This document shows positions 1 through 64,000 of a stretch of DNA of 64,000 nt, piece by piece. The notes under the pieces are model-generated. The model saw nothing but the letters and a program-made list of their open reading frames with translations. It did no database searches and was not told where the DNA came from. Numbering within the stretch: position 1 is the stretch's first letter; each line of letters opens with the position of its first letter. Made by a program: the position numbers and the translations under genes. The stretch is from Nitrososphaerota archaeon (lineage in GTDB: Archaea; Thermoproteota; Nitrososphaeria_A; Caldarchaeales; Calditenuaceae): assembly GCA_033581555.1 (NCBI GenBank), contig JAVQSZ010000004.1, positions 93,758-157,757 of the forward strand. The letters are read 5' to 3'.

Positions 1-918
1 ATCCCCGGAAGGCTCGGCGTCGGTCTCCCGAGGCTCGTCTTCGAGGAGGCCATCGAGGGCGGATGGGAGGCGACGCTCCCGCCGGACCCGGAGGAGGCGC
101 TCTCGATCAGGACCGAGACCGGGCTTCAGCCGCTCGCCTTTGAGGGCGATGTCGCGGAGTTCGTCAAGAGGCTCTGCGGAGGCGGCGTCGACTCCGTCAG
201 GGTCCAGAGAGCCGGCTGGCTCTTCAACTCGACCTACCTCGTCGAGGTCGAGCAGGGCGGCGACGTGAGGAGGCTCTTCGTGAAGAGGTACCTCGCGTGG
301 ACCGACGTCAAGTGGGTCGCAGCGAAGCTCTGGTCATTTCCGCTCAGGAACTTCCACCTCTCGCCGACCGTGAGGCTCAGCAACGAGCTCTTCTTCATCT
401 CGTACCTGAGGGAGAGGGGATTGAGGACGCCGCACGTCTACGGCGTGAGCTGGAGGAAGAGGGTCCTCCTCGAGGGTGCGATACAGGGGAGGTCGTTGAG
501 GGAGCTCTGGACCTCCGACGGCGTTGAGGATGACTCGCTCGGGGAGGCGACGGTCAATTCCGGTGAGGCCGTTGCGAGGGCCCACTCGATGGGCGTGACG
601 CTCGGCGACTGCAAGCCCGACAACGTGATCGTCGACCAGAGGGGACAGGTCTGGCTGGTGGACCTCGAGCAAGCGTCGCTGGGCGGTGACAAGGCCTGGG
701 ACGTGGCCGAGTTCGTCCTCTTCACCGCGAGGTACCTGGACCTGAGGAGGATCAGGGAGTTCGCGAGGCTCTTCGGGGAGGGCTACCTGAGGCACGGCAA
801 CCCCAGGGACGTCGAGAGGGCCCTGGACCCGAAGTACGTCCTGGTGATGGTCCCGGTCTCGCCGGTCTGGACTCAGGTCGCTGCGCTCGAGGGGCTAAGG
901 AGCGCCCTCCGCACGTGA
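1..918 (+). CDS. Protein-kinase-like (Kdo/Bud32/RIO-type) phosphotransferase, 5'-truncated by window edge
   Basis: Frame open from base 1; LFVK, GDCKPDN catalytic loop and VDLE motif. Confidence 0.7.
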   Translation: MPGRLGVGLPRLVFEEAIEGGWEATLPPDPEEALSIRTETGLQPLAFEGDVAEFVKRLCGGGVDSVRVQRAGWLFNSTYLVEVEQGGDVRRLFVKRYLAWTDVKWVAAKLWSFPLRNFHLSPTVRLSNELFFISYLRERGLRTPHVYGVSWRKRVLLEGAIQGRSLRELWTSDGVEDDSLGEATVNSGEAVARAHSMGVTLGDCKPDNVIVDQRGQVWLVDLEQASLGGDKAWDVAEFVLFTARYLDLRRIREFARLFGEGYLRHGNPRDVERALDPKYVLVMVPVSPVWTQVAALEGLRSALRT

Positions 919-1005
919 GGCCTCCGCGATCTTTGACCTTTAGATGCCCGGTGCGTCCACCGCTTCAACGGCTTTATCTATCAGCCCGGGGAGGCTTCGG
1001 CCGGA

Positions 1006-1173
1006 ATGGGGCTCAGGGACTTCGTCAGGTCGACGGTCGTCCTCTTCAGGGTCTCGAGGAAGCCCTCGAGGGAGGAGTACTTCGTCTTAGCGAGGATCGT
1101 CCTGATCGGGGTCGCGCTGCTCGGCCTGATCTCGATGGTCATCAGGTTCGTCTTCCTCGCGGTCCTGGGGTGA
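1006..1173 (+). CDS. secE: Protein translocase SecE/Sec61-gamma
   Basis: 55-aa ORF missing from the track: MGLRDFVRSTVVLFRVSRKPSREEYFVLARIVLIG..., with KPxxEEY motif plus one TM helix; directly upstream of spt5. Confidence 0.92.
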   Translation: MGLRDFVRSTVVLFRVSRKPSREEYFVLARIVLIGVALLGLISMVIRFVFLAVLG

Positions 1174-1179
1174 GGGGGC

Positions 1180-1617
1180 TTGGGTAAGCTCTACGCGGTC
1201 AGGACGACGGTCGGGCAGGAGAGGAACGTCGCCCAGCTGATCTGGGGGAGGATCGAGCCCGGGTCGAGGGACGTCCACGCGATCGTCACTCTCCCCAACC
1301 TGAAGGGCTTCGTCTTCGTCGAGGGCGCGGAGAGGGACAGGGTCGCGGTCCTGGTGAGGGAGCTGAGGCACGTGAAGTCGCGAGGGATCGTCCAGATATC
1401 GCACGAGGAGGTCCTCAGGCACATGGTCGAGAGACCGCTGATCGAGACGATATCGGAGGGGATGACTGTCGAGGTCGTCGCTGGTCCCTTCAAGGGGTTC
1501 ACGGGCAAGGTCACCAGGGTCGACAGGATCAGGAAGGAGGTAACGCTCGAGCTCCTCGAGAGCAGCTACCCGTTCCCGATCTCGATACCCGTTAACCAGG
1601 TCAAGCCCGCCCAGTAG
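1180..1617 (+). CDS. spt5: Transcription elongation factor Spt5/NusG
   Basis: YAVRTTVGQE, LKGFVFVE and KOW motif GMTVEVVAGPFKG. Confidence 0.95.
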   Translation: MGKLYAVRTTVGQERNVAQLIWGRIEPGSRDVHAIVTLPNLKGFVFVEGAERDRVAVLVRELRHVKSRGIVQISHEEVLRHMVERPLIETISEGMTVEVVAGPFKGFTGKVTRVDRIRKEVTLELLESSYPFPISIPVNQVKPAQ

Positions 1618-1628
1618 GTAGGTCCGCG

Positions 1629-2126
1629 ATGGGCTTCAGGGATCTCCTCTCGGAGGTCTCCCTGAACGGCCGCAAGGTCGTCCAGTTCGGCTTCGCCGGG
1701 GTCGCGGCCCAGAGCGACGTGGTCAGGGCGATCGGGAGCGATGGGGAGCTGCTGGTACTAGTGAACAGCGAGAGGCTCAGGTCGAAGGCCGAGGCTTCCC
1801 TCCACGGGACCGGGCTGAAGCACAGGGTCGTTTACTCTCCGGTGATCGAGCACAACCCGGAGCTCGCGCCTTCGAGCTTCGACGCAGCCCTCTTCTTGAA
1901 CGCGCTGGTCTCTGTGAGGGGGAAGAGGGAGCTGGTCAACGAGGCCTACAGGCTGCTCGGGCCGGGGTCGGGCGCGGTCGTTTACGAGTGCTACTGGCCG
2001 ACGGCCTTCGGGCTCAGACGGACGTTGAGGAGGGTGCTGACGGAGAGGCCGGTCTTCAGGGTGAAGAAGATGAGTGTGGGGCTCGACACGCTGACCGCGG
2101 TCCTCGAGAAGGCGAGAGGGCCTTGA
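1629..2126 (+). CDS. Divergent class I methyltransferase-like protein
   Basis: SFDAALF and AYRLLGPG resemble class I MTase motifs; motif I is degenerate. Confidence 0.45.
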   Translation: MGFRDLLSEVSLNGRKVVQFGFAGVAAQSDVVRAIGSDGELLVLVNSERLRSKAEASLHGTGLKHRVVYSPVIEHNPELAPSSFDAALFLNALVSVRGKRELVNEAYRLLGPGSGAVVYECYWPTAFGLRRTLRRVLTERPVFRVKKMSVGLDTLTAVLEKARGP

Positions 2127-2362
2127 CGCAGCTTGAGCTCCTCCTGTTGGGGTTCGCGCTCCTGCTGGCAGGGGCCTTCCTGCTCCTCCTCGCGCTTATC
2201 GGTCAGGCCAGAGCGCCCCGCGAAGGCGGGTCTGAGGGGTTCGGATTAGTGCTGATTGGCCCGATACCGATCGTCTTTAAGGGCAGGGTCACTCACGTTC
2301 TGCTGATTGCGGCCGTCGTGTTAGTCCTGGTCCTCCTGCTGGTGCTGGGTGTGCTGGGTTGA
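2123..2362 (+). CDS. DUF131/TIGR00304-like small membrane protein
   Basis: TTG start overlapping the previous stop; two TM helices around GLVLIGPIPIVF. Confidence 0.75.
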   Translation: MTQLELLLLGFALLLAGAFLLLLALIGQARAPREGGSEGFGLVLIGPIPIVFKGRVTHVLLIAAVVLVLVLLLVLGVLG

Positions 2363-2577
2363 GGGTCGTCGTTGTAGCTCTGCTCCTGATCGTCGTGGGG
2401 ATCGCGCTGATGCTGTTAGCGGCGTCGCAGACCGAGGGCGCGGAGTTCAGGGGCTTCGGGTTCATCCTGATAGGCCCGATCCCGGTGTTCGTCTCGGACG
2501 GCCAGGCAGTCCTCATGACGGCCCTAATCGCCCTGACGGTCTTCGTCGCGGTCCTGCTGAGAGCGCTCAGGCGGTAG
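2359..2577 (+). CDS. DUF131/TIGR00304-like small membrane protein (paralog)
   Basis: GFILIGPIPVFV motif, two TM helices. Confidence 0.75.
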   Translation: MRVVVVALLLIVVGIALMLLAASQTEGAEFRGFGFILIGPIPVFVSDGQAVLMTALIALTVFVAVLLRALRR

Positions 2578-2589
2578 AGGGGCCTCAGG

Positions 2590-3375
2590 TCACGCGCCCT
2601 TCAGGTACTTCTCCTCGATTCCCTTGTACCCGACCCTCTCGAGCTCCTCGGCGAGCTCGTAGCCTCCGCTGACGATGATCCTCCCGTCGTACATGATGTG
2701 GACGTAATCAGGCCTCAGGTAGTTCAGGATCCTCGCGTAGTGTGTGATGACCAAGACGCCGACGTTCTCCCGCTCGACCATGCCCTTCACCGCAGCCGCG
2801 ACGACCTTGACGCCGTCGATGTCGAGGCCTGAGTCGGTCTCGTCGAGGACCGCGATCTTCGGCTTAAGGGTCAGCATCTGCACGATCTCGGACCTCTTCT
2901 TCTCACCGCCGGAGAAGCCCTCGTTCAGGTACCTCCTCGTGAAGGACTCGTCGAACTGGAGCGCCCTGAAGTTCTCGACGAGCGTCTTGTGGAACTGGGA
3001 GGGCGAGACCTTCTTCCCCTCATCGCCGTAGATCGAGAGGTAGGCCTTCCTGAGGAAGTTCGCCGTCGTGAGCCCCGTAATCTCCTGCGGGTACTGGAAC
3101 GCGAGGAAGAGCCCCCTCTTCGCCCTCTGGTCAGGCGTCAGGTCGAGGATGCTCTCGCCGTCGAGCCTGATGTCGCCGCCCTCGACCGTGTACTTCGGGT
3201 GGCCCATGATCACGTAGGCGGTCGTGCTCTTCCCGGACCCGTTCGGTCCCATCAGCGCGTGTATCTCGCCCTGAGACACGGTCAGGTTCAGGCCCTTGAT
3301 GATCTGCTTCCCCTCCACTCCAGCGTACAGGTCGACGATCTCCAGCCTCAAGCCTCTTTGCCCGGAACTCCCCAC
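2590..3375 (-). CDS. sufC: Fe-S cluster assembly ATPase SufC
   Basis: GPNGSGKS, AFQYP, NEGFSGGEKKR, LDETDSGLDID. Confidence 0.95.
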   Translation of the reverse strand: MGSSGQRGLRLEIVDLYAGVEGKQIIKGLNLTVSQGEIHALMGPNGSGKSTTAYVIMGHPKYTVEGGDIRLDGESILDLTPDQRAKRGLFLAFQYPQEITGLTTANFLRKAYLSIYGDEGKKVSPSQFHKTLVENFRALQFDESFTRRYLNEGFSGGEKKRSEIVQMLTLKPKIAVLDETDSGLDIDGVKVVAAAVKGMVERENVGVLVITHYARILNYLRPDYVHIMYDGRIIVSGGYELAEELERVGYKGIEEKYLKGA

Positions 3376-3418
3376 AATATCTACCTCGGCGCTCCACCGG
3401 GCCAGGGCGCGAAGGCCC

Positions 3419-3577
3419 TCACTTGGTCCTCTCTTCCTCCCCCCAGAGCTCCCTCCTCAGGAGGTCCCTGACCGCGGCCCTGAGGAGCGCGGACCTGCTC
3501 GGGTAAACCCCCCTTCGTATCAGCTCGTCCATCCCCTCGACGAGGGCCTCCGGGAGCTTTACGCTGATGAGCTTCAT
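3419..3577 (-). CDS. Ribbon-helix-helix transcription regulator (CopG/CdrS-like)
   Basis: MKLISVKLPEALVEGMDELIRRGVYPSRSALLRAAVRDLL. Confidence 0.85.
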   Translation of the reverse strand: MKLISVKLPEALVEGMDELIRRGVYPSRSALLRAAVRDLLRRELWGEEERTK

Positions 3578-3710
3578 AGCCGGTATGACCGATCTCCTGC
3601 CACCCATTTGAGCTTTGCGCTGGATGACGGTCCAGAATGCGGGGCTCCGGAAGGGGTCGGGGAACGTTTTAAAGATGGGCGGGAGCTCTAGGGCCCGAGC
3701 AGGGAGCGCG

Positions 3711-4001
3711 ATGGACGTCAAGACCGAGCTGAGGGTTCTCAGGAGGACCGGGAAGGTCGTCTTCGGGTTCAGGCAGTCTTACCTGGCGTTGATGCGGGGC
3801 GAGGCGTCGGTCGTGCTGGTCTCCAGCGACTGCCCGGAGAGGTTCAGGAGGGAGCTGCAGGTGGCTGCCGCGATGAAGGGCGCGAAGGTCGTCGATGCCG
3901 GGGTCAGCTCCAGCGAGCTCTCGAGGCTCCTGGGGAAGCCCTTCCACGCGTCGACGGTCGCGGTGATCGACGCGGGCTCCAGCAACCTCGGCAAGGGGTG
4001 A
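3711..4001 (+). CDS. rpl30e: 50S ribosomal protein L30e
   Basis: TGKVVFGFRQS...LGKPF..S..AVIDAGSS; precedes nusA. Confidence 0.93.
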   Translation: MDVKTELRVLRRTGKVVFGFRQSYLALMRGEASVVLVSSDCPERFRRELQVAAAMKGAKVVDAGVSSSELSRLLGKPFHASTVAVIDAGSSNLGKG

Positions 4002-4447
4002 GCTCGGTGGCTGAAGGAGGGAAGGCATCGGTCAAGATCACGGAGAGCGAGCTCCGGTACATCTCGCTGTTCCAGGGCGTGACCGACGTCCAGCCGCTCG
4101 ACTGCGTCGTGATCGACGACATGGTGGTCTACGTCGTCAACGCGGGCGACGTCGGGAAGGCCGTGGGCAAGGGGGGGAACGTCGTTCAGGAGCTGAGGAA
4201 CCTCCAGAGGAAGCGGGTCAAGATCGTCGAGTTCTCGGACGACCCGAGGAGGTTCATCGCCAACGCCCTTCAGCCCGCGACGGTGACCGCGGTCGAGCTG
4301 GTCGAGAGGAACGGCCGGCTGCTCGCGATCGCGAAGGTCCCCGACGAGGAGAAGGGCAGAGCTATTGGGAAGGGAGGTGTGAACCTGAAGGCCGCGGCCG
4401 AGCTCGCCCGGAGGCACTTCGGCGTGGAGAGGATAGTCATCAGGTAG
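3998..4447 (+). CDS. nusA: Archaeal NusA (two KH domains)
   Basis: GKAVGKGG and AIGKGGVN KH motifs. Confidence 0.93.
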   Translation: MSSVAEGGKASVKITESELRYISLFQGVTDVQPLDCVVIDDMVVYVVNAGDVGKAVGKGGNVVQELRNLQRKRVKIVEFSDDPRRFIANALQPATVTAVELVERNGRLLAIAKVPDEEKGRAIGKGGVNLKAAAELARRHFGVERIVIR

Positions 4448-4450
4448 CGG

Positions 4451-5560
4451 ATGAAGCTCGTCGTCAGGACACCTATCGGACTCGAGTCGGTCGTCAAGTC
4501 CAAGATCGAGCTCTTGGACCCCAGCGCGCAGGTCGTCCAGGCGCCCTACGGGCTGAAGGGGCTCGTTGTGGTGGAGAGCTGCTCCGACCCGGACCGGCTG
4601 ATGAGGCTGATCGAAGAGGAGGTCCCCGAGGCCGAGAGGGTGATCAAGCCCGACGCCGTCGTCCGCACGGAGGTCGACCTGATCCTCGAGGCAGCCACCA
4701 GGGTCTCGAAGGAGAGGATCTCGCCCCACGAGAGCTTCGCGGTCAGGACGAGGAGGAGGGCCCACGGCGGCTTCACGAGCCTCGAGCTGAACGCGAGGGT
4801 CGGTGCCTCGGTCCATCAGGCGACCGGCGCAAGGGTCGACCTGGAGTACCCCGACAAGGTCGTCGCGATAGAGGTAGTGGGCGAGAGAACCGCGATCGCG
4901 GTCGTCGATGGGAGCTCAGAGTACAGGAAGATGACCCCAACGAAGCGGAGCTCGTGGAGGTTCTTCAACAGGGTCTCGGTCGTCCAGATGCCGTACCTCG
5001 GGACCGTCGAGGGCGCGAGGGAGGTCGGGAGGAGGGTCGGGAGGTTCGTCCAGGCCTTCGAGGTCGGTGAGCTGGTGGTCGCGCCGATCGGCGCGGTCGA
5101 CGCGAGGGAGCTCGCGGCCTTCCTCGAGGCGGTCTTCGAGGGCATCTCTTCGAGGCTCGAGGTGCAGAGGAGGAGCTACGGCAGGCCGGCGAGGGAGGTC
5201 AAGGTCCTAGTCCAGGACCTCTACCAGCTCGTCCTAGAGAGGCGCCACGAGCCGATCCTGGTCTTCGAGCCCGAGGGCAGGGAGATCTACAGCGCGCTTA
5301 CGGAGGTGGCTGAGGCCGTCGCGAGGGCCGAGAGGGTCAACGTCCTCCTGGGCTCGAGGGAGGGGATCCCGAAGGGCGTCTTCAGGATGGCGACCGCGGT
5401 CTTCGACCTCTGCCCTGACGTGACGCTGCCGACGGAGCTGGCCGCACCCGCGGCGCTAATCGCGCTTTACAACCTCCTCAAGCGCGAGGGCCTGGAGGTC
5501 GAGGACTCACCTGGTGGCGGCCCCGAGGAGGAAGGCGACCAAGGCGACGAACATCCATAG
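4451..5560 (+). CDS. THUMP-domain + SPOUT-like RNA methyltransferase
   Basis: THUMP (SFAVRTRRR, VDLEYPD) and C-terminal SPOUT-like LLGSREGIP...DLCP..TLPTE. Confidence 0.75.
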   Translation: MKLVVRTPIGLESVVKSKIELLDPSAQVVQAPYGLKGLVVVESCSDPDRLMRLIEEEVPEAERVIKPDAVVRTEVDLILEAATRVSKERISPHESFAVRTRRRAHGGFTSLELNARVGASVHQATGARVDLEYPDKVVAIEVVGERTAIAVVDGSSEYRKMTPTKRSSWRFFNRVSVVQMPYLGTVEGAREVGRRVGRFVQAFEVGELVVAPIGAVDARELAAFLEAVFEGISSRLEVQRRSYGRPAREVKVLVQDLYQLVLERRHEPILVFEPEGREIYSALTEVAEAVARAERVNVLLGSREGIPKGVFRMATAVFDLCPDVTLPTELAAPAALIALYNLLKREGLEVEDSPGGGPEEEGDQGDEHP

Positions 5561-6361
5561 CAGGTACTGGTTCTTCACGCTCCTCGAGACGTGGGGCGTC
5601 GGACCCGTGAGCAGGCGATACGAGGAGTAGGCGAAGCCTGCGTCCGCGAGCGCCACGACAGGCAAGTAGGCCCACCCGAGGATGCCCGTGAGGTAGGGCA
5701 GCGGGCTGAGCGCGACCGCGGTCATCACGGCGCTGGCGCCCAGCCTCGATGCGAAGACCGCTCCCCTCACCCTCGCAACCGTCCTGACGCCCCTCACCGA
5801 GTCTCCCTCGACGTCCGCTATCCCCTTGACCACCTCCCTCCCGAGGCTCGAGAGGAACGCGAGGGCCGCCAACGTCGCAGCCCCGAGGTCCGGTACCCCC
5901 ACGGCCACTGCAGACCCGAAGAGGAAGGGAGCCGCGACGGTCGCGCTGACCGCTGCGTTGCCGATCAGCCCTGTCTGTTTGAGGCTCACGTTGTAGAAGA
6001 GGGCCAGCGCGTACGAGAAGGCCGCGATCGCAAGGGGAACGATGCCGAGCGGGACCGAGGCCGCGAGGCCCATGACCCCGAGTGAGGTCGCGAGGACCTT
6101 CGCCTCGGCGGGACTCACCGCGCCTGAAGGTATCGGCCTCTCTGGGGCGTTGACCCTGTCGACCTCGACGTCGACCAGGTCGTTGACGACCATAGAGGAA
6201 CCGTTGAGGCAGTAGGCCGCGAGGAACGAGAGCGTCAGCGGCTGGAGTTCCGGAAGCCTCCCTGAGGAGACGAAGTGGCCCGCGAGGACCGCGACGAACA
6301 TCATCAGGCCGTTCGGAGGCCTCGTCAGCCTGATCAGCCCCGAGAGCCTGTCCAACTTCAA
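5507..6361 (-). CDS. Digeranylgeranylglyceryl phosphate synthase (UbiA family)
   Basis: NDLVDVEVDRVNAPERPIPSG and REVVKGIADVEGD. Confidence 0.9.
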   Translation of the reverse strand: MKLDRLSGLIRLTRPPNGLMMFVAVLAGHFVSSGRLPELQPLTLSFLAAYCLNGSSMVVNDLVDVEVDRVNAPERPIPSGAVSPAEAKVLATSLGVMGLAASVPLGIVPLAIAAFSYALALFYNVSLKQTGLIGNAAVSATVAAPFLFGSAVAVGVPDLGAATLAALAFLSSLGREVVKGIADVEGDSVRGVRTVARVRGAVFASRLGASAVMTAVALSPLPYLTGILGWAYLPVVALADAGFAYSSYRLLTGPTPHVSRSVKNQYLLWMFVALVAFLLGAATR

Positions 6362-6897
6362 CCACCGGCGACGTTGACCGGCGAGACCTCGGAGCAGGCG
6401 TAGTAGACGACCTCGCCTCGTCTATCGACGATCGCGAGCAGCAGCTGCTTCCCCACGTTCTTCGAGTGCCAGACCAGTTCGATCAGGTCCGAGACCTTGA
6501 CGGGGAAGCCCTCGAAGATCGGGAAGACGAAGTACTTCGCGCTGTCGGTCTTCCCCCTCTCGTAGACCATCAGGTAGAGGCTGGGGAACGGCCCGTGCCT
6601 GACGTGGTACCTCCTCCTCTTCAGGTCCCGATAGACGACGTAGTTGATCCAGAAGCCCCTCATCGAGCCCGAGAACCTCCTAACGAGGGACGTGAAGTCG
6701 AGGGCGTCGCCCACCTCGTCGAGGACGACCAGCTCGCCCTCCTCGGTCAGGTAGGCGGCCTCGTAGGGCGTGAGCTCGAGCTCCCCGGGCTCGACGAGCT
6801 CGCCGTATCCCCTGCTGTAGAGCCTATTGGCGGCCGCGCCCCTTACGACGACCCTCCCGTCGCCGACCAGCCTGCCCTCCGCGACTACCTCCATCAC
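6358..6897 (-). CDS. endA: tRNA-intron endonuclease subunit (probably structural beta subunit)
   Basis: EAAYL, VYRDLKRRRYHV, VYERG, LLAIVDRRGEVVYY; catalytic His not apparent. Confidence 0.85.
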   Translation of the reverse strand: MMEVVAEGRLVGDGRVVVRGAAANRLYSRGYGELVEPGELELTPYEAAYLTEEGELVVLDEVGDALDFTSLVRRFSGSMRGFWINYVVYRDLKRRRYHVRHGPFPSLYLMVYERGKTDSAKYFVFPIFEGFPVKVSDLIELVWHSKNVGKQLLLAIVDRRGEVVYYACSEVSPVNVAGG

Positions 6898-6989
6898 CGC
6901 ACCGTTCGGGCTCGACGCTTATTAGCGATGAGCGTCTCGCGCTTACGGGCCGCAGTTAATCCCCGGAATCCAAATATCCGGGCGCCCCC

Positions 6990-7775
6990 GTGCCATCGGA
7001 GGTGCAGAAGCCGAATAGGATCGCGCCGGCCCTCTTGGCGGCTGCGCTACTCCTGCTCTTATTGAACAGCCCTCCGCTAGGCAACGGCTCGAAGCAGCTC
7101 GTCGAGGTCTTCTACTTCGCGGAGTTCGGGACGGGTCAGCCCCTGCTCTATGAGGTCGAGGTCGTCGTCCTCCACTCGGTCGACTGGGGCTCCCCCAGGA
7201 AGGCCAGGCCGGGCGAGGCGGTCGTCTTCATCGCGGGCGATGTCAGGAGGGTCGGGCAGGACGGATCGGTCAGGCTCAAGGTCCCGAGGGGGAACCACAC
7301 GCTCTCGGTCTACTGGGCCGACGGAAGGCTCGCGCCCCTGAGGACGAAGGTCTCCGTCGACAAGGACCTCAGAGTGACTGTGACGTTCACCGAGGTCCGC
7401 CTCAAGCCGGCCGCGCTCTCGATGTCGCCCGACGTGACCAAGGGCGTGACCTCTCTGACCGTCGCGTTCGACCTCTTCAGGTTCGAGGACGTCTACTTCG
7501 CTCCCCCGATCGTGAGGTATTTCACCTCCACAGGCGAGTTGAGGGCCGTCCCGCCGGTCGTCAGGCCCGAGATGGTCTCCGCGCTTCCGTACTCGGTGAG
7601 GCCGAGCTCCCTGTTCGCGGGGCAGGTCGACGAGACCGCGCTCGAGGAGGGCGCGGCGCCTCTTCAGGCGTCGATCAGCGTCGAGCTCCCCGGGATAGCC
7701 GCGACGGTGTTGTCTGACAGTTACATCCCCATGCTCGTGATAGACTACTCGGTGCAAGAGGTTGAGCGCGACTGA
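6990..7775 (+). CDS. Hypothetical secreted beta-rich protein
   Basis: N-terminal hydrophobic signal; host-like codon pattern. Confidence 0.6.
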   Translation: MPSEVQKPNRIAPALLAAALLLLLLNSPPLGNGSKQLVEVFYFAEFGTGQPLLYEVEVVVLHSVDWGSPRKARPGEAVVFIAGDVRRVGQDGSVRLKVPRGNHTLSVYWADGRLAPLRTKVSVDKDLRVTVTFTEVRLKPAALSMSPDVTKGVTSLTVAFDLFRFEDVYFAPPIVRYFTSTGELRAVPPVVRPEMVSALPYSVRPSSLFAGQVDETALEEGAAPLQASISVELPGIAATVLSDSYIPMLVIDYSVQEVERD

Positions 7776-8253
7776 ACTGTTTTACAGCCCGGCCTTCTGG
7801 GTCGCGGTGAACGCCGCGATCGCCGCGGCCCTGCTTCACGTGGTCAGGAGGCTGAGGAGGAAGAGGGCCGTGGAGCTCACGCTCCGGGAGCGGTTCGGGG
7901 AGGTGAAGTCGCTCCTCAGGTCCGGAGGTTCCGGAAGGGAGTACGTCCTGGCGGTCTCGAGGGCGCTCCTCAGGGACCTAAGGGCCGAGGGCTTCAGCAT
8001 AAGGGGCTCGATGAGCTTCAGGGAGGTCGTCTCAGCTGTCCTCAGGTCGACGGGTTCCGGAGACCGGTTCGAGGAGATCGTCAGGTCCTTCGAGGACGCG
8101 AGGTACGGCGGGTCCGACCCCGACGAGCGGGAAGTCGAGGTCTTCAGGCGCAGGATGAGGGAGCTCATCGGCGTCCTAGAGGCCTCTCAACCAGCACCCG
8201 GTGAAGCTCGACGATCGCGCGGCGAGGGTCAGGACCGAGCGGCCCTCCGATGA
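7762..8253 (+). CDS. Membrane-anchored DUF4129-like protein
   Basis: N-terminal TM; SMSFRE and FEDARYG motifs. Confidence 0.6.
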   Translation: MSATELFYSPAFWVAVNAAIAAALLHVVRRLRRKRAVELTLRERFGEVKSLLRSGGSGREYVLAVSRALLRDLRAEGFSIRGSMSFREVVSAVLRSTGSGDRFEEIVRSFEDARYGGSDPDEREVEVFRRRMRELIGVLEASQPAPGEARRSRGEGQDRAALR

Positions 8254-9130
8254 TCAGGCCGTCGAGGTCTTCGAATGGCAGCCCCTCGATCGCTCTCCGG
8301 ACGTCCTTTGCGGTTCCCGCGAGGGCCATGGACGACGCCACGTCGTCCGGAAGCGACTCCCTCACCTCCTGCCACCTCCCGGCCTTCACGAGCTCCCTGA
8401 CGCGGGCGACCAGGTCCTCTTCGACGCCCAACCTCGCGGTGTAATCGGTCGGTGATCCTGTGAGCACCACCGCGACGTACGGCTTGACCGCAGCGAGAGC
8501 CTTCGCGCGGTCCTCGTGGACCGAGACCATCAGCCCGGCCTCGACCGCGACCGTCCTCCCGACCCTCCCGGCGGAGGACCTCACGAGCCTGACCGAATCC
8601 TCGAGGAAGGGGAGGTTAGTCGAGTTGATCAGGACGCCGTCGCCCTCCTCGCCCGCCAGCTCGAGCATCTTTGGGCCCTGCGCCGCGACGTAGATCCTGA
8701 CGTCCGAGGCGGGCCTGAAGTCGAGCCTCACCCCGTCGTCGAGACCCTCGCCGCTCAGCAGCGCCCTCACGGACCTCACGCATTCCCTAACCCTCTCGAC
8801 CGGCCTCTCCCTCCGGTAACCGAGCGCCTCGAGGGTCGTGGCGTCCCCGGCGCCGATCCCCAGGACCACCTTGCCCGACCCGACCTCGGTGAGCGTCGCC
8901 GCGACCTGAGCGATCACCGCGGGGTGGAAGACGAAGGGGTTGAGGACGCCGAGACCGACCTCGGCTCTCCTCAGCCTTGAGAGGAGGTGAGCAGCCGCGA
9001 CCACCGACGACCTGTTGAAGAAGTGCTCCGTTAGCCAGACCGCGTCGAACCCCAGCCTCTCGACCAACCCCGCCAGCAGCCCGATCTCCCAAGTCGGTTC
9101 CTTCGGCGATAGCTCGACCGAGAGCCTCAT
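8165..9130 (-). CDS. LLM-class F420-dependent reductase (Mer-like)
   Basis: GFDAVWLTEH, LGIGAGD, IYVAAQGPKML..AG...DGVLIN, GGPLGPD. Confidence 0.85.
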   Translation of the reverse strand: MRLSVELSPKEPTWEIGLLAGLVERLGFDAVWLTEHFFNRSSVVAAAHLLSRLRRAEVGLGVLNPFVFHPAVIAQVAATLTEVGSGKVVLGIGAGDATTLEALGYRRERPVERVRECVRSVRALLSGEGLDDGVRLDFRPASDVRIYVAAQGPKMLELAGEEGDGVLINSTNLPFLEDSVRLVRSSAGRVGRTVAVEAGLMVSVHEDRAKALAAVKPYVAVVLTGSPTDYTARLGVEEDLVARVRELVKAGRWQEVRESLPDDVASSMALAGTAKDVRRAIEGLPFEDLDGLIIGGPLGPDPRRAIVELHRVLVERPLGRR

Positions 9131-9285
9131 GACCTAGCGACTCGCCTCTGAGCTCCTCGTATCCCCGGCAGCGTAAAGACCTTCGGCCGACGATTCCGCC
9201 AGCGGTCCGCGGAGGCGACTTCCCTCGACGCGGGCCCGAGGCACCTCGCGATCCTCCTTTTTAGCGAGGGCGGAGGTCGCAGGCT

Positions 9286-9984
9286 GTGCTGGGCTACGTC
9301 AGTCCGAGGGCGACCGTGAAGGGGATCGTGATTCAGGGCGCAGTCGTGCTAGGGCCCTCTAGGATCGGCGAGGGTTCGATCGTGGACTCGTTGGCGACGG
9401 TGGGCTATCCGACGAGGTCGAAGCTCCTTGGCGTGAAGGGGTCGGGGATCGAGTCGCTCGACGAGGTCAGCTCCGGGAGCGAGCTCGGCAGGAGGTGCGT
9501 CGTGAGGAGGGGGTGCGTCGTCTACGAGGGCGCGGTCCTGGCGGACGAGGTCGAGCTCGGCCACGGCGTCCTGATCAGGTCTGGGAGCAGGGTCGGGAGG
9601 GGGACGAGGATAGGCACGGGGACGCAGCTGGACGGCGAGGTCACGGTCGGAGAGGGGTGCTCCATACAGTCGATGTGCTACCTGCCCCATCTGACCAGGG
9701 TCGGGTCTGGGGTCTTCATGGGCCCTAACGTCGTCGTGATGAACGACCGCTATCCGCCCAGCGACAGGCTCGAGGGCGCGGAGATCATGGACGGGGCCGT
9801 GATAGGCGCTGGCGCCCTGATCGTGGCCGGCGTCAGAGTCGGAAAGGGGGCCGTGGTGGGCGCGGGGGCGGTCGTGACGAGGGACGTCCCAGAGGGGGCA
9901 GTCGTGATGGGGGTCCCAGCGAGGGTCACTTACGCTCGGGAGGCCTACGAGGCGAAGAGGAGGGCCGCGGTCAGTCGAACCTGA
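9286..9984 (+). CDS. Hexapeptide-repeat (left-handed beta-helix) acyltransferase
   Basis: Hexapeptide repeats, GPNVVVMND, VGAGAVVTRDVP...GVPAR. Confidence 0.88.
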   Translation: MLGYVSPRATVKGIVIQGAVVLGPSRIGEGSIVDSLATVGYPTRSKLLGVKGSGIESLDEVSSGSELGRRCVVRRGCVVYEGAVLADEVELGHGVLIRSGSRVGRGTRIGTGTQLDGEVTVGEGCSIQSMCYLPHLTRVGSGVFMGPNVVVMNDRYPPSDRLEGAEIMDGAVIGAGALIVAGVRVGKGAVVGAGAVVTRDVPEGAVVMGVPARVTYAREAYEAKRRAAVSRT

Positions 9985-10633
9985 TCCCGATGACCGTGCA
10001 GGGCGCCCCGTCGATCCTCTCGACCCTGAGCGGCGCGACCACCACGAGGTCATAGCTCTCCGGCTTCCCCTCGAGGTCCATATCCTCTACGATCAGGAAC
10101 CTCCTCGAGACCAGGAGCCTCCTGTGGGCCTCTCTCCCCATCTCCCTCCTGAGCGGCGAGCTGATGCTGATCGCGTCGATCCCGAGGGCCCTCAGGTTCC
10201 CGAAGCCGGCCAAGTAGGAGGCGGCATCGGGGTGGAGCGATATCCCCTCGCCCGAGTACCTCGGAGGGTCGGACCTCCTGTAGGCCTGCAGCCCCGTCCT
10301 CACCATCAGCATCCCGCATGCCCCGATCAGCCGCTCGTGGGGTCTCAAGTCCTCGACGCCGATCACGCCGCCGGGCTCCTTCGGCACGTCCAGTACAACC
10401 CCGCGCTCGATCACGAGGTCTTCCGCCCCGAGGTCCTCAACCCTGAGTCCGGAGTCGTCGAAGTGTTTCGGCGCGTCGACGTGCGTCCCGACGTGGTTCC
10501 CTGTGCTCAGCCTCCAGGAGTTCGAGCTGTCACCGCGGGCTATGCTCCTCACCTGCTCGAGCCTCAGCGGCGGCGTACCGGGGTAGAGAGGGTCTTCCTC
10601 CCTCAGGACGTGCGAGAGCAGGTAGACCCGCAT
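9971..10633 (-). CDS. Cyclase/kynurenine formamidase (KynB) family hydrolase
   Basis: HVGTHVDAPKHF motif, GIDAIS, IVE. Confidence 0.88.
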   Translation of the reverse strand: MRVYLLSHVLREEDPLYPGTPPLRLEQVRSIARGDSSNSWRLSTGNHVGTHVDAPKHFDDSGLRVEDLGAEDLVIERGVVLDVPKEPGGVIGVEDLRPHERLIGACGMLMVRTGLQAYRRSDPPRYSGEGISLHPDAASYLAGFGNLRALGIDAISISSPLRREMGREAHRRLLVSRRFLIVEDMDLEGKPESYDLVVVAPLRVERIDGAPCTVIGIRFD

Positions 10634-10733
10634 CGGGCCCCGTCTGGCGCCCTCGGTAAAAACGGTCTCCGCGTCATCGGCGTCCTCCTAGCCACCGGCG
10701 AAGGTATTTAGCGAGTCTGGAGCAGGTCGACGA

Positions 10734-10829
10734 GGGGCCGTAGTCCAGCATGGAGTGGACGCCCGGCTAGCACGGAGGAGTGCCCGGACTGGGCCCGGGA
10801 GGTCGCCGGTTCAAATCCGGCCGGCCCCA
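10734..10829 (+). tRNA. tRNA-Pro(UGG) with 21-nt intron at non-canonical position 33/34 (10769-10789)
   Basis: Acceptor GGGGCCG/CGGCCCC-A, T-loop TTCAAAT; BHB CCGG-CT^A-GCAC...GTGC-CCGG-AC^T; splicing restores loop CT-TGG-GC. Confidence 0.9.
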
Positions 10830-10878
10830 TCGACGGGAAAGAGGCGGCCTCGGCGCCGATCCTGCGAGTCGGTGGAGC

Positions 10879-11223
10879 TCAGAGCCTGACCCTTATCCCC
10901 TTCGTCACCGCCTCCCGGACCACCGTCTTCCTCTCCCTGAACGCTTCAACCTGCGCGGGCGTGTAGGGGAAGGCCTCTATGGTGAACGACCCCTCCCAGA
11001 GGCCGCTGACCAGCATCGCGTTCTCCACGAAGCTCCGCTTCCCGAACTCCTCTGAGACGACCAGCAAGTCGAGGTCGCTGTCGACCAGCGGAATGCCGTA
11101 GACCCTCGATCCGAACAGGTAGACCTCGGTGACGTTCAGCTCCCTCTTCAGCCTCCTCAGGAACCTGACGAGCTCAACCCTCTGCCTCCTCGAGAGCCTG
11201 ACGCGCCCAAGGGCCTCTCTCAA
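10879..11223 (-). CDS. Minimal nucleotidyltransferase (MNT) antitoxin
   Basis: YLFGSRVYG...SDLDLLVVS; TTG start overlaps the HEPN stop. Confidence 0.88.
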   Translation of the reverse strand: MREALGRVRLSRRQRVELVRFLRRLKRELNVTEVYLFGSRVYGIPLVDSDLDLLVVSEEFGKRSFVENAMLVSGLWEGSFTIEAFPYTPAQVEAFRERKTVVREAVTKGIRVRL

Positions 11224-11618
11224 GGAAGCGCCGCCCTCGACCTGACCCATCCTATCACCCTCTCCGCTGCCTGTAGGCACCTCAGGACGATCTCCCTGCT
11301 GTAGGCCTCGCTCGGGACCGTGTTCGCGGCGTTCGGGTACCTGGCGATCGTGTAGTGAGGGTTGAGTGCCTTCAGGTCGTCCATCAGCTCGTCGGCCTCC
11401 AGCGCCCTCCCGAGCTTGACGAGGTCGTGCCCCCTCGGAGGCAGCCTCGACTTCGCGACGATGTAGAGGGCCTTCAGCGCCTTCTCGGCTGCCTGATGGG
11501 CGAGGAAGGCCGAGACGCTGTACTCCTCGATCTCGTAGTTCCTCCTCGCCTGCCTGAGGTTGTGGAGGGCCTCGCGCCACCAGTCCATCGCCTCCTCCCT
11601 GACCTCGCCGGTCGGCAA
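11220..11618 (-). CDS. HEPN-domain protein (toxin of HEPN-MNT pair)
   Basis: FLAHQAAEKALKAL, GHDLVKL, HYTIARYP; start codon uncertain. Confidence 0.88.
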   Translation of the reverse strand: MPTGEVREEAMDWWREALHNLRQARRNYEIEEYSVSAFLAHQAAEKALKALYIVAKSRLPPRGHDLVKLGRALEADELMDDLKALNPHYTIARYPNAANTVPSEAYSREIVLRCLQAAERVIGWVRSRAALP

Positions 11619-11767
11619 GCCTCTCCAAGCCCTTCGAGCGCCTCCGGATAGATAACGTTGCACCGATCTGGCGCATACGCCTCTCCCCGATGCGAGCTCC
11701 AGCCCCGTTCGGGGGATCGGGCCGATGGGCTCGCAAAGTATAACCCCTGGCCTCTGGAGGGAAGGTC

Positions 11768-12250
11768 ATGCAGCTCCACGTGGTCAAGGTCGAGTTCCCG
11801 GAGGGCGTCCAGCTGATACTCGCGCAGAGCCACTTCATCAAGACCGTCGAGGACGTCCACGAGGCCCTCGTCACGGCGTTCCCCGGGATCAAGTTCGGGG
11901 TCGCGTTCTGCGAGTCCTCCGGGAAGAGGCTGGTCAGGCACTCGGGGACCGACGAGGAGCTCGAGAGGGTCGCGGTCGAGAACGCGCTGAGGCTCGGGTG
12001 CGGCCACCTCCTCGTGATCCTGTTGAGGAACGCGTACCCGATCAACGTCCTCCCAAGGCTGAGGGAGGTCCAGGAGATAGTCGGGTTCTACTGCGCGACC
12101 GGGAACCCGGTGCAGGTGGTGGTGGCCGAGACCGACCAGGGAAGGGGCGTGCTGGGCGTGATAGACGGCCAGACGCCGCTTGGCGTCGAGGGCCCCGAGG
12201 AGATCAGGGAGCGGAAGGAGTTCCTCAGGAAGATCGGGTACAAGCTCTGA
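11768..12250 (+). CDS. DUF355/adenosine-binding (adenosine-specific kinase family) protein
   Basis: QSHFIKTVED, AFCESSG, YPINVL, CATGNP, RKEFLRKIGYK. Confidence 0.88.
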   Translation: MQLHVVKVEFPEGVQLILAQSHFIKTVEDVHEALVTAFPGIKFGVAFCESSGKRLVRHSGTDEELERVAVENALRLGCGHLLVILLRNAYPINVLPRLREVQEIVGFYCATGNPVQVVVAETDQGRGVLGVIDGQTPLGVEGPEEIRERKEFLRKIGYKL

Positions 12251-12256
12251 GGACCT

Positions 12257-12538
12257 TCAGTACCTGATCCTGAACCCTGACTCCGAACCGGTGTAATCCT
12301 CCCAGCTCACGTCGACGCGCTCCACGACCGCGAGCGGAGGCCCCCTCCTGCACCACTCGACCGCCTTGAGCACCGCCTCCTCGGGCCCCTCGAAGACCGC
12401 CTCGACCCTGCCGTCGGGGAGGTTCCTGACCCAACCGCTCAGCCCGAGCTCGTCCGCGACCCTCTTCGCGTTCGCCCTGAAGAAGACGCCCTGGACCCTC
12501 CCGGAGACCCAGACGTGGGCCCTGACCATTCTGGGCAT
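12257..12538 (-). CDS. acyP: Acylphosphatase
   Basis: VSGRVQGVFFR, GWVRNLPDGRVE. Confidence 0.93.
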   Translation of the reverse strand: MPRMVRAHVWVSGRVQGVFFRANAKRVADELGLSGWVRNLPDGRVEAVFEGPEEAVLKAVEWCRRGPPLAVVERVDVSWEDYTGSESGFRIRY

Positions 12539-12591
12539 CCCGAAGCGCTCCAGGACCACGCTTTATCAACCTCAGCTGCCTCCACGGATCG

Positions 12592-13293
12592 GTGGGGCTC
12601 GAGTCGGTCGCTTACAGGAGGGTCGTCTACGACCGGGCAAGGTGGAGGGTCCTCTCGGAGAAGCGGGGGAGGGCCGTCTCGATCATGTCGGTCCTCAGGT
12701 CGAAGGGGATCGCGGACGCGTTCGTCTACGGCAGCGTCGCGAGAGGCGACGTGAGGTCCGGGAGCGACGTCGACGTCTTCATACCGAGGGTTGTGAACCC
12801 GGAGCTGCTCCAGTTGATCGCGGAGTCGGAGCTCGGAGGCCACTCGAAGAGGACGGTCGTCCAGGCGACGCCCGGCTACGTCGTTAAGGGCTACATCTAC
12901 CTCGACGAGCTCACGTCGATCTCCTTCCCACTGATAGAAATGCTCCCTACGGAGCACGAGTTCTACACCATCGCCGGGAAAATAGAACTCGAGGGTCTGG
13001 CACAGGGGAAGAGGGTCCCGGGGATGAACAAGTCCCTGACCGTTGTGGTCCCCGTCGAGGACGGTCACCTGGAGTTCCCCGCGGAGTCGGCCCCGGAGAT
13101 CGCCGCGAAGCTGATCGGTTGCGACCCGAGGGCCCTCAGGGAGAGGATCAGGGTCCTGAAGAGGAGGCAGGAGCACGGCAGGACCGGCGTCTACCGGGAG
13201 CTAGTGCTCGAAGAAGACCAGACCTTCTCGTGGGCGCTGAAGAGGCTCGTCGAGGAGAACCCCGTCCTGAGGAGGAGGCTGAGGTCCGCGTGA
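12592..13293 (+). CDS. Predicted nucleotidyltransferase (conserved archaeal family)
   Basis: YGSVARGDV...SDVDVF; RVPGMNK; GRTGVY. Confidence 0.85.
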   Translation: MGLESVAYRRVVYDRARWRVLSEKRGRAVSIMSVLRSKGIADAFVYGSVARGDVRSGSDVDVFIPRVVNPELLQLIAESELGGHSKRTVVQATPGYVVKGYIYLDELTSISFPLIEMLPTEHEFYTIAGKIELEGLAQGKRVPGMNKSLTVVVPVEDGHLEFPAESAPEIAAKLIGCDPRALRERIRVLKRRQEHGRTGVYRELVLEEDQTFSWALKRLVEENPVLRRRLRSA

Positions 13294-13382
13294 TCGGTGC
13301 GACCGCTCCCTCGTGACCTGGAGCCACAGGGGCTCGAGCCCTTCGGGATACCTCTATCTCGGGGCTCGCGGCAGGGGGCGGA

Positions 13383-14660
13383 ATGAACGCTCAGGACGCC
13401 GCTGCCGGGGCGCTGGTCCTCGGGATACTCCTGGGAGGTACTGCCCTGAGGAGCAAGTTCCCAAGAGTCCCCCTCTGGTCGGTGATGATGCTCTGTACCG
13501 CCGTGACGCTCGTGACCGATCTCGTCCCCGTCGACGAGGCGTTGGCGCTCGTGGACCTCGACGTGATCACCCTGCTGATCGGGATGTTCGCGCTGGTGGG
13601 GATGGCGGAGAGGTCGGGGCTGCTAGACTTCCTCGCGTACTACTTCCTCTCGAGGTTGAGGACTACCAGGTCTATAGTCCTGGGCTCCGCGCTCCTCTTC
13701 GGCCTGATGCCGGCCTTCTTCGTCAACGACACCGTCGCCCTGATGGGCCCTCCGATAGCCGTGACGATAGGAAGGGCCCTCGGGGGCAACTACGAGTTCG
13801 CCTTCCTACTCCTCTGCTTCTCGATCACGATAGGGTCGACGATGACGCCGATCGGTAACCCGCAGAACGTCCTGATCGCGATCCAGTCGGGGATGAGGGC
13901 GCCCTTCCTGGAGTTCCCGATCCACCTCGCGGTCCCGACGCTCCTCTCGCTGGTCGTCGCGGCCCTCCTGATGGCGCGGCTATACAGGCTGCCCAACGTC
14001 AGGTCGCAGGTCGTCGTATCGCCCTGGGAGGCGATCAGGTCGAGGAGGGAGTTCACCTTGGCACTCGTTGGAGGGGGAGTCACGGTGGCGGTCCTGATGA
14101 TCAACGACGTCAACGCGGCCCTTGGCCTTCCCCACGTGACCGCCAGGGGCCTTATACCGTTCACCGCGGCGGCAGCGCTCATCGCGTTCTCCGAGAGCCC
14201 TAGGGACGTCCTCGCGAGGGTCGACTTCGGGACGATCCTCTTCTTCATCGGGATGTTCATCACGGTCGAGGGGGTCTGGAGGTCCGGCGTCCTTCAACCG
14301 GTCTTCTCGGCCCTGATGCTCGACGACCCTTCGACGCCCCAGGGACTCGCGTCCCTAGCGGTCCTCTCGCTGATAATGAGCCAGCTGATCAGCAACGTCC
14401 CCTACGCGAAGCTCGCGATCCACCAGCTCAAGGAGCTCGGAGTGACGGGGAGTGAGACCGACGTCTGGATGACCTTAGCAGCCGCCGCGACGCTAGCGGG
14501 CAACCTCACGATACTCGGCGCGGCTTCGAACGTGATCGTCCTCGAGGTCCTCGAGAGCAGGTACGGTACCACGATCTCCTACGTGAAGTTCGCGAAGGTC
14601 GGCGCCCTCGTGACGGCCGCGACGGTCCCCCTCTTCCTCCTCTACCTCGTTCTCCTCTGA
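13383..14660 (+). CDS. ArsB/NhaD/CitMHS-family anion transporter
   Basis: FFVNDT, TPIGNPQN, ISNVP, AGNLTILGAASN; many TM helices. Confidence 0.88.
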   Translation: MNAQDAAAGALVLGILLGGTALRSKFPRVPLWSVMMLCTAVTLVTDLVPVDEALALVDLDVITLLIGMFALVGMAERSGLLDFLAYYFLSRLRTTRSIVLGSALLFGLMPAFFVNDTVALMGPPIAVTIGRALGGNYEFAFLLLCFSITIGSTMTPIGNPQNVLIAIQSGMRAPFLEFPIHLAVPTLLSLVVAALLMARLYRLPNVRSQVVVSPWEAIRSRREFTLALVGGGVTVAVLMINDVNAALGLPHVTARGLIPFTAAAALIAFSESPRDVLARVDFGTILFFIGMFITVEGVWRSGVLQPVFSALMLDDPSTPQGLASLAVLSLIMSQLISNVPYAKLAIHQLKELGVTGSETDVWMTLAAAATLAGNLTILGAASNVIVLEVLESRYGTTISYVKFAKVGALVTAATVPLFLLYLVLL

Positions 14661-14711
14661 ACCCACCGGGATCGGTTAATCACTGGCACGGACAGGTCTT
14701 CGCCGGAGGGC

Positions 14712-15794
14712 GTGAGGGCGGTAGCGGTCGACGAGGTCAGGAGGTCCGTGAGGCTCGTCCCGGAGTCGGGAGTCGACCTGATCAACCTCTACAGGTCCGT
14801 CGAGAGGGGGGACCTGGTCTTCGCGGAGACGACTAGGGAGATCAAGAGGGAGAGGGCCTCGGGGGAGGTCGACAGCAAAAGGGTCGCGATCAGGGTCGGG
14901 ATCGAGGTCGAGAGGAAGTCCGCGGACCCCGGCGTCAGGAGGATCTCCTTCCTGGGCAGGATCGTCGAGGCGGAGGGGCACGAGGACCTGCTGAAGAAGC
15001 ACCACACCGTCCACGTAGAGAGGGGGAGGGAGGTCGAGGTCGTCTCTAGGGAGAGGTTCGGGAGACTGGTCGCGCTGGCCGAGGCCGGGAGGCGGAGGGC
15101 CATGAAGTCGATGCTGGTCCTCTCCGCGGACGACGAGAGGGCAGTCCTGGTCCTGATCAACAACGAGGGCTATCAGGTACTCGCGTCGGCTCAGGTCTCC
15201 TCAGGCCCGAAGTTCTTTGGCGCGAAAGACCTGACGAGCTGGAAGGAAGAGCTCGTGGAGGCCGTGAGGGACGCGGCGCTCGGTGCGATCGAGAGACATG
15301 GCGTCTCGGAGCTGGTCGTCGTGGCGCCCCAACCGCTCGTGGATGGTCTCGCGGCCGAGCTGAGGAGGTCGCTCTCCTCGAGGGCCGAGGTGTTGAGGAG
15401 GACTGTACCTGCCTCGGTCGGAGGGGTCGAAGGTCTGATGGAGGTCTTGAGGAGGGGGGGGCTGGGGAAGGAGCTGAGGCCGCTCTACGACGCTCTCCTG
15501 GTCGAGAGGGCGCTCGAGCTAGCCTCTGAGGAGCCGGGGTCGGCCGCCTTCGGGACGTCGGACGTCCTCAAGATGGTGAGGGAGGGAAGGGTCGGGCTGG
15601 TGTTGGTGTCGGAGGACCACCTCTGGCTGAACCTCGAGAGCCCCGAGCTCGACGAGGTCCTGAGGGGTTCGGAGTCCGGCAGGTACAGGCTCAGGGTGGT
15701 TGGCCCCAAGGGTCTCGCGTCGGAGAGGGTGGAGGCCCTGGGAGGGGTCATAGCGCTGGACAAGGCCCTCGCATCCAGGCTCCCCGCGGAGTGA
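14712..15794 (+). CDS. pelA: Pelota/Dom34 ribosome rescue factor
   Basis: LVPESGVDLINLY..VERGDLV...TTR, HHT, GGVEGLMEVL, LGGVIAL. Confidence 0.85.
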   Translation: MRAVAVDEVRRSVRLVPESGVDLINLYRSVERGDLVFAETTREIKRERASGEVDSKRVAIRVGIEVERKSADPGVRRISFLGRIVEAEGHEDLLKKHHTVHVERGREVEVVSRERFGRLVALAEAGRRRAMKSMLVLSADDERAVLVLINNEGYQVLASAQVSSGPKFFGAKDLTSWKEELVEAVRDAALGAIERHGVSELVVVAPQPLVDGLAAELRRSLSSRAEVLRRTVPASVGGVEGLMEVLRRGGLGKELRPLYDALLVERALELASEEPGSAAFGTSDVLKMVREGRVGLVLVSEDHLWLNLESPELDEVLRGSESGRYRLRVVGPKGLASERVEALGGVIALDKALASRLPAE

Positions 15795-15833
15795 GGCACG
15801 GTTTTCTTTAGGCCGAGCCGACTCTGACCCGAG

Positions 15834-16511
15834 TTGCCGCTGGTGGTCAAGATCGGTGGACACGTCTTCGCGAGGGGCGAGCCGGACGTCGAGCTGATCA
15901 GGGCCTACGCCCGGGTCCTCAGGGAGTCCCACGACGGCTCCGACAGGTGGGTCGTCGTGATGGGAGGTGGGGAGCCCGCGAGGGCCTACATCGGGGCAGC
16001 GAGGTCGCTCGGCGCGGACGAGGTCACCTGCGACGAGATCGCGATCGCGGTCACGAGGATCCACGCGACCCTGATGCTCCTCGCGCTGGGCGACCTGGCG
16101 TACCCGGAGGTCGTGAGGGACGTGGCGTCCCTGAGGAGGGCCCTCGCGGTGAAGAGGGTCGCCGTCGCCGGAGGGCTCTGGCCGGGACAGTCGACGTTCG
16201 CGGTATCTGCGCTCTGCGCGGGCGCGATCGGTGCCGACAGGCTCATCGTCGCGACCGATGTCAAGGGCGTCTACGACAAGGACCCGAAGCTCCACCCGGA
16301 CGCGAGGCTCATCCCGAGGATGACCTACGACGAGCTCCTCTCAAGGCTCGGCTCGGTCTCCCACAGCGCGGGGGAGTACAAGCTGGTGGACTCGGTGGGC
16401 CTCTCGCTGCTGAAGAGGTCGAGGGTGAGGCTGCTCTTCGTCGACGGCACCGACCCGGAGAACGTCAGGAGGGCGATACTCAGGGGCGAGGCGGGCACGG
16501 TCGTCGAGTGA
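15834..16511 (+). CDS. pyrH: Uridylate kinase
   Basis: VVKIGG, VMGGGEPARAYI, PGQST, TDVKGVYDKDP. Confidence 0.93.
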   Translation: MPLVVKIGGHVFARGEPDVELIRAYARVLRESHDGSDRWVVVMGGGEPARAYIGAARSLGADEVTCDEIAIAVTRIHATLMLLALGDLAYPEVVRDVASLRRALAVKRVAVAGGLWPGQSTFAVSALCAGAIGADRLIVATDVKGVYDKDPKLHPDARLIPRMTYDELLSRLGSVSHSAGEYKLVDSVGLSLLKRSRVRLLFVDGTDPENVRRAILRGEAGTVVE

Positions 16512-16517
16512 ACGAGG

Positions 16518-18188
16518 TCAGGAGGGCCTCCTCGCCATCATGGCGACCACGAACGCACCGGCGTAGACCAGCACGGTCGCGGCTCCCACGTTGGCGTCCA
16601 AGACCCACGCGATCGCTAGGCCGCCGAGCGCCAAGAAGGCCGGGATCGCGGCCGAGGCCGCCATGTAAGCGCCGGGGCTCCTGGTGAGCAGGTACGCGGT
16701 TGCAGGCGGTATGATGAATGAGGCCACCGTAGGAATAGCTCCGACGGTCATGAAGGCGGTGATGACGGTCCCCGAGAGAAGCGCTAAGAGGCCGTAGTGG
16801 AGGAGCGACGTCCTGAGCCCGACCGATTCGGCGAAGACGGGGTCGACGCAGTAGACCGTCAGGGGTTTCCTCGCCGCGAGGACGGCCGCTATCGAGGCCG
16901 CGGAGAGGGCCAGCGACCTGAGGAGGAACTCGTCAGAGACCGCGAGGACGTCTGCGAAGAGCACGTCCTCGATGTTGAGGGTCGCCCCGCCGGCCATGGA
17001 GAGCATCACGACCGCGAGGGCAAGCATAGAGGTGAAGGTCACCGCGATCGCGACGTCGCCCCTCAGCTTAGTCCTCCGCTCGATGTAGGAGACTGAGAGG
17101 GCCACCGCGAGGCCGGCTGCGAGCGCACCGAGGTAGAAGTCGGCCCCGACCACGTACGCCGCGACCAGACCGGCTATCGCTCCGTGGGAGAGAGCGTCGC
17201 CGAAGATCGCCCAGCCCCGCATCAGCGCGAAGCTCCCAACCAGCGAGGAGGTGACGGTGACCGCCACGAGCGCCACCATCCCGACCGCGACCACGGCGAT
17301 GAACGCGTCGGCGCGGGGCCTCTGCCCGTGATAGCTCAGGGCCTCGACGACCTGCATGACGTTCCACATGACTAGGTCTGAGTAACCCCTTATCCCGCGC
17401 TCAGTGTCGAGTCTCTCGTAGTAGACCGGCCCGAGTACCTGGACCCCGGACCTCGAGGCGATGTTGACCGCGACCTCCCTCAGCGTCGTCCCCTCCTCCT
17501 CTGCCTCCAGGAGGATCGGGGCACCGAGCCGACCGGCCTCGGCCAGGACCCGCTCCAGCCTCGAGAGCTGCTGCTCGTAGGTCCCGAAGCCCCCGGTGAG
17601 CGCGATAACCCTCACGCCTCCCATCTCCCGCAACAGGTCGACAAGCGAGGGCCTGATCGTCAAGACCGCGGCTCCGGCGCCGATCGTTCGGCCCATCTCG
17701 TCGACCCATGCTTCGAGCCGTCTCAGCTCCACGAGGACCCTCTGCCTGTTGAGCTCGATCTTCTCCGAGGCCTGGGGGAAGTGTCTGGAGAGTATCGAGG
17801 CCAAGGCGTCGACGATTTCGGCGGCGCCTTCGGGCGAGAGCCAGAACGCGGACCTGACCTCACCGACCCCAAGCAGCTCCGAGAGCCTGTAAGTCGGGAG
17901 ACCCCTCCTGACCGCGGAGGCCAGCTCTCCGACCCTCGCCTCGGAGCCATAGCCGATGTAGACGAAGACGTCCGCCCTGACGATCCTCTCGACAACGCTC
18001 GGCCTCATCCTGAAGGTCGCGGAGCTCGTCTCGCCGAGGATGCTCTCGACCCTGACCACGCCCTCGCCCACGGCCCCGGCCAAGTCCGCGAGGACCTCCG
18101 TCGTGACAAGGACCAGCGGTCGCTCTGAGGCCCCTGACGCGTTCGAGAGGAGCGCAGCTGCGGCCAGCAGCACGACTAGGGCCGGCAA
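16518..18188 (-). CDS. Fused metal ABC transporter substrate-binding (ZnuA/TroA-like) + permease (ZnuB/TroCD-like)
   Basis: Signal peptide, SBP-like N-half (ADVFVYIG, FWLSP); C-half with GDALSHGAIAG and multiple TMs; one ORF. Confidence 0.85.
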   Translation of the reverse strand: MPALVVLLAAAALLSNASGASERPLVLVTTEVLADLAGAVGEGVVRVESILGETSSATFRMRPSVVERIVRADVFVYIGYGSEARVGELASAVRRGLPTYRLSELLGVGEVRSAFWLSPEGAAEIVDALASILSRHFPQASEKIELNRQRVLVELRRLEAWVDEMGRTIGAGAAVLTIRPSLVDLLREMGGVRVIALTGGFGTYEQQLSRLERVLAEAGRLGAPILLEAEEEGTTLREVAVNIASRSGVQVLGPVYYERLDTERGIRGYSDLVMWNVMQVVEALSYHGQRPRADAFIAVVAVGMVALVAVTVTSSLVGSFALMRGWAIFGDALSHGAIAGLVAAYVVGADFYLGALAAGLAVALSVSYIERRTKLRGDVAIAVTFTSMLALAVVMLSMAGGATLNIEDVLFADVLAVSDEFLLRSLALSAASIAAVLAARKPLTVYCVDPVFAESVGLRTSLLHYGLLALLSGTVITAFMTVGAIPTVASFIIPPATAYLLTRSPGAYMAASAAIPAFLALGGLAIAWVLDANVGAATVLVYAGAFVVAMMARRPS

Positions 18189-18191
18189 GGG

Positions 18192-18899
18192 CTACCACTT
18201 GCCGTTGTAGGCCTCGGAGAGCAGCCTCCTCTCGGAGAGGACCTCGTAGGGCCTCCCGACCGCGAAGACGCGCCTGTTGAGGAGCACGACCCTGTCGAAG
18301 GGCGTCGGGTCTGGGACGTGGTGCTCCGAGAGGAGAACGTGCTTCCCCTTACGCTTCTCCTCCTCGAGCGCCGAGATCACCGCCTCCTCGCTGGGCCTGT
18401 CGATCGACTCGAAGGGCTCGTCGAGTAGGTAGACGTCAGGGTCCTGAGCCAGCGCCCTCGCGATCAGCGCCCTCGCGAGCTGTCCACCGGAGAGCTCCGA
18501 GAGCCTCCTGTGCCTCAGCCCAGAGATCCCGACCCTCTCCGTCGCCTCGTCCGGGTCTGCCCTGAGGCCTCGCCCCCTCGCGATCTCCGAGCCCATCTCC
18601 ACCAGGTCCACCACCCTCAGCGGCGAGCCGAGCGCGATCGACCTCTGCTGCGGGACGTAAGCGACCCTCCTCCTGAGCGCCCTGTCGGACCAGGGGTCCG
18701 AGCCGAGGACCTCAACCCTCCCGCGGATGGGCCTCACTAGTCCCGCGAAGGCCTTGAGGAGCGTCGACTTGCCCGCGCCGTTCGGGCCCATCAGCAGCAC
18801 CATCTCGCCGGCCGCCCCCTCGAAGTTGACGCCCTCCAGAACCGCGTTCCCGTTGTAGCCCGCGTATAGGTCGACCGCCCTCACTAGGACCCCCGACAT
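18192..18899 (-). CDS. Metal ABC transporter ATPase (ZnuC/TroB-like)
   Basis: GPNGAGKST, YVPQ, LSGGQ, LLDEPF. Confidence 0.9.
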   Translation of the reverse strand: MSGVLVRAVDLYAGYNGNAVLEGVNFEGAAGEMVLLMGPNGAGKSTLLKAFAGLVRPIRGRVEVLGSDPWSDRALRRRVAYVPQQRSIALGSPLRVVDLVEMGSEIARGRGLRADPDEATERVGISGLRHRRLSELSGGQLARALIARALAQDPDVYLLDEPFESIDRPSEEAVISALEEEKRKGKHVLLSEHHVPDPTPFDRVVLLNRRVFAVGRPYEVLSERRLLSEAYNGKW

Positions 18900-18907
18900 C
18901 CTTTGGA

Positions 18908-18923
18908 GTTAACCATGGTTAAC
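18908..18923. promoter_or_regulatory. Perfect 16-bp palindrome GTTAACCATGGTTAAC, candidate metal-repressor operator
   Basis: 8 bp upstream of the metal ABC operon start codon, AT-rich in a GC-rich genome. Confidence 0.65.
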
Positions 18924-18987
18924 AATTTTAACCTTCCTTCACCTCCCACACAGCTCAGGGATAAATCGGGCGGCCGGGGATTTCTGA

Positions 18988-19052
18988 GCGCGGCGATGAC
19001 CGGTCAGGGTTACCGCGACCGAGTGAGCGGAGGGCGTTTGAGTGAGCCGCGC
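18988..19052 (+). ncRNA. Candidate C/D-box sRNA with guide complementary to 23S helix 69
   Basis: Terminal stem GCGCGGC/GCCGCGC, C-like GCGATGA, D'-like GCGA/CCGA, C'-like GTGAGCG, D-like GTGA; guide GGTCAGGGTTACC pairs 13 nt (one G-U) with 23S GGTAATCCTGACC at 60680-60692; ATAAAT about 25 nt upstream. Confidence 0.6.
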
Positions 19053-19115
19053 CGAATCGTCGGGCCTCGCTGACAACCTTTATCACAAGCCCGAGGACCG
19101 TATTGTGACCACAAA

Positions 19116-19802
19116 ATGCGTCTCGGTCTCGTGATCGGAGCGGTCATCGCGTTGACGTTACTGCTCGCGTTGTCGCCGGTCGCTCAAGCTTCGAGGCCGC
19201 TTCCGGGAACAAACTTCGCGAACGCGCCGTCGCTCAGGCCAGGCTCCTACACCTACGACCTCCAGCCCGGCGACCTCCACTTCTTCAGGGTCGACCTCGT
19301 CAAGGGCCAGACGATCTTCGTGGTGGTCAGGGTGCCGGTAGGCCAGGACTTCGACCTGATCCTGTTCTCGCCGGAGAGGGACCCGATAGAGCAGGGCGTG
19401 AGGCCGAGTGGGTTCTACGAGCGGGTCTCCTACAAGGCCGTCGCCTCAGGCCCCCACTACGTCGTGGTCTATCCATTCGGCCCGTCGAGGGGAGCCTACA
19501 CGCTTGAGATCTCGGTGCTCGACGAGCCCGCGGTGACGGTCACGGTCACCGCGACGGAGCTTAGGTACGTCACGGTGACGGTTCCGGGAGCGACCGTTAC
19601 CGCGCAGGTAGTGTCCTTCAGGACCGTGATGCTCGAGCCGAAGGACGTCGGGACCGAGGCCTGGGGCGCCATGGGGATGGGGCTGGTCGCGATCGGGCTG
19701 GTCGCGACGGCGCTCATCGTCCACGACTCCATCTCGAGGCTGAGGGGGTCTCCGGGCGCCGAGGCACGTCCGAGGCAGGAGGGAGGGGGTGAGGGAGGGT
19801 GA
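19116..19802 (+). CDS. Surface protein with PPC-like beta domain, Thr/Val linker and C-terminal TM anchor
   Basis: Signal peptide, DFDLILF, GPHYVVV, GAYTLEI, VTVTVTAT linker, TM helix. Confidence 0.65.
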   Translation: MRLGLVIGAVIALTLLLALSPVAQASRPLPGTNFANAPSLRPGSYTYDLQPGDLHFFRVDLVKGQTIFVVVRVPVGQDFDLILFSPERDPIEQGVRPSGFYERVSYKAVASGPHYVVVYPFGPSRGAYTLEISVLDEPAVTVTVTATELRYVTVTVPGATVTAQVVSFRTVMLEPKDVGTEAWGAMGMGLVAIGLVATALIVHDSISRLRGSPGAEARPRQEGGGEGG

Positions 19803-20560
19803 CTCGCGCTTTCAGCGGAGTGGTCCTGCTGGTCGCGGTGCTAGTCGTAGCGCTGGCGATGGGCTTCTCGGGCTACTTCCTCGGTTACTCGGTAGGACGC
19901 GATGAGGCGCTCGCGGAGTTCAGGCAGCTCAGGTCGGTGAACGAGAGGCTCGGGGCCGAGCTCGAGTCTCTCAACGCGCAGCTCTCCCAGCTCAGGCTCG
20001 AGCGGGACGACCTCAGGGTACGGGTCAGCTCGCTGCAGGCGAACCTCGCCTCGCTCAGCGAGTCCGTTACCGAGCTCCAGTCGAGGCTCAGGGCGGCGGA
20101 GTCGGCCTCCGCGGAGCTCAACAGGAGAGCCGAGAGGGCCAGGTCCGTGATCTCCGGTCTCGAGAAGGCGATCGCCATCTACACCCAGATCTCGGGGAGG
20201 GACCTGCTCCTCCAGCTCCTCTTCGTCGGCGTAACGGACATCCGGCAGCTGAACGAGACCCGCGTCAGGACCTTCCTCACCAATTATTGGTCCGGGCTGA
20301 AGTCGACGGTCGCGGAGTACGAGCCGCAGCTCACGTCCTCAGTTGACAGGATCATCGGCAACATCGGCGGCGTGATCGACTACATCAGGTGGCTCCAGCG
20401 ACAGCCGCCCGCAGGGGCGAGCTCCGAGGAGGTCCTCAGGTGGCTCCTCGCCTACCCCACGAGCTTCGACGCGTATCAGGAGTCGGTCCTGCGGTTCCTC
20501 GATGAGTTCATGCTCTCCGTCTCCTCCAAGATAATCGCGCTCCGCGACGTCGGCCTCTGA
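19799..20560 (+). CDS. Membrane-anchored coiled-coil hypothetical protein
   Basis: N-terminal TM followed by heptad repeats. Confidence 0.65.
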   Translation: MTRAFSGVVLLVAVLVVALAMGFSGYFLGYSVGRDEALAEFRQLRSVNERLGAELESLNAQLSQLRLERDDLRVRVSSLQANLASLSESVTELQSRLRAAESASAELNRRAERARSVISGLEKAIAIYTQISGRDLLLQLLFVGVTDIRQLNETRVRTFLTNYWSGLKSTVAEYEPQLTSSVDRIIGNIGGVIDYIRWLQRQPPAGASSEEVLRWLLAYPTSFDAYQESVLRFLDEFMLSVSSKIIALRDVGL

Positions 20561-20608
20561 CCTCCGAGAACGTCTAAATCGACCCTTCAGCAAGCCGTTA
20601 CTGCGGGA

Positions 20609-20719
20609 AGCCCGGTCGTCTAGCGGTCAAACTGGCCAGAGGACCAGGGATTCCGGGCTTTGGATCCCCTCCTGGGGAGAGGCGACCCGGAGACGTGGGT
20701 TCGAATCCCACCCGGGCTA
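20609..20719 (+). tRNA. tRNA-Gln(UUG) with two introns: 21/22 (20631-20647) and 37/38 (20664-20684)
   Basis: Acceptor AGCCCGG/CCGGGCT-A; BHB GGTC-AA^A...GACC-AG^G and CTTT-GG^A-TCCCC...GGGGA-GAGG-CG^A. Confidence 0.9.
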
Positions 20720-20841
20720 TCCGGCGCAGAGGGGCGAGTTGCCCCGTTCAGAGTCACTCTGAGGACCGACGGCCCCTGCTGAAGCACCGCAAGCCATCCG
20801 GAGGGCGTCGCTGCGCAAATATACTGCACCTACGATCGTCC

Positions 20842-21777
20842 ATGGGGTTGACCGGGTTCGGCGAGGTCATCGCGAGGCTCGAGCGCGAGAGGAAACCCTA
20901 TGCGATCGCGACCATCGTCAAGGTCGAGGGCTCCTCGCTCGGGAAGCCGGGGTTCAAGATCGTCGTCGACGATGAGGGCAGGATCCTCTACGGGACGTTG
21001 GGGGGCGTCTGCCCCGAGGGCCCGATAGTCTCGGTCGCGGTCGAGGCGATCAAGCAGGACAGGCCGAGGCTCGTCTCGGTCCACCTGGTGGGTCCGGAGG
21101 AGTCGGTGGCTCGGATGGCGGCGGGGAGGGCGTCGGAGGACGAGGTCTTCGTCGAGACCTTCTGCGGCGGGAGGCTAGAGATCTTCGTCGAGCCGAGGTC
21201 GCCCAGGAGGAGGCTCGTGATCGTCGCTCAAGGGGGGAGGGACGACGTCGAGGAGGCGCTGGTCAGCTTCGGGAGGATTCTGGGTTTCGAGACGGTCGTC
21301 GTGAACCCCGCCCCCGCCCTGACCGTTGAGCCCGACGTCCTGATCACCGACCTCTCCTTCGACATCGGCTCTCTGAACCTCGGGGAGCGGGACTACGTCG
21401 TCGTCCTGACGAAGGGCGGCAGGGACCTGGAGGTCCTGGAGAGCCTCTCGAGGACGAAGGTAGGCTACGTGGGGTTGGTCGCGAGCAGGAAGCGGGTCGC
21501 GAGGAACCTGGAGCTCCTGAGGTCGAGGGGCGTCAGCGAGGAGTTCATCAGGTCCCTCAGCGCCCCCGCGGGGATCGACATCGGTGCCTACACGCCGGAG
21601 GAGGTGGCTCTGGCAGTCGTCGCGGAGGTCGTCGCGAAGATCCGGGGCGTAAAGGTGCGGAGGAAGGGAGAGGAGGAGCAGGCACAGGCACCGACGCAGA
21701 CCTCAACGACTGAGGCCGCCGGAGAGGTCAGGGTAGTGAGTGGGGCCTGCGAGCCGTCACCGAGGGCCGGGGCCTAA
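20842..21777 (+). CDS. xdhC: XdhC/CoxI family molybdo-enzyme maturation protein
   Basis: GTLGGVCPEG, CGGRLEIFVEP, YVGLVASRKR, APAGIDIGA.TPEEVAL. Confidence 0.9.
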   Translation: MGLTGFGEVIARLERERKPYAIATIVKVEGSSLGKPGFKIVVDDEGRILYGTLGGVCPEGPIVSVAVEAIKQDRPRLVSVHLVGPEESVARMAAGRASEDEVFVETFCGGRLEIFVEPRSPRRRLVIVAQGGRDDVEEALVSFGRILGFETVVVNPAPALTVEPDVLITDLSFDIGSLNLGERDYVVVLTKGGRDLEVLESLSRTKVGYVGLVASRKRVARNLELLRSRGVSEEFIRSLSAPAGIDIGAYTPEEVALAVVAEVVAKIRGVKVRRKGEEEQAQAPTQTSTTEAAGEVRVVSGACEPSPRAGA

Positions 21778-21823
21778 GGTGGCGACCGGCTCACGCTTAT
21801 ACCCCGCTCTCTCTGACTAGGTT

Positions 21824-22120
21824 GGGGACGGGCAGCTGGGCGGGCTTCGGGGAGATCCCGGGGAAGTTCCTCCCTCCCACGGTGGGCCCGGTGCCGTGAG
21901 GCACGGGGGGAGACCTCCGGCAACGCCACAGAAACGATACCCCTCCGGCCGGATGCGGGCTGACGCGGGAGGTCCCGCCGACGACGGCCGGAGACCGGAT
22001 GAAACGGGCGTCCCGGGCGGAGAAAGTGGTCGGGGCCGTGAGCCCCACCGTCGAGCCCCGGAGCGACGAGAAGACGGATCCCGCCTAGAACAGAAGGAGG
22101 GCTACGGGCTGCCCGTCCCC
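21824..22120 (+). ncRNA. rnpB: Archaeal RNase P RNA
   Basis: P1 GGGGACGGGCAGC/GCTGCCCGTCCCC, P4 5' GGAAGTTCCTCC, ACAGAAAC, GAAACGG, 3' AACAGAAGGAGGGCTA. Confidence 0.92.
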
Positions 22121-22121
22121 G

Positions 22122-23309
22122 CTACCCCTTCCTCCCCCTGCCGAGCCTCTCGTGGGCCCTGGCGAGGTGGTGCGCCGAGAGCGCCGACGTCAGCGAGAGC
22201 TCCCCCGCGAGCGCGGCCCCGGCCAGCACCTCCGCGAACTTCTTCGCGTTGGTCCCCGGAGGGTCACCGGGCCCTGCGACGCCCATGATCGAGAGCGCGG
22301 CCCTCTGCGCTGGGAGCCAGGTACCTCCGCCGACGGTCCCGACCTCGAGGCTGGGCATCGTGAGGCTGAAGTAGAGGTCGCCCTCCTGAGTTACGTCAGC
22401 GTAGGTGATCGACATGCTGGACTCGACGACCTGCGCCGGGTCCTGGCCGGTCGCGATGAAGACCGCCGCCACCACGTTCGCGACGTGAGCGTTGAAGCCC
22501 CCGAGGGCTCCCGCGAGCGCCGAACCGACGTAGAGCTTCGCAGAGACGACCCTGACCACGGCCTCGGGAGTGGTCTTCAGGACTGATGCGACGACCTCCC
22601 TCTTGATCACGGCCTCCGCGGAGACGGTCTTCCCCCTTCCGGTCACCCAGTTGACCGCGGCGGGCTTCTTGTCGGTGCAGAGGTTGCCGCTGAGGGAGAC
22701 GTGCCTGACCCACTCGAGCCTCGACGTGATCTCCTCGACGACGCGCTCCGCGGCCCTCGTGACCATGTTCATCCCCATCGCGTCGCCCGTTGTGGCCTCC
22801 ATCCTGAGGAAGACGTACTTCCCGGCGACGAAGGGCTTGACTGCCCTGAGGTCGCCGTGGGACGTCGTCGACCTGAAGGCCTCCCTGAGGACCTGGAAGT
22901 TCTCCTCGACCCACCTCGCGAGCCTCAGGCTCCACTCGAGGCCCGGAGTCTCGAGCGCAGGGGCTCTGGTCATCTTGTCGTCCAAGACCCTCGCCCTCAC
23001 CGAGCCCGACGCCCTTATCGCGGAGGCTCCCCTGTTCACCGTCGCGACCAGCGCGCCCTCCGTCGTAGCCAGGGGGACATAGGCGTTCCCCCTGAAGTGC
23101 TCGCCCTCGACCGGGATCGGTCCCGCAATCCCCACAGGTATCGTGACGCCCCCTATCGTGTTCTCGCAGTTCCTGCCTACTATCCCCTCGAACGGCAGGT
23201 CGACGTCCAGGGCAGAGAGGTCCAGGCCGAGCTTGCTCTCGAGGAACCTCCTCCGGAGCGCAGTCGCGTCCTGAGGACCGACGATCTCGTCGAGCGCGTG
23301 GAGCTTCAC
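22122..23309 (-). CDS. hmgA: HMG-CoA reductase (NADPH, class I)
   Basis: NCENTIG, PLATTEGAL, TGDAMGMNM, SGNLCTDKKP, GTVGGGT. Confidence 0.95.
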   Translation of the reverse strand: MKLHALDEIVGPQDATALRRRFLESKLGLDLSALDVDLPFEGIVGRNCENTIGGVTIPVGIAGPIPVEGEHFRGNAYVPLATTEGALVATVNRGASAIRASGSVRARVLDDKMTRAPALETPGLEWSLRLARWVEENFQVLREAFRSTTSHGDLRAVKPFVAGKYVFLRMEATTGDAMGMNMVTRAAERVVEEITSRLEWVRHVSLSGNLCTDKKPAAVNWVTGRGKTVSAEAVIKREVVASVLKTTPEAVVRVVSAKLYVGSALAGALGGFNAHVANVVAAVFIATGQDPAQVVESSMSITYADVTQEGDLYFSLTMPSLEVGTVGGGTWLPAQRAALSIMGVAGPGDPPGTNAKKFAEVLAGAALAGELSLTSALSAHHLARAHERLGRGRKG

Positions 23310-23358
23310 CCTCCCGGTCAGGAGGTCCTCGAGCGAGACGGCCTCAGACCCGCCCAGC

Positions 23359-24900
23359 TCACCTCACCACCTTCGGGACCGTCGGCGCGTACCTCATCCT
23401 CTCCCTGATGGGCTTCGGCCAGTCGTCGACCTCGAACCCGTGCCTCGCGAGGAAGGCCGCAGCCCACCTCGATATCCCGTGGCCGACGCAGCCGGTCCAG
23501 ACCGGCCTCTCCTTCACCTCCTTTATCCTGAAGGCGTTGACGTAGAAGTCCCTGTGGACAGTCGCGGCCGTGATCTCGAGCCACTCGGCCTCCTCCCTCT
23601 CGCCCCTGTAAGCCATGTAGACCTCTACGTCCAGCGTCGGGATCTTAGCCGACGTCGATACGTCGATCACCCTCTTCCTGGCCTCCTCAGGCGAGAGGTA
23701 AAAGGGCGCGCCCGCGACGACCCGCCACTCGAGGTCTAGGTCCTTGTCTACTACCTCTACCGTTCTGTCGATTATCGAGTCCCTCAGCTCTACGACGTCC
23801 TCCGGCGAGCCTAGCACCACCATCTCCATCCTGAGGAACTCGTTGGTCCTGACGATCCCCTCGACCCCTCCTGCCTCGTTCCTCCAGGTCCACCCTCCCA
23901 TCACGTCGAAGGCCTTCACGGGGAGGTCCTCGAGCCTGACGTACTCCTGGCTGAAGAACTGGTAGAAGGGCGGGCACTGGACCGCGTCCAGGACGTACCT
24001 CGGGTCCTCGAGGACGTTCCTCAGCAAGTCGACCCTGAGCTCCCTCCTTAGCGAGTACTCCCTCTTGAACTCGGCGAAGGCGCTCGGGTCTCTCGGTGGC
24101 GGACAGACGTAAAAGAGGCCCTCGGGGAGGTGCTCGACGTAAGTAGAGAGCTTCTGGAGGACCTCTATCGGCAAGAGCCTCGGGAAGACCCACTCCTGGA
24201 AGCCGAGCGGCAGGCAGATCCGGTCTATTATCAGCTGAACTATGGACCTGACGAGCGAGGCCATGGGAGGAGCGTAGATCCACTGGCCCCTCCCTGGGAA
24301 GCGTTTGATCCAACCGAGCGACTCCGCCACCTGCCCCACGTCCTCGATGACCTTTTGGGGCCTCGCGGGGCCCCTCTTCAGGACGGTCCCGAAGGTCGCC
24401 GGGACCGCGATCTCCTCCGCGACCGCGGAGACCCTCACCCTCCTCAGCGCCCTCTCGACGAGCCTGTCTTGTAGCTCCCTCTCGGTGATGCCCGTGAACC
24501 TTATTTCGAGCGAGTCCCCGACCTGTGAGACCTCCGCGACGCCCTCCAGCTCCCTCGCAGCCCTCTCGCGGTCGAAGCCCCTCTCGAGCCTGACGGTCAG
24601 CTCCTCGACCAGCGTCCCTCTGACCCCGACCCTGTAGGACCTCCCCATCGACTCGGCGACCGCGTTCTTCAGCCTCAGGACCGCGTCGGTCGCCCAGACC
24701 GCTGTCCCTGACTCGACCTCGAACTGGACCTCGTTCCCCCTCAGCTCGAACCTCAGCAGCTTCGCACCTTCCGTCGCCCTCTCCGGCGGAACGCCCTTTG
24801 AGAGGGCCGCGTTCAGGTCCGCGATGAGCCTCTCTAGACCGTCAGCGCTGACGGCTGGTGCTGCGCTGAGGACGAATTTGCCTCTCGCGAGCATCCTCAA
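23359..24900 (-). CDS. serS: Seryl-tRNA synthetase, methanogen-type (type 2)
   Basis: GWIKRFPGRGQW, QCPPFYQF, GWTWRNEAGG...NEFLRME, WTGCVGHGISRW; long non-coiled-coil N-domain. Confidence 0.9.
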   Translation of the reverse strand: MRMLARGKFVLSAAPAVSADGLERLIADLNAALSKGVPPERATEGAKLLRFELRGNEVQFEVESGTAVWATDAVLRLKNAVAESMGRSYRVGVRGTLVEELTVRLERGFDRERAARELEGVAEVSQVGDSLEIRFTGITERELQDRLVERALRRVRVSAVAEEIAVPATFGTVLKRGPARPQKVIEDVGQVAESLGWIKRFPGRGQWIYAPPMASLVRSIVQLIIDRICLPLGFQEWVFPRLLPIEVLQKLSTYVEHLPEGLFYVCPPPRDPSAFAEFKREYSLRRELRVDLLRNVLEDPRYVLDAVQCPPFYQFFSQEYVRLEDLPVKAFDVMGGWTWRNEAGGVEGIVRTNEFLRMEMVVLGSPEDVVELRDSIIDRTVEVVDKDLDLEWRVVAGAPFYLSPEEARKRVIDVSTSAKIPTLDVEVYMAYRGEREEAEWLEITAATVHRDFYVNAFRIKEVKERPVWTGCVGHGISRWAAAFLARHGFEVDDWPKPIRERMRYAPTVPKVVR

Positions 24901-25020
24901 AGCCTATCCCTGACCGGTGGTCCTCCGGTAACATAAACTTACGGGGAAACCGGCTGCGGTCTCCCTCTTCGACCTCCGCCGTAGACTGATATAGGACCAG
25001 GGGTCGAGGGTGATGCGAGG

Positions 25021-25362
25021 ATGGAGTTCTGCCCGAACTGCGGCAGCTTCATGACGACCGCGAGGACGAGCGGAGGTGTCGCGCTGGTCTGCAGGCGATG
25101 CGGCTACAGGAAGGCCGGAAGGACGGTTGAGATCAAGCTGAGGACCTCCAACAGGCCGACGGGGAGGCAGAGGGTCGGGATCGTCGTGGAGGAGGCCGGC
25201 GAGGAGTCCTCGGTCCACCCGAAGACGACCGACGTGGTCTGCCCGGAGTGCGGGAACAGGGAGGCCTACTGGTGGACGGTGCAGACGAGGTCCGCAGACG
25301 AGCCGATGACCCAGTTCTTCAGGTGCACCAAGTGCGGCCACACCTGGCGCGAGTACGCCTGA
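25021..25362 (+). CDS. tfs: Transcription factor S
   Basis: MEFCPNCGS; QTRSADEPMTQFFRCTKCGHTWRE. Confidence 0.95.
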   Translation: MEFCPNCGSFMTTARTSGGVALVCRRCGYRKAGRTVEIKLRTSNRPTGRQRVGIVVEEAGEESSVHPKTTDVVCPECGNREAYWWTVQTRSADEPMTQFFRCTKCGHTWREYA

Positions 25363-25372
25363 AGCCCCGCGC

Positions 25373-26101
25373 TCACCTCTCGACCAAGACCGCCTTCTTC
25401 CTACACCCCACTGGGAACCTGACGGAGTTCCAGACCTCCTCCCGGGCGAGGAGCGAGTAGACCCCGGAGCACCTGATCCCCTTGTCCTGGAGGAGGGAGA
25501 TGAAGTCCGTGAGCGGATGGGGCGACCCGACCGAGCTCGCGAAGACCAGCACTCCGTCCTTGTAGGACTTGATGACCGATGGTACCCAGAGGTGCCTCGA
25601 GGAGTAGTCGCCCTTCGGCTTGTAGGTGACCGGGAAGTACTCCTCCGTGTCACACATCGGCCGCTCACCGACCAACACCAGCCCGCAGCCAGTGACGAGC
25701 GAGAACGCGACCGTCAAGGGGATAGCCGGCGGGTCCAGGTTCGCGGCCGCGACCACCCTAGTCCCCTCGAAGGCCCCGAGCGCGTGGTACGCGAGGATCT
25801 TCAGGGCCTGGCCGTCGGAAGCTAGCCTGATCGACCACCGGTCCCGATAGCTCTCGACGTACTCCCTCACGAGCTCTTCTGGCCTGATGATCTCGAGGGC
25901 CCGCCTCATGATCTCCCTCGCGACCCGGGGCCTCGGGACGGTCTTCCTGTGGAGGTACCTCGCTAAGGTGGACTGCGAGATGCCCAGCAGCTTCGAGAGC
26001 TTTCTGTAGTTGTACCTGCTCTTGAGGAAGTATAGGACGTCGACCGCCGCGGTCACGTTCTGCGTCGTGATCACCGTCCTCTGGGCTGTCATCCCTCTCA
26101 C
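25373..26101 (-). CDS. HTH + degenerate PRTase-domain transcription regulator
   Basis: YNYRKLSKLLGISQSTLARY helix-turn-helix followed by a PRT-like fold; start uncertain. Confidence 0.7.
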   Translation of the reverse strand: MRGMTAQRTVITTQNVTAAVDVLYFLKSRYNYRKLSKLLGISQSTLARYLHRKTVPRPRVAREIMRRALEIIRPEELVREYVESYRDRWSIRLASDGQALKILAYHALGAFEGTRVVAAANLDPPAIPLTVAFSLVTGCGLVLVGERPMCDTEEYFPVTYKPKGDYSSRHLWVPSVIKSYKDGVLVFASSVGSPHPLTDFISLLQDKGIRCSGVYSLLAREEVWNSVRFPVGCRKKAVLVER

Positions 26102-26147
26102 GACCGAACGTCCGAAATTAAGCAGTATTCCCGAGGTCAGGATGGGC

Positions 26148-26669
26148 TCAGCCGCGGAGCCTCAGGCTTCTCCTGTGGTGCTCAGGGAGGACGCCGAGGA
26201 GCCTCTCGTAGGTCCCGGAGAGGAGCTCGGGAAGCACCTTGGTGTCGCTTATCACCGGCATGAAGTTCGTGTCGCCGACCCACCTGGGGACCACGTGGAC
26301 GTGGATGTGGTCCTCGATCCCCGCTCCGGCCGCCTTGCCCAAGTTCATCCCTATGTTGAAACCCGAGGGCCTGTAGGCCTTGTTCAGCAGCTCTACGGAG
26401 AGCCTCGTCAGGCCCATCAACTCGGTCAGCTCGTCGTCGCGGAGCCTCATGATGTCGCCCTCGTGTCTCACCGTCGCGATCATGAGGTGCCCGGTGTTGT
26501 ACGGGAAGGCGTTCAGAATGACGAAGGCCCTCCTGCCCCTGACCAAGATGAGGTTGGCCCTGTCGTCGCTGCCGTTGAACTTCTGGCAGAAGACGCATCC
26601 CTCCTTCGAGCCCGACTTCACAGCCCTCTCGATGTAGCCCATCCTCCACGGCGCCCAGAGCCTCTCCAC
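26148..26669 (-). CDS. HIT family hydrolase
   Basis: LWAPWRMGYI, CVFC, NAFPYNTGH, HIHVHVVPRW. Confidence 0.93.
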   Translation of the reverse strand: MERLWAPWRMGYIERAVKSGSKEGCVFCQKFNGSDDRANLILVRGRRAFVILNAFPYNTGHLMIATVRHEGDIMRLRDDELTELMGLTRLSVELLNKAYRPSGFNIGMNLGKAAGAGIEDHIHVHVVPRWVGDTNFMPVISDTKVLPELLSGTYERLLGVLPEHHRRSLRLRG

Positions 26670-26725
26670 GCACTTCGGTCGCCGACCACGCCCTTAAAGC
26701 TTGAGCACCCGGCGGGAGATCGTTA

Positions 26726-26962
26726 TTGACGGGCTTCGACCGCATCGGACAGGTGGCGGAGTTGTTCTACGTCGTGAAGTGTCCGAGGTGCTCAGGGATC
26801 TCCGTCACGAGGGCGAGGACGGCCTACAGGTGTCCGTTCTGCGGCCTGAAGGTCTCAGTAGACGAGACGACGGTCCTACACGTCGCGAGGGACGCCAAGA
26901 GGGCGAGGGAGGTCGCGTCACGGCTGAAGGTCAAGGGCTCGGGTTCGGGTCAGACCGAGTGA
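26726..26962 (+). CDS. Small Zn-ribbon protein (DUF1922-like)
   Basis: CPRC...CPFCG. Confidence 0.7.
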   Translation: MTGFDRIGQVAELFYVVKCPRCSGISVTRARTAYRCPFCGLKVSVDETTVLHVARDAKRAREVASRLKVKGSGSGQTE

Positions 26963-28086
26963 AGCTCCACGACCTCCGACTCCCCGGTTAGGGCCATCGG
27001 TCTGGAGGGTGAGGCCCACTCTGCCTCCCTCCCGTGGATCACGGCTTCGATGAGGAGCTCGGCGACGCCCGCTGACCTCATCAGCCCGTAGCCGTCGAGG
27101 CCGTCGACGATGAAGCAGTTGCTGGTCCCCGGCACCCTGCCCACCAGCGGCATCCCGTCGTGAGTCGAGCTGCACGGCCCCGCCCATCCGCCCTCGACGA
27201 GGATCGCCTCGGGGCGCCTCAGCCTCTCCGAGAGCAGGTCCACGATGTGGTAGACGTACTCGGGCTCGGCAGGCCCTATCGCGCCCTCGGCCGTTTCGAC
27301 CACCCTCGAGTATCCGTTCCCCGCCAGCGAGGTCCTGCCGACGTCATGCCGCATGTAGAGGTGGTTCTCGGAGACGTAGAAGGGAACGTAATCCCACGGC
27401 TCGAGGAACCTTAACTTCACCACTTGACACTTGTATATCACAGTGGGCACGTCGTAGATCCCGAGCTCCGACATCAACGGCTTGTTCCACGGCCCCGCCG
27501 CGAAGACCACGTTATCGGCCCTCAGGCTCCCCTTGCCGTCGAGCTGAACGCTCTCCACCGAGTCGCCCGAGAACCGAACGCCGGTTATCCTGTTCCTCAA
27601 GTAGACCTCCACGCCCAACAGGTCGAGGAGCCTCGAGTAGGCCCTCCCAAGCCCCTCCGGGTCGACGACCCTGTCGACTCCCGTGTAGACGCCGAGCTCG
27701 TGGTCCTTAGTCAGAAGCATCGGGATCCGCTCCCGCAGCTCGTCGTGGTCAAGGAGCGTGCAGTTCACGCCCTGTGAGGTAAGCATCCTCGCGGTCTCCT
27801 CCGCCATCCACTGAGGCTCGACGGTCACGAAGCCCGTCTCCTCCATGAACTTCACCTCCGAGAGCTTCTCTACTTCCTCGAGGACCTCTATCGTCCTCAG
27901 GGCCAGCCTCACGTCCTGTTCAAGGCTCAACTGGGCTGTCACTATTCCGGCGCTGAACCCCGTGGCCCCGCTCAGCACGTTGTGCCGCTCGATCAGTGCC
28001 ACGTTCATTCCCCTCTTCGCGGCAAGGTACGCGATGGCAAGTCCTACCGCTCCACCACCGATCACCACGATGTCGTGTGAGGTCAT
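26950..28086 (-). CDS. FAD-dependent oxidoreductase (DAO/sarcosine-oxidase-like)
   Basis: VIGGGAVG, GATGFSAG, AAGPW, THDGMPLVG, GYGLM. Confidence 0.88.
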   Translation of the reverse strand: MTSHDIVVIGGGAVGLAIAYLAAKRGMNVALIERHNVLSGATGFSAGIVTAQLSLEQDVRLALRTIEVLEEVEKLSEVKFMEETGFVTVEPQWMAEETARMLTSQGVNCTLLDHDELRERIPMLLTKDHELGVYTGVDRVVDPEGLGRAYSRLLDLLGVEVYLRNRITGVRFSGDSVESVQLDGKGSLRADNVVFAAGPWNKPLMSELGIYDVPTVIYKCQVVKLRFLEPWDYVPFYVSENHLYMRHDVGRTSLAGNGYSRVVETAEGAIGPAEPEYVYHIVDLLSERLRRPEAILVEGGWAGPCSSTHDGMPLVGRVPGTSNCFIVDGLDGYGLMRSAGVAELLIEAVIHGREAEWASPSRPMALTGESEVVELHSV

Positions 28087-28220
28087 GACCTTTCACCCGT
28101 TGTTTCGTTTCCTGCACCCAATATAACCGTAGGTTCTTTTATTTTCAGTAATACGGCGAACTGATATAATAAAAGGCCTGCTCTTAAAACATGTTGCATG
28201 AAATCACATGAATAATGAAC

Positions 28221-29585
28221 TTATATTGATTCGGATGATGGTAAGTAGCTATTAAGGATCCTCTGGAACTTTTTTACAACGTCGACAGCATTAAAACCGA
28301 ATATAAGAGTCATAGGCTCTTTCCCGTAATCTCCGGTGTGGTAGATTAAGTCCGTCACTCTGCCAGAGGACTTTATGGCTTCGCCGACGCCCCACCTGAT
28401 CGTCATCCCTTCGACCTGCTTTATGGACGGTGGCTCCTTGGAGCGGTCGTAGCTCGAGACCGAATACCCTAGGGACTTCGCGACCTCGATGAACCTCGCG
28501 TCGAACCTCACGTTCATCGCGGACCTTACCCTCCTGTCGAAGGAGTGTGCGACCAGGACAGCTGAGGCCACGTGCCTCGAGCCGCCAGGCGTGGGGCAAG
28601 TGCTGGCCCTGAGCTTGTCCCCGACCCTCACGATCCTCCCGGGATATCCGACCACGTCCTCGGCGGTCTGTCCGTATTCTATCGTCTCGACCAGGTTGAT
28701 CATGGACTCTGGGCACATACGACCCGCGCCCTCTATCGACTCGAGGAGCTCAGTCGCGGCCCTAACGCTCTCACAGGCTTCGAGCAGCCGGGCCTTGCGG
28801 ACCGCAGCCCAGACCGGATTCACTGGACCCGAACCGCGACCTAGGTCCAGGCCGTAGCGTATCGCGTCTTCGACGAACCGCTTCGCCAGCTTCACCGACT
28901 CGACGACCTCCCTCCCATGTGCCAGATGCGCGGCTATCGCTGAGGCGAAGACGCATCCGGTGCCGTGCGTGTTCCTCGTCTCGATCCGGTCACCCTCGAG
29001 CTCGGCGATCTCGCCCTCGTAGTAGACGACGTCGACGACCTTCCGGCCAGGGACGTGTCCTCCCTTCACGACGACGGCCTTGGAACCGAGCTGAGCGATC
29101 TCCTTCGCGGCCTTGACCTGGTCCTCGACCGACTTGACCTCGAAGCCGCAGAGCCTCTCCGCCTCCCGAGCGTTGGGCGTGACGACAGTCGCGATCGGGA
29201 GGAGCTCGGACTTCAGAGTCTCGACGGCATCGGGCCTCAGCAACGGCGCCCCGCTCTTAGCGACCATCACGGGGTCGACGACTATCGGGGCCCTGATCCT
29301 CCTGAGCTCCCCTGCGACCGCCCTGATTATCTCGCTTGTGTGGAGCATCCCGGTCTTAACGGAGTCGACCCCGATGTCCTCGACGCAGACCCTGATCTGC
29401 TCCACGACCATCTCCGGGTCCAGGTCGACTACCCTGGTCACCTCGTGCGTGTTCTGGGCCGTGATCGAGGTGATCGCGGACATGCCGTGGACGCCTAGCG
29501 CGGCGAACGTCTTCAGGTCTGCTTGTATCCCCGCGCCCCCTCCGGAGTCTGAGCCTGCGACCGTGAGGGCCCTCGGCAAGCGCAT
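28221..29585 (-). CDS. thiD: Bifunctional HMP/HMP-P kinase - thiamine-phosphate synthase ThiDN
   Basis: AGSDSGGGAGIQADLKT, DPVMVAKSG, THGTGC; ThiN tail GGSRHVA, GKEPM. Confidence 0.93.
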   Translation of the reverse strand: MRLPRALTVAGSDSGGGAGIQADLKTFAALGVHGMSAITSITAQNTHEVTRVVDLDPEMVVEQIRVCVEDIGVDSVKTGMLHTSEIIRAVAGELRRIRAPIVVDPVMVAKSGAPLLRPDAVETLKSELLPIATVVTPNAREAERLCGFEVKSVEDQVKAAKEIAQLGSKAVVVKGGHVPGRKVVDVVYYEGEIAELEGDRIETRNTHGTGCVFASAIAAHLAHGREVVESVKLAKRFVEDAIRYGLDLGRGSGPVNPVWAAVRKARLLEACESVRAATELLESIEGAGRMCPESMINLVETIEYGQTAEDVVGYPGRIVRVGDKLRASTCPTPGGSRHVASAVLVAHSFDRRVRSAMNVRFDARFIEVAKSLGYSVSSYDRSKEPPSIKQVEGMTIRWGVGEAIKSSGRVTDLIYHTGDYGKEPMTLIFGFNAVDVVKKFQRILNSYLPSSESI

Positions 29586-29682
29586 GGAGATCGACCTCGA
29601 TGACGTCCGGAGTCGACCTCGCCCATAAGGGTGACCGGACCGGCTCGAGCCGTGTAGGGCGCGTCCGACCCGACCGGTCCGC

Positions 29683-30633
29683 TCACACCTCCCTAACCAT
29701 CCTGTTCATCAGCAGTCCGATCCTCTCGATCTCGGCCTCGACGACGTCTCCGTGCTTCAGGAACTCCCTTCCGGCCGCAGCAACACCAGCTGGAGTCCCG
29801 GTGGCCAAGATGTCGCCGGGCATGAGGGTCAGGCCGTCGGAGAGGTGCTCGATCAGCTCCCCGACCTTGAAGACCATGTCCTCGGTCGTTCCGTCCTGCC
29901 TTAGCTCCCCGTTCACCCTCAGGGTCAACCTCAGGGGATACGGGCTGCCGACCTCGTCCTTTGTGACCAAGTAAGGACCGCAGGGAGCCGCGGTGTCGAG
30001 GCTCTTCCCGTGAACCCAGTTGAACCCGAACCGATTCGTCCTCTGCGGCCAGCCCGGCGGGATCTGTTTGTCCCTGAAGCTGACGTCGTTGAAGACCGTG
30101 TACCCTGCTATGACCTCCTCCGCCTCCCTCCTCGAGACGTACTTCGCCCTCCTCCCTATCACCACCGCTAGCTCCACCTCGTAGTCGACCTTGGTTGAAG
30201 TCCGGGGAATCAGCACGTCTGACCCGTGGCCTACCAGCGCGTTGGCGAACTTCGCAAAGAAGTAGGGCCTCTCGGGAACCTCGACCGACATCTCCCTTCC
30301 GTGGGAGTGGTAGTTGACCGCGACGCAGACGATCTTCTGCGGGTCCGGGACCGGAGGTAGGAACTCGACATCGGCCGGATCCTTCAGGACCGCGGCCGCG
30401 GTCTGGGGCCCTTCGTCCAGGACCCTCTCCGCCCTCTCTCCCAGCCTCCTGACGAACTCCATCGCCTCCTCTCCCGCCGAGAGCAGGGCCCTCATCGACC
30501 TGAGCCATCGGGGGACCGACTCCTCACCGTAGACGAGCCTGTACGCGGACCCGACGTCCACTATACCCCTCCTCAAGAGGAGCCCGAGCCTCGCGTCCTC
30601 ATCGCCCTTCGCCCTGAACGATAGGAGCTTCAT
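29683..30633 (-). CDS. Fumarylacetoacetate hydrolase family protein
   Basis: KIVCVAVNY, DYEVEL, NDVSFRD, GKSLDT, ATGTPAGV. Confidence 0.92.
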   Translation of the reverse strand: MKLLSFRAKGDEDARLGLLLRRGIVDVGSAYRLVYGEESVPRWLRSMRALLSAGEEAMEFVRRLGERAERVLDEGPQTAAAVLKDPADVEFLPPVPDPQKIVCVAVNYHSHGREMSVEVPERPYFFAKFANALVGHGSDVLIPRTSTKVDYEVELAVVIGRRAKYVSRREAEEVIAGYTVFNDVSFRDKQIPPGWPQRTNRFGFNWVHGKSLDTAAPCGPYLVTKDEVGSPYPLRLTLRVNGELRQDGTTEDMVFKVGELIEHLSDGLTLMPGDILATGTPAGVAAAGREFLKHGDVVEAEIERIGLLMNRMVREV

Positions 30634-30777
30634 GATCTGGACCTCGGACTCGGACGGCACTCTTGAGAGTAAAAGCTTGCGCGAGGCTGGGAGCAGATCG
30701 TCGGAAGCGAGGCCGGACAGCTCGCTCCCCCGGTGAGCTTTCGATGCCCTAATCTCGAGCCGTGAGGGCGGAGGGGC

Positions 30778-31902
30778 GTGGGTCGCGTTGCGGTCGTCGG
30801 CGCCGGTCCAGCAGGCCTGACCGCCGCGAGGGAGTTAGCTGGGCTGGGGCACGAGGTTACGGTCTTCGAGGAGGACGAGGTAGTGGGGAGGCCGGAACAC
30901 TGCGCGGGCCTCTACAGCATCAGCGGCCTAAGGAGGATGGGCGCGTGGAGTCCGAGGTACGTCTTGAACTACGTGAGGGGTGCGGTCTTCAGGTCGTCGA
31001 GGGGGAGGGAGCTGATCGTGAGGAGGCCGAGTCCGATCGCCGTTGTCGCGAGCAGGGAGGAGCTAGATCGACACTTGGCGGAGCTCGCTGCCTCGAGGGG
31101 GGCCGAGATAGGGCTGGGCGCGAGGGTGACCGGCCTGAGCCTGAAGGGCAGGCCCGAGCTGCGCGTCGGTGGCGACCAGAGGGAGTTCGACGCGGTGGTC
31201 GTCGCGGAGGGGATGAAGAGGTCGCTGGCGAGGGCGCTCTTCGGACGAATAACTGAGGCCCAGCCGATCCCGATCGTTCAGTCGCTGGTCAGAGGTCACG
31301 GACTAGAACCCGACGCGGTCCACGTCTGGTTCGAGCAGTACCTGAGGGACTACTTCGCCTACGCCGTCCCCATCGACGAGGAGCTGGCGAGGATAGGGCT
31401 CGCCTCGAGGAGCGGGCCGCTCGAGCTGTTGAGGAGGTTCGTGAAAGAGAAGTTCCCGGGGGCGAAGGTCCTGGGCTACCAGGTCCACTCGCTCTGGCTG
31501 GAGGGGCCCCTTGACGTCGGGCTCGAGGGTCGAGCGGTGTTGGTTGGGGACTGCGCCGGTCAGACCAAGCCGCTCACGGGCGGGGGCGTGGTCGTGGGCG
31601 GGCTCTGCGCGATCGCGGCCGCGAAACACGTCCACGCGCTCCTCGAGGACGGGAGGGACGGGACCTACAGGAGGTCGGTGAGGTGGATCTACCGGGACCT
31701 GAGGGCGACGAAGCTCCTCAGGGACCTGCTGACGCGGAGGGTGGGCGTCGACGAGCTGATAGAGGCCGCGGCCGACTCGGGAATTGAGAGGAGGATATCG
31801 AGCGTGGGAGACATGGACTTCCACGCTCTTACCGCGCTCAGGGCCCTACCCTCCCTGAGCGGAGCGAGGTTCCTGGCGAGGCTCCTCAGAGCTCTGTTCT
31901 AG
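30778..31902 (+). CDS. Geranylgeranyl reductase family FAD oxidoreductase
   Basis: VGAGPAG, HCAG, LVGDCAGQTKPLTGGG. Confidence 0.85.
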   Translation: MGRVAVVGAGPAGLTAARELAGLGHEVTVFEEDEVVGRPEHCAGLYSISGLRRMGAWSPRYVLNYVRGAVFRSSRGRELIVRRPSPIAVVASREELDRHLAELAASRGAEIGLGARVTGLSLKGRPELRVGGDQREFDAVVVAEGMKRSLARALFGRITEAQPIPIVQSLVRGHGLEPDAVHVWFEQYLRDYFAYAVPIDEELARIGLASRSGPLELLRRFVKEKFPGAKVLGYQVHSLWLEGPLDVGLEGRAVLVGDCAGQTKPLTGGGVVVGGLCAIAAAKHVHALLEDGRDGTYRRSVRWIYRDLRATKLLRDLLTRRVGVDELIEAAADSGIERRISSVGDMDFHALTALRALPSLSGARFLARLLRALF

Positions 31903-33062
31903 TGGCGCTCCTCGATCGGGACGTACTTCTGCCCGACGGGTGGACCGACGTAATGGTGCAGCGGCCTGATCAGCCTGTTGTCCCTCCAGTACTCGAGGAC
32001 GTGGGCTACCCAGCCGACCACCCTGCTGACCGCGAAGACCGCGGTGAAGTAGTTGGGAGGTATCCCGACCGCGGTGTAGACCATCGGGGTCCAGAAGTCG
32101 AGGTTCGGGAAGAGCCCCTTTGGCCCGAGCTTCGCGATCGCGGCCTCCTCGAGCCTCATTGCGATCTCGTAGAGGGTCCTTACCTTTCCTCCGACGATTT
32201 GGGCGGCCCTGGCGGCCATCGCCTTGACGACCTTCGCCCTCGGGTCGTAGATCTTGTAGACCCTGTGGCCGAATCCCATCACGCGCCTCTTCTCGGAGAG
32301 GGCCTTCTCGAGCCAGGCCTCAACTCTGTTCGGGTCGCCGATCTCCATGAACTGCTGGTACGCCGCCTCCGCCGCGCCTCCGTGCAGGGGCCCCTTGAGG
32401 GTCATGATGCCCGAGACGATTGAGGAGTAGACGTCGCTGAGGGTGGAGGCGGTGACGACGGCCCCGAAGGTAGAGGCGGGGACACCGTGCTCCGCGTGGA
32501 GGATGAGGATGTCGTCGAGGAACTCGAGCTGATAGGGCTCCGGCCTCTTGGACGTGACCAGGTGGATCAGGTTGCCGGCTATGCCCAGTGACGGGTCCGG
32601 CGGGATGGGCTCCTCGCCCCCTTGGACCCGAATCACGTTCCCGAGGACTGACCCGGCCTTCGCCAGCGCCCTCAACGCGTGGCGCATGTGGTCTCCGTCG
32701 CCCGTTGCGCGCTTCTCGGTCAAAATGTAGTACGCCGCAAGCGCGTCCATCCCTCCGACCCTCTTCGCCGCGAACTTCACGGTCTCGAGCTCGTCGCCGT
32801 CGAGGACCATCTCCTCCTTCAGCCTCGTCAGGAACTCCCCGAACTCGGTCCTGTTGGGGAGCCGACCGTTCAGCAACAGGTACGAGACCTCCTCGTAACT
32901 GCTCTTCGCGACGAGCTCTTCGACGTCGTAACCGACGTAGTAGAGCTTGCCGTTCTCGGTGTCTATCAGGCAGAGCGAGCTCTCGAGCACGTGAACGCCC
33001 TCGAGACCCTTATAGACCTTGGGCGAAGCCTCCATGATCGACTTCTGTATGACGCTCGCCAT
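31899..33062 (-). CDS. Citrate/2-methylcitrate synthase
   Basis: KGLEGV, LHAEHG, GPLHGGA, MGFGHRVYK.YDPRA, PNLDF. Confidence 0.93.
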   Translation of the reverse strand: MASVIQKSIMEASPKVYKGLEGVHVLESSLCLIDTENGKLYYVGYDVEELVAKSSYEEVSYLLLNGRLPNRTEFGEFLTRLKEEMVLDGDELETVKFAAKRVGGMDALAAYYILTEKRATGDGDHMRHALRALAKAGSVLGNVIRVQGGEEPIPPDPSLGIAGNLIHLVTSKRPEPYQLEFLDDILILHAEHGVPASTFGAVVTASTLSDVYSSIVSGIMTLKGPLHGGAAEAAYQQFMEIGDPNRVEAWLEKALSEKRRVMGFGHRVYKIYDPRAKVVKAMAARAAQIVGGKVRTLYEIAMRLEEAAIAKLGPKGLFPNLDFWTPMVYTAVGIPPNYFTAVFAVSRVVGWVAHVLEYWRDNRLIRPLHHYVGPPVGQKYVPIEERH

Positions 33063-33087
33063 TAATAGTCTTTACACCCAAAAGAGA

Positions 33088-34464
33088 TCAGGTTCGCCTT
33101 ACGTAGAACTCGGTCAGCTCCGAGACCGAACGGAGGTCCTCGACGTAGGTGGCAAGCCGGAGCAGCCGCTCGGAACGCGAGGGGCCGAGCACGGGCTCCG
33201 CGAGCCTTCTGAACTTCTCGGCCAGCTGGCCGTCGGACATCGGGTTCCTGAAGTGGCCGGTCGGGTAGATGACCTCCTTGGAGAGCGTCCGACCATCGGA
33301 GGTCCTCAAGGTCACCCTGTTCGGGACGGCGCCGGGGTAGATCTCGTCGTACCTCGGGTCGACCTCGACTCGCGTCCTGGAGATGACCTCGAGCAGTAGG
33401 GGGTCGTTGAGCTTTGCGTCGGTATAGGAGTCGATCCAGATGTCGCCGTCGATCAAGGTCCTCGCGGTGATGTAGGGGAGGCTGTGGTCGGCCGTCTCCC
33501 TGGTCCTCGGCCTCCACTTCTCGGGGTCCTTGACGATGATCTTGTGCGAGACCGTGAACGTGTGGATCTCCACTCCCGCTATCCTCCTCGGGTCCCCGAC
33601 CTCCCTCCTCAGCTCGATCGCCGCCTCCACCGCCGACATCGAGTGATACTCTACCGGCCACCTCTTGATGCTGGTCATAAGGGTCCTGAAGGGCTGGCCG
33701 TCCCTGCCTCCTAAGGTTGGTAGCGAAGGAGCGGTCCCCGCTATCACCCTCCAGTAACCCATCTCGCCCTCGAAGATCGGAGCAGGGCCCGTCATCCCCT
33801 CTGCTGCAAGCATCGCCGCGAAGACGCCGTGCCGGGCCGCGTAGGCCGCCGCGCAACCCTTCCACATGCTCAGCTCGCCCGCCCTGGTCTGTCTTAGAGC
33901 GGCTGCGTTGACGCCCGCGATGTTGATCGCTTGCGCGGTCCTCGCTTGGTCAAGCCCTAGGAGCTTCGCGGCCCCGGCGGCCGCGCCGAACGCGATGTTC
34001 GAGACGTGGTCGAAGCCCCTGTCCCTGAGGGTGGCCGTGTCGGCCAGCGCGAGGGCCACCTCGTAGCCCGCGACGATCGAGGTGACCAGCTCGCGGCCCG
34101 TCGCGCCTACGGACTCGGCCAGGCCGATCAGCCCGGGTATCATGTCGCTCGGGTGGAGCGCCTCCTTCGAGAGGTAGGTGTCGTTGAAGTCGAGGTACCT
34201 CACCGCGACGCCGTTTGCGAACGCAGCCATGTCCGGAGATACCTTCCTGCCAGAGGAGAGGAGCGTGGCCCCGCGCTCCGTACCGTACTTCTCCGCGACC
34301 CTCCTCGCGATCACGACCGGCTCAGCGTCGATGGCACCGTACATCACCGCCAGCGAGTCGATCAACCTCCTGCTAACCTCCTTCCTCACCTCAGGTGTGA
34401 GGTCCTTGAACTCGAGTGAGGTCACGTACTCCGCTATCCTGTCTGCAACAGATCTCTCCGACAT
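33088..34464 (-). CDS. prpD: MmgE/PrpD family (2-methylcitrate dehydratase)
   Basis: RYLDFNDT, HPSD, RGFDH, SMWKG, RETADHSLPY. Confidence 0.9.
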   Translation of the reverse strand: MSERSVADRIAEYVTSLEFKDLTPEVRKEVSRRLIDSLAVMYGAIDAEPVVIARRVAEKYGTERGATLLSSGRKVSPDMAAFANGVAVRYLDFNDTYLSKEALHPSDMIPGLIGLAESVGATGRELVTSIVAGYEVALALADTATLRDRGFDHVSNIAFGAAAGAAKLLGLDQARTAQAINIAGVNAAALRQTRAGELSMWKGCAAAYAARHGVFAAMLAAEGMTGPAPIFEGEMGYWRVIAGTAPSLPTLGGRDGQPFRTLMTSIKRWPVEYHSMSAVEAAIELRREVGDPRRIAGVEIHTFTVSHKIIVKDPEKWRPRTRETADHSLPYITARTLIDGDIWIDSYTDAKLNDPLLLEVISRTRVEVDPRYDEIYPGAVPNRVTLRTSDGRTLSKEVIYPTGHFRNPMSDGQLAEKFRRLAEPVLGPSRSERLLRLATYVEDLRSVSELTEFYVRRT

Positions 34465-34502
34465 CGGGCGTCCGCGGGTCGGGCTGAATAAATAACCTCT
34501 GG

Positions 34503-35264
34503 TTAGCCCTCTTCCCTTCCCGGCGACGTCGAGTGGGACGTCCCGGAGGTCGTGTCGACGGAGACGAGGGCCTTGAGGACCGCCCGTCCGACCTTGTCCA
34601 CGTACGCCTTCAGTTGCTCGGCGTGGTGCATGGGAACGTGCTCGACGAGGTTATCGCTGACGATGAGCGCTGCGCCGGACTTGACGCCCCTCATCATGCA
34701 AATCCCGAAGATCGTCGCGCACTCCATCTCGACCGAGACGTACCCCCTCGAGACCCACTTCCTCACGAAGTCGGGGTCCTCGGCGTAGAAGGCGTCGCTG
34801 GAGAAGACCGGTCCGACGTACGGCCTGACTCCCGCGGCTTGAAGCTCCTCGATGATCCGCCTCTGAACGTCGAAGCTCGGGACGGGCGTGATGTGGGCGT
34901 CGGGGACGTACTGGAGGAGGGGGCCGCTGACGTACGCCGCACCGGTAGGGACGACGACGTCGCCTATCCTCATCCCCTTCAGGAAGGCCCCGGTGGTCCC
35001 GAGCCTGACGATCACCCTCGAGCCTAGCATGATCAACTCCTCTACCACGCCGGCGGTGGACGCGCCGCCGACGCCGTGGCAGGCGACCGTGACCGGGACG
35101 CCCTCGAACTTCCCCGTGTACGTGACGAAGCCCCTGTTCTCGTTGACTAGCCTCGCATCGGAGAGGTGCTCGGCCAGCTGCCTCACCCTCGCGGGGTCAC
35201 CGACGACGACGGCTCTCTCAGCTATGGCTTCCCTCGGTGCTCTGATGAAGACGGGCTCTGGCAC
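34503..35264 (-). CDS. Nucleoside phosphorylase (hexameric PNP/UDP family)
   Basis: VGDPAR, HGVGG, RLGTTG, SSDAFY, VEMEC. Confidence 0.92.
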   Translation of the reverse strand: MPEPVFIRAPREAIAERAVVVGDPARVRQLAEHLSDARLVNENRGFVTYTGKFEGVPVTVACHGVGGASTAGVVEELIMLGSRVIVRLGTTGAFLKGMRIGDVVVPTGAAYVSGPLLQYVPDAHITPVPSFDVQRRIIEELQAAGVRPYVGPVFSSDAFYAEDPDFVRKWVSRGYVSVEMECATIFGICMMRGVKSGAALIVSDNLVEHVPMHHAEQLKAYVDKVGRAVLKALVSVDTTSGTSHSTSPGREEG

Positions 35265-35295
35265 GGCCTACCCGACTAAAAGAGCGATATCAGTG

Positions 35296-36576
35296 TTACC
35301 GGACCGGACCCGAGCTCCTCTTCGACTCCCTGACGAACTGCTCGACCTCCGTCGAGCCCTCCAGCGCCCTCGCGGAGGCCTCGCCCCCGGTTATCACGTC
35401 GTACAGCTTGTCGTAGTAATGCGTCCCGACGAAAGTCTGGTGCTTCGCGGCCCTGTAGCCGAACCTCTCCAGCTCGAACTCCCGCTCCTGGAGCTCCACG
35501 TAGGCCGGCATCGCCCTCTGCCTTAGCCCCCTCGCCAGCTCGAACATCGAGGCGTTGAGCGCGTGGAATCCTGCTAGCGTTATGAACTGGAACTTGTAGC
35601 CCATCCTCCCAAGCTCGTCCTGGAAGGCTGCGATCTCCTCGTCGGTGAGGGACTTCCTCCAGTTGAAGGAGGGCGAGAGGTTGTACGCCAGCATCTTATC
35701 CGGGTACCTCGAGAGGACCTTCTTCGCGAACTCCTTCGCATCGCTGAGGCTGAGCCTCTTCGTCTCGAACCAGATCATCTCCGCGAGCGGCGCGACCTCG
35801 AGGGCCCTGTCGATCGCAGCGTCGAGCCCTCCCCTGAACCTGAAGTAGCCCTCTGGGGTCTTCTCGCCGTAGACGTACTTGCTGTCGACTGGGTCGTGGT
35901 CGCTGGTTATGTAGGACGCGCCCTCCGCGTCGGTTCGGGCTATCAGTACCATCGGGACGTCCAAGACGTCGGCCGCTAGCCTCGCGGCGATCAGCGTCCT
36001 CTTGAAGTTGCCGAGAGGCGCTAGGACCTTCCCGCCCAGGTGGCCGCACCTCCTCTCGGTAGGGTGCTGGTCCTCGAGGTGGACTGACGCGACTCCTGTC
36101 TCAAGGAACGCACTGACCAGCTCGAAGGCGTGAAGCGGTCCTCCGAACCCCGCCTCGCCGTCGGCGATCAGGGGGACGAAGTAGTCGGGGCGGCTCCTCC
36201 CCTCGAGGGCCCTGATCTGGTCGGCCCTCCGCAGTGCCTTCAGGATCCTCTTCACCAGTATGGGGCCGCTGTTGCTCGGGTAGAGCCCGAGGTCCGGGTA
36301 CATCGAGTAGGCCTCGTTGGCGTCCGCTGCGACCTGCCAACCGCTGACGTAGATCGCCTCGAAGCCCGCGTCGACCATCTGGACCGCTTGGCTGCCCGTG
36401 AGGGCTCCAGCAGCGAAAACGTACGGCCTGGTCTTGAGGAGGTTCCAGAACTTCTCCGAGAGGGCCTTCGCGATCGCGCACTCAGTAGGCCAGCTGCCCC
36501 TCAGCAGCCGAACGTCCTCAAACGAGTACGGCCTCTCGATCCCGCGCCACCGTTCTCCCTTCCAGCCTTCAGCCAT
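35296..36576 (-). CDS. aceA: Isocitrate lyase (AceA type) with variant RRCGH motif
   Basis: IYVSGWQ, ADGEAGFGG, HLEDQ...RRCGHLGGK, ARTDA, AYNLSPSFNW, FITLAGFH. Confidence 0.9.
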   Translation of the reverse strand: MAEGWKGERWRGIERPYSFEDVRLLRGSWPTECAIAKALSEKFWNLLKTRPYVFAAGALTGSQAVQMVDAGFEAIYVSGWQVAADANEAYSMYPDLGLYPSNSGPILVKRILKALRRADQIRALEGRSRPDYFVPLIADGEAGFGGPLHAFELVSAFLETGVASVHLEDQHPTERRCGHLGGKVLAPLGNFKRTLIAARLAADVLDVPMVLIARTDAEGASYITSDHDPVDSKYVYGEKTPEGYFRFRGGLDAAIDRALEVAPLAEMIWFETKRLSLSDAKEFAKKVLSRYPDKMLAYNLSPSFNWRKSLTDEEIAAFQDELGRMGYKFQFITLAGFHALNASMFELARGLRQRAMPAYVELQEREFELERFGYRAAKHQTFVGTHYYDKLYDVITGGEASARALEGSTEVEQFVRESKRSSGPVR

Positions 36577-36744
36577 GACGCTCCCATCTCATCCGACTCG
36601 TTGATATAACCATTTACGGCTGTTTCGCTAGAACTTACTTTTTCAACGAAATCCTATACCTAACTTAAGTTCAGCGATCCCGACGCGTTACCGGACCTTA
36701 CGTCATTCGTAAAGCCAGATATGTCGACGGGACGGATTCTTCTC

Positions 36745-37383
36745 TCACTTGAGGGGGTTCTCCTTGAGGTACCTCTTGATGACGTAGACTGAGACAAGCA
36801 GGAGAAGGACCGTCACCGCGACGTTCACCGGAAACGGGAACCAGAGGGAGGGCGTGGTGATCAGGGAGATCGCCGCGAGCGTCGTCGGGAGGAGGAAGAA
36901 GAGGAGCGCGACGAAGAAGAGGTCGTAGAGCCTCGAGGAGACGAGCTGCGCGACGGAGTCCAGCCAACTGTCCTTCACGGGAGCGTCGACGGGCTGGGTC
37001 TGTAGGGTCGTCACGAGGTCCGCGAAGAGCTTGCCGTCCGAGGAGTAGACGCCATCAGGGGAGACGAAGGCTACGTTCCTTTCGCCCGACCTGATGATGA
37101 TCATGTTGGAGGTCGGCACGGCCTCGAACCCGTGCATCTTGGCGACCCTCGTTACGGCCCTTATGGTGGCGTCGCTGATCTTGATCCCGAGCTTCGGGTC
37201 CGAGTACCCGACCACTATCGGGTCCACCGAGGCCACCCTGTTCACCGTGAACCGCTCGTCCCTGAACGTCGGCGCGTCCTTCATGATCGCGGTGGGCGGC
37301 GAGCCCTGGGAGAGCTGAGACCGGACCCAGTCGACAGCCTTCTCGAAGGCCTCGGACATTTCGTCGTCTCGGGATCCGGTCAT
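36745..37383 (-). CDS. Hypothetical protein with two C-terminal TM helices
   Basis: Host-like codon pattern, hydrophobic C-terminus. Confidence 0.6.
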   Translation of the reverse strand: MTGSRDDEMSEAFEKAVDWVRSQLSQGSPPTAIMKDAPTFRDERFTVNRVASVDPIVVGYSDPKLGIKISDATIRAVTRVAKMHGFEAVPTSNMIIIRSGERNVAFVSPDGVYSSDGKLFADLVTTLQTQPVDAPVKDSWLDSVAQLVSSRLYDLFFVALLFFLLPTTLAAISLITTPSLWFPFPVNVAVTVLLLLVSVYVIKRYLKENPLK

Positions 37384-37445
37384 TAATTTTAACGTTCTTT
37401 TACCAAGGGGTATCCCTAAATTGCCCTAATCGTAGACAATTCGAG

Positions 37446-37826
37446 ATGGTTGCGCCGCCGGAGCAGCTGTGGTTCCTCTGGGACCCCTTCATCCTCTACG
37501 TGATACTGGTGCTCTTGGCCCCCGACGCATTCTACATCGTCTCGTGGTTGATCTCGCCCAGGAGGCCCTCGAGGGTGAAGAGAATGGCGTTCGAGTCCGG
37601 TCAGGCGCCGATCAGGTCGGCGATAGGCTCGTTCCCCGTCGAGTACTTCCCGTACATCATCATCTACGTCGCCTACGCGGTCGTTGCGATTCTAGTCTTC
37701 GTCTCGCTGGTCTCGGTGGTGGAGACGGGAGTCACGCCGCCGCTGCTCCTGTTACTGGCCCTCGCGACCGTCGCCTCCTTCTACGCGAGCTCTCAGCTGA
37801 AGGAAGTCGTCGGGAGGAGGGGTTGA
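37446..37826 (+). CDS. nuoA: NADH-quinone oxidoreductase subunit A-like
   Basis: KRMAFESGQ loop, three TM helices, upstream of nuoH. Confidence 0.8.
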   Translation: MVAPPEQLWFLWDPFILYVILVLLAPDAFYIVSWLISPRRPSRVKRMAFESGQAPIRSAIGSFPVEYFPYIIIYVAYAVVAILVFVSLVSVVETGVTPPLLLLLALATVASFYASSQLKEVVGRRG

Positions 37827-37830
37827 GGGG

Positions 37831-38883
37831 ATGATCGACCAGATCGCGCAGCAGCTCTCGGCCTCGCCCGAGCCCATCAGGACGCTCCTCTCGTGGGTCT
37901 TCTCCGACGCCTTCATCAAGGCCGCGATATTCCCCGGGGCCCTCTTCAGCACGATCCTCGGGATGTTCGCCGTCTGGTACGAGAGGAAGCTCCTCGCCAG
38001 GGTGATGCTCAGGGTCGGGCCGCTCCACGTCGGGAAGGTCTCGGGACTTCTGCAGCTGATAGCCGACGCGGTCAAGTTCCTCGCGAAGGAGCCGATAACT
38101 CCCTCCTCCGCGATCAAGCCCCTCTTCTGGACGATGCCCTCAGCGGCCCTCCTGCTCTCCCTGATGCTCTTCGCGTTCCTCCCCTTCGGCGCAGGCTGGG
38201 TCATCTACCCTAGCGAGATAGGCCTCCTGCTCTTCTTCGCGGTGATAGCCGTCTCGCCGATCCCGATACTGCTGGCAGCCTACGCCTCTGGTAGCAAGTA
38301 CCCGCTGATCGGGCTCACGAGGATGGCCCTCCAGCTATTCGGCTACGAGGTCCCGCTCTTTCTCGCGCTCGCTGGGGTGGTCCTGATGGCGGGGTCCTTC
38401 AACATCGAGAGGATCGTGGAGGCACAAGCGAGGGCTCCCTTCGTCCTCCCACAGTTCATCGGGTTCGTCGTCTTCTTCACGACGGTCCTCGCCGAGACCG
38501 AGAGGGTGCCCTTCGACATCCCGACCGCTGAGGGCGAGATCGTCTTCGGGTGGCAGACTGAGTACTCAGGGGCCCACTTCGTCGTCCTTCAGCTCGCGAT
38601 GTATGAGAAGACGTTGGCCCTCTGCGTCCTCGGAGCGCTCCTCTACCTGGGAGGGTGGCACGGACCCCCGATCCCGTTCCTGCCCGAGACCGTCGCTGCG
38701 CCGTTCTGGGTGATCGCCAAGGCTTTGATCCTCTTCACGCTGATGGTGTTGATACGGGGAGCCTACCCGAGGTTATCGATAGACAGGGTCCTCGACATCG
38801 GATGGCGGTACCTGATACCGCTGGCCCTGCTGAACCTTCTGATCGTCGGCACGGTCGTCTACCTCTCGGAGGCCTTGGCCTGA
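37831..38883 (+). CDS. nuoH: NADH-quinone oxidoreductase subunit H
   Basis: ERKLLAR...RVGP, GLLQLIADAVKFLAKE, AETERVPFDIPTAEGE, TEYSG, YPR. Confidence 0.93.
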   Translation: MIDQIAQQLSASPEPIRTLLSWVFSDAFIKAAIFPGALFSTILGMFAVWYERKLLARVMLRVGPLHVGKVSGLLQLIADAVKFLAKEPITPSSAIKPLFWTMPSAALLLSLMLFAFLPFGAGWVIYPSEIGLLLFFAVIAVSPIPILLAAYASGSKYPLIGLTRMALQLFGYEVPLFLALAGVVLMAGSFNIERIVEAQARAPFVLPQFIGFVVFFTTVLAETERVPFDIPTAEGEIVFGWQTEYSGAHFVVLQLAMYEKTLALCVLGALLYLGGWHGPPIPFLPETVAAPFWVIAKALILFTLMVLIRGAYPRLSIDRVLDIGWRYLIPLALLNLLIVGTVVYLSEALA

Positions 38884-39225
38884 TCAGCCTCCCTTCAGCC
38901 TCTTCAGCCTGAACTCGATCCCCACCGAGACTATGTTGGCCCTCGAGATCGAGTAGACCGCCTGCTGGACCAGAAGGCCGTGGTCGATGTCGTCTAGCTT
39001 ACCGTTGGACTCGGAGACCTTCCTGTTCATCTCCCTGACGTTGTTGATCAGGTCCCTGAGCCCTGAGAGCTCCGAAGCCAGCTCCTCACCCTCGAGCGAC
39101 CTGATCCGCTCCGCGGCGCTCCTGACGAACCCGTAGTCGTCGGTCTCGACGAACGACCTCAGGTCCGATATCACCAGCCTCAGCTGCTCCCAGGCCTCGC
39201 GGAGCGCCCTCTCCCCCAGGGGCAT
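38884..39225 (-). CDS. Hypothetical helical protein
   Basis: Fills the gap between convergent and divergent genes, host-like codon pattern. Confidence 0.6.
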   Translation of the reverse strand: MPLGERALREAWEQLRLVISDLRSFVETDDYGFVRSAAERIRSLEGEELASELSGLRDLINNVREMNRKVSESNGKLDDIDHGLLVQQAVYSISRANIVSVGIEFRLKRLKGG

Positions 39226-39318
39226 CGCTCTGAACGCCCGCGCGGTGGTATTTGAGCCGCTCACGGCCCCACGCCCCTGAACCGTTTTTTAGATGGCCGC
39301 CCGCAGGCTGGGGAGGCG

Positions 39319-40176
39319 ATGTCGGCGACGGCGCTGCTGAGGCCGAGGGAGAGGAAGTCGAGGGAGATCGAGCTCCTCGCGAGGCTGATGTCCGCGAACC
39401 CCGTCGTGATGGTCCTGGACCTGACGAAGACCAGCGCGAACGTCCTCCATAGCTTCAGGGGGAAGGTCAGGGGGATCGCGACGGTCAGGGTGACGAAGAA
39501 GAACCTCGCCGTCAAGGCGGCCGAGAGGGTCGGGAGGAGGGCGCTCGTGGAGCTCCTCTCGGGGCTGAGGCACCCTGTCGGGCTAGTCTTCTCCGCGAAG
39601 AACCCGTTCCTCCTGAAGCTGGACGTCGACGCTAGCAGGATCCTGACGCCGCCTAAGGCCGGAGAGGTGGCGGACATCGACGTGACCGTCCCGGAGATGA
39701 ACACCGGGATACCTCCGGGGCCGATCCTCTCGGAGTTCGGGAAGCTCAGGATACCCACGAAGATCGAGGGAGGTACGATCTGGATCGCCAGGGAGACGGT
39801 GGTCGCGAAGAGGGGCGACGCGATATCGCCTGCCCTCGCCAGCCTCCTCAGCAAGCTCGACATACCAGCGGTCTACAGGGGACTCAACGTCGTCGCGGCG
39901 GTGGACGGGGAGACGGTGATCCACGGCGACCAGCTCGCGTTAGACCTCGAAGCGGTGAGGAGGGACGTCGCCTCCTGTCACTCGAGCGCGAGGGCGCTCC
40001 TGATCGAGCTCGGGATACCTGAGCCGGAGGTGATCGCGGACCTCCTGGCGGTTGCCCACACGAGGGCGATGAGGGTGGCGGCCGAGTCCGGATACGTCAC
40101 GCCGGAGACGGTCGCTCTGGTCTTCCAGAGGGCCGAGGCGCAGGCCCGTGCTCTTGCGGCGGCTATCGGCCAGTGA
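39319..40176 (+). CDS. rpl10: 50S ribosomal protein uL10/P0
   Basis: VTKKNL, KAGEVA, NTGIPPGPILSEF, IPTKIEGG. Confidence 0.93.
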   Translation: MSATALLRPRERKSREIELLARLMSANPVVMVLDLTKTSANVLHSFRGKVRGIATVRVTKKNLAVKAAERVGRRALVELLSGLRHPVGLVFSAKNPFLLKLDVDASRILTPPKAGEVADIDVTVPEMNTGIPPGPILSEFGKLRIPTKIEGGTIWIARETVVAKRGDAISPALASLLSKLDIPAVYRGLNVVAAVDGETVIHGDQLALDLEAVRRDVASCHSSARALLIELGIPEPEVIADLLAVAHTRAMRVAAESGYVTPETVALVFQRAEAQARALAAAIGQ

Positions 40177-42946
40177 CCTCCGCCATCGCCCCGACGACCC
40201 TCCCATAGAGCTCGCCGACCTTCAGGCCTGAGGCCTCGAACCTCAGCTGCCTGGGCCCCGCCTCGACGACCTCAACGCCCAGAGAGCCCCTCAGCGCACC
40301 AGAGAGTCTCACCGGGTCGAGGCCCAAAGAGGCGGCCTGCCTGTTGAAGGAGATCCAGGCCTTGATCGACTGACCCTCCTGCCTGAATAGGACGACTGCG
40401 GTCGGGTCCTGAACGTTGTTGACCGTCTGGAGCATTTCGGAGACGAGGTCTTCGTTCTTAGTCCTCAGGAAGTCGAAGACCACCTTCACGCCCTTTACCC
40501 TCTCCTCCTTCTGGTACTTCCTGAGGTCGAACCAGAGCCTCGCCGCGAGGGCGTAGTGGGCCCTGAGGCTGGACCTGAGTGACTCGGGTTCGACCAGGGC
40601 CTCGGACTCGACCTGCTCGAGGAACTTCTCAGCGTAGAGCTTCAGCTCCCTGTTCTCGCTCCTCAGACCCTCGAGCTCGCTGCTCAGCTCCGAGATCCTC
40701 GACTGGACGTACTCGAGGGCTGCGGGCCCAGCGGCGAACTCGATCCTCACGACGCCGTCCGCGATCTTCTCGGTCCCTATCACCTTGATGAACCCGACTT
40801 CGGAGGTGTTGCTGCAGTGAGTCCCTCCGCAGGCCTCCGCGTCCCACCCCGGTATGTTCACGACCCTCACGATCCCAGCGGGCGCCTCTCCGCCCTGATA
40901 GAGGGTGAAGCCGAAGGTCCGGTCCGCGACGTTCCTGTGGAGCCAGCTGACCTCGACCGGAAGCCTCCTCGCGACGACCTCGTTCGCGACCCTCTCTATC
41001 CTCCTCACCTCCTCCTCGGACAGGGCCTTGTAGTGGCTCACATCGAGCCTCGCCCGCCTCTCCTCCTTCCTCGCGCCCATCTGCCACGCGTGCCTCCCGA
41101 GGACCCTCCTGACCGTCCCGATCAGGACGTGTGTAGCCGTGTGGTGTCTCATGATGCTCAGCCTCCTCTCCCTGTCGACCTTACCCCTAACGACCTCGCC
41201 GACCCTCGGCAGCGGACCCTCCACGAAGTGGACGATCACACCGTCGTAGGACTGGACGTCGACGACCCTGCACGACCCGGAGCCGTGCTCGATGACGCCG
41301 GTGTCGGCGACCTGTCCTCCGCCCTCTGCGTAGAAGCACGTCTCGTCGAGGACGACCATCCCCCTCTCGGCCGCGAGGACCCTCGCCTCGAACTCCGTCC
41401 TGTACTGGTCGGCGTAGTAGAGCCTCTCGGTCTGGGGGAGAGACTTCGCGAGCGCTGCGGCCATCAGGTCCCTCTGGTCGGTCTGCTCCGACCTGGGCGA
41501 CTCGGAGACGTGCATGCTCGCGACGATCTCCTGGACGTTCTCCGGAGCATCGACCTCGACGCCCCATTTGGCTGCGACCTCCCTCACGAGGTCAGGCGGC
41601 AGTCCCCTCTCGTCGTAGAGCTTGATCATCGTCTCGGTCGTCACCTTCCCCCCAGTCGACTTGAGCTCCTTCATCGCCCTCTCGAGGTAAGCGGTCCCCC
41701 TCGCGAGGGTCTCGTTGAACCGCTTCACCTCGTAGTCGACAAGCTCGAGGACGTCGTCGCGGGCCTCGGCGAGCTGCTTGAACCTCCTCCCCCAGTGCCT
41801 CAGCTGGACGTCGAGGAGGTCGAGGACCCTCTCCTCCGCGCCGAGCCTTTGGAGCGTCCTGTAGAGCCTCCTGATCAGCAGCCTCGCTAGGTAGCCGACC
41901 CTCGTGTTGGAGGGCACGACGCCCTCCGAGAGGATGAAGGCTATGCTCTTCGAGAAGTCGAGTGACGCGTAGAACCGCTCGAGGGCCTCCAGGTCCTGGA
42001 GGACGGGTTCGAGGTCGACCCCCGCGAGCTCCGCGGCCCTCTTCCTCGCCTCAGCTATCGTGACGGACCCACCGGGCTGGATCCACGCCGAGTACCTCCC
42101 GTACCTCAGCAGGAAATCCCGGTCGACCCTGAAGGAACCCAGGAGTCGCTCTGCCCCGGACATCACAGGCCCGTAGACGACCTCGAAGGCCGTCGGCGTG
42201 CCGTTGCTGAGCCAGGTGAACCTCTCGATCCCATAGCCGGTGTCGACGGTCCTGACCGGGAGCTCCTCGAGCCCTCCGTCGAGGACTCTGTAGCTCATGA
42301 AGACCAGCGTCGCGACCTCGAGCCCGCCGACGTTCACCTCGAAGCAGGGGCCCGCGTTCCCGCCTCCGCTCCAGACGCCCTCCTTGTAGACGACGTCCTC
42401 CTCATTCACCCCCAGCCTCCCAAGGAACTCGGAGCAGAGCTCGACGGTCCGGTCCTTCCAGTAGACCTCCTTCCCCGGGAAGTTGAAGGCGTGGGCCCCG
42501 CCCATCTCGAAGACCGTCATGTGCCTGCCGAGCGTCAGCCCGACCTTGTCGACGTCGACGAGCCTGATGCAGGGCTGGCTGACCACCAGGGGGTTCGCGG
42601 GAGGCTCCATCATCCCCGAGGTGACGTGGGGTTGGAAGTCCACGACGCTAGCGGAGACCAAGTACAGGTCCCTCCTCCACCTCGGCACCACCGGATACGG
42701 GTCGATGGGCTCGTGGCCCCTCTCCGCGAAGAACCCGATGAACGCGTCGCGCATCTCGTCGAGCGTGTAGCTCCTCGCGGTTGGCGGCCTGCCGATGAAC
42801 TCGTAGGGGACGCAGGGCGCCTCGTTGCAGTTGTCCCTCTCCGGGTCGAGGGTCCAGAAGTGCTTCCCACAGTACCTGCACCTCCTTCTCACGAAGCCCT
42901 TGGACCTCAGGTACTCGATGTCGTAAGCCGATACGTCGAACTCCAA
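40163..42946 (-). CDS. alaS: Alanine--tRNA ligase
   Basis: QPCIRLVD, GRHMTVFEMGG, VDTGYGIER, editing HHTATH and ACGGTH. Confidence 0.96.
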   Translation of the reverse strand: MEFDVSAYDIEYLRSKGFVRRRCRYCGKHFWTLDPERDNCNEAPCVPYEFIGRPPTARSYTLDEMRDAFIGFFAERGHEPIDPYPVVPRWRRDLYLVSASVVDFQPHVTSGMMEPPANPLVVSQPCIRLVDVDKVGLTLGRHMTVFEMGGAHAFNFPGKEVYWKDRTVELCSEFLGRLGVNEEDVVYKEGVWSGGGNAGPCFEVNVGGLEVATLVFMSYRVLDGGLEELPVRTVDTGYGIERFTWLSNGTPTAFEVVYGPVMSGAERLLGSFRVDRDFLLRYGRYSAWIQPGGSVTIAEARKRAAELAGVDLEPVLQDLEALERFYASLDFSKSIAFILSEGVVPSNTRVGYLARLLIRRLYRTLQRLGAEERVLDLLDVQLRHWGRRFKQLAEARDDVLELVDYEVKRFNETLARGTAYLERAMKELKSTGGKVTTETMIKLYDERGLPPDLVREVAAKWGVEVDAPENVQEIVASMHVSESPRSEQTDQRDLMAAALAKSLPQTERLYYADQYRTEFEARVLAAERGMVVLDETCFYAEGGGQVADTGVIEHGSGSCRVVDVQSYDGVIVHFVEGPLPRVGEVVRGKVDRERRLSIMRHHTATHVLIGTVRRVLGRHAWQMGARKEERRARLDVSHYKALSEEEVRRIERVANEVVARRLPVEVSWLHRNVADRTFGFTLYQGGEAPAGIVRVVNIPGWDAEACGGTHCSNTSEVGFIKVIGTEKIADGVVRIEFAAGPAALEYVQSRISELSSELEGLRSENRELKLYAEKFLEQVESEALVEPESLRSSLRAHYALAARLWFDLRKYQKEERVKGVKVVFDFLRTKNEDLVSEMLQTVNNVQDPTAVVLFRQEGQSIKAWISFNRQAASLGLDPVRLSGALRGSLGVEVVEAGPRQLRFEASGLKVGELYGRVVGAMAEVTGR

Positions 42947-42992
42947 TTCCCGACTTACCCCAGAAAATGATGGTATAACGGTTTTCCCCGGG

Positions 42993-43316
42993 TCAGCCGA
43001 AGAGGGCTGCGAGCCCGGAGAGCGCCTCCTCTTCCTTCTTCGCCTCTTCCTCCTTCTTCTTCTCCTCCTTCGGGGCCTCAGCTGCCGGCGCAGCGGGCGC
43101 GGCCTGAGCGGCGGCGACAGGGGCGGTCACGACCGGAGCTGCTGCGGCGGACTTCAGGACCTCGTCGATGTTGATCCCCTGCAGCGCCGCGACTAGGGAC
43201 TTCAGCCTGACCTCGTCGACGACGCCTCCTGCGGCCTCGATCACCCTCCTGAGGCCCTGCTCATCGATCGGCTTCCCGAGCCTGTGGAGGAGCAGTGCCG
43301 CGTACACGTACTCCAT
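42993..43316 (-). CDS. rpl12: 50S ribosomal protein P1 (aL12)
   Basis: [11 protein letters not shown], Ala-rich hinge, acidic tail GLAALFG. Confidence 0.96.
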
Positions 43317-43473
43317 GACCCGTTACCTCCTAACCGCAAGGCGACGTCCGAAATATTACTGTATATCGGCGAAGCGACCGAATCGGTCGCCCGGCGTTCG
43401 GCCGTCCTCCGACTGATCGAGCAGAGCGACGTTTGCTTTAAAAGGTGGACGTTTACACAAGTCGTGAACGACC

Positions 43474-43770
43474 ATGAGATGGAACCACCTCGTGTCGTTG
43501 GCGTTGATGGGCCTGCTGTCGGTCGTGCCGGTCGCTTTCGCAGCTGAAGCGGCTCCCGCGAGTCTCATCGACAAGTCGCTCTCTGCGGCGATCGCGTTCG
43601 CGGTCGCGGTCGCAGCCTCGGGCTTCGCGATCTCGAGGGCCGGGTCAGCGGGCCTCGCAGCGTCCGCAGAGAGGCCCGAGCTGAGGACCGTGACGATCAT
43701 CATCGCGGCGTTCGCGGAGGCACTGGCGATCTACGGGATCGCGATCGCGTTCGTCATCCTGACCTCCTGA
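43474..43770 (+). CDS. atpK: A-type ATP synthase proteolipid subunit K/c
   Basis: AERPEL, FAEALAIYG; N-terminal signal-like extension. Confidence 0.9.
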   Translation: MRWNHLVSLALMGLLSVVPVAFAAEAAPASLIDKSLSAAIAFAVAVAASGFAISRAGSAGLAASAERPELRTVTIIIAAFAEALAIYGIAIAFVILTS

Positions 43771-43845
43771 GGCCCCGAGAAGCCCGAAGGCAGATTTCTT
43801 CTTCCAGAACAAACTTAAATCGATGGCGAGGGCGTGAGATCGCGG

Positions 43846-43931
43846 GCCCCGGTAGCTCAGCGGGAGAGCGACCGGCTGAAGTCCTTCGGACAGAGACCGG
43901 TAGGTCGTGGGTTCAAGTCCCACCCGGGGCA
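43846..43931 (+). tRNA. tRNA-Phe(GAA) with 14-nt intron at 37/38 (43882-43895)
   Basis: GCCCCGG/CCGGGGC-A acceptor, ACCGG-CTGAAG^...^A-CCGGT anticodon arm, TTCAAGT T-loop. Confidence 0.9.
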
Positions 43932-43980
43932 CGCGGAGGCTGCTCGCAAAGTTTTAACCGGGAAGGGCCGATCGATCGAT

Positions 43981-44415
43981 GTGCCGCTCTTCAAGAGGGC
44001 CGAGAGGGCCGTCGTGATCAAAACGGCCGACCTGATGAGCTCGCCGCCGGTCACATTGAGCAGCGAAGCGAAGGTCGACGACGTCCCCGGCGTGATGTGG
44101 AAGAACGGCGTCGGGAGCGTCTTGATAGTCGACAAGAAGGGGAAGCTGGTGGGGATCGTGACCGAGAGGGACGTGCTCTACGCGGCCTCGCACGGGCTGC
44201 TGGGGAAGGGCCATCCGGTCAGCGCGGTGATGTCGAGGGACCTGACGGTCGCGACGCCTGACGAGGACGTAACGTCCGTGATAGAGAAGATGAGGGACTA
44301 CAACGTCAGGCACATCCCGGTCGTCGACAGCGAAGGCAGGCCGGTCGGCGTCGTCTCTGCGAGGGACGTCCTTGACTACGCAGTTAGGCTGATCAGCCTC
44401 TTCATGAGAGCCTAG
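43981..44415 (+). CDS. CBS-domain protein
   Basis: LVGIVTERDVL and RHIPVVD...GVVSARD. Confidence 0.9.
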   Translation: MPLFKRAERAVVIKTADLMSSPPVTLSSEAKVDDVPGVMWKNGVGSVLIVDKKGKLVGIVTERDVLYAASHGLLGKGHPVSAVMSRDLTVATPDEDVTSVIEKMRDYNVRHIPVVDSEGRPVGVVSARDVLDYAVRLISLFMRA

Positions 44416-46180
44416 GCAGAGCCTCGAGGACCCTCGTGAGGCTGGCCTCCCTGTAGGTCCTCCTGTAGCCCCTCAGGAGCTCGTCGATCGGGCAGACCTT
44501 CCCAGCGTGAGCGCCGTCCGGCAAGGGCTCTTCGGTGAACCTCCTCGGCAGCCTGTCCGCGTCCTCGCCTATGCCGTAGGCCCTGTTGACGTGCCGCTCC
44601 ATCGCGAGCACCGCCTCGCCGACCTCGGTCAGCGACCGGACGTCGAACTCGATTCCGTAAAACGCCGAGAGGCCTTCGGCGTAGTCGCTGGAGTCCATCG
44701 CGAGCCTCGAGAACGCGCAGACCCCGAGCGAGTCCAGCCAGGCCACCTCGACCCTCTTCGCGTGGACTCTGCTTGCGAGCGTCTCGGCGTCCGGGCCGTC
44801 CCGGTAGACCGTCTCGATCCCGAAGTCCTCGAAGCTCCTGATCAGGTTCGGGTAGACCCAGATGTGCGCAGCGCCTCCGTAGGACTCGACCGCGTTGATC
44901 AGGCCCCAAGCAGGCTCAGCCCTCGGGTCGGTGTTCTGAACGGAGATGCCCTTGACCGACGGTGCCGCGTGGACGTCGCCGTAGTGCTCCGCGGTCCTCA
45001 GGGCTCCCCCTGAGAGGACCTCACCGACGCCGTCCCCCGAGGCCATCGAGCCTATCAGCTCGGCCATCCTCCTCCAATCGCCCCACTCGAGCCGCTCCTC
45101 GGTCAGGCCCCTCTCCGAGAGCTCCGCGAGGACCGCGAGTGTGTTGCCGGCCTCGATCGGGTCGACTCCAGCGTCGTAGCAGAGCTGCGTGAGGTAGGAG
45201 ATCTTCTCGAGGTCCAGGACCGAGCAGTTGGTCCCCAGCGAGGAGATCTGCGCGTAGTCGGGGCCCTCTCCCCTCAGCCCTAGGGCGACCGTCTCCCTCC
45301 TACAGGAGACTTGGCACGTCGAGCAGGTCAGCCTCCTCACGAGGACCGTCGAGGAGAGCCTTCTTCCGCCGACCAGCTCGTACTCCCTGAGCGTGCTCCT
45401 GCTGTAGTTCTTGACCGGGACCGCGTCGTGCCTGCCGAGGGCCTCGACGGCGATCGCGGTCCCGTGGACCGCGAGGAGCCCGTTCTGGAGGTTGAGGATG
45501 TCTGAGGCCTCGACCTTCGCCCTAAGGGACCTCAGGAGCCTGCTGAACCTCACCGGCTGGGCCGGAGACCTCGAGAACCTCCTTCCTGCCTTGATCGCGA
45601 TCGCCTTGACGTTCTTGGAGCCGAGTACCGCTCCAGCTCCGTGCCTGACGCCGCTCGACCTCCCCGAGTCGTTGATGACCGTCGCGATCGGCGCCGCCCT
45701 CTCTCCCGCAGGGCCTATCGCGATCACCCTGACGTCGCCGAGCTCCGACCTCAGCGCCCTGCACGTCTCCACGGCCCCCAGGCCCCTGAACCGCTCCGCT
45801 TCGACGAACTTCACGCCCTCAGGTGTCACGAGGAGGACGCAGAGCGACTCGGACCTCCCGGTCAGGTAAAGGGCCGCGATGCCCAACGACGCTAGGTCGG
45901 TCGCGGCGTAGCCGCCGGTCATTGCCCACGCCACGGTCCCCGTGAGGGGGGACCTGAAGGCGAGCGTCAGCCTGTTGCCGAGCGGGAAGCCGGTCCCAGA
46001 GAGGCTCCCTACCGAGACGACGAGCGGGCTTCTCGGGTCCAGAGGGTCTCTGGTGCTCAGGTTGCGGGCGAGCAGGCCGATCCCGATGCACCTCCCTCCG
46101 AGGATGCCATCCCGGACCACGTGGCCGACGTCGTGGGCCTCGAAGGACCTCTCCTCGAGGTCTACCCTTAGCACCCTCAA
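44402..46180 (-). CDS. Aldehyde:ferredoxin oxidoreductase family (W/Mo-pterin) enzyme
   Basis: RSPLTG, IGPAGE, GAVLGSKNVKAI, CSTCQVSC, DSLGVC, DRLPRRF. Confidence 0.9.
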   Translation of the reverse strand: MRVLRVDLEERSFEAHDVGHVVRDGILGGRCIGIGLLARNLSTRDPLDPRSPLVVSVGSLSGTGFPLGNRLTLAFRSPLTGTVAWAMTGGYAATDLASLGIAALYLTGRSESLCVLLVTPEGVKFVEAERFRGLGAVETCRALRSELGDVRVIAIGPAGERAAPIATVINDSGRSSGVRHGAGAVLGSKNVKAIAIKAGRRFSRSPAQPVRFSRLLRSLRAKVEASDILNLQNGLLAVHGTAIAVEALGRHDAVPVKNYSRSTLREYELVGGRRLSSTVLVRRLTCSTCQVSCRRETVALGLRGEGPDYAQISSLGTNCSVLDLEKISYLTQLCYDAGVDPIEAGNTLAVLAELSERGLTEERLEWGDWRRMAELIGSMASGDGVGEVLSGGALRTAEHYGDVHAAPSVKGISVQNTDPRAEPAWGLINAVESYGGAAHIWVYPNLIRSFEDFGIETVYRDGPDAETLASRVHAKRVEVAWLDSLGVCAFSRLAMDSSDYAEGLSAFYGIEFDVRSLTEVGEAVLAMERHVNRAYGIGEDADRLPRRFTEEPLPDGAHAGKVCPIDELLRGYRRTYREASLTRVLEALPRLS

Positions 46181-46231
46181 CGCCGCGCAGAAGAACGAGT
46201 CGGGTCTGAAAAACGTGTCAGGGCCCCGCGA

Positions 46232-47149
46232 CTAAGGGATCAGGACCGGAGACCCGTCCCTGATGACCCTGTAGCCCCGGTCGTGGATCGAGGAGTAGGC
46301 CCTCGCGAGGTGGACCATCGCCCTGTGGGTCTCGCCTGAGTAGAACCTCAGCGGCCCCTTCACCCTCTCGCGGAGGACCGCGTCGACCTCCTCCGCGGAG
46401 AGGGAGCTGCAGTCCCTCGACTTCGATCCCACGACGAAGCCCCAGAGCGAGGCGAAGGAGAAGACGTACGCGGCCAAGGGCGTCGCCGAGGGGAATACCG
46501 ACCTCACCGTCTCGAGGACCGACCTGAAGGCGAAGGGGTTGTGGGCGATCGAGGTCGCCTGGGTCACCAGGACCCCTTGATCGGAGAGCTTCTCTAACGC
46601 GGTCCTATAGAACTCGACGCTGTAGAGCGGTATCGAGGCGGCGCCCTCGGTCGGGTCGGTGGCGTCTACGACGATCACGTCGTAGCTCTCGTCAGCCGCG
46701 GAGCTCAGGTATCCCCTCCCCTCGGCGATGACCAGCTTGAGCCTCGGGTCCTCGAAGGCGCCCTCGCTCAGCTCGGGCATGTGCCTCCTGCAGAGCTCGA
46801 CGACCTCGCCGTCGATGTCGACCATCTCGACCTCCTCGACCGTCCTCCACCTGAGCACCTCGCGGACCGTGGCGCCCTCGCCCCCGCCGATCACGAGTAC
46901 CCGCTTGGGCTCGGGGGCCGTGACCATCGCCGGGTGGACGAGGCCTTCGTGGTAGACGCGCTCGTCGACCAGGGAGGACTGGATCTTCCCATCGATCACG
47001 AGGCACCTGCCGTAGGGGACGGTCTCCAGCACGTGGACGTCCTGGAACCTGGTTGAGGTCCTTACGAGGACCCTCTTGACAGCGTAGAGCTCAACGAGCC
47101 CCTCCGAGAGTGACTCGGAGGCCCAGAGGAAGTGACCCTCCAAGCTCAC
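46232..47149 (-). CDS. speE: Polyamine aminopropyltransferase (spermidine synthase)
   Basis: YHEGLVHP, VLVIGGGEGAT, DVIVVDATDP. Confidence 0.93.
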   Translation of the reverse strand: MSLEGHFLWASESLSEGLVELYAVKRVLVRTSTRFQDVHVLETVPYGRCLVIDGKIQSSLVDERVYHEGLVHPAMVTAPEPKRVLVIGGGEGATVREVLRWRTVEEVEMVDIDGEVVELCRRHMPELSEGAFEDPRLKLVIAEGRGYLSSAADESYDVIVVDATDPTEGAASIPLYSVEFYRTALEKLSDQGVLVTQATSIAHNPFAFRSVLETVRSVFPSATPLAAYVFSFASLWGFVVGSKSRDCSSLSAEEVDAVLRERVKGPLRFYSGETHRAMVHLARAYSSIHDRGYRVIRDGSPVLIP

Positions 47150-47580
47150 TCCCTTACCGCGACCCTCACCTCTTCGTCGGCCTTCGCGTCTCTGCTGAGG
47201 AGACCCCTCCGGATCTCCATCACGCTGACGCTCTTCGGGTTAAGGGCCCTCACGACCTCGTCGAAGGCGGCCCAAGGGTCGACGTGGTCGCCGCAGGTGT
47301 AGATGTCCACCGCGGCGTAGGAGTGCTCCGGCCAGGTGTGGACCGAGAGGTGGCTCTCCTTCACGACCAGGATGTACGAGACGCCGCCCCCGCCCTCGTA
47401 CTTGTTCGCGAACTCGCCGACCGGGGTGGCCCCCGCCCTCCTAGCCCCCCTTTTAACCACCGTGGAAACGAACTTGAGGTCCGCCAAAAGGGCCGGGTCG
47501 CAACCGTACAGCTCCCCGATCAGGTGCCGACCGAGACCGTCGAAAGTCTGAACGCGGCGCCCCTGGCTCCCAGCCCCCAT
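47146..47580 (-). CDS. speD: Pyruvoyl S-adenosylmethionine decarboxylase proenzyme
   Basis: GRHLIGELYGC, ESHLSVHTWPE, DIYTCG; coupled to speE. Confidence 0.88.
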   Translation of the reverse strand: MGAGSQGRRVQTFDGLGRHLIGELYGCDPALLADLKFVSTVVKRGARRAGATPVGEFANKYEGGGGVSYILVVKESHLSVHTWPEHSYAAVDIYTCGDHVDPWAAFDEVVRALNPKSVSVMEIRRGLLSRDAKADEEVRVAVRE

Positions 47581-47720
47581 TTTTCCGGTTTATAAGGAAA
47601 CATCTCGCTTAAAAACCTATCGACATAAAGGCCCAGGTCTGCGCCCTCGCTATATAAGTGAACGCCGGATCGGTTTGGTTCCGGCCCACGGGGTTTTGAA
47701 GCTCGTGGTCGCTGTGTCAT

Positions 47721-48923
47721 TTATATCGCTACTGGGGCGGAGGGCCGCCTCCTGTCGCCGGTGAGCCTTGTAGCCAAAAGCCGCTGAAATGTCTTCCGGC
47801 TCGAGGGGTCGGCGTAGGTCCCGTAGAGGATCATGGCCGCCGAGAGTGTCAAGGGCAAGGCATACCCCGCGAGCGGCCCCAGGCTGTAAAGGGTGAAGGG
47901 CTTCGGCTCCTGAGGAATTACGCCCAGCCACCAGTCGTAGTGGAAGGAGAGGGCGGGCATGCCCAGGACGATCGTCGAGAGGAGGACGAGCGCAGAGTAG
48001 ACGCTACCCCCGCCGGCGCGCCACTCGGTGCTGAATATGCAGGACCCCGCGATACCAATCCCTAGGCCGAAGACCAGGCCGCCGATCAGGAGATGGAGAA
48101 CCCCGACCTGCGGAGGGGTGAGGGCGAAGGGCACGCCGGAGAGCTGGAGGCCTAGGACGCCCGTGCTGTAGGCAAGGAGCGCTATGGCCACCGCCTTGAC
48201 CATGACGCCGCTCGCGTAGCGGGGCGCGACCAGGTCCCTGTAGCACGACGCGAAGCAGATGCCCGAAGTCCACCCGAGGGCACCGAAGGCGATGCCCGCG
48301 ACCCACCAGACCGCGACCAATGGGCTCAGGAGCGGCACGAGGGCGAGCGACGACGCGACGACCGCCAACCCGAGCCACCTCTGGGCCCGGAGGGACAGCG
48401 TCACGGAGTACCTACTAGGGGCGGCCCTGAGAGCGAAGAGGGCCTCGGTGAGCCTGAACCCGGCCCAAGTCCCCGGGAGGAGCGCGGCGGTGAAGACGGC
48501 CGCGTGCACTCCGCCAGTGGCCCAGCCGGACAGGAAGTTGCCGATGTTGCACCCGAACGCGAGCCTCGCCCCGTATCCCAGAAGGAACCCTCCCAGCACC
48601 GCTTGGACCGCCATCCACCTGTTGGGGAAGTGCTTCACCGCGAAGCTCCTGGTCAGCAGCGACGCCGAGAGCCCGCCGATCAGCACCGATAGGACGATCG
48701 CCTGGGTCGGGTCCTCGAGGGGATTCATCAACCTGAACTGCTTGTAATAGGTCAGCTGGTCGACCGGAAGTCCGAGCGCCCTCCAGAAGAGGCCGCCGAG
48801 CTTAGATTCGCCGGTCGTGATCCCCCAGATCGTCCCCCTTCCGGCGACTAGGTACATCGAGTAGCCCAGCGCGACCGAGACGACGCCGATCAGCGCGGCG
48901 GAGACGTATATCCTAACTCCCAC
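47721..48923 (-). CDS. YeeE/YedE (TsuA-like) sulfur-compound transporter
   Basis: WGIT, GARLAFGCNIG, ICFASCYRD, AGSCIFS..WRAG; multiple TM helices. Confidence 0.85.
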   Translation of the reverse strand: MGVRIYVSAALIGVVSVALGYSMYLVAGRGTIWGITTGESKLGGLFWRALGLPVDQLTYYKQFRLMNPLEDPTQAIVLSVLIGGLSASLLTRSFAVKHFPNRWMAVQAVLGGFLLGYGARLAFGCNIGNFLSGWATGGVHAAVFTAALLPGTWAGFRLTEALFALRAAPSRYSVTLSLRAQRWLGLAVVASSLALVPLLSPLVAVWWVAGIAFGALGWTSGICFASCYRDLVAPRYASGVMVKAVAIALLAYSTGVLGLQLSGVPFALTPPQVGVLHLLIGGLVFGLGIGIAGSCIFSTEWRAGGGSVYSALVLLSTIVLGMPALSFHYDWWLGVIPQEPKPFTLYSLGPLAGYALPLTLSAAMILYGTYADPSSRKTFQRLLATRLTGDRRRPSAPVAI

Positions 48924-49032
48924 GCCTTTCCACCTCGGGAGGTAGCCTCGGCGGTTGTATTTGTATATTATAACATCTTACTAGTGCGGGATTAATTTCC
49001 GGTTTATATAAAGCCAATAACTCAACGGGCCC

Positions 49033-49311
49033 GTGACAGCTCGCGTCCAGCTGCCAGCACATCTCCTCACGAGGCTCGGCGACCGGCGGTACAGGCTCGA
49101 CCTGAGGGGGTACTCCTGTCCGTACCCGCAGCTCTTCGCGGCCAAAGCCCTGAGCCAGCTGGAGCCTGGAGCCGCGCTCGAGATCATGACCGACAACCCG
49201 CCCTCGGTCGAGAACGTGCTCAGGTCGATAGCGAAGAACGGGCATGAGCACCTGGGGACCGAGAAGGTCGGGGCCTCGGTCTGGGTGATAAGGGCGAGGA
49301 GGCCCGAGTGA
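49033..49311 (+). CDS. TusA/YeeD family sulfur carrier
   Basis: LDLRGYSCPYP, TDNPPS. Confidence 0.9.
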   Translation: MTARVQLPAHLLTRLGDRRYRLDLRGYSCPYPQLFAAKALSQLEPGAALEIMTDNPPSVENVLRSIAKNGHEHLGTEKVGASVWVIRARRPE

Positions 49312-49460
49312 CCGTTAGGAGAGTCCGATTTCCGGGGCGTCAACACCGAGTCCTCCCATTATGGCCGCTAGATGACGGTGCTGCGCTAAGTGTGTGGTCG
49401 AGAGGCTTCTTCTTCCACCCGTGAGGCTTTATTATAACAGGTCATGGAGATATGTAAACG

Positions 49461-50306
49461 ATGAGCGGTCCCTCGCTCGCTGAGAGGCTGGCGGGGATAG
49501 TCAACGACAGGTCGCTCGGGTCGATGGAGATAGCGAGGGCGGTCCTAAAGGAGGTGGCAAGGGCGCTCGCCGCAGCGGGCTCGGGGGAGGAAACCTTCGA
49601 CCTTGCGATGGAGGCCTTGAGGATCGCGTCGGGGCGGAGGTCGATGCCGATGTTCGCGAACGCCCTGAGGGCCGCGCTCGGGCGCGTCGAAGAGGGCCTG
49701 AGCCCGGAGGAAGCCGTCTCGACGACGCTGGCGGACCTTGAGTCTAGGATCGAGGCCTCGATCGAGGCTCTGGTCGGACTGCTGCGCGGCGCTGGGGCCG
49801 TGATGACGTACAGCTACAGCTCGCACGTCGTAAGGGCCCTGAAGGCGTTGAATCCCGAAAGGGTCTACGTCCCCGTCTCCTGTCCACTCCACGAGGGCCT
49901 CAGGACGGTTGAGGAGCTGGCGTCCTCCGGGCTGAGGGCGACCGCGGTCTTGGACGTCGAGGCCTTGAGGGTCCTCTACGGGTGTGACGCGCTGGTCTTA
50001 GGGTCAGACGCGGTCCTGAGGGACGGGAGCGTCGCCATCAGGAGCGGGTCGAGGGTCCTCGTCGAGCAGGCCGACCGACTCGGGGTGAGAGTCTACTTCC
50101 TGACGGACCTCCTGAAGTACGACCTCGAGAGGAACTGGGAGGGCGAGAAGTTGACCATCATGGGCATCGAGCTCGAGCTCTTCGACCTCGTCCCTCCCCT
50201 CCCGAGCGTCCTCACGGTCTCCTCGATGGAGCGTTGGGGCCGAGGGAGTTCGCCGCAGTCTGCGAGCGGTCGCTCAAGGGCCCTGCCTCGAGACGAGGAA
50301 GTTGAG
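49461..50306 (+). pseudogene. eIF2B/ribose-1,5-bisphosphate isomerase family protein with apparent 3' frameshift near 50229
   Basis: MTYSYSSHV, PLHEG, LGSDAV; after VSSM the plausible tail GALGPREFAAVC...stop lies in a shifted frame. Confidence 0.6.
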
Positions 50307-51167
50307 GACCGTCAGCACGGCCCAGACGGCCTCCTCGGTCCGCACGGTCCAGACGCCCTGCTCCGGGATGAAGTTCACCACCGCGTCGAAGACCTCCCTT
50401 GGGTCGAAGCCCTGAACCTCCGCTATCTCCCAGATGCCCCTCCTGTAGGACCCGAAGGCGACCGCGACCTTCCCGCCCTTCGCGCCTCCGATCAGCGACC
50501 CGAGCTTCTCCAACCTCCTCGTGACGAGGTCACCGATCCTGCTGGCGGCGATCCTGACCTGATACCGCTTCAGGACCTCCGGAAGCGGGAGAGGAGTCAC
50601 CTCGACCGAGGTCCCGAGGAAGTACTCGGACCTGGTCCTGGAGATCAGCCTGAACTTGAGCCCGCCCTTCTTCCTCCTCACCAATAGGTAGACCCTGCTG
50701 TTGGGCCTCCTCGGCGACCTCAGCCTCAGCTGCCTCCTCAACCCCGCCTCGACGTAGTAGCTTTCGCCCCTCTTGACGACTAGGCCCTCCCTCAGCTCCA
50801 CTCCGCCCTCCGGGATCGATGGCGACCTCGGGTGGGTGGGGATGTTCAAAGGCTGAAGGGCCCCCACGTACTTGAGCTCCTTCGTCACCGGGTAGATCAA
50901 CCTCCTCAGGTAGGGCGCCGTGTTCGCGTACTCCACGATCAGCTTGATCAGGTCCGCGTTCCTCTCGGGGCTCCTCGGGTCCTCGTGGAAGACGACCAGC
51001 CTCTCGACCCTGTAAGTCGCGAGGGCCCTGGCGAGGTTGCCGATCCTCAGGGTCTGCTCGAGGAGCGAGGGCACCTCAGAGGAGAAGCTGCTGGGTATCA
51101 GGACGTGGACCGCGGGGTCGGGGAGCTTAGGGAGGAAGGCCTGCGGCTCGGCGGTCAAGACTTCCAC
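50274..51167 (-). CDS. SPOUT RNA methyltransferase (MTH1/DUF171-like)
   Basis: IGNLARA, TAPYLR, PLNIPTH, NFIPEQGVWTVRTEEA. Confidence 0.88.
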   Translation of the reverse strand: MEVLTAEPQAFLPKLPDPAVHVLIPSSFSSEVPSLLEQTLRIGNLARALATYRVERLVVFHEDPRSPERNADLIKLIVEYANTAPYLRRLIYPVTKELKYVGALQPLNIPTHPRSPSIPEGGVELREGLVVKRGESYYVEAGLRRQLRLRSPRRPNSRVYLLVRRKKGGLKFRLISRTRSEYFLGTSVEVTPLPLPEVLKRYQVRIAASRIGDLVTRRLEKLGSLIGGAKGGKVAVAFGSYRRGIWEIAEVQGFDPREVFDAVVNFIPEQGVWTVRTEEAVWAVLTVLNFLVSRQGP

Positions 51168-51170
51168 GCG

Positions 51171-51608
51171 TCAAATGTCGAGGACGAACTTCACCTCCGC
51201 TCCGGACTCGGACTCGTTCACCTCCATCAGCCAATAGGTCGGCGACTTCACGTCTATCCCCGGGACGTGTCTCGAGGGGTCGAAGTCCTCTCCGGCCACC
51301 TTGCCCCTGACCACAAGGTCGTCGCCGGAGGACGATATCTCTTGGACCCTGACATCAGAGGCCACCAGCTTCTCGAGCTGGAAGACCAGGAGCAGCCTCT
51401 CGAGCCAGTCGTAGAGGAGCGAGTGCTTGTCGTAGCCCTTCGCGGTCACCGAGACCTCCCTCGCCGCCCTCACGTCGCCGACGTTCCTGACCAGCACGCT
51501 GAAGAGCGCCTTCCCGGCCTCCTCGAAGGCCTCGGAGAGGTCCCTGCCGTAGGCCCTGATGTAGACGTCGCTGGTGTGCTCGAGGAACTCGAAGCCCCTC
51601 CCCGACAT
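51171..51608 (-). CDS. Archease
   Basis: FEFLEHTSDV, DVKSPTY, VLDI. Confidence 0.93.
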   Translation of the reverse strand: MSGRGFEFLEHTSDVYIRAYGRDLSEAFEEAGKALFSVLVRNVGDVRAAREVSVTAKGYDKHSLLYDWLERLLLVFQLEKLVASDVRVQEISSSGDDLVVRGKVAGEDFDPSRHVPGIDVKSPTYWLMEVNESESGAEVKFVLDI

Positions 51609-51717
51609 CCCGCCTCTCCGTAGGGTCCTCCCTTGATAACCCTCTCCCGGGCAACTGAAGAGGTCCGCGGTCAGGCGCGAGATGGGCTAATCACCCGCCG
51701 CGAGCCCGGTCAGGTCG

Positions 51718-52695
51718 TTGAGGGCTGGTGCCTGTAGGGTCCCTTCGAGCAGCGCGAACCTCGGCCCTGGGTACGACGTCCTCTCCCTCGCGCTCTCGGC
51801 GCCTGCGATGGAGGTGGCGGTCGAGCTGGTCGACCCCGCGGAGGGCATTACCGTAGAGCCGTCGGGGAAGTACGGCTGGAGGGTGAACAGGGACCCCGAG
51901 AGGAACTCGGCCGCAAGGGCGCTAGCGGTGTTGGCCCGGAGGCTCGGAGTCCGACTCGGAGTGAGGATACGGATCAGTGCAGAGATCCCGGTCGGGAAGG
52001 GGCTGGGGTCTTCTGCGGCAGAGGCCGTCGGGGCGGTCGTCGCGGCCTGTAAGGCGCTGGGCGTCGAGCTCCCGAGGGAGGAGGTGGCCAGGATAGCGGC
52101 ATCCGTCGAGCCGGGAGGCCACGCCGACAACGCGGCTGCGTCGACCTTCGGCGGGTTCAACGTGATCCTCCGCTCGGGGTCGGGGCCGGAGTTCCTCAGC
52201 TTCAGGGCCCCGGAGAGCCTGGGGTGCGTCGTGGTGGTGCCTGACGTTGAGAAGGCGTCGACGGAGGTCGCGAGGGCTGCGGTCCCGAGAACTGTCTCCA
52301 TCTCCGACCACGTTGAGGCCTCCTCGAGGGTCGCGGCGGCCTGCGTCTCGATGCTCTCGGGGGACCTGAGGAGGTTCTTCGCGGCGGTCGCGATCGATCC
52401 GATCGTCGAGAGGGCGAGGGCCGAAGCGGGGGTCTATGGTGAGTACACCTGGGAGGAGCTCAGGGAAGAGAAGGAGAAGCTCCTGAGGACGTACGGCGTC
52501 GCGTTGGTGATCAGCGGTGCAGGGCCATCGAGGCTCGTCCTCTACGACTGGTCTGTGGCGACCGGAGAAAGTGGCCGGAGGCTCGTCGAGTCGGCGGTCC
52601 AGGAGGTCGTCGCGTCTCTCGAGAGGAGGGGACACAGAGTGATCGAGGTTTACTGGACGAAGCCCGACAACCGCGGAGCCGTGGAGATCGCGTAG
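51718..52695 (+). CDS. thrB: Homoserine kinase
   Basis: PSSSANLGPGYD, IPVGKGLGSSAA, HADN, ISGAGPS. Confidence 0.9.
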   Translation: MRAGACRVPSSSANLGPGYDVLSLALSAPAMEVAVELVDPAEGITVEPSGKYGWRVNRDPERNSAARALAVLARRLGVRLGVRIRISAEIPVGKGLGSSAAEAVGAVVAACKALGVELPREEVARIAASVEPGGHADNAAASTFGGFNVILRSGSGPEFLSFRAPESLGCVVVVPDVEKASTEVARAAVPRTVSISDHVEASSRVAAACVSMLSGDLRRFFAAVAIDPIVERARAEAGVYGEYTWEELREEKEKLLRTYGVALVISGAGPSRLVLYDWSVATGESGRRLVESAVQEVVASLERRGHRVIEVYWTKPDNRGAVEIA

Positions 52696-52702
52696 CGGTC
52701 GG

Positions 52703-52873
52703 TCAATCGCCCTTCGGAGCCGGGATGTAGTAGACCTTGTCGCCCTTCGGCGTAACCACTATGACCCCCATGCACCCCCTGCACCTGTAATACCTGTTCT
52801 CGCCGCCTTCGGTCCTTTGGCTGCCCAACCACTCGAGGTCGTCGTGGGGACACTCCGTGCGCTGTTCGCCCAT
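52703..52873 (-). CDS. 56-aa Cys/His small protein (CxH...CxxC zinc-ribbon-like)
   Basis: MGEQRTECPHDDLEWLGSQRTEGGENRYYRCRGCMGVIVVTPKGDKVYYIPAPKGD; below the track length cutoff; 25 bp after the radical SAM gene. Confidence 0.75.
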   Translation of the reverse strand: MGEQRTECPHDDLEWLGSQRTEGGENRYYRCRGCMGVIVVTPKGDKVYYIPAPKGD

Positions 52874-52898
52874 CGAGTTACGTGATCCGCCCGTCGAT

Positions 52899-54647
52899 TT
52901 AAGCGGTCGCCACGGTGGCAGGGGTCGCGTGCTTGATCCTCTTGAACTCCTCTCTGAGCTTGTTGAAGTCCGTGCCCATCGTCTTGATGGACTTGTAGTT
53001 CTCCGCCTTCTCGATCGCCCTCTCGTACTCCTTCCCGAGCCTCGTGAAGTACTTCTTGATCGCGCCCAGCCAGATCCTCGCGCCAGAGACCAGTATCGAG
53101 GCGGTAATGGCCCTATAGATCGGGTTCTCCTTCCCTATCTTCCAAGCGAGGTTCTCGGCCATCCTCTTCGTGTTCTTCCAGCTGACGTAGATCAGAGCCG
53201 CCTGCGTCGGGGTCATGCTCGCGTAGACGTCGGTCAGCTTGTTCTCGCCCCTCAGCGACCCCAAGCTCACGAGGGCCATTGGCGTCACCGTGAAGAGCAG
53301 GTTCATCGAGGCCATGTGGTTGATCAGGCCGATCGTGTCCCAGAGGTCCTCGTCCGTCTCTCCGGCCATCCCAAGGATGATCGTGTAAGCCGGTATCCAG
53401 TAAGCCGCGTTGTAGGCCTTCTGGGCCTCGACGACGATCTCGGCCCAGGTCCCGTCGACGCCGACCCTCAGCGGCAGCGCCTTCCTCCAAGCGTGCTTCT
53501 TCACGAGCTTATCGCTTCCGGTCTCCAGCCCGATCTGGACGCCGACGTGCTTCCTCGGCCCGGCCCTGACGATCTTCGCGACTCCGAACGCGAGCTCGGG
53601 GTCCGCCGCGACTGGGGCCAGCGTCGCGTGCATCGGGTTCGCCCCTGTGACGCCTTCGTAGGAGACGACGGTCCTGTAGAGCTCGAATATCGCCTCCTTG
53701 TTCGGCCAGTAGTCCTTGTCCTTCAGCATGTAGGCCCACTGGTTGTCGGTGATGAACCACGCGTGCCTGAGTCCTACGCGGAGGTTGACCTTGACCTCCT
53801 CGAGCACCTTCTCCGGCGGGTAGTACCTCAGTGGCCTCAAGGTGACCTCGCAGAAGTCGCAGTCTAGCCCGCACCCCCTCATGATCTCGGCCTGGCCCGA
53901 TATCGTCGGGTTGACGATCGTCGGGATCTCCTCGACCCTCGGTATCTTGTACTTCGAGAACGGGTTCCTCGTGATGAACCGACCGTTGGGGTCTTTCACG
54001 TACCTAACCCTTGGCCTGCCCGCGACGTCGAAGGTCGTCGTCTTGTGGCCGAACATGAAGACGCTCGTGTCGATCGAGTCCTCGACTATCTGCTCGAAGA
54101 GGAGGTGGGCGATGTCTTCGACCTCGCCCTCGACCGCGTAGTCTATCCCGAGCCTGTCCAGGGCCCAGGGCATCATCTCGAACTCCCATACGCCCGGCCC
54201 TCCCACGACCACCTTCGCCTTTGGGCATCGCTCCCTCCTAAGGAGGTTCACCTGCTTCATCAGGCCGACGAACTCCTCGGTGACCCAGGACCTCTCCCGC
54301 CCGGCGTTGTTGAACATCAGGGTCAGCGGGCCTATTCCCAAGGGGTCCATCGTGTTGATCCCGATGACCTTCGTCTCGGACGATATGTGCCGGTCTAGGT
54401 GATTCGGGTGTGCGACGACGACCGAGTACCTAGTCCTCTTGTAGAGGCAGGCCTCGACCTTCCTGATGCCGTAGGGCGCGAGGACCGCCCTGCCGTACTC
54501 GTCGGCCGGGACGTCTGGCTTTGCGAGGTAGTAATAGATCGGCGGCGGGACGAACCTCACCGGCGCGCAGGGCAGGAACGAGAGCAGGGGGAAGTTGTGG
54601 AACTGGTGACCGAGCGATGGGTCGAAGGTAAGCACGATATTCGCCAT
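52899..54647 (-). CDS. B12-binding-domain radical SAM enzyme
   Basis: APYGIRKVEA, MDPLGIGP, VVGGPG, RGCGLDCDFC (CxxxCxxC), IGLETGS. Confidence 0.9.
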   Translation of the reverse strand: MANIVLTFDPSLGHQFHNFPLLSFLPCAPVRFVPPPIYYYLAKPDVPADEYGRAVLAPYGIRKVEACLYKRTRYSVVVAHPNHLDRHISSETKVIGINTMDPLGIGPLTLMFNNAGRERSWVTEEFVGLMKQVNLLRRERCPKAKVVVGGPGVWEFEMMPWALDRLGIDYAVEGEVEDIAHLLFEQIVEDSIDTSVFMFGHKTTTFDVAGRPRVRYVKDPNGRFITRNPFSKYKIPRVEEIPTIVNPTISGQAEIMRGCGLDCDFCEVTLRPLRYYPPEKVLEEVKVNLRVGLRHAWFITDNQWAYMLKDKDYWPNKEAIFELYRTVVSYEGVTGANPMHATLAPVAADPELAFGVAKIVRAGPRKHVGVQIGLETGSDKLVKKHAWRKALPLRVGVDGTWAEIVVEAQKAYNAAYWIPAYTIILGMAGETDEDLWDTIGLINHMASMNLLFTVTPMALVSLGSLRGENKLTDVYASMTPTQAALIYVSWKNTKRMAENLAWKIGKENPIYRAITASILVSGARIWLGAIKKYFTRLGKEYERAIEKAENYKSIKTMGTDFNKLREEFKRIKHATPATVATA

Positions 54648-54769
54648 TTCAGTGATTCGTCGGAGTGAGGTCTCTTATTAATTTCATGGTGTTACCGATC
54701 AGCTTATGTGCTGGACGTTGTAGCTGAGCAACTGCTATTACTGGCGCTAGGTTTAGCTGCGCGGGGAAA

Positions 54770-55111
54770 ATGGTGAGGAGGTGCGACCTATGCGGCGAGG
54801 AGTTGTCGACCGGGGAGTGGCTCGCCGTGAGGTACGCATGCCTCACCTCCTGCGCCCCCGTCCTTCCAGGACGCCACCTTAAGTCCGCCCATGGAGACTT
54901 CTACTCCGTGGCCTCGAGGGTCGCGAAGTCCGTGACGTACACGAGCGCTGCTATGCTTGTCGCTGCGGCGGTAGCGCTACTCGCCGGGCGCGGTGACCTC
55001 GCCCTCCCGCTCCTAGTGAGCTCCGCGTCGGTCGTCCTCATGGGGACGTTGTACAGGACCAAGCTCTTGGCAGCTCACCGGCGTGAAGGCGTGCGGCTGA
55101 GCCGACCCTGA
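54770..55111 (+). CDS. Hypothetical Cys-rich membrane protein
   Basis: CDLC...CLTSC...H...H, two TM helices. Confidence 0.6.
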   Translation: MVRRCDLCGEELSTGEWLAVRYACLTSCAPVLPGRHLKSAHGDFYSVASRVAKSVTYTSAAMLVAAAVALLAGRGDLALPLLVSSASVVLMGTLYRTKLLAAHRREGVRLSRP

Positions 55112-55351
55112 TTACCTCGGTCCCTGGATCAGTAACGGGCCGAAGAGGAAGAAGAAGAGCATCACCATGATCGCGATGTAGAGCAAAAGCGAGATGTTCC
55201 TCGCCCTCCTCTCCCTCCTCATCCTCTCCTCGTAGACCTTCTTGCAGCTCTCGCCGCAGAACTCCGCGTCCACGGCCATTGGCAGCCCGCAGATCGGACA
55301 GTGCTTGTGCTCCGGGATCTTGACCCTCTTCGCGGCGGGCCTTACCGACAT
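55112..55351 (-). CDS. DUF2116-like Zn-ribbon membrane protein
   Basis: HKHCPICG...FCGESC followed by a TM helix. Confidence 0.8.
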   Translation of the reverse strand: MSVRPAAKRVKIPEHKHCPICGLPMAVDAEFCGESCKKVYEERMRRERRARNISLLLYIAIMVMLFFFLFGPLLIQGPR

Positions 55352-55441
55352 TCTCCGGGACTAGTTAGGTCTGGTAAATAACCCCGCACCCCTTTGCCGC
55401 GGAGTTTCCTTTATATCCAGAACGGGCCCGTCGATGTGGAA

Positions 55442-55840
55442 ATGAGTACTAGGCCGGCGGAGCTCGGTGAGATCAAGGAGGGGTCGAACGTCGTGATCGA
55501 CGGCGAGCCGTGCAGGGTGGTCGAGGTCGAGCGGTCGAAGCCGGGTAAGCACGGCAGCGCGAAGGTCAGGATCGTGGCCATAGGGATCTTCGATGGCGTC
55601 AAGCGGAGCGTCGTCGGACCCTCTGACCAGTACATCGAGGTCCCGATCGTCGAGAAGAGGTCAGGCCAGGTCGTCAGCATCGGCGAGACCGTCACCGTGA
55701 TGGACAACGCGACCCTAGAGATGGTCGAGGTGCCCCTCCCGAAGGACGAGGCGTTGGCCAGCAAAATCGAGCCGGGCGTCACGGTCGAGTACTGGCGGAT
55801 CATGAACCGGAACATGATCGTCCAGGCGCGCAGGGAGTGA
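55442..55840 (+). CDS. eif5a: Translation factor aIF5A
   Basis: SKPGKHGSAK hypusine loop. Confidence 0.96.
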   Translation: MSTRPAELGEIKEGSNVVIDGEPCRVVEVERSKPGKHGSAKVRIVAIGIFDGVKRSVVGPSDQYIEVPIVEKRSGQVVSIGETVTVMDNATLEMVEVPLPKDEALASKIEPGVTVEYWRIMNRNMIVQARRE

Positions 55841-55965
55841 CTCATTCATTTTGAATTAGGCGTCCTGAAATTATAGTATAAAAAATTTCGTTCGAGTTGA
55901 CGTTATGTCAAAGGCAGCTTATCCCAACGCATGTTGCGAAATGAGGACTGCAGTAAACGGAATGA

Positions 55966-56525
55966 ATGCGACCGGCGAAGGGGTTGATGGGCTTGGAGGC
56001 GGTGATAATCCTAATGGCGTTCGGCGTGGTGGCGGCGGCCTTCGCCTTCGCGGTGCTGAACATGGGCTTCTTCGCGACGCAGAAGTCGGGCGAGGTGATG
56101 CAGGCCGGTTTAGAGGAGACCCTGGGCGGCATAGAGCCTTCAGCTCGGTGATCGTCAGGTCCGGCGGCGGTCAGATCGGGAGCATCATGATCTCCATCAA
56201 GTCCGCGGTCGGCAAGCACCCGGTCGACATGAGGGCCGGCAAGCTGGTGATCGGCTGCAGGGACCCGTACGACTTCAACCCGAACATCTACATCACGAAC
56301 AGCAATGATCCCACGACCGGGGTCAGGGTCAGGCAAATGACGGGAAGTGGGGACACAGCCCTCGAGTACGCGGAGCTTTGAGAGGTAACGATCGCGATTG
56401 ACGAGCTCGAGGGCCTCAGACCGAACGACCCCTTCTCCATCGAGATCAAGCCGCCGCAGGGATCGGTGCTGAAGATCGAGAAGAGGCTGCCGCCGGTCTT
56501 CGACGCGGTAACGGACCTAGGCTGA
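55966..56525 (+). pseudogene. flaB: Archaellin (FlaB/ArlB) pseudogene
   Basis: Class III signal KGLMGLEAVIILMAF.VVAAAFAFAVLNMG...QKS; frameshift near 56140; in-frame TGA at 56379; C-terminal IEIKPPQGSVL. Confidence 0.85.
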
Positions 56526-56673
56526 TCAGCCGTCTCCTCCGAAAATGAACAATTCCATTTTCTGAGCCCTTCTTCCTTCGGATTCTCCGTTAAGTTATCG
56601 AGCTCCGATCCCAGTTCACCCTCTGTCGGAGCACAGTCAGCGGTAAATAGGACCCGAGTCCGGGTGACGCGGG

Positions 56674-57567
56674 TTGCCGATACTGGTCAACTCCTCGACC
56701 AGAGTCCTTGTCCAGGGCATAACCGGTAGGGAGGGGAGCTTCCACACCGAGGCGATGCTCAGGTACGGCACGAAGGTCTTGGCGGGCGTGACTCCTGGGA
56801 AGGGCGGGTCTCAGGTCCACGGCGTCCCGGTCTACGACTCGGTCGAGGCGGCGGTGAGGAGGCACCCGGAGGTCAACGCCTCGATCGTCTTCGTCCCGGC
56901 GAAGTTCGCGGTCGACGCGGTCCACGAGGCGATCGACGCGGGCATCGGGCTGATCGTGGTGATAACGGAGGGCATACCGATCCACGACGCGGTCAAGCTG
57001 ATCAGCTACGCCAGGATGAGGGGTGTCAGGATCATAGGTGCTAACACGCCTGGCGTGATCACTCCCAACGAGTGCAAGCTCGGGATCATGCCGGGACACG
57101 TCTTCAGCAGGGGGAAGGTCGGGATGGTCTCGAGGAGTGGGACCCTCACCTACGAGATCGCGATGCAGCTGACCAACGCTGGCATCGGGCAGAGCACCTG
57201 CGTCGGGATAGGAGGGGACCCGGTCGTCGGCACCGACTTCCTCGACGTCCTCGAGATGTTCAGGGAGGACCCCGGGACGGAGTGCGTGGTCTTGATCGGC
57301 GAGATCGGAGGGGACGCTGAGGAGAGGGTCGCGAGATATGTCGTCGAGACCGAGTACCCTAAGCCGGTGGTCGCGTACGTCGCGGGCAGGACCGCCCCTC
57401 CGGGGAAGAGGATGGGTCACGCCGGCGCGATCATCTCGATGGGGGTCGGCGACGCGGAGAGCAAAGTCAGGGCCCTCACGGCCGCGGGCATAAAGGTGGG
57501 CTCCACTCCAAGCGAGATCCCGGTCCTAGTCAGGGAGGCCTTGGAGGCTCGGTCACCTAAAGCCTGA
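56674..57567 (+). CDS. sucD: Succinyl-CoA ligase alpha subunit
   Basis: [34 protein letters not shown]. Confidence 0.96.
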
Positions 57568-57614
57568 GCTCTGAGAGGTAACCTTATGTCCTTCGCGACC
57601 GATGGCGGTGAGGT

Positions 57615-58259
57615 TTGGTCGAGAGGGACTCGGCGTCGACCGTCACCTACTCGCTGATAATAGCCAACGCGGTCGCCTTCGTCGCGTCGCTGGTCGTCGG
57701 ACAGGCGTGGGTCGTGACGAACTTCGGGGCTGTACCATACCTGATCCTCTTCAGGATGGAGGTCTACAGACTCCTGACCTCGATGTTCCTCCACGCCGAC
57801 TTCCTCCACATCCTCTTCAACATGTGGGCCCTCTTCATCTTCGGGCGCGACATAGAGCTGGTCGCGGGGAGGAGGGCCTTCGCGTTGATCTACCTGGTTA
57901 GCGGGCTCGTCGGCGGGATCGCTTACGCGGTCTACATGGCATGGTACGCATCGCTCTTCGACAGGACGGCCCTTTTCATTCCGGCGATAGGCGCCTCCGG
58001 AGCAGTCTTCGGCGTGATGGGTGCGTTCGCGGTCCTCTTTCCCACGAGGCCCCTCGCGATGTTCTTCTACTTCATACCGATCGTCGCGCCGGCCTTCGTC
58101 GCGATCATGCTGATGGGCCTGCTGCAGACGATGCTGGCCCTGGTTCTGCCCTTCAGTCAGGTCGCGTACACAGCACACGTCGGCGGTCTGGCGGTCGGGC
58201 TGGTCGCGGGAGTTGTGCTCAGGCCGCTCCTGTACAGGAGATACTACGTCATCTACTGA
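57615..58259 (+). CDS. Rhomboid intramembrane serine protease
   Basis: SMFLH...HILFNM, IGASGA, AHVGG. Confidence 0.93.
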   Translation: MVERDSASTVTYSLIIANAVAFVASLVVGQAWVVTNFGAVPYLILFRMEVYRLLTSMFLHADFLHILFNMWALFIFGRDIELVAGRRAFALIYLVSGLVGGIAYAVYMAWYASLFDRTALFIPAIGASGAVFGVMGAFAVLFPTRPLAMFFYFIPIVAPAFVAIMLMGLLQTMLALVLPFSQVAYTAHVGGLAVGLVAGVVLRPLLYRRYYVIY

Positions 58260-58605
58260 ATTTCAGGGTAACAGACGAGCGGTGCGGCCCAAAACCGGGT
58301 TGAGAGTGGGAGCGTGAGGCGGAGCGCGGCACCTATCATCCTCATCAGGTCTGCCAGGCCCACGATCGCCGTCGCGAACAGTAGCACGAACAGGAAGAGC
58401 GCAATCGCCGATATCACCTCCCACAGCTCCGGCACGGCGCTACGAGCCCGATCCACGTTATTTATGTTGTCTTCCCGCCAGCCCGTGCGGCCGCCAGTCC
58501 ATCGGTGCGTTTATTAGAGAGCTCTCTCACATTCTACAGTTGGCGTGAACGCCGTGGGCGATGACCCGCGGCGGGATGCGGGAGCTCGTGCTGTGACCGC
58601 GTCAT

Positions 58606-58640
58606 GGGAGGGCGTTGGAGCGCGGCAAGATAGGGCGCGC
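58606..58640 (+). other. 5' arm of the 23S pre-rRNA BHB processing stem
   Basis: GGGAGGGCGTTGGAGCGC-GGCA-AGA-TAGGGCGCGC pairs with 62533-62566. Confidence 0.85.
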
Positions 58641-58870
58641 CTTGGCCCGAGCAGGGGTACGCCGGCCGGTGGATGCCTCGGCTTGGGCGCCGAAGAAGGA
58701 CGTGGCAAGCTGCGATAAGCTCCGGGTACCCGCAGGCAGGGGTGGATCCGGAGATCTCCCAATGGGACCTCCTGCGGTGGGCTTCGGCTCGCCGCGTTCC
58801 CGGGCTCAAGCCTGGGATCGGGGACCCCCCGAACGGAAGCATCCAAGTAGGGGGAGGAGGAGAAATCAAA

Positions 58871-58904
<34 letters not shown>

Positions 58905-60694
58905 GCAGCCCAAACCGAACCCCCTGGGGAAACTCAGGGGGAATGTGGGGTTATGGGCCGGAGGCCCGCCCTGAAGACCGAGCCGAACTCCCCTGGAATG
59001 GGGGGCCAAAGAGGGTGAAAGCCCCGTAGGCGAAGGTCGGATGGGCGATGCTCTGGACCCAGAGTACCGCACCTCGGATATGGTGCGGGAAGTCGGGGGC
59101 CACTGGCCTCCAAGGCTAAATACGTCCCAAGACCGATAGCGGACCAGTAGCGTGAGCGAAAGGTGAAAAGTACCCCGGGAGGGGGGTGAAAAGCGCCTGA
59201 AACCGGCCGGTAACAGACGTGGGCGGCCCGAAAGGGAAATCCCCGTCAAGGCCTCGATGAGGGGCCGCGCGGGGACAATCCCAGGGTCGCCCGCTCCGTC
59301 TTGAAACACGGGCCGGGGAGTTCACGGGTGTGGCGAGTCTAAGGGTGAAAGCCCGAAGGCGTAGGGAAACCGACGTGCCCGCGGCGGCCTTGAGCCGCGA
59401 GGGGCGGGGTCCGAAAGGGCCTGTAGCCACGCCCGTGAGGCTAGAAACCGGGCGATCTAGCCCTGGGCAGGGTGAAGCCGGGGGAAACCCCGGTCGAGGC
59501 CCGAATAGGGGTCCTGACGTGCAATTCGGTCCCCTGACCTGGGGCTAGGAGTCAAAAGCTAACCGAGCCCGGTGATAGCTAGTTCCCCCCGAAGTGTCTC
59601 GCAGGACAGCCTCGGGGGAGGTTGCCTGCGGGGTAGGGCACTGATGGGGGAGAAAGGGGCCGGCGAGGCCCCGCTCTCCTTTCAAACTACGAACCCGCGG
59701 GCGCCGTAGATCCCGGGAGTGGGGTACCGGGGGTAAGCTCCGGGACCGAGAGGGGAACAACCCAGACCCCGGGTTAAGGCCCCGAAGTGCCCGCTAAGTG
59801 ACAAACCGAAGGGCGTCTCCACCCTGAGACAGCGGGGCCGTAGGCTTAGAAGCAGCCATCGGCTAAGAAGTGCGTAACAGCTTACCCGCCGAGGGTGGGG
59901 GCCCCGAAAATTGACGGGTCTAAGCGGGCCGCCGAAACCCGGGCTCACCCGCGCCGTGCGCGGGCGGGGGTAGGGGGGCGTGGCGGTCGGGCGGAAGCGG
60001 GGCCGTGAGGTCCCGTGGACCGGTCGCCAATGTAGATCCCGGTGGTAGTAGACAGCGAAGAGGGGTGGGAATCCCCTCCGCCGGAAGGGCACGGGTTCCC
60101 CGGCAATGCGTCGTCAGCCGGGGGTAAGCCGGTCCTAAGGCCGACCTTAACCGGGTAGGCCGAAGGGGAAGCCGGTTAAGATTCCGGCGCCTCCCGGGTA
60201 GTCGCGGCGACGCAAGCCGGGCCCCTGACGCTTCGGGGTAGGCTGACCGGGGCCGTAGCTCCGGCCAAGCGCTGAAGCCTGGGGAGTGCCGTAAAGGCGA
60301 GAACCAGGTGAAGGCGCGACGGGGCGGCGTATGCCGCTTCGGTCGATCCCTGGAGCCCGTGAAAAGGGGGTCCGGTTCGATCCCGGGAGACCGTACCTAG
60401 ATCCGACACTGGTGCCCCTGGCTGAGAAGGCCAAGGCGTCTGGGGTGACTCCGGGCCAGGGAACTCGGCAAATTAGCCCCGTAACCTCGGGAGAAGGGGT
60501 GCCTGCTTTCCTCTCCGACGAGGAGGGGTTGGCAGGTCGCAGTGACAAGGGGGTCCTGACTGTTTAATAAAAACATAGGAAGCCGCGAGGCCGAAAGGCT
60601 TCGAACGGCTTCTGAATCCTGGCCAGCACCGGTACCTGAAACCCGGGTCCAACCGGGATAAGGGCCGGCTAGCGCCGGGGGTAATCCTGACCCT

Positions 60695-61517
60695 CGGGTA
60701 AGGGGGTCGTTAAACGCGGCTGTATGCGGGGAAGGGGGAGGTCCTGGATACCCTCGGGGTAACAACTCCATGACCGGTGATCCCGACCCGCAGGAAACCG
60801 CCCCGTGAACGGCTAATACCGGACGTCGCTCAGACAACTCGGTGACCCTCGCCTACCTGATCGGCGTCATGCTCGGAGACGGCGGCGTCTACGGCAACTA
60901 TTACACCGTCTTCTGCAGGGACCAGTCCTTTGAGTTCGTCGAATACGTCGCCCGACTCGTGGAGGAACTCTTCGGGATAAGGCCGAACGTGAGGAGGGCA
61001 GGCTCGAATAACTACGTCGCCTCGACGAACGTCCGCTGGGTCCACAACTTCCTTCTGAGGATAGGGTTCCCGAAGGGGCGGAAGCTCGTCAACGCCGAGA
61101 TACCGCCGCTCTTCAGGGAAAGCCTGGACGTCGTCAGGGGGCTCTTCGACACCGAGGGCTACGTCGGGGTCGACGTTCAGCGGCACGGCGAGAGAGAGTA
61201 TCGGTACCCATACGTCGGTTTCGACGCGATCGCGAGACCCCTCGTCGTCCAATCGCACCACATCCTCTCCGCCAACGGGATCCAGTCCACCTACTCCCTG
61301 AAACGACCTCATGCGTGGGGGAAACACCAGCAGTGGAGGCTGCAGGTCAAGGGATGGGAGAACGTGGAGCTGTTCCGCGAGAAGGTAGGGTTCAGGCATC
61401 CCGTCAAGGCGGCAAGGATCGAGCAGATTTTGCGTGAGGGCGGGATCCTCAGAGACCATACGCCGCGCACCCGTCAGGGGTGATGATATGGTCCACCACC
61501 AACTCCTGTTGGTGGAG
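60695..61517 (+). mobile_element. Group I self-splicing intron at 23S position ~L1923 (823 nt)
   Basis: 5' exon ends in U paired to G in P1 (GACCCU/GGGGUC); P10 UAAG/CUUA; P3 CGCGGC/GCCGCG; P4 UGCGGG/CCCGCA; R CAGAGACCA and S GAUAUGGUCC (P7 GACCA/UGGUC); P8 and P9 hairpins; terminal G. Confidence 0.9.
60842..61483 (+). CDS. Intron-encoded double-motif LAGLIDADG homing endonuclease
   Basis: LAYLIGVMLGDGGV and VVRGLFDTEGYV motifs; VGFRHPVK tail. Confidence 0.92.
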   Translation: MTLAYLIGVMLGDGGVYGNYYTVFCRDQSFEFVEYVARLVEELFGIRPNVRRAGSNNYVASTNVRWVHNFLLRIGFPKGRKLVNAEIPPLFRESLDVVRGLFDTEGYVGVDVQRHGEREYRYPYVGFDAIARPLVVQSHHILSANGIQSTYSLKRPHAWGKHQQWRLQVKGWENVELFREKVGFRHPVKAARIEQILREGGILRDHTPRTRQG

Positions 61518-61823
61518 CTTAAGGTAGCCAAATGCCTTGTCGGGTAAGTTCCGACGCGCATGAATGGATCAACGAGGGCCCCACTGTCCCGGCCCGGAGC
61601 CCCGTGAACCCACGTAACGTGGACGAACAGTCCACGAGCCCCCAGCGGGGAGAGAAGACCCTGTGGAGCTTTACTGCAGCCTGTCGCTGCGGGACGGCTC
61701 TGGGTGCATAGCGTAGCCGGGAGCCGTCGATCCGGACCTCTCCGGGGGTCCGGGGAGGCGCCAATGTAACACCGGCCACCTGGGGCTGTCCCGCTAACCG
61801 GGGCCTGTGCCCTGGGACAACGG

Positions 61824-61854
<31 letters not shown>

Positions 61855-62532
61855 CCCGAAAAGATATCGGGGGAGCCCAAAGGTCGGCTCAAGCGGGACA
61901 GAAACCCGCTGTAGAGTGCAAGGGCAAAAGCCGGCCTGACAGGACCCTCGAACGCAAGGGGTCCTGAGGGGAAACCCGGGCCTAGCGATCCATCGGCCCC
62001 TACCAGTGGGGGCCGGTGGTGACAGAAAAGTTACCCCAGGGATAACAGGCTCGTCGCGGGCGAGAGTCCCCATCGACCCCGCGGCTTGGTACCTCGATGT
62101 CGGCTCTTCCCATCCTGGCCTCGCAGCAGGGGCCAAGGGTGAGGCTGCTCGCCTATCAAAGGGGAACGTGAGCTGGGTTTAGACCGGCGTGAGCCAGGTC
62201 GGATTCTACCTGCTGGGGGTGCGGGCCGCCTGAGGGTAGGGCCCTCCTAGTACGAGAGGAACGGAGGGCCGGGGCCAACGGTGTACCGGTCGTCCTACAG
62301 GGCGACGCCGGGCAGCCGCGCCCCTGGGGATAAGGGCTGAAAGCATCTAAGCCCGAAGCCACTCCCAAAAATAGGCGGCCGATCGGGGCCTATAGGGCCC
62401 GGTAACGGGCCTTGGGCCCCGACGAGGGCTCCCCTAGAAGAGGGGGTTGATGGGGTGGGCGTGTAAGGGCGGAGGCGTACGCCGGACGCCCTCAGCGCGC
62501 CGCTCCCAATCGCCCGAGCTGCTCGGATCCCA

Positions 62533-62566
62533 GCGCGCCCTATGTCAAAGCGCTCCACGCCCTCCC
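62533..62566 (+). other. 3' arm of the 23S pre-rRNA BHB processing stem
   Basis: GCGCGCCCTA-TGTC-AAA-GCGCTCCACGCCCTCCC, followed by T-rich tracts (possible terminator). Confidence 0.85.
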
Positions 62567-62652
62567 GTCCGTTTTCTATCGTTTTTTGCGATCAGAGAGG
62601 AACGTGGTACGCACGACTTCTTTGGAGGATCGGTGTATATCGGAAACGCTCG

Positions 62653-63552
62653 TCAACCTGATGACCGATCAAACTCCCAGACGACCGTAATTGCCCTATC
62701 GCCTATTACTTTAGTTATTCTTCCCTTTCCGAAAGCTTTTTCAAGAGTCTTCAGCAAATCTTGGTAACCCCTCTCGCCGAATCTATGTATTTGTAGCGCG
62801 AGTTTGCGCACGTTGTAGGTGGGAAGTTTTAGAAGTTGGTCGACTAAGAAGTATTCACATCCTTCACAATTGATCTTGACGACAGAAGGTTTGTACGTGT
62901 TCACTAGATCCAGCAAATCCAGAACGGGAACATCTAAGAATTCATTTGCGTCTTGAGCCTTCTTGATGCCGTACCCTTGACTCCCGACAAGATCGGGTAT
63001 ATTGGGGACCTTTGAACCGACTGAACCTAAAATCGGAACTACTGGCAGCCCCTTACAGTTCTCTAATAGAAGCTGATAATGCTCGGGAACAGGTTCAACA
63101 GCCACAACCTTGGCAGCCCCTTTGTATATCCAATACAAGGGAGTGTCTCCTATGTAGGCGCCTATATCAAGAATCACTTCGTCCCTTACGTCAAAGTCGT
63201 AGCCTTTCTCAAGGGACTCCTCATCTGACAACACTATGTTGGGGTTGGATAGCATACTAATTGGAACTTTGATAACGTGGCCAAAGTACTTGACCCCGAT
63301 TTCTTTGTCATCGATGTGCACTATCTTGTCGGAGGTGTGGACTACTCTAACCAAAATCTTTAATAAGGTTCTTCCATTCATCGATAGCCGAGCTCCTCCG
63401 CGCAATTCGAAGACTGAAGGGCGCCTCAATGCAGCGAATAACAGCAGCTTATACCAGTTTCTCACCAATCTTCTCGCAACTTGATAAGCTCTATAATACT
63501 GCTTTAGCTTGCGCACGAACATCTCAAACACAAATACGATACCGACGATCAA
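62653..63552 (-). CDS. FkbM family methyltransferase (low-GC)
   Basis: ILDIGAYIGD, VVAVEP, VKINCEGCEY; markedly AT-rich; start uncertain. Confidence 0.88.
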   Translation of the reverse strand: MIVGIVFVFEMFVRKLKQYYRAYQVARRLVRNWYKLLLFAALRRPSVFELRGGARLSMNGRTLLKILVRVVHTSDKIVHIDDKEIGVKYFGHVIKVPISMLSNPNIVLSDEESLEKGYDFDVRDEVILDIGAYIGDTPLYWIYKGAAKVVAVEPVPEHYQLLLENCKGLPVVPILGSVGSKVPNIPDLVGSQGYGIKKAQDANEFLDVPVLDLLDLVNTYKPSVVKINCEGCEYFLVDQLLKLPTYNVRKLALQIHRFGERGYQDLLKTLEKAFGKGRITKVIGDRAITVVWEFDRSSG

Positions 63553-63563
63553 TACTTTAACTT

Positions 63564-63737
63564 TTAGGTTACCTGATGGAAAACATCAACATATTCAACC
63601 ATCTCGTTTCAATCGAATTTTGTGGCAAATTTCACACCATTATTCGCCATTCGCGTCGCCGCCTTGCTGTCGTTCAGTAAGCCTATGACGGCCTCCGCTA
63701 TCGCTTCCACGTCGACGTGCGAGTATCCCTTAACGTA
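63564..63737 (-). pseudogene. GT4 glycosyltransferase C-terminal remnant
   Basis: DVEAIAEAVIGLLND...MANNGVKFATKFD*NEM, with a stop at the typical FxW tryptophan (63609-63611); no intact upstream frame. Confidence 0.6.
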
Positions 63738-64000
63738 CTAGAATCTCTCGAAGTCCTCGAGCCTCTTCCCTCGGCCGGAGGCCGAAGAGCGTGTTACCCA
63801 GGCATCCAGTCACGTGGGCAACTATCGAGGTTTCTCGCGCTCGTAGGCGCCACGCGGTCTTGTCTTCCCGCAGACTGGTGATCCTTGCAACCAGTGCCGC
63901 TCATCGGCGAAGCGGAAATTACGTGGGCGGCCTTGACATCGCCATGCCCCAGCTCAGGCCTCAGGACTTGGCTCCAAAGATCCAGCACACGAACCTCAAC

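Follow-up and report, generated by a model that had tools for sequence, protein, structure and literature searches.

The 65-nt element at positions 18988-19052 of the window, as we call the whole 64,000-nucleotide stretch of archaeal DNA analysed here, is on the strength of its sequence and conservation a genuine, very widely conserved archaeal box C/D sRNA (predicted). It carries two guides, and the sites complementary to them in the 23S rRNA lie on either side of a group I intron. It is likely, and this is our best explanation, that the element is a housekeeping double-guide RNA and that its juxtaposition with the intron is incidental. An initial annotation of this DNA had described a C/D-like sRNA and had proposed a specific interplay with the intron; box C/D architecture, covariation and order- and phylum-wide conservation bear out the former, and the latter is taken up below.

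The sRNA sits between divergent ORFs, an ABC ATPase gene at 18192-18899 on the minus strand (Pfam PF00005) and an ORF at 19116-19802 on the plus strand. The intergenic position, the length of 65 nt, the 7-bp terminal stem and the ATAAAT upstream, all listed in the initial annotation, are present in the sequence. Among the genus members the TATA-like box is kept as (A/T)TAA(A/G)T in 5/5, with variation in the adjacent bases. Archaeal TATA boxes are centred at about -26/-27, with which the spacing of ATAAAT agrees. The sequencing runs listed for the locus number eight, all of them DNA. The 7-bp stem of the window genome pairs 18988-94 with 19046-52; five of the seven pairs are conserved, and 18988-89 and 19051-52 extend the stem here. 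The parts of the element are as follows.

18961-18966, plus strand: TATA-like box ATAAAT, its centre ~26 nt 5′ of the conserved 5′ stem
18988-19052, plus strand: predicted box C/D sRNA gene, double guide (covariance models R1, 89.9 bits, and R2, 66 bits)
18990-19050, plus strand: conserved core of the sRNA within the 65-nt element
18990-18994, plus strand: 5′ strand of the terminal stem, GCGGC, pairing with 19046-19050
18995-18997, plus strand: k-turn bulge GAU (L1-L3), 3 nt; in this register the stem abuts the bulge
18996-19002, plus strand: C box AUGACCG (family consensus RUGA(U/A/C)(G/C)N)
19003-19014, plus strand: D′ guide, 12 nt, GUCAGGGUUACC, complementary to 23S 60680-60691
19015-19018, plus strand: D′ box GCGA (NNGA kept across the family)
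19019-19022, plus strand: D′-C′ loop CCGA, variable in sequence and length
19023-19029, plus strand: C′ box GUGAGCG (RUGA conserved), k-loop partner of D′
19030-19041, plus strand: D guide, 12 nt, GAGGGCGUUUGA (family core AAGGCAUUUG)
19042-19045, plus strand: D box GUGA, the single such member among 55
19046-19050, plus strand: 3′ strand of the terminal stem, GCCGC, pairing with 18990-18994

The elements of a k-turn are in place: a 5-bp stem, the GAU bulge, the tandem G.A pairs that follow it (G18998.A19045 and A18999.G19044) and a C19001-G19042 pair. The k-loop is formed by the internal GCGA and GUGAGCG with a variable loop of 3-4 nt between them. The C box of the window fits the consensus RUGAUGA at four of seven positions and the D box fits CUGA at three of four; the invariant UGA of the former and GA of the latter are present. 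Among the 55 aligned members the C box reads AUGAAGA in 19, GUGAUGU in 12 and the canonical AUGAUGA in 3, and the D box CUGA in 41, CGGA in 7, GAGA in 3, CCGA in 2, and GUGA (the window) and CAGA in one each. The k-turn bulge has 3 nt in 55/55 members and the D′-C′ loop 3 or 4 nt in 44/55; in an alignment fitted to the model, the C-to-D′ spacer has 12 nt in 55/55 and the C′-to-D spacer in 54/55.

Two other registers were rejected. A C box in the frame GCGAUGA gives no k-turn bulge and spacers of 15 nt; the AUGACCG register, 3 nt further 3′, yields a proper 3-nt bulge and the canonical 12-nt spacers and is therefore taken as the functional box. A D′ box read as CCGA, which the initial annotation had offered with G1909 as its target, falls in the D′-C′ loop, and because sequence and length vary there among the members we do not regard it as a box. 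The minimum-free-energy structure of the lone 65-mer differs from the k-turn/k-loop structure and was set aside.

A covariance model search recovered full-length copies of the sRNA in 74 of the 76 genomes of the order, with all 43 high-quality genomes and all 15 genera represented. Each positive genome of the order has one copy, save G066 with two. In the phylum at large it was detected in 87 of 151 sampled genomes, representing 46 of 77 genera. Within the genus the element is much better conserved than its flanks. Neighbouring genes are common to sRNA loci only inside the genus (6/42 loci), from which we conclude that the sRNA is an independent gene.

The structure is likewise maintained by compensating changes. 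Alignments A3 to A5, having been fitted to the model, are biased in favour of its structure, and it is with this bias that 90.0% of the cells of A4 are paired, versus 78.2% in shuffles; none of 500 shuffles equalled the observed paired fraction or covariation score, and slid controls gave 24-51%. The stem pair 4/92 of A4 is, in 53 distinct rows, CG in 32, UA in 16, AU and UG in one each and unpaired in three. C-box position 6 and D-box position 1 (pair 17/85, 53 rows) are GC in 48, CG in 4 and otherwise in one, the flipped C-G being that of the window genus. The first two positions of D′ covary with positions 6 and 5 of C′ (pairs 31/70 and 32/69), changed on both sides in 16 and 15 rows, respectively, in a helix that is 73% paired. 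We propose the element, with its covariance model for the thermophilic Nitrososphaeria ('Aigarchaeota'-type) lineage, as a well-supported and deeply conserved addition to the box C/D sRNA families. A search of Rfam with the sRNA region at E ≤ 10 returned a chance CRISPR-repeat match alone (E = 6), and no family covers the element.

Both guides have a complement in the 23S rRNA.

60680-60692, plus strand: target of the D′ guide, helix 69 loop and adjoining stem bases; predicted 2′-O-methyl site A60684
61529-61538, plus strand: exon 2 site complementary to the D guide, CAAAUGCCUU, starting 11 nt past the 3′ splice site; predicted 2′-O-methyl site A61532

The guide GGUCAGGGUUACC (19002-14) pairs at 13 positions with 23S 60680-60692, as reported in the initial annotation, through 12 Watson-Crick pairs and one G.U (G19009.U60685); G19002 supplies the thirteenth pair, beyond the 12-nt D′ guide. 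With GCGA as D′, the fifth base upstream of the box is U19010, which forms a Watson-Crick pair with A60684, and the predicted target is thus the helix 69 adenosine named earlier; we take it to be E. coli A1913. The score of the 12-nt guide anywhere in the mature 23S was equalled by 5 of 5000 shuffles, and a duplex of 8-15 bp between D′ guide and helix 69 loop forms in all 39 genomes having both sequences.

The second guide, targeting exon 2, had been missed in the first reading. Nucleotides 19031-19040 pair with 23S 61538-61529 (8 Watson-Crick pairs and 2 G.U), and U19037, the fifth base upstream of D, forms a Watson-Crick pair with A61532, presumably E. coli A1938. The E. coli numbering used here is consistent with the site name L1923 (PMC6125680, Table 1). 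The two targets are 25 nt apart in the mature rRNA. Taken alone, the D guide of the window is not significant, 220 of 5000 shuffles scoring as well, and a second match, just as good and specific to this genome, lies close to the 3′ end of the 23S (mature positions 3016-3026); shuffled guide pairs both scored at least 8 within 100 nt in 268 of 5000 trials. Since shuffles match so often, the case for this target is made by conservation rather than by the window genome: a duplex of 7-15 bp with CAAAUGCCUU is found in 37/37 genomes having both sequences, and the family core AAGGCAUUUG finds a perfect complement once in the 23S and nowhere in the 16S.

Guide and target have also changed together. 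In the window genus the helix 69 loop is GUAAUCCUGA and the guide reads UCAGG(A/G)UUAC, and the other 35 genomes have GUAACUCUGA with UCAGAGUUAC; against the 23S of the window genome, the ancestral guide core would reach a score of no more than 6.5. This covariation is a single lineage event. A second, independent one was not seen, lineages with the guide UCAAAGUUAC keeping helix 69 as GUAACUCUGA (5/5 genomes, three other families), and in these five genomes the pairing has an A.C mismatch opposite C1916.

The 23S gene is interrupted by an insertion that, from its sequence and secondary structure, is a real group I intron at L1923 and would be self-splicing. The helices below were assigned by hand, their names following the group I consensus.

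60695-61517, plus strand: group I intron, 823 nt, inserted after U60694 (= L1923), with omega-G at 61517
60689-60708, plus strand: P1 hairpin, exon GACCCU (60689-94) with internal guide GGGGUC (60703-08)
60716-60803, plus strand: 5′ half of the ribozyme core, hand-assigned helices
60716-60725, plus strand: P3 5′ strand
60725-60730, plus strand: P4 5′ strand UGCGGG, followed by the P5 extension and then the P4 3′ strand
60787-60792, plus strand: P4 3′ strand CCCGCA
60792-60795 and 60798-60803, plus strand: P6 5′ strand
60842-61483, plus strand: LAGLIDADG homing-endonuclease ORF in the P6 loop, 213 aa from GTG (Pfam PF14528, E = 7.1e-13)
61438-61517, plus strand: 3′ half of the ribozyme core, hand-assigned helices, including J8/7
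61438-61443 and 61446-61449, plus strand: P6 3′ strand
61454-61458, plus strand: P7 5′ strand GACCA
61458-61466, plus strand: P3 3′ strand
61468-61472 with 61478-61482, plus strand: P8 hairpin
61489-61493, plus strand: P7 3′ strand UGGUC
61496-61503 with 61508-61515, plus strand: P9 hairpin

The insertion site is read directly from the intron-less relatives G001 and G005, where the sequence across it is GACCCUCUUAAGG. P1 contains the splice-site pair U60694.G60703, and for P10 the UAAG at 60699-702 can pair with CUUA of exon 2 (61518-21). The group I assignment made in the initial annotation is upheld, with P1 on GACCCU 60689-94, by hallmarks that are present and covary. At the third P1 position an exon C or U is always matched by G or A of the internal guide (34/34 named contigs), under a search pattern that allowed all four base combinations there. 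The omega-G is found in all 14 full introns. Thirteen of these could be parsed, G040 being left out because an anchor was missed; among the thirteen, P6, P8 and P9 covary and P4 and P7 are invariant. P3, whose strands are more than 650 nt apart, occurs in three compensating variants (GCGGC/GCCGC, GUGGC/GCCAC and CCGGC/GCCGG). The last codons of the LAGLIDADG ORF overlap P6′, P7, P3′ and P8, and against PDB sequences the ORF gave a single weak match, 2dch_X, annotated 'putative homing endonuclease' (E = 0.0082). The Rfam group I model RF00028 did not match the intron at its gathering score, nor at E ≤ 10 on 60600-61600. According to its text, PMC6125680 reports that RF00028 found none of 39 archaeal group I introns, and since the blindness is the same we do not count the miss against a group I identity. 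Placement in a subgroup follows from site, lineage and hand-drawn helices, by which the intron is IB4-like. Among 40 genomes of the order with this 23S segment assembled, 16 have the group I intron, 18 have none and 6 have another insertion.

The D′ duplex stops 2 nt short of the 5′ splice site (after U60694) and takes in GACC 60689-92, the 5′ strand of P1, just as had been claimed. Only 2 nt are shared by P1 and the conserved guide core (UCAG..UUAC); in the window genome the overlap is 4 nt. The initial annotation took guide binding and P1 formation to be mutually exclusive. The two do compete for 4 nt here, but with P1 formed nine target nucleotides (60680-88, including A60684) remain free, and the pairings are therefore not strictly exclusive. 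The computed stability of the 13-bp guide duplex is -21.9 kcal/mol versus -11.7 kcal/mol for P1 at 37 °C, and -9.3 versus -2.3 kcal/mol at 75 °C. When the pre-rRNA is folded locally, P1 forms at the expense of the helix 69 stem, and the loop of that helix stays open.

The end of the sRNA gene (19052) and the start of the intron (60695), both on one strand, are separated by 41.6 kb. G001 and G005, members of the same genus, have the sRNA and lack the intron. Duplex and splice site are offset by 2-4 nt in the 15 genomes that carry the group I intron versus 0-5 nt in the 24 that lack it, and the guide extends equally far in that direction whether or not the intron is present. With the sRNA in 74/76 genomes of the order and the intron in 16/40, and with the guide reach the same, the specific interplay proposed at the outset is not supported; in the suggested comparison of relatives with and without the intron, the sRNA is present either way. 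From these distributions the guide is far older and more widespread than the intron; guide and P1 would compete for 2-4 nucleotides in intron-bearing cells, and neither appears adapted to the other. The absence of co-adaptation leaves room for kinetic interplay. A narrow search of titles and abstracts for guide-RNA/group I interplay found nothing relevant, which is no proof of absence; PMC8527467, from that search, concerns interference of snoRNA with Cas9.

Four other readings were weighed, two concerning what the elements are and two concerning whether they act together. There is next to no chance that the element is a cis-acting hairpin (a leader, an attenuator or a protein-binding site of a neighbouring gene) or a product of chance. 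The fold of the 65-mer is only weakly better than that of shuffles (z = -1.77; 12/200 fold as well), no Rfam family matches the region and the boxes deviate from consensus, as such a reading would have it; but its conservation extends through the order and much of the phylum, at loci whose neighbouring genes differ, the covariation fits the k-turn and k-loop rather than the minimum-free-energy fold, and both 12-nt spacers are complementary to adjacent rRNA sites. It is extremely unlikely that the 23S is interrupted by a common bulge-helix-bulge intron of archaea, processed by the tRNA splicing endonuclease, to which P1 would be irrelevant. Most archaeal rRNA introns with LAGLIDADG genes are of that type, the Rfam group I model is silent, a family of them (Vdi141.L1927) is described in PMC2602781 from a site 4 nt downstream, and 6 of the 40 relatives have an insertion at the L1927 site. 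Yet all the group I hallmarks are present and covary, and Table 1 of PMC6125680 has an IB4 intron of the same length class at LSU/1923 for Caldarchaeales ('Aigarchaeota'), the group of this lineage. A bulge-helix-bulge was also sought at the junctions: examined by hand, the 4 nt before each cleavage site are unpaired at both possible registers, and a cofold of the two junction segments gave no motif of two 3-nt bulges and a 4-bp helix.

As to joint action, functional coupling of sRNP and ribozyme, in which guide binding and P1 exclude each other and methylation and splicing are ordered, the guide timing the intron or the reverse, is in our judgement unlikely. In its favour, guide and P1 share GACC 60689-92 in the window genome, and the 13-bp duplex is computed to be more stable than P1, so that an sRNP bound over its full length would block P1. 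Against this, the sRNA is present regardless of the intron, its conserved guide core overlaps P1 by only 2 nt, the guide reaches equally far in genomes with and without the intron, 60680-88 stay free of P1, and every guide competes with local rRNA structure, helix 69 included. We give little credence to the double guide as a chaperone that tethers the exons across the 823-nt intron while P1 keeps the helix 69 loop single-stranded for the guide, so that each element would assist the other. Both targets do flank the insertion site, the local pre-rRNA fold has the loop open, and a chaperone role for double guides is put forward in PMC4644070; however, the geometry follows from an intron landing between pre-existing targets that are 25 nt apart, there is no co-adaptation, and most sRNA-bearing genomes have no intron. 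Very unlikely, too, is an ancient double-guide sRNP co-opted as partner of the ribozyme in intron-bearing lineages, where P1 would open the helix 69 loop, A1913 would be methylated before splicing and the sRNP, bound 2 nt before the 5′ and 11 nt after the 3′ splice site, would tether the exons and time or assist their ligation. Were this true, a mobile ribozyme would have a host guide RNP as its splicing chaperone, or its brake, acting in trans.

The preferred reading, a housekeeping double guide, places the element among the archaeal double guides at 23S helices 68-71 described in Dennis et al. 2015 (PMC4644070) and Lui et al. 2018 (PMC6009581), which as presented there are alike in a length of ~65 nt, C/D and C′/D′ motifs and 12-nt guides. 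Helices 68-71 are given in PMC4644070 as a methylation hotspot of archaea, dense around E. coli A1912; as in the double guides of these surveys, both sites lie within 100 nt, and the helix 69 target adjoins the A1912 area, dense in predicted sites. A chaperone role is proposed for such guides. Both papers also state that exact methylation sites are generally not conserved between archaeal genera, unlike the present family, which keeps the same two sites over 46 of 77 sampled genera of the phylum. Compared with the double guides as described in them, the C and D boxes of the window are unusually degenerate and include a compensating flip to C-G. The archaeal sRNAs catalogued in PMC4644070/PMC6009581 may already include a homologue.

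The likeness to yeast snR63 and snR13 is one of target positions, helix 69 and the strand that follows, the RNAs being compared by site alone. We take yeast Am2256 and Am2281 to be the equivalents of A1913 and A1938, by a numbering offset. Both modifications, Am2256 (snR63) and Am2281 (snR13), are recorded in PMC5199042 and PMC11542601 as existing in yeast and conserved in plants and human; the snR13 site appears in them also as Am2280/Am2281. Two separate snoRNAs guide the two sites in yeast, whereas one sRNA holds both guides here. The haloarchaeal match suggested in the initial annotation was mistaken: Gm1950 of H. marismortui corresponds to E. coli G2251, which is not in helix 69 (PMC11542601, Table 1).

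The intron resembles the archaeal IB4 introns at LSU/1923 of Nawrocki, Jones and Eddy 2018 (PMC6125680), whose Table 1 includes Aigarchaeota and Thaumarchaeota records, in its site after E. coli U1923, host gene and LAGLIDADG ORF, as well as in a P3/P7 pseudoknot core undetected by RF00028. Set beside the introns as described there, that of the window has its ORF in P6, with the 3′ end of the ORF overlapping the ribozyme core. Group I introns at archaeal L1923 are thereby confirmed and extended, the same P1 signature occurring in 34 named contigs of several classes. As cited in PMC7994747, the one described archaeal interaction between a guide and its target's intron is the box C/D guide of the pre-tRNA-Trp intron (Haloferax, Pyrococcus), in which methylation and splicing follow an order. 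The guide in that case is the bulge-helix-bulge intron itself and acts on its own exons; in the window the guide lies 41.6 kb from a ribozyme intron that it predates. An intron-encoded guide of the tRNA-Trp type was set aside, the sRNA gene being outside its target intron.

We infer the following course of events for the housekeeping RNA. The sRNA would probably be transcribed from its own TATA-type promoter and would assemble with L7Ae, Nop5 and fibrillarin. The D′ guide would pair with the helix 69 loop and direct 2′-O-methylation of A60684 (~E. coli A1913), and the D guide, pairing 25 nt further along the mature rRNA, would direct that of A61532 (~A1938). By gripping both strands simultaneously the RNA would probably also aid the folding of domain IV in this region. 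A mobile group I intron with its LAGLIDADG endonuclease would have landed at L1923, right between the targets of the two guides. The rRNA sequence that is most conserved and central to function is presumably what homing endonucleases and methylation guides alike aim at, and it is because of this shared aim, and because the sRNA is the older and wider spread of the two, that we read their juxtaposition as incidental.

By the numbering used here, the target adenosines of this family would be sites that eukaryotes methylate as well (yeast Am2256 and Am2281). The same two adenosines are kept as targets across much of the phylum, where the surveys call exact archaeal sites rarely conserved; this argues that methylation of helix 69 and of the following strand is ancient and important. 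Interference between a guide RNP and a self-splicing intron in ribosome assembly is only an idea at present, for which relatives with and without the intron, and with the same guide, would form a natural comparison set.

Two divergent ORFs, 216 bp apart, flank the 65-nt element at 18988-19052 (+). Its 7-bp terminal stem, its box-like motifs and an ATAAAT at 18961-66 are all present in the sequence, as is a 13-nt pairing with 23S positions 60680-60692, and on these points the initial annotation is confirmed as written. The element is conserved far better than its flanks within the genus, where matches occur in four of the six other genomes by BLAST and in five of the six by covariance model. 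Its functional register was derived from sequence comparison.

Features of the sRNA locus (register of the sRNA parts from comparison)
18192-18899, minus strand: ABC-type ATPase ORF (Pfam PF00005)
18990-94 with 19046-50, plus strand: terminal stem, GCGGC with GCCGC
18995-97, plus strand: three-base k-turn bulge, GAU
G18998.A19045 and A18999.G19044, plus strand: tandem G.A pairs
18996-19002, plus strand: C box, AUGACCG
immediately after the 19030-41 spacer, plus strand: D box, GUGA
19116-19802, plus strand: 228-aa ORF without a Pfam match

The C and D boxes thus follow from the register of stem, bulge and tandem G.A pairs. In the k-turn C19000 faces U19043, and the next pair, C19001-G19042, is Watson-Crick. 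Both spacers are exactly 12 nt in length (19003-14, followed by GCGA as the D' box, and 19030-41, followed by the D box), and the internal boxes GCGA and GUGAGCG make a k-loop with a variable closing loop of 3-4 nt. CCGA, proposed as an alternative D' box, is this variable D'-C' loop. The only weak structural point in the window genome is the literal box consensus, and this is because of a compensating flipped C-G pair between the C and D boxes. By its sequence the element qualifies structurally as an archaeal double-guide box C/D sRNA and would work like one; its second guide (D), which pairs with exon 2 of the 23S gene, had been overlooked.

The TATA-like box is conserved, at the same distance from the sRNA, in five of five genus members. 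Neighboring genes are common to 6 of 42 loci, i.e., within the genus only, which argues that the element is a gene of its own and not the leader of an adjoining one. Just upstream of the minus-strand ATPase gene is a perfect 16-bp palindrome (18908-18923; GTTAACCATGGTTAAC), which adjoins an A/T-rich box, is largely kept across the genus and looks like a regulator-binding site. An archaeal RNase P RNA (21828-22116; Rfam RF00373, 151.5 bits) is located 2.8 kb downstream of the sRNA.

A covariance model built from five genus sequences (R1) has full-length matches in 74 of the 76 genomes of the order, in all 43 high-quality genomes and in all 15 genera, with a single match per genome except in G066, which has two. 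When a model built from 55 members (R2) was run on an even sample of 151 genomes of the phylum, 87 of them, in 46 of 77 genera, proved to carry the family. In the 55-member alignment (53 distinct rows), which was fitted to the model and leans towards its structure, and in which related sequences are not independent, standard pairs fill 90.0% of cells versus 78.2% in shuffles and 24-51% in slid controls; neither the paired fraction nor the covariation score of the real alignment was reached by any of 500 shuffles. Stem pair 4/92 (alignment columns) is CG in 32 rows and UA in 16, and two D'/C' pairs have both sides changed in 16 and 15 rows, respectively. The pair between C-box position 6 and D-box position 1 is GC in 48 rows and CG in four, the window genus having the flipped form.

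By the target rule, methylation falls on the base opposite guide position 5, counted upstream from D' or D. U19010 of the D' guide is thereby directed to A60684, as first proposed for GCGA, and U19037 of the D guide to A61532, as predicted sites. We take these to be E. coli A1913, in the helix 69 loop, and A1938; L1923, as the intron site is named, is consistent with this numbering. The other proposed target, G1909 equated with Gm1950, fails twice: CCGA is not a box, and H. marismortui Gm1950 corresponds to E. coli G2251 according to Table 1 of PMC11542601.

The 13-position complement of sRNA 19002-19014 (one G.U included) is GGUAAUCCUGACC, and the D guide pairs with CAAAUGCCUU in exon 2 (61529-38). 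In all 39 order genomes for which guide and helix 69 loop are both available, an uninterrupted duplex of 8-15 pairs joins the D' guide to that loop; between the D guide and CAAAUGCCUU the duplex has 7-15 pairs, in all 37 such genomes. Judged on the window genome by itself, only the D' guide is significant: 5 of 5000 shuffles do as well, against 220 of 5000 for the D guide. The family core of the D guide, AAGGCAUUUG, has one perfect complement in 23S and none in 16S. The window D guide also matches CGGACGCCCUC at 62482-62492 (mature 23S 3016-3026, near the 3' end) with 11 contiguous pairs (9 Watson-Crick and 2 G.U) and U-A at the fifth position, which equals the exon 2 match. Because the 5' part of the D guide varies in relatives, this match is not conserved, and it is probably due to chance.

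The helix 69 loop of the window genus reads GUAAUCCUGA (GUAACCCUGA in G003), with the guide correspondingly UCAGGAUUAC or UCAGGGUUAC; in the other 35 order genomes the loop is GUAACUCUGA and the guide UCAGAGUUAC. The ancestral guide core scores only 6.5 on the window genome's 23S. The guide-loop change amounts to a single compensatory event. No second covariation was found in five of five genomes from three other families: their guide is UCAAAGUUAC but their loop stays GUAACUCUGA, so that an A.C opposite C1916 inside the duplex goes uncompensated. D' guides of this kind occur at loci L112-L116, L118, L120 and L123 in other families of the phylum.

The 23S rRNA gene (58644-62529) exceeds the Rfam model by about 900 nt. 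No 16S gene is present in the 58 kb upstream, the sole match being on another contig (C5 of the window genome, 42712-44201; L124), so 16S and 23S are possibly unlinked here. Two tRNA matches, 10734-10829 (96 nt) and 43846-43931 (86 nt), probably contain introns, the model having 71 positions. Intron-free relatives (G001, G005) read GACCCUCUUAAGG across the insertion site, which places the insertion at 60695-61517 with a one-base ambiguity.

Features of the intron
60689-94 with 60703-08, plus strand: P1, GACCCU with GGGGUC, U.G at the splice site
60699-702, plus strand: P10, UAAG, potential partner of exon 2 bases 1-4
60716-25 with 61458-66, plus strand: P3, spanning the ORF, three compensating versions
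60842-61483, plus strand: LAGLIDADG ORF (PF14528) in the P6 loop, last codons overlapping the ribozyme core
61517, plus strand: last intron base, G, as in the group I rule

The group I rules fit exactly with exon 1 ending at U60694; a bulge-helix-bulge motif cannot be drawn at the junctions, by hand or by junction cofold. Fourteen full and two truncated homologous introns were collected from the order. In the 13 of the 14 full introns that could be parsed, P6, P8 and P9 covary as does P3, and P4 and P7 do not vary, the helix names being assigned from the group I consensus (P, Q, R, S elements). With P1, P10 and the terminal G, this covariation bears out the group I assignment made at the outset. 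The ORF tail LRDHTPRTRQG (last ~11 codons, 61450-61483) overlaps P7, P3' and P8 and is conserved in relatives, probably through RNA constraint.

A pattern scan of species genomes gave 34 named contigs with the P1/internal-guide signature at L1923 (L125-L158). The pattern permitted all combinations at the third P1 position, where exon C or U is met by G or A of the internal guide in 34 of 34. Contig titles include Nitrosocaldus, Caldarchaeales/Calditenuis, Aigarchaeota, Bathyarchaeia, Brockarchaeota, Hadarchaeia and "Sulfolobales" MAGs, and introns with both ends found are 741-1132 nt long. L127, a 3247-bp contig titled as an Actinomycetota bacterium MAG, carries an archaeal-type helix 69 and this archaeal group I intron and is probably mis-binned. 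The Rfam group I model does not match the window intron; it was likewise blind to all 39 archaeal group I introns found with subgroup models by Nawrocki et al. (PMC6125680), who list IB4 introns at LSU/1923 for records of Aigarchaeota and Thaumarchaeota. The window intron is a further member of these archaeal L1923 introns.

A different insertion, which begins CGGG and follows CUCUUAA, occurs 4 nt past the group I site in G029, G031, G034, G037, G063 and G064 (L055, L065, L095, L094, L067 and L066) and also in G084 and G112 (L159, L163), with exon anchors 65-584 nt apart. It is at the L1927-type site, described as that of the Vulcanisaeta bulge-helix-bulge intron (PMC2602781), so that two intron kinds occupy adjoining sites within one order.

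The initial annotation held guide binding and P1 formation to be mutually exclusive, and suggested a coupling of sRNA and intron. P1 and the conserved guide core share 2 nt; in the window genome the overlap comes to 4 nt. Computed energies at 37 C are -21.9 kcal/mol for the 13-bp guide duplex, -11.7 for the P1 hairpin and -6.9 for the helix 69 hairpin. In the local pre-rRNA fold the helix 69 stem gives way to P1, and 60680-88, target A60684 included, stays unpaired and able to form a 9-bp duplex with the guide (computed, -11.4 kcal/mol). Since 9 nt remain pairable beside P1, the exclusion is not strict; competition for 2-4 bases is real, and of the same kind that every guide has with local rRNA structure.

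Coupling finds no backing in the comparison of relatives. Among 40 order genomes with an assembled 23S segment, 16 have the group I intron, 6 the L1927-type small insertion and 18 none; the sRNA is found in all three groups. The distance from the guide-duplex end to the splice-site U is 2-4 nt in 15 group I genomes versus 0-5 nt in 24 others, offsets with no sign of adaptation of guide to intron or the reverse. The literature searched contains no description of an interplay between a host guide and a mobile ribozyme, and the genomes compared here give no comparative signal for one. We read the juxtaposition as arising because guide and intron are each aimed at one invariant stretch of rRNA that is central to function; the two may yet act in order, or cooperate, while the ribosome is assembled.

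We take yeast Am2256 and Am2281 to be the equivalents of A1913 and A1938, by an offset in numbering. PMC5199042 and PMC11542601 document Am2256 (snR63) and Am2280/Am2281 (snR13) together with their counterparts in plants and human. Helices 68-71 are described as a methylation hotspot in thermophilic archaea, with predicted sites dense around E. coli A1912 (PMC4644070; PMC7994747). The exact sites of archaeal sRNAs are, by one published statement, generally not conserved outside a genus (PMC6009581), whereas here both the family and the pair of sites it is predicted to target persist through much of the phylum. Two points go somewhat further than usual, namely this conservation of family and sites, and the apparent coincidence of the predicted sites with conserved eukaryotic ones.

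Follow-up and report, generated by a model that had tools for sequence, protein, structure and literature searches.

Group I introns of subclass IB4 at position LSU/1923 were published in 2018 from archaea, including Aigarchaeota (PMC6125680, Table 1). The nine LSU/1923 introns of that table range from 278 to 1133 nt by their coordinates, and coexistence of group I introns with BHB elements in the same gene is reported there as well. The intron described here, found in a 64,000-nt stretch of DNA (the window), shares gene, position and lineage (Aigarchaeota/Caldarchaeales) with these archaeal IB4 introns (e.g., IB4.9 from Aigarchaeota, 1133 nt, along with IB4.11 and IB4.13), and as in them its core is interrupted by a LAGLIDADG ORF; its length of 823 nt is unlike that of every LSU/1923 intron listed (PMC6125680). 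We conclude that the sole 23S rRNA gene of this hot-spring archaeon of the Caldarchaeales (Aigarchaeota) is in all likelihood interrupted at Escherichia coli position 1923 by an IB4-like group I intron. The intron is a further example of a kind already described at the same site in related archaea; it leaves the 2018 picture of archaeal group I introns unchanged and gives their short list a well-supported, covariation-backed addition from a high-temperature lineage.

Archaeal rRNA genes also contain BHB introns with LAGLIDADG endonucleases of the I-DmoI type. These resemble the window intron in their thermophilic archaeal host, their location in an rRNA gene and their LAGLIDADG_3-family ORF, and the 23S gene of a genome of the same order, G207, has such insertions; the window intron differs in having no BHB at its junctions and a covarying group I core instead. 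The chloroplast intron of Chlamydomonas eugametos that encodes I-CeuI is alike by description, being a group I intron at the same LSU position with a LAGLIDADG endonuclease. In PMC3315327 the target of I-CeuI is named "the 1923 LSU target site" and the enzyme is described as homodimeric, whereas the window ORF has two LAGLIDADG motifs within a single chain and falls into another Pfam family. Group I introns in the 23S genes of thermophiles, called self-splicing in a title cited in PMC11270868, share thermophily and host gene with the window intron, but their host is bacterial rather than archaeal. Our literature search turned up no archaeal group I intron whose self-splicing had been tested by experiment, and the compact, G-C-rich core of the window intron makes it a convenient candidate for one.

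An 823-nt insertion in the only 23S rRNA gene

Searched over the whole window with Rfam, the archaeal LSU rRNA match extends for 3886 nt against a model of 2987 positions (see the table below), and a search of the organism's own genome for 23S returned one match. A preliminary description, made from the sequence alone, had placed an 823-nt insertion in this gene at LSU/1923. Both the insertion and the site stand: the sequence is uninterrupted (...gaccct|cttaaggtagcc) in the same-genus genome G145 (L029) and in G297 and G098 of the same family, and these empty sites fix the limits of the insertion. In the window the junctions read ...ggtaatcctgaccct|CGGGTAAGGGGGTC...GTTGGTGGAG|cttaaggtagcc, with GACCCU upstream and CUUAAGG downstream. 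The register has a 1-nt ambiguity because a C flanks the insertion on either side; the alternative register would end in C, and P1 and P10 are compatible only with the U...G register. Seventeen other genomes have homologous introns at precisely this site. Because the assembly has no other 23S gene, the insert must be removed.

Table. Features of the 23S rRNA gene and its insertion (positions in the window)
Feature	Position	Strand	Details and evidence
23S processing stem, 5' arm with canonical BHB	58616..58654	+	Inverted repeat I1 and strict BHB scan
23S (LSU) rRNA gene	58644..62529	+	Rfam RF02540, 2492.7 bits; sole copy found in assembly
P1, 5' exon strand GACCCU	60689..60694	+	Pairs with 60703-60708; 100% of cells paired, 18/18 introns
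Probable group I intron, 823 nt	60695..61517	+	Empty sites, structure counts, custom covariance models
P10 guide strand UAAG, in P1 loop	60699..60702	+	Partner: first exon-2 bases 61518-61521 (CUUA)
Internal guide sequence GGGGUC, P1 3' strand	60703..60708	+	G60703 opposite U60694
P3, 5' strand CGCGGC	60715..60720	+	Partner 61462-61467; 100% paired
P4-P5 domain	60725..60792	+	P4 pair count (100% paired), MFE folds, RNAalifold
P4	60725-30/60787-92	+	
J4/5		+	GAA
P5	60734-37/60781-84	+	
P5a	60740-48/60767-75	+	Single C/U mismatch
P5b	60749-53/60757-61	+	
A-rich bulge in P4-P5 domain	60762-66	+	ACAAC
P6 and P6a, 5' strands	60793..60803	+	P6 GGA 60793-95 with UCC 61446-48; P6a CCGCCC 60798-803 with GGGCGG 61438-43
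Putative homing endonuclease ORF, 213 aa	60842..61483	+	GTG start; Pfam PF14528 LAGLIDADG_3, 49.1 bits (cut-off 22.5)
J6/7 and P7 5' strand ("R" element)	61449..61458	+	UCAGAGACCAUACG; UCA, G61452, bulged A61453, GACCA 61454-58
P3, 3' strand GCCGCG	61462..61467	+	Forms P3/P7 pseudoknot
P8 hairpin	61468..61482	+	CACCC gucag GGGUG; 97% and 88% paired (two helix segments)
J8/7 and P7 3' strand ("S" element)	61483..61494	+	GAUGAUAUGGUCC; AUGAUA, UGGUCC; invariant
P9 hairpin, 8 bp	61496..61515	+	83.5% paired on plain MAFFT alignment; 6/8 pairs change both sides
Terminal G (omega-G)	61517	+	Last intron base; G in 18/18 homologues

Helices, splice sites and covariation

We searched 401 genomes for homologous introns and obtained matches in 22, from which 18 introns in 18 genomes of the phylum were kept; left out were an intron split over two contig ends (G273), one whose 3' junction is lost to a contig end (G357), and two genomes (G216, G360) with only 25-34-nt matches inside the ORF, at a locus without the 23S exon motif. 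The 18 introns are not independent samples, since they are mutually related and were found with the window intron as query; across them, standard pairs fill 95.2% of 827 pair cells, compared with 36.3-47.2% when the partners are slid by 1-3 columns, and both sides change in 17 of 47 pairs (2-7 when slid). None of 500 shuffles matched the observed value for four measures, and one of 500 did for pair types. The pairs that change on both sides include the exon-guide pair in P1 (column 10/34, the exon base and its guide partner, U-A in 10 introns and C-G in 8), three of the six pairs of P3 (C-G/G-C/U-A and others) and four of the six of the long-range helix P6a. These helices, like P4 and P7, are paired in every cell, though P7 and most of P1 and P4 say nothing either way because they never vary. 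Such compensatory changes among the 18 introns speak for ongoing selection on how the RNA folds.

The core thus aligned comprises P3 to P9, with the P3/P7 pseudoknot and the P4-P6 domain. U60694, the last base of exon 1, forms a U.G pair in all 18 introns, and every one of them ends in G, in keeping with the splice-site rules of group I introns. The anatomy proposed in the preliminary description was confirmed throughout: P3, P4, P7 (61454-58/61489-93), P1 with its U.G pair, P10, P8 and P9 are perfectly complementary where it had placed them, and the terminal G is present. P10 is a weak helix, as its two inner pairs are kept in 18/18 introns and its outer two in only 13/16 and 8/16, and P8 differs in length among the homologues. 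The P7 site (G61452-C61494, bulged A61453, G61454-C61493; six pairs in the helix) is invariant in 18/18, hence without covariation; G61454-C61493 is the putative guanosine-binding pair, by analogy with the Tetrahymena and Azoarcus cores. P6 and P6a form a long-range helix that encloses the ORF; the GG/CC pairs of P6 are invariant and were read from the sequence, outside the pair count.

The layout of P4, P5, P5a and P5b is common to the 18 single-sequence MFE folds (dot-brackets read by eye), whose sequences differ, with small local differences in a few homologues. RNAalifold, run on 11 distant homologues, independently predicted P5, P5a and P5b; of the 28 pairs in its prediction, 12 vary on both sides, and all 12 lie within P1, P4, P5, P5a or P5b. 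Outside the ORF the core amounts to about 190 nt, with no P2 and few peripheral elements; no core helix is broken in the window, and G-C accounts for 36 of the 46 helix pairs. Single-sequence folding energies are not unusual (z = -1.58 and -1.61; 11 and 15 of 200 shuffles were equally stable), and in G+C-rich sequence they are uninformative.

Covariance models, proposed earlier as a check, gave a divided answer. Rfam RF00028 (Intron_gpI) has no match in the window at the gathering score, nor at E<=10 on 60600-61620 (1021 nt) or on the slice 61280-61522 (243 nt); against homologue L017 it gives a weak, sub-threshold match (18.2 bits, E 0.043, cut-off 50 bits). The absence of a hit had been named as grounds for refutation, which this generic model is not fit to decide: we do not take its null as a refutation because the 2018 survey met the same blindness, RF00028 having given no significant archaeal match there (Nawrocki, Jones & Eddy 2018, PMC6125680). 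The 39 archaeal introns accepted in that survey were yielded only by its subtype models for IB4 and IA3. Custom models, by contrast, match both halves of the ribozyme, with one match each in the window, at 60683-60810 (92.4 bits, E 1.2e-24) and 61432-61527 (73.2 bits, E 4.3e-20); they were built only from the 11 homologues of other genera or families, which bear a different endonuclease family. The building set includes the LSU/1923 intron of the same-order genome G026, which resembles IB4.9 in length (1133 nt), site and lineage. The earlier guess of subclass IB agrees with the IB4 published for this site in the same lineage (PMC6125680).

An endonuclease gene in the P6 loop and its fit with mobility

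The loop closed by P6 (P6a) holds the 213-aa ORF, which combines its family profile match with two LAGLIDADG motifs, LIGVMLGDGG and VRGLFDTEGY, that include acidic catalytic residues: E105 (...FDTEGY) is invariant in 7/7 sequences, and D13 (...MLGDGG) is kept in 6/7, with N in G138. The final 46 nt of the ORF (61438-61483) overlap P6a', P6', J6/7, P7, P3' and P8. ORFs of this type occur in seven genomes of one family and are intact in 7/7, the six others being 62-89% identical to that of the window. The 11 more distant homologues, including G026, carry another type of ORF, which shows no similarity to the window ORF by BLASTP and which Pfam assigns to LAGLIDADG_1 in the three tested. Sequences distantly related to the window ORF (25-36% identity) are found in very long open frames and within a BHB-like insertion in the 23S gene of a relative. 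Searched singly against solved structures, the window ORF had one marginal match, to the archaeal "putative homing endonuclease" 2dch_X (E 0.008); a profile of the seven ORFs gave nothing meaningful (E 0.036 at best, to unrelated YEATS-domain proteins, with 2dch_X at 0.15). We therefore regard the endonuclease as having no close solved relative by sequence.

Acquisition by homing had been suggested from the start. The intron does carry an endonuclease gene, and the site is empty in close relatives, the same-genus G145 among them. Empty and occupied sites within one genus fit a mobile intron, and the endonuclease would cut intron-less alleles at the site, so that the intron would spread by repair-mediated homing. 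The natural empty sites of the same genus offer a ready substrate for homing tests. We also considered co-conversion of the flanking exon, on account of A61546 in the window where other genomes of the family, intron-bearing or intron-less, have G, and dropped the idea because A61546 shows no link with the presence of the intron.

Taken together, the ribozyme and its ORFs allow a tentative reading, which may well prove wrong, in which a single LSU/1923 ribozyme lineage found in at least seven families has swapped its passenger gene and its small P2-less, G-C-rich core works protein-free at ~70-85°C. If the LAGLIDADG_3 gene came from the endonuclease pool of BHB introns and inteins, this would be direct gene traffic between two types of rRNA intron, and it would bear on the derivation of BHB introns from group I introns that has been proposed.

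Predicted splicing and competing explanations

The elements above suggest how the intron would be removed. The guide GGGGUC would pair with the exon end GACCCU as P1, whose U60694.G60703 wobble would define the 5' splice site, and the compact core (P3, P4-P5-P5a-P5b, P6-P6a, P7, P8 and P9) would fold with its P3/P7 pseudoknot. An external guanosine would dock in P7 at G61454-C61493, beside bulged A61453, and attack after U60694. UAAG would then hold exon 2 through P10 while G61517 replaces the external guanosine, and the freed exon-1 U would attack after G61517 to give the product ...GACCCU-CUUAAGG.... From its sequence, the intron is predicted to be self-splicing and thermostable, with a catalytic core active at high temperature independently of protein and an endonuclease that is probably active too.

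LAGLIDADG proteins act as maturases in fungal mitochondria, and the intron could be group I by descent without being self-sufficient, needing a protein helper (its own LAGLIDADG protein as maturase, or a host factor) or consisting of a dead core in a crippled gene. We consider this unlikely, although it is the strongest of the competing explanations. The overlap of ORF and core and the small size of that core, with its missing P2 and few peripheral elements, speak for it, and so small an RNA may need stabilizing at the 68-87°C at which relatives of the organism live (PMC4681859). Against it stand the intact, largely G-C core helices and the compensatory change across the 18 introns; moreover, a dead intron would be lethal because the only 23S gene of the assembly carries it.

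If the insertion were instead an ordinary archaeal BHB intron, it would be removed by EndA cutting and ligation, as are the endonuclease-bearing rRNA introns of Thermoproteales and Desulfurococcales. That would suit a thermophilic archaeal host, an ORF in Pfam LAGLIDADG_3 whose sole marginal structure match is archaeal, and an order whose member G207 carries a canonical BHB intron at another place in its 23S gene. This explanation is nonetheless largely refuted and very improbable. Neither the window nor any of the 18 homologues can form a BHB at the junctions, in either register or at any of three cleavage offsets: the central helix reaches at most 3/4 pairs and the two flanking helices never occur together. 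The absence of a BHB at the intron ends noted in the preliminary description is thereby upheld. Nor is there a strict BHB motif flanked by helices of >=4 bp up to about 60 nt from the junctions. The scan recovered its positive controls (the 23S processing stem and the canonical 601-nt BHB intron in the 23S gene of G207) and missed the two tRNA introns in the window, one of which, by eye, fits only a relaxed motif with 3/4 central pairs. The long-range helices P3, P6a and P7 of the covarying core and the U.G and terminal-G rules would also serve nothing in a BHB intron.

The window's own transcript does carry a BHB, in the 23S processing stem, a point that lends the EndA explanation some color and bears out the earlier expectation of BHB processing in the same pre-rRNA. 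The motif is canonical: the central helix pairs GGCA (58624-27) with UGUC (62543-46), the bulges are AGA (58628-30) and, in the partner arm (62519-62557), AAA (62547-49), the inner helix has 10 bp and the outer 8 bp, and the predicted cuts fall after 58629 and 62548. With this stem on the same pre-rRNA as the group I intron, a single transcript would allow ribozyme splicing to be compared with EndA processing.

The 60694-61518 joint occurs in contigs from three metatranscriptome runs (five contigs in X8, seven in X9 and one in X19), which have only 22-26 letters on its shorter side, and the contigs of these runs do not cover 60786-61433. The joints are not counted as splicing in this organism because any archaeon with an uninterrupted site gives them; they are not organism-specific and neither support nor contradict the group I reading. 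Coverage of two pieces of the core, 60732-60785 and 61434-61487, is low in some RNA runs, which likewise is not organism-specific. In the DNA run X1, which may be the source of the assembly, one contig (record 3, 60557-60735) spans the 5' junction, others extend over the entire intron, and the 60694-61518 joint is absent. An assembly artefact, in which foreign intron sequence was joined into the 23S gene of the bin, could be suspected because rRNA genes are often misassembled in metagenome bins and the G+C content of the intron (0.612) is slightly under that of its exons (0.661 and 0.665), but it has almost no likelihood left given these contigs, the homologues at exactly the same site in the 17 other genomes and a P1 exon base that fits the intron's own guide.

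The 23S rRNA insertion and its published precedent

The 23S rRNA gene, present in a single copy in the assembly (1.43 Mb, 72 contigs), is interrupted by a group I intron that is real, well supported by covariation and very probably functional. The preliminary description, which had reported a group I intron at about position 1923, was thus right in both observation and interpretation. Exon 1 ends in ggtaatcctgaccct and the intron starts with CGGGTAAGGGGGTC; at the 3′ junction the intron ends in GTTGGTGGAG and exon 2 starts with cttaaggtagcc. The site is uninterrupted in G145, which belongs to the window's genus, and in two further members of its family, G297 and G098; there gaccct is followed directly by cttaaggtagcc, and the insertion is therefore 823 nt long (60695–61517), with a one-base ambiguity in its limits due to a C at both flanks. 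Its G+C content, 0.612, is below that of the window (0.644) and of the exons (0.66). Downstream, window position 61546 is an A (in GUCGGGUAAGUUCC); the rest of the family has G there, intron present or absent, and other families have A. The sole 16S gene (1490 nt, large intron absent) lies on another contig of the genome (G000:C5:42712-44201, locus L038), and Rfam found nothing 16S- or SSU-like in the 58 kb of the window upstream of the 23S gene; the two rRNA genes appear unlinked.

The intron is a further member of an already published kind. Nawrocki, Jones & Eddy 2018 (PMC6125680) described 39 archaeal group I introns, nine of them IB4 introns at LSU/1923. Of the 39, 21 held LAGLIDADG_1/2/3 open reading frames (ORFs), and in some cases a gene contained both group I and bulge-helix-bulge (BHB) introns. 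Among the nine is IB4.9 from Aigarchaeota (1133 nt), and in one same-order genome of our sample the site is likewise occupied by an intron of 1133 nt; unlike the window's intron, none of the nine is 823 nt long. An excerpt of PMC3315327 identifies 1923 as the target of I-CeuI as well. A literature search on Calditenuis and introns returned no description of the window's intron, and no splicing experiment on any archaeal group I intron turned up in the literature searched. In metatranscriptome contigs 60694 is joined to 61518 and the inside of the intron has no cover, which one DNA run does provide; these joints rest on 22 to 26 letters and are not counted as evidence, since any archaeon without the intron would give the same ones. 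The DNA runs that contain the majority of the window's sequence words carry the label hot springs metagenome, and an excerpt of PMC4681859 places Aigarchaeota at 68–87 °C.

Ribozyme structure and covariation

Every helix of the preliminary description proved perfectly complementary at its coordinates (see table). P2 is absent, and 36 of the 46 helix pairs of the intron are G-C. Four segments, UAUGCGGGGAAGG, GACCCGCAGG, UCAGAGACCAUACG and GAUGAUAUGGUCC, resemble the elements P, Q, R and S classically assigned to group I introns.

Features of the window discussed here, with ribozyme elements in 5′ to 3′ order of their first strand
Feature	Position	Details
tRNA gene	10734-10829	96 nt
RNase P RNA, archaeal	21828-22116	Rfam RF00373, 151.5 bits
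tRNA gene	43846-43931	86 nt
BHB in 23S processing stem	58616-58654 / 62519-62557	Textbook canonical motif, found by the same scanner as used at the junctions
LSU rRNA, archaeal	58644-62529 (+)	Rfam; 3886 nt vs model of 2987 positions
P1	60689-94 / 60703-08	Exon GACCCU with GGGGUC; U60694.G60703 at splice site
P10	60699-702	UAAG in P1 loop, able to pair with first four exon-2 bases
P3	60715-20 / 61462-67	
P4	60725-30 / 60787-92	Encloses J4/5 (GAA), P5, P5a, P5b and an A-rich bulge
P6 and P6a	P6a 60798-803 / 61438-43	P6 GGA/UCC; directly after P4; enclose ORF
ORF	60842-61483	GTG start, 213 aa; Pfam LAGLIDADG_3, 49.1 bits
J6/7		UCA
P7	61452-58 / 61489-94	G61452, bulged A61453 and GACCA (61454-58), paired with UGGUCC
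P8		5-bp hairpin
J8/7		AUGAUA
P9		8-bp hairpin, then A61516 and terminal G61517

Matching to group I covariance models, the check proposed in the preliminary description, failed with the generic model and succeeded with custom ones. Rfam Intron_gpI gave no match in the window at any setting tried, and scored only 18.2 bits (E 0.043) in one homologue; PMC6125680 states that this model missed archaeal group I introns altogether and that they were detected by the IB4 and IA3 subtype models alone. Two custom models, R1 for the 5′ domain and R2 for the 3′ domain, were built from 11 homologues of other genera or families that carry an ORF family unlike the window's. Each gave one above-noise match in the 64-kb window, R1 at 60683–60810 (92.4 bits, E 1.2e-24) and R2 at 61432–61527 (73.2 bits, E 4.3e-20), and no second copy of the R2 domain was found in the genome.

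To collect homologues, 401 sampled genomes of the phylum were searched at the DNA level; 22 had matches, the window's own included. A complete intron at the same site (751 to 1137 nt) was cut out in 18; of the four genomes left out, two were incomplete at contig ends and two had short spurious matches. When the 18 introns, aligned with plain MAFFT, were scored against the proposed structure, standard pairs filled 95.2% of 827 pair cells, compared with 36.3 to 47.2% with partner columns slid by 1 to 3, and 17 of 47 pairs showed changes on both sides, compared with 2 to 7 when slid. None of 500 shuffles equalled the real alignment in percentage paired, in the count of pairs or of cells with two-sided changes, or in covariation score, and one of 500 reached the number of further pair types; shuffles overstate significance here, and the slid-partner control is fairer, because the 18 introns are mutual relatives, all found with the window intron as query.

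Every cell is paired in P1, P3, P4, P6a and P7. The exon base in column 10 forms U-A with its guide partner in 10 introns and C-G in the other 8. Three pairs covary in P3, each in up to three pair types, and four in P6a. In all 18 a U paired with G precedes the intron and the last intron base is G. P7 is invariant, so covariation speaks neither for nor against it, and P10 is weak. Single-sequence folds of the P4-P5 domain, their dot-brackets read by eye, share a P4-P5-P5a-P5b layout in all 18, with minor local differences in a few and with differing P5 and P5a sequences. RNAalifold on the 11 most distant introns independently predicted P1, P4, P5, P5a, P5b, P7, P8 and P9.

BHB motifs at the junctions and elsewhere

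The absence of a BHB motif (cut by EndA) from the intron ends, also claimed in the preliminary description, was borne out by strict and relaxed scans. The motif sought was two 3-nt bulges on opposite strands, 4 bp apart, with flanking helices. At the junctions, in both registers and at three cleavage offsets, the central helix reached at most 3 of 4 pairs and two flanking helices never formed, in the window and likewise in all 18 homologues; the relaxed scan, too, was negative where the 23S insertion would need the motif. Within the processing stem of 23S, the scanner found a central helix GGCA/UGUC, bulges AGA and AAA and flanking helices of 10 and 8 bp, with predicted EndA cuts after 58629 and 62548; these lie 14 nt upstream of the 5′ Rfam end of 23S and 19 nt downstream of its 3′ end. 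The two tRNA genes contain introns, as their lengths indicate; the strict scan recovered neither, and that of the 86-nt gene fits, by eye, only a relaxed form in which 3 of the 4 central pairs are made.

A same-order relative, G207, has three insertions in its 23S gene (locus L070, G207:C50:3800-7000). The first (~664 nt) contains a LAGLIDADG_3 ORF with 28% identity to that of the window, and the ends of this insertion form a BHB-like structure, with CCUC/GGAG as the central helix and an inner stem of 8 bp; the second, 601 nt long, is a canonical BHB intron found by the same scanner; the third is a 755-nt group I intron at 1923.

The LAGLIDADG ORF and its distribution

The ORF, situated in the P6a loop, has two motifs, with D13 and E105, and the relatives found with it bear the names Candidatus Caldarchaeales, Candidatus Calditenuis, Archaeon HR02 and Nitrososphaerota. 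Its last 46 nt (the last 15 codons, 61438–61483) overlap P6a′, P6′, J6/7, P7, P3′ and P8, and this overlap with the RNA core apparently constrains the C-terminal peptide EGGILRDHTPR, invariant in all seven ORFs of LAGLIDADG_3 type. These seven, each from a genome of the window's family, encode 213 to 229 aa with two motifs. In one of them (G138, locus L045) codon 13 gives GNGG rather than GDGG in the first motif, so that one catalytic acid may have been lost and the endonuclease may be decaying. ORFs of the other 11 homologous introns lack BLASTP similarity to the window's; this second type is either ~180 aa with one motif or ~362 aa and doubled, and in the three tested it is Pfam LAGLIDADG_1, single or double. 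One ribozyme at one site is therefore associated with two endonuclease families, as noted for window 60842–61483 and loci L010, L012 and L021.

Across the 15 sampled genomes of the window's family, its own included, the LAGLIDADG_3 version occurs in seven, the other ORF version in three and an empty site in three, and two assemblies lack the matching 23S stretch. Such patchiness, and the fact that the endonuclease gene is intact, would be consistent with spread by homing.

A second, low-G+C LAGLIDADG ORF lies on an 849-bp contig of the same bin (G000:C30:1-849, locus L069); it encodes 173 aa, is open at the contig end and is 38% identical to residues 2 to 107 of the window's ORF. One of the ORFs listed contains a run of X, which suggests ambiguous bases, and the contig may be a stray or a fragment of another element. 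In another genome (G194, locus L013) the 23S sequence departs from all others after GTCGGGTAAG, ~31 nt downstream of the 1923 site, which points to a possible additional insertion near the group I intron.
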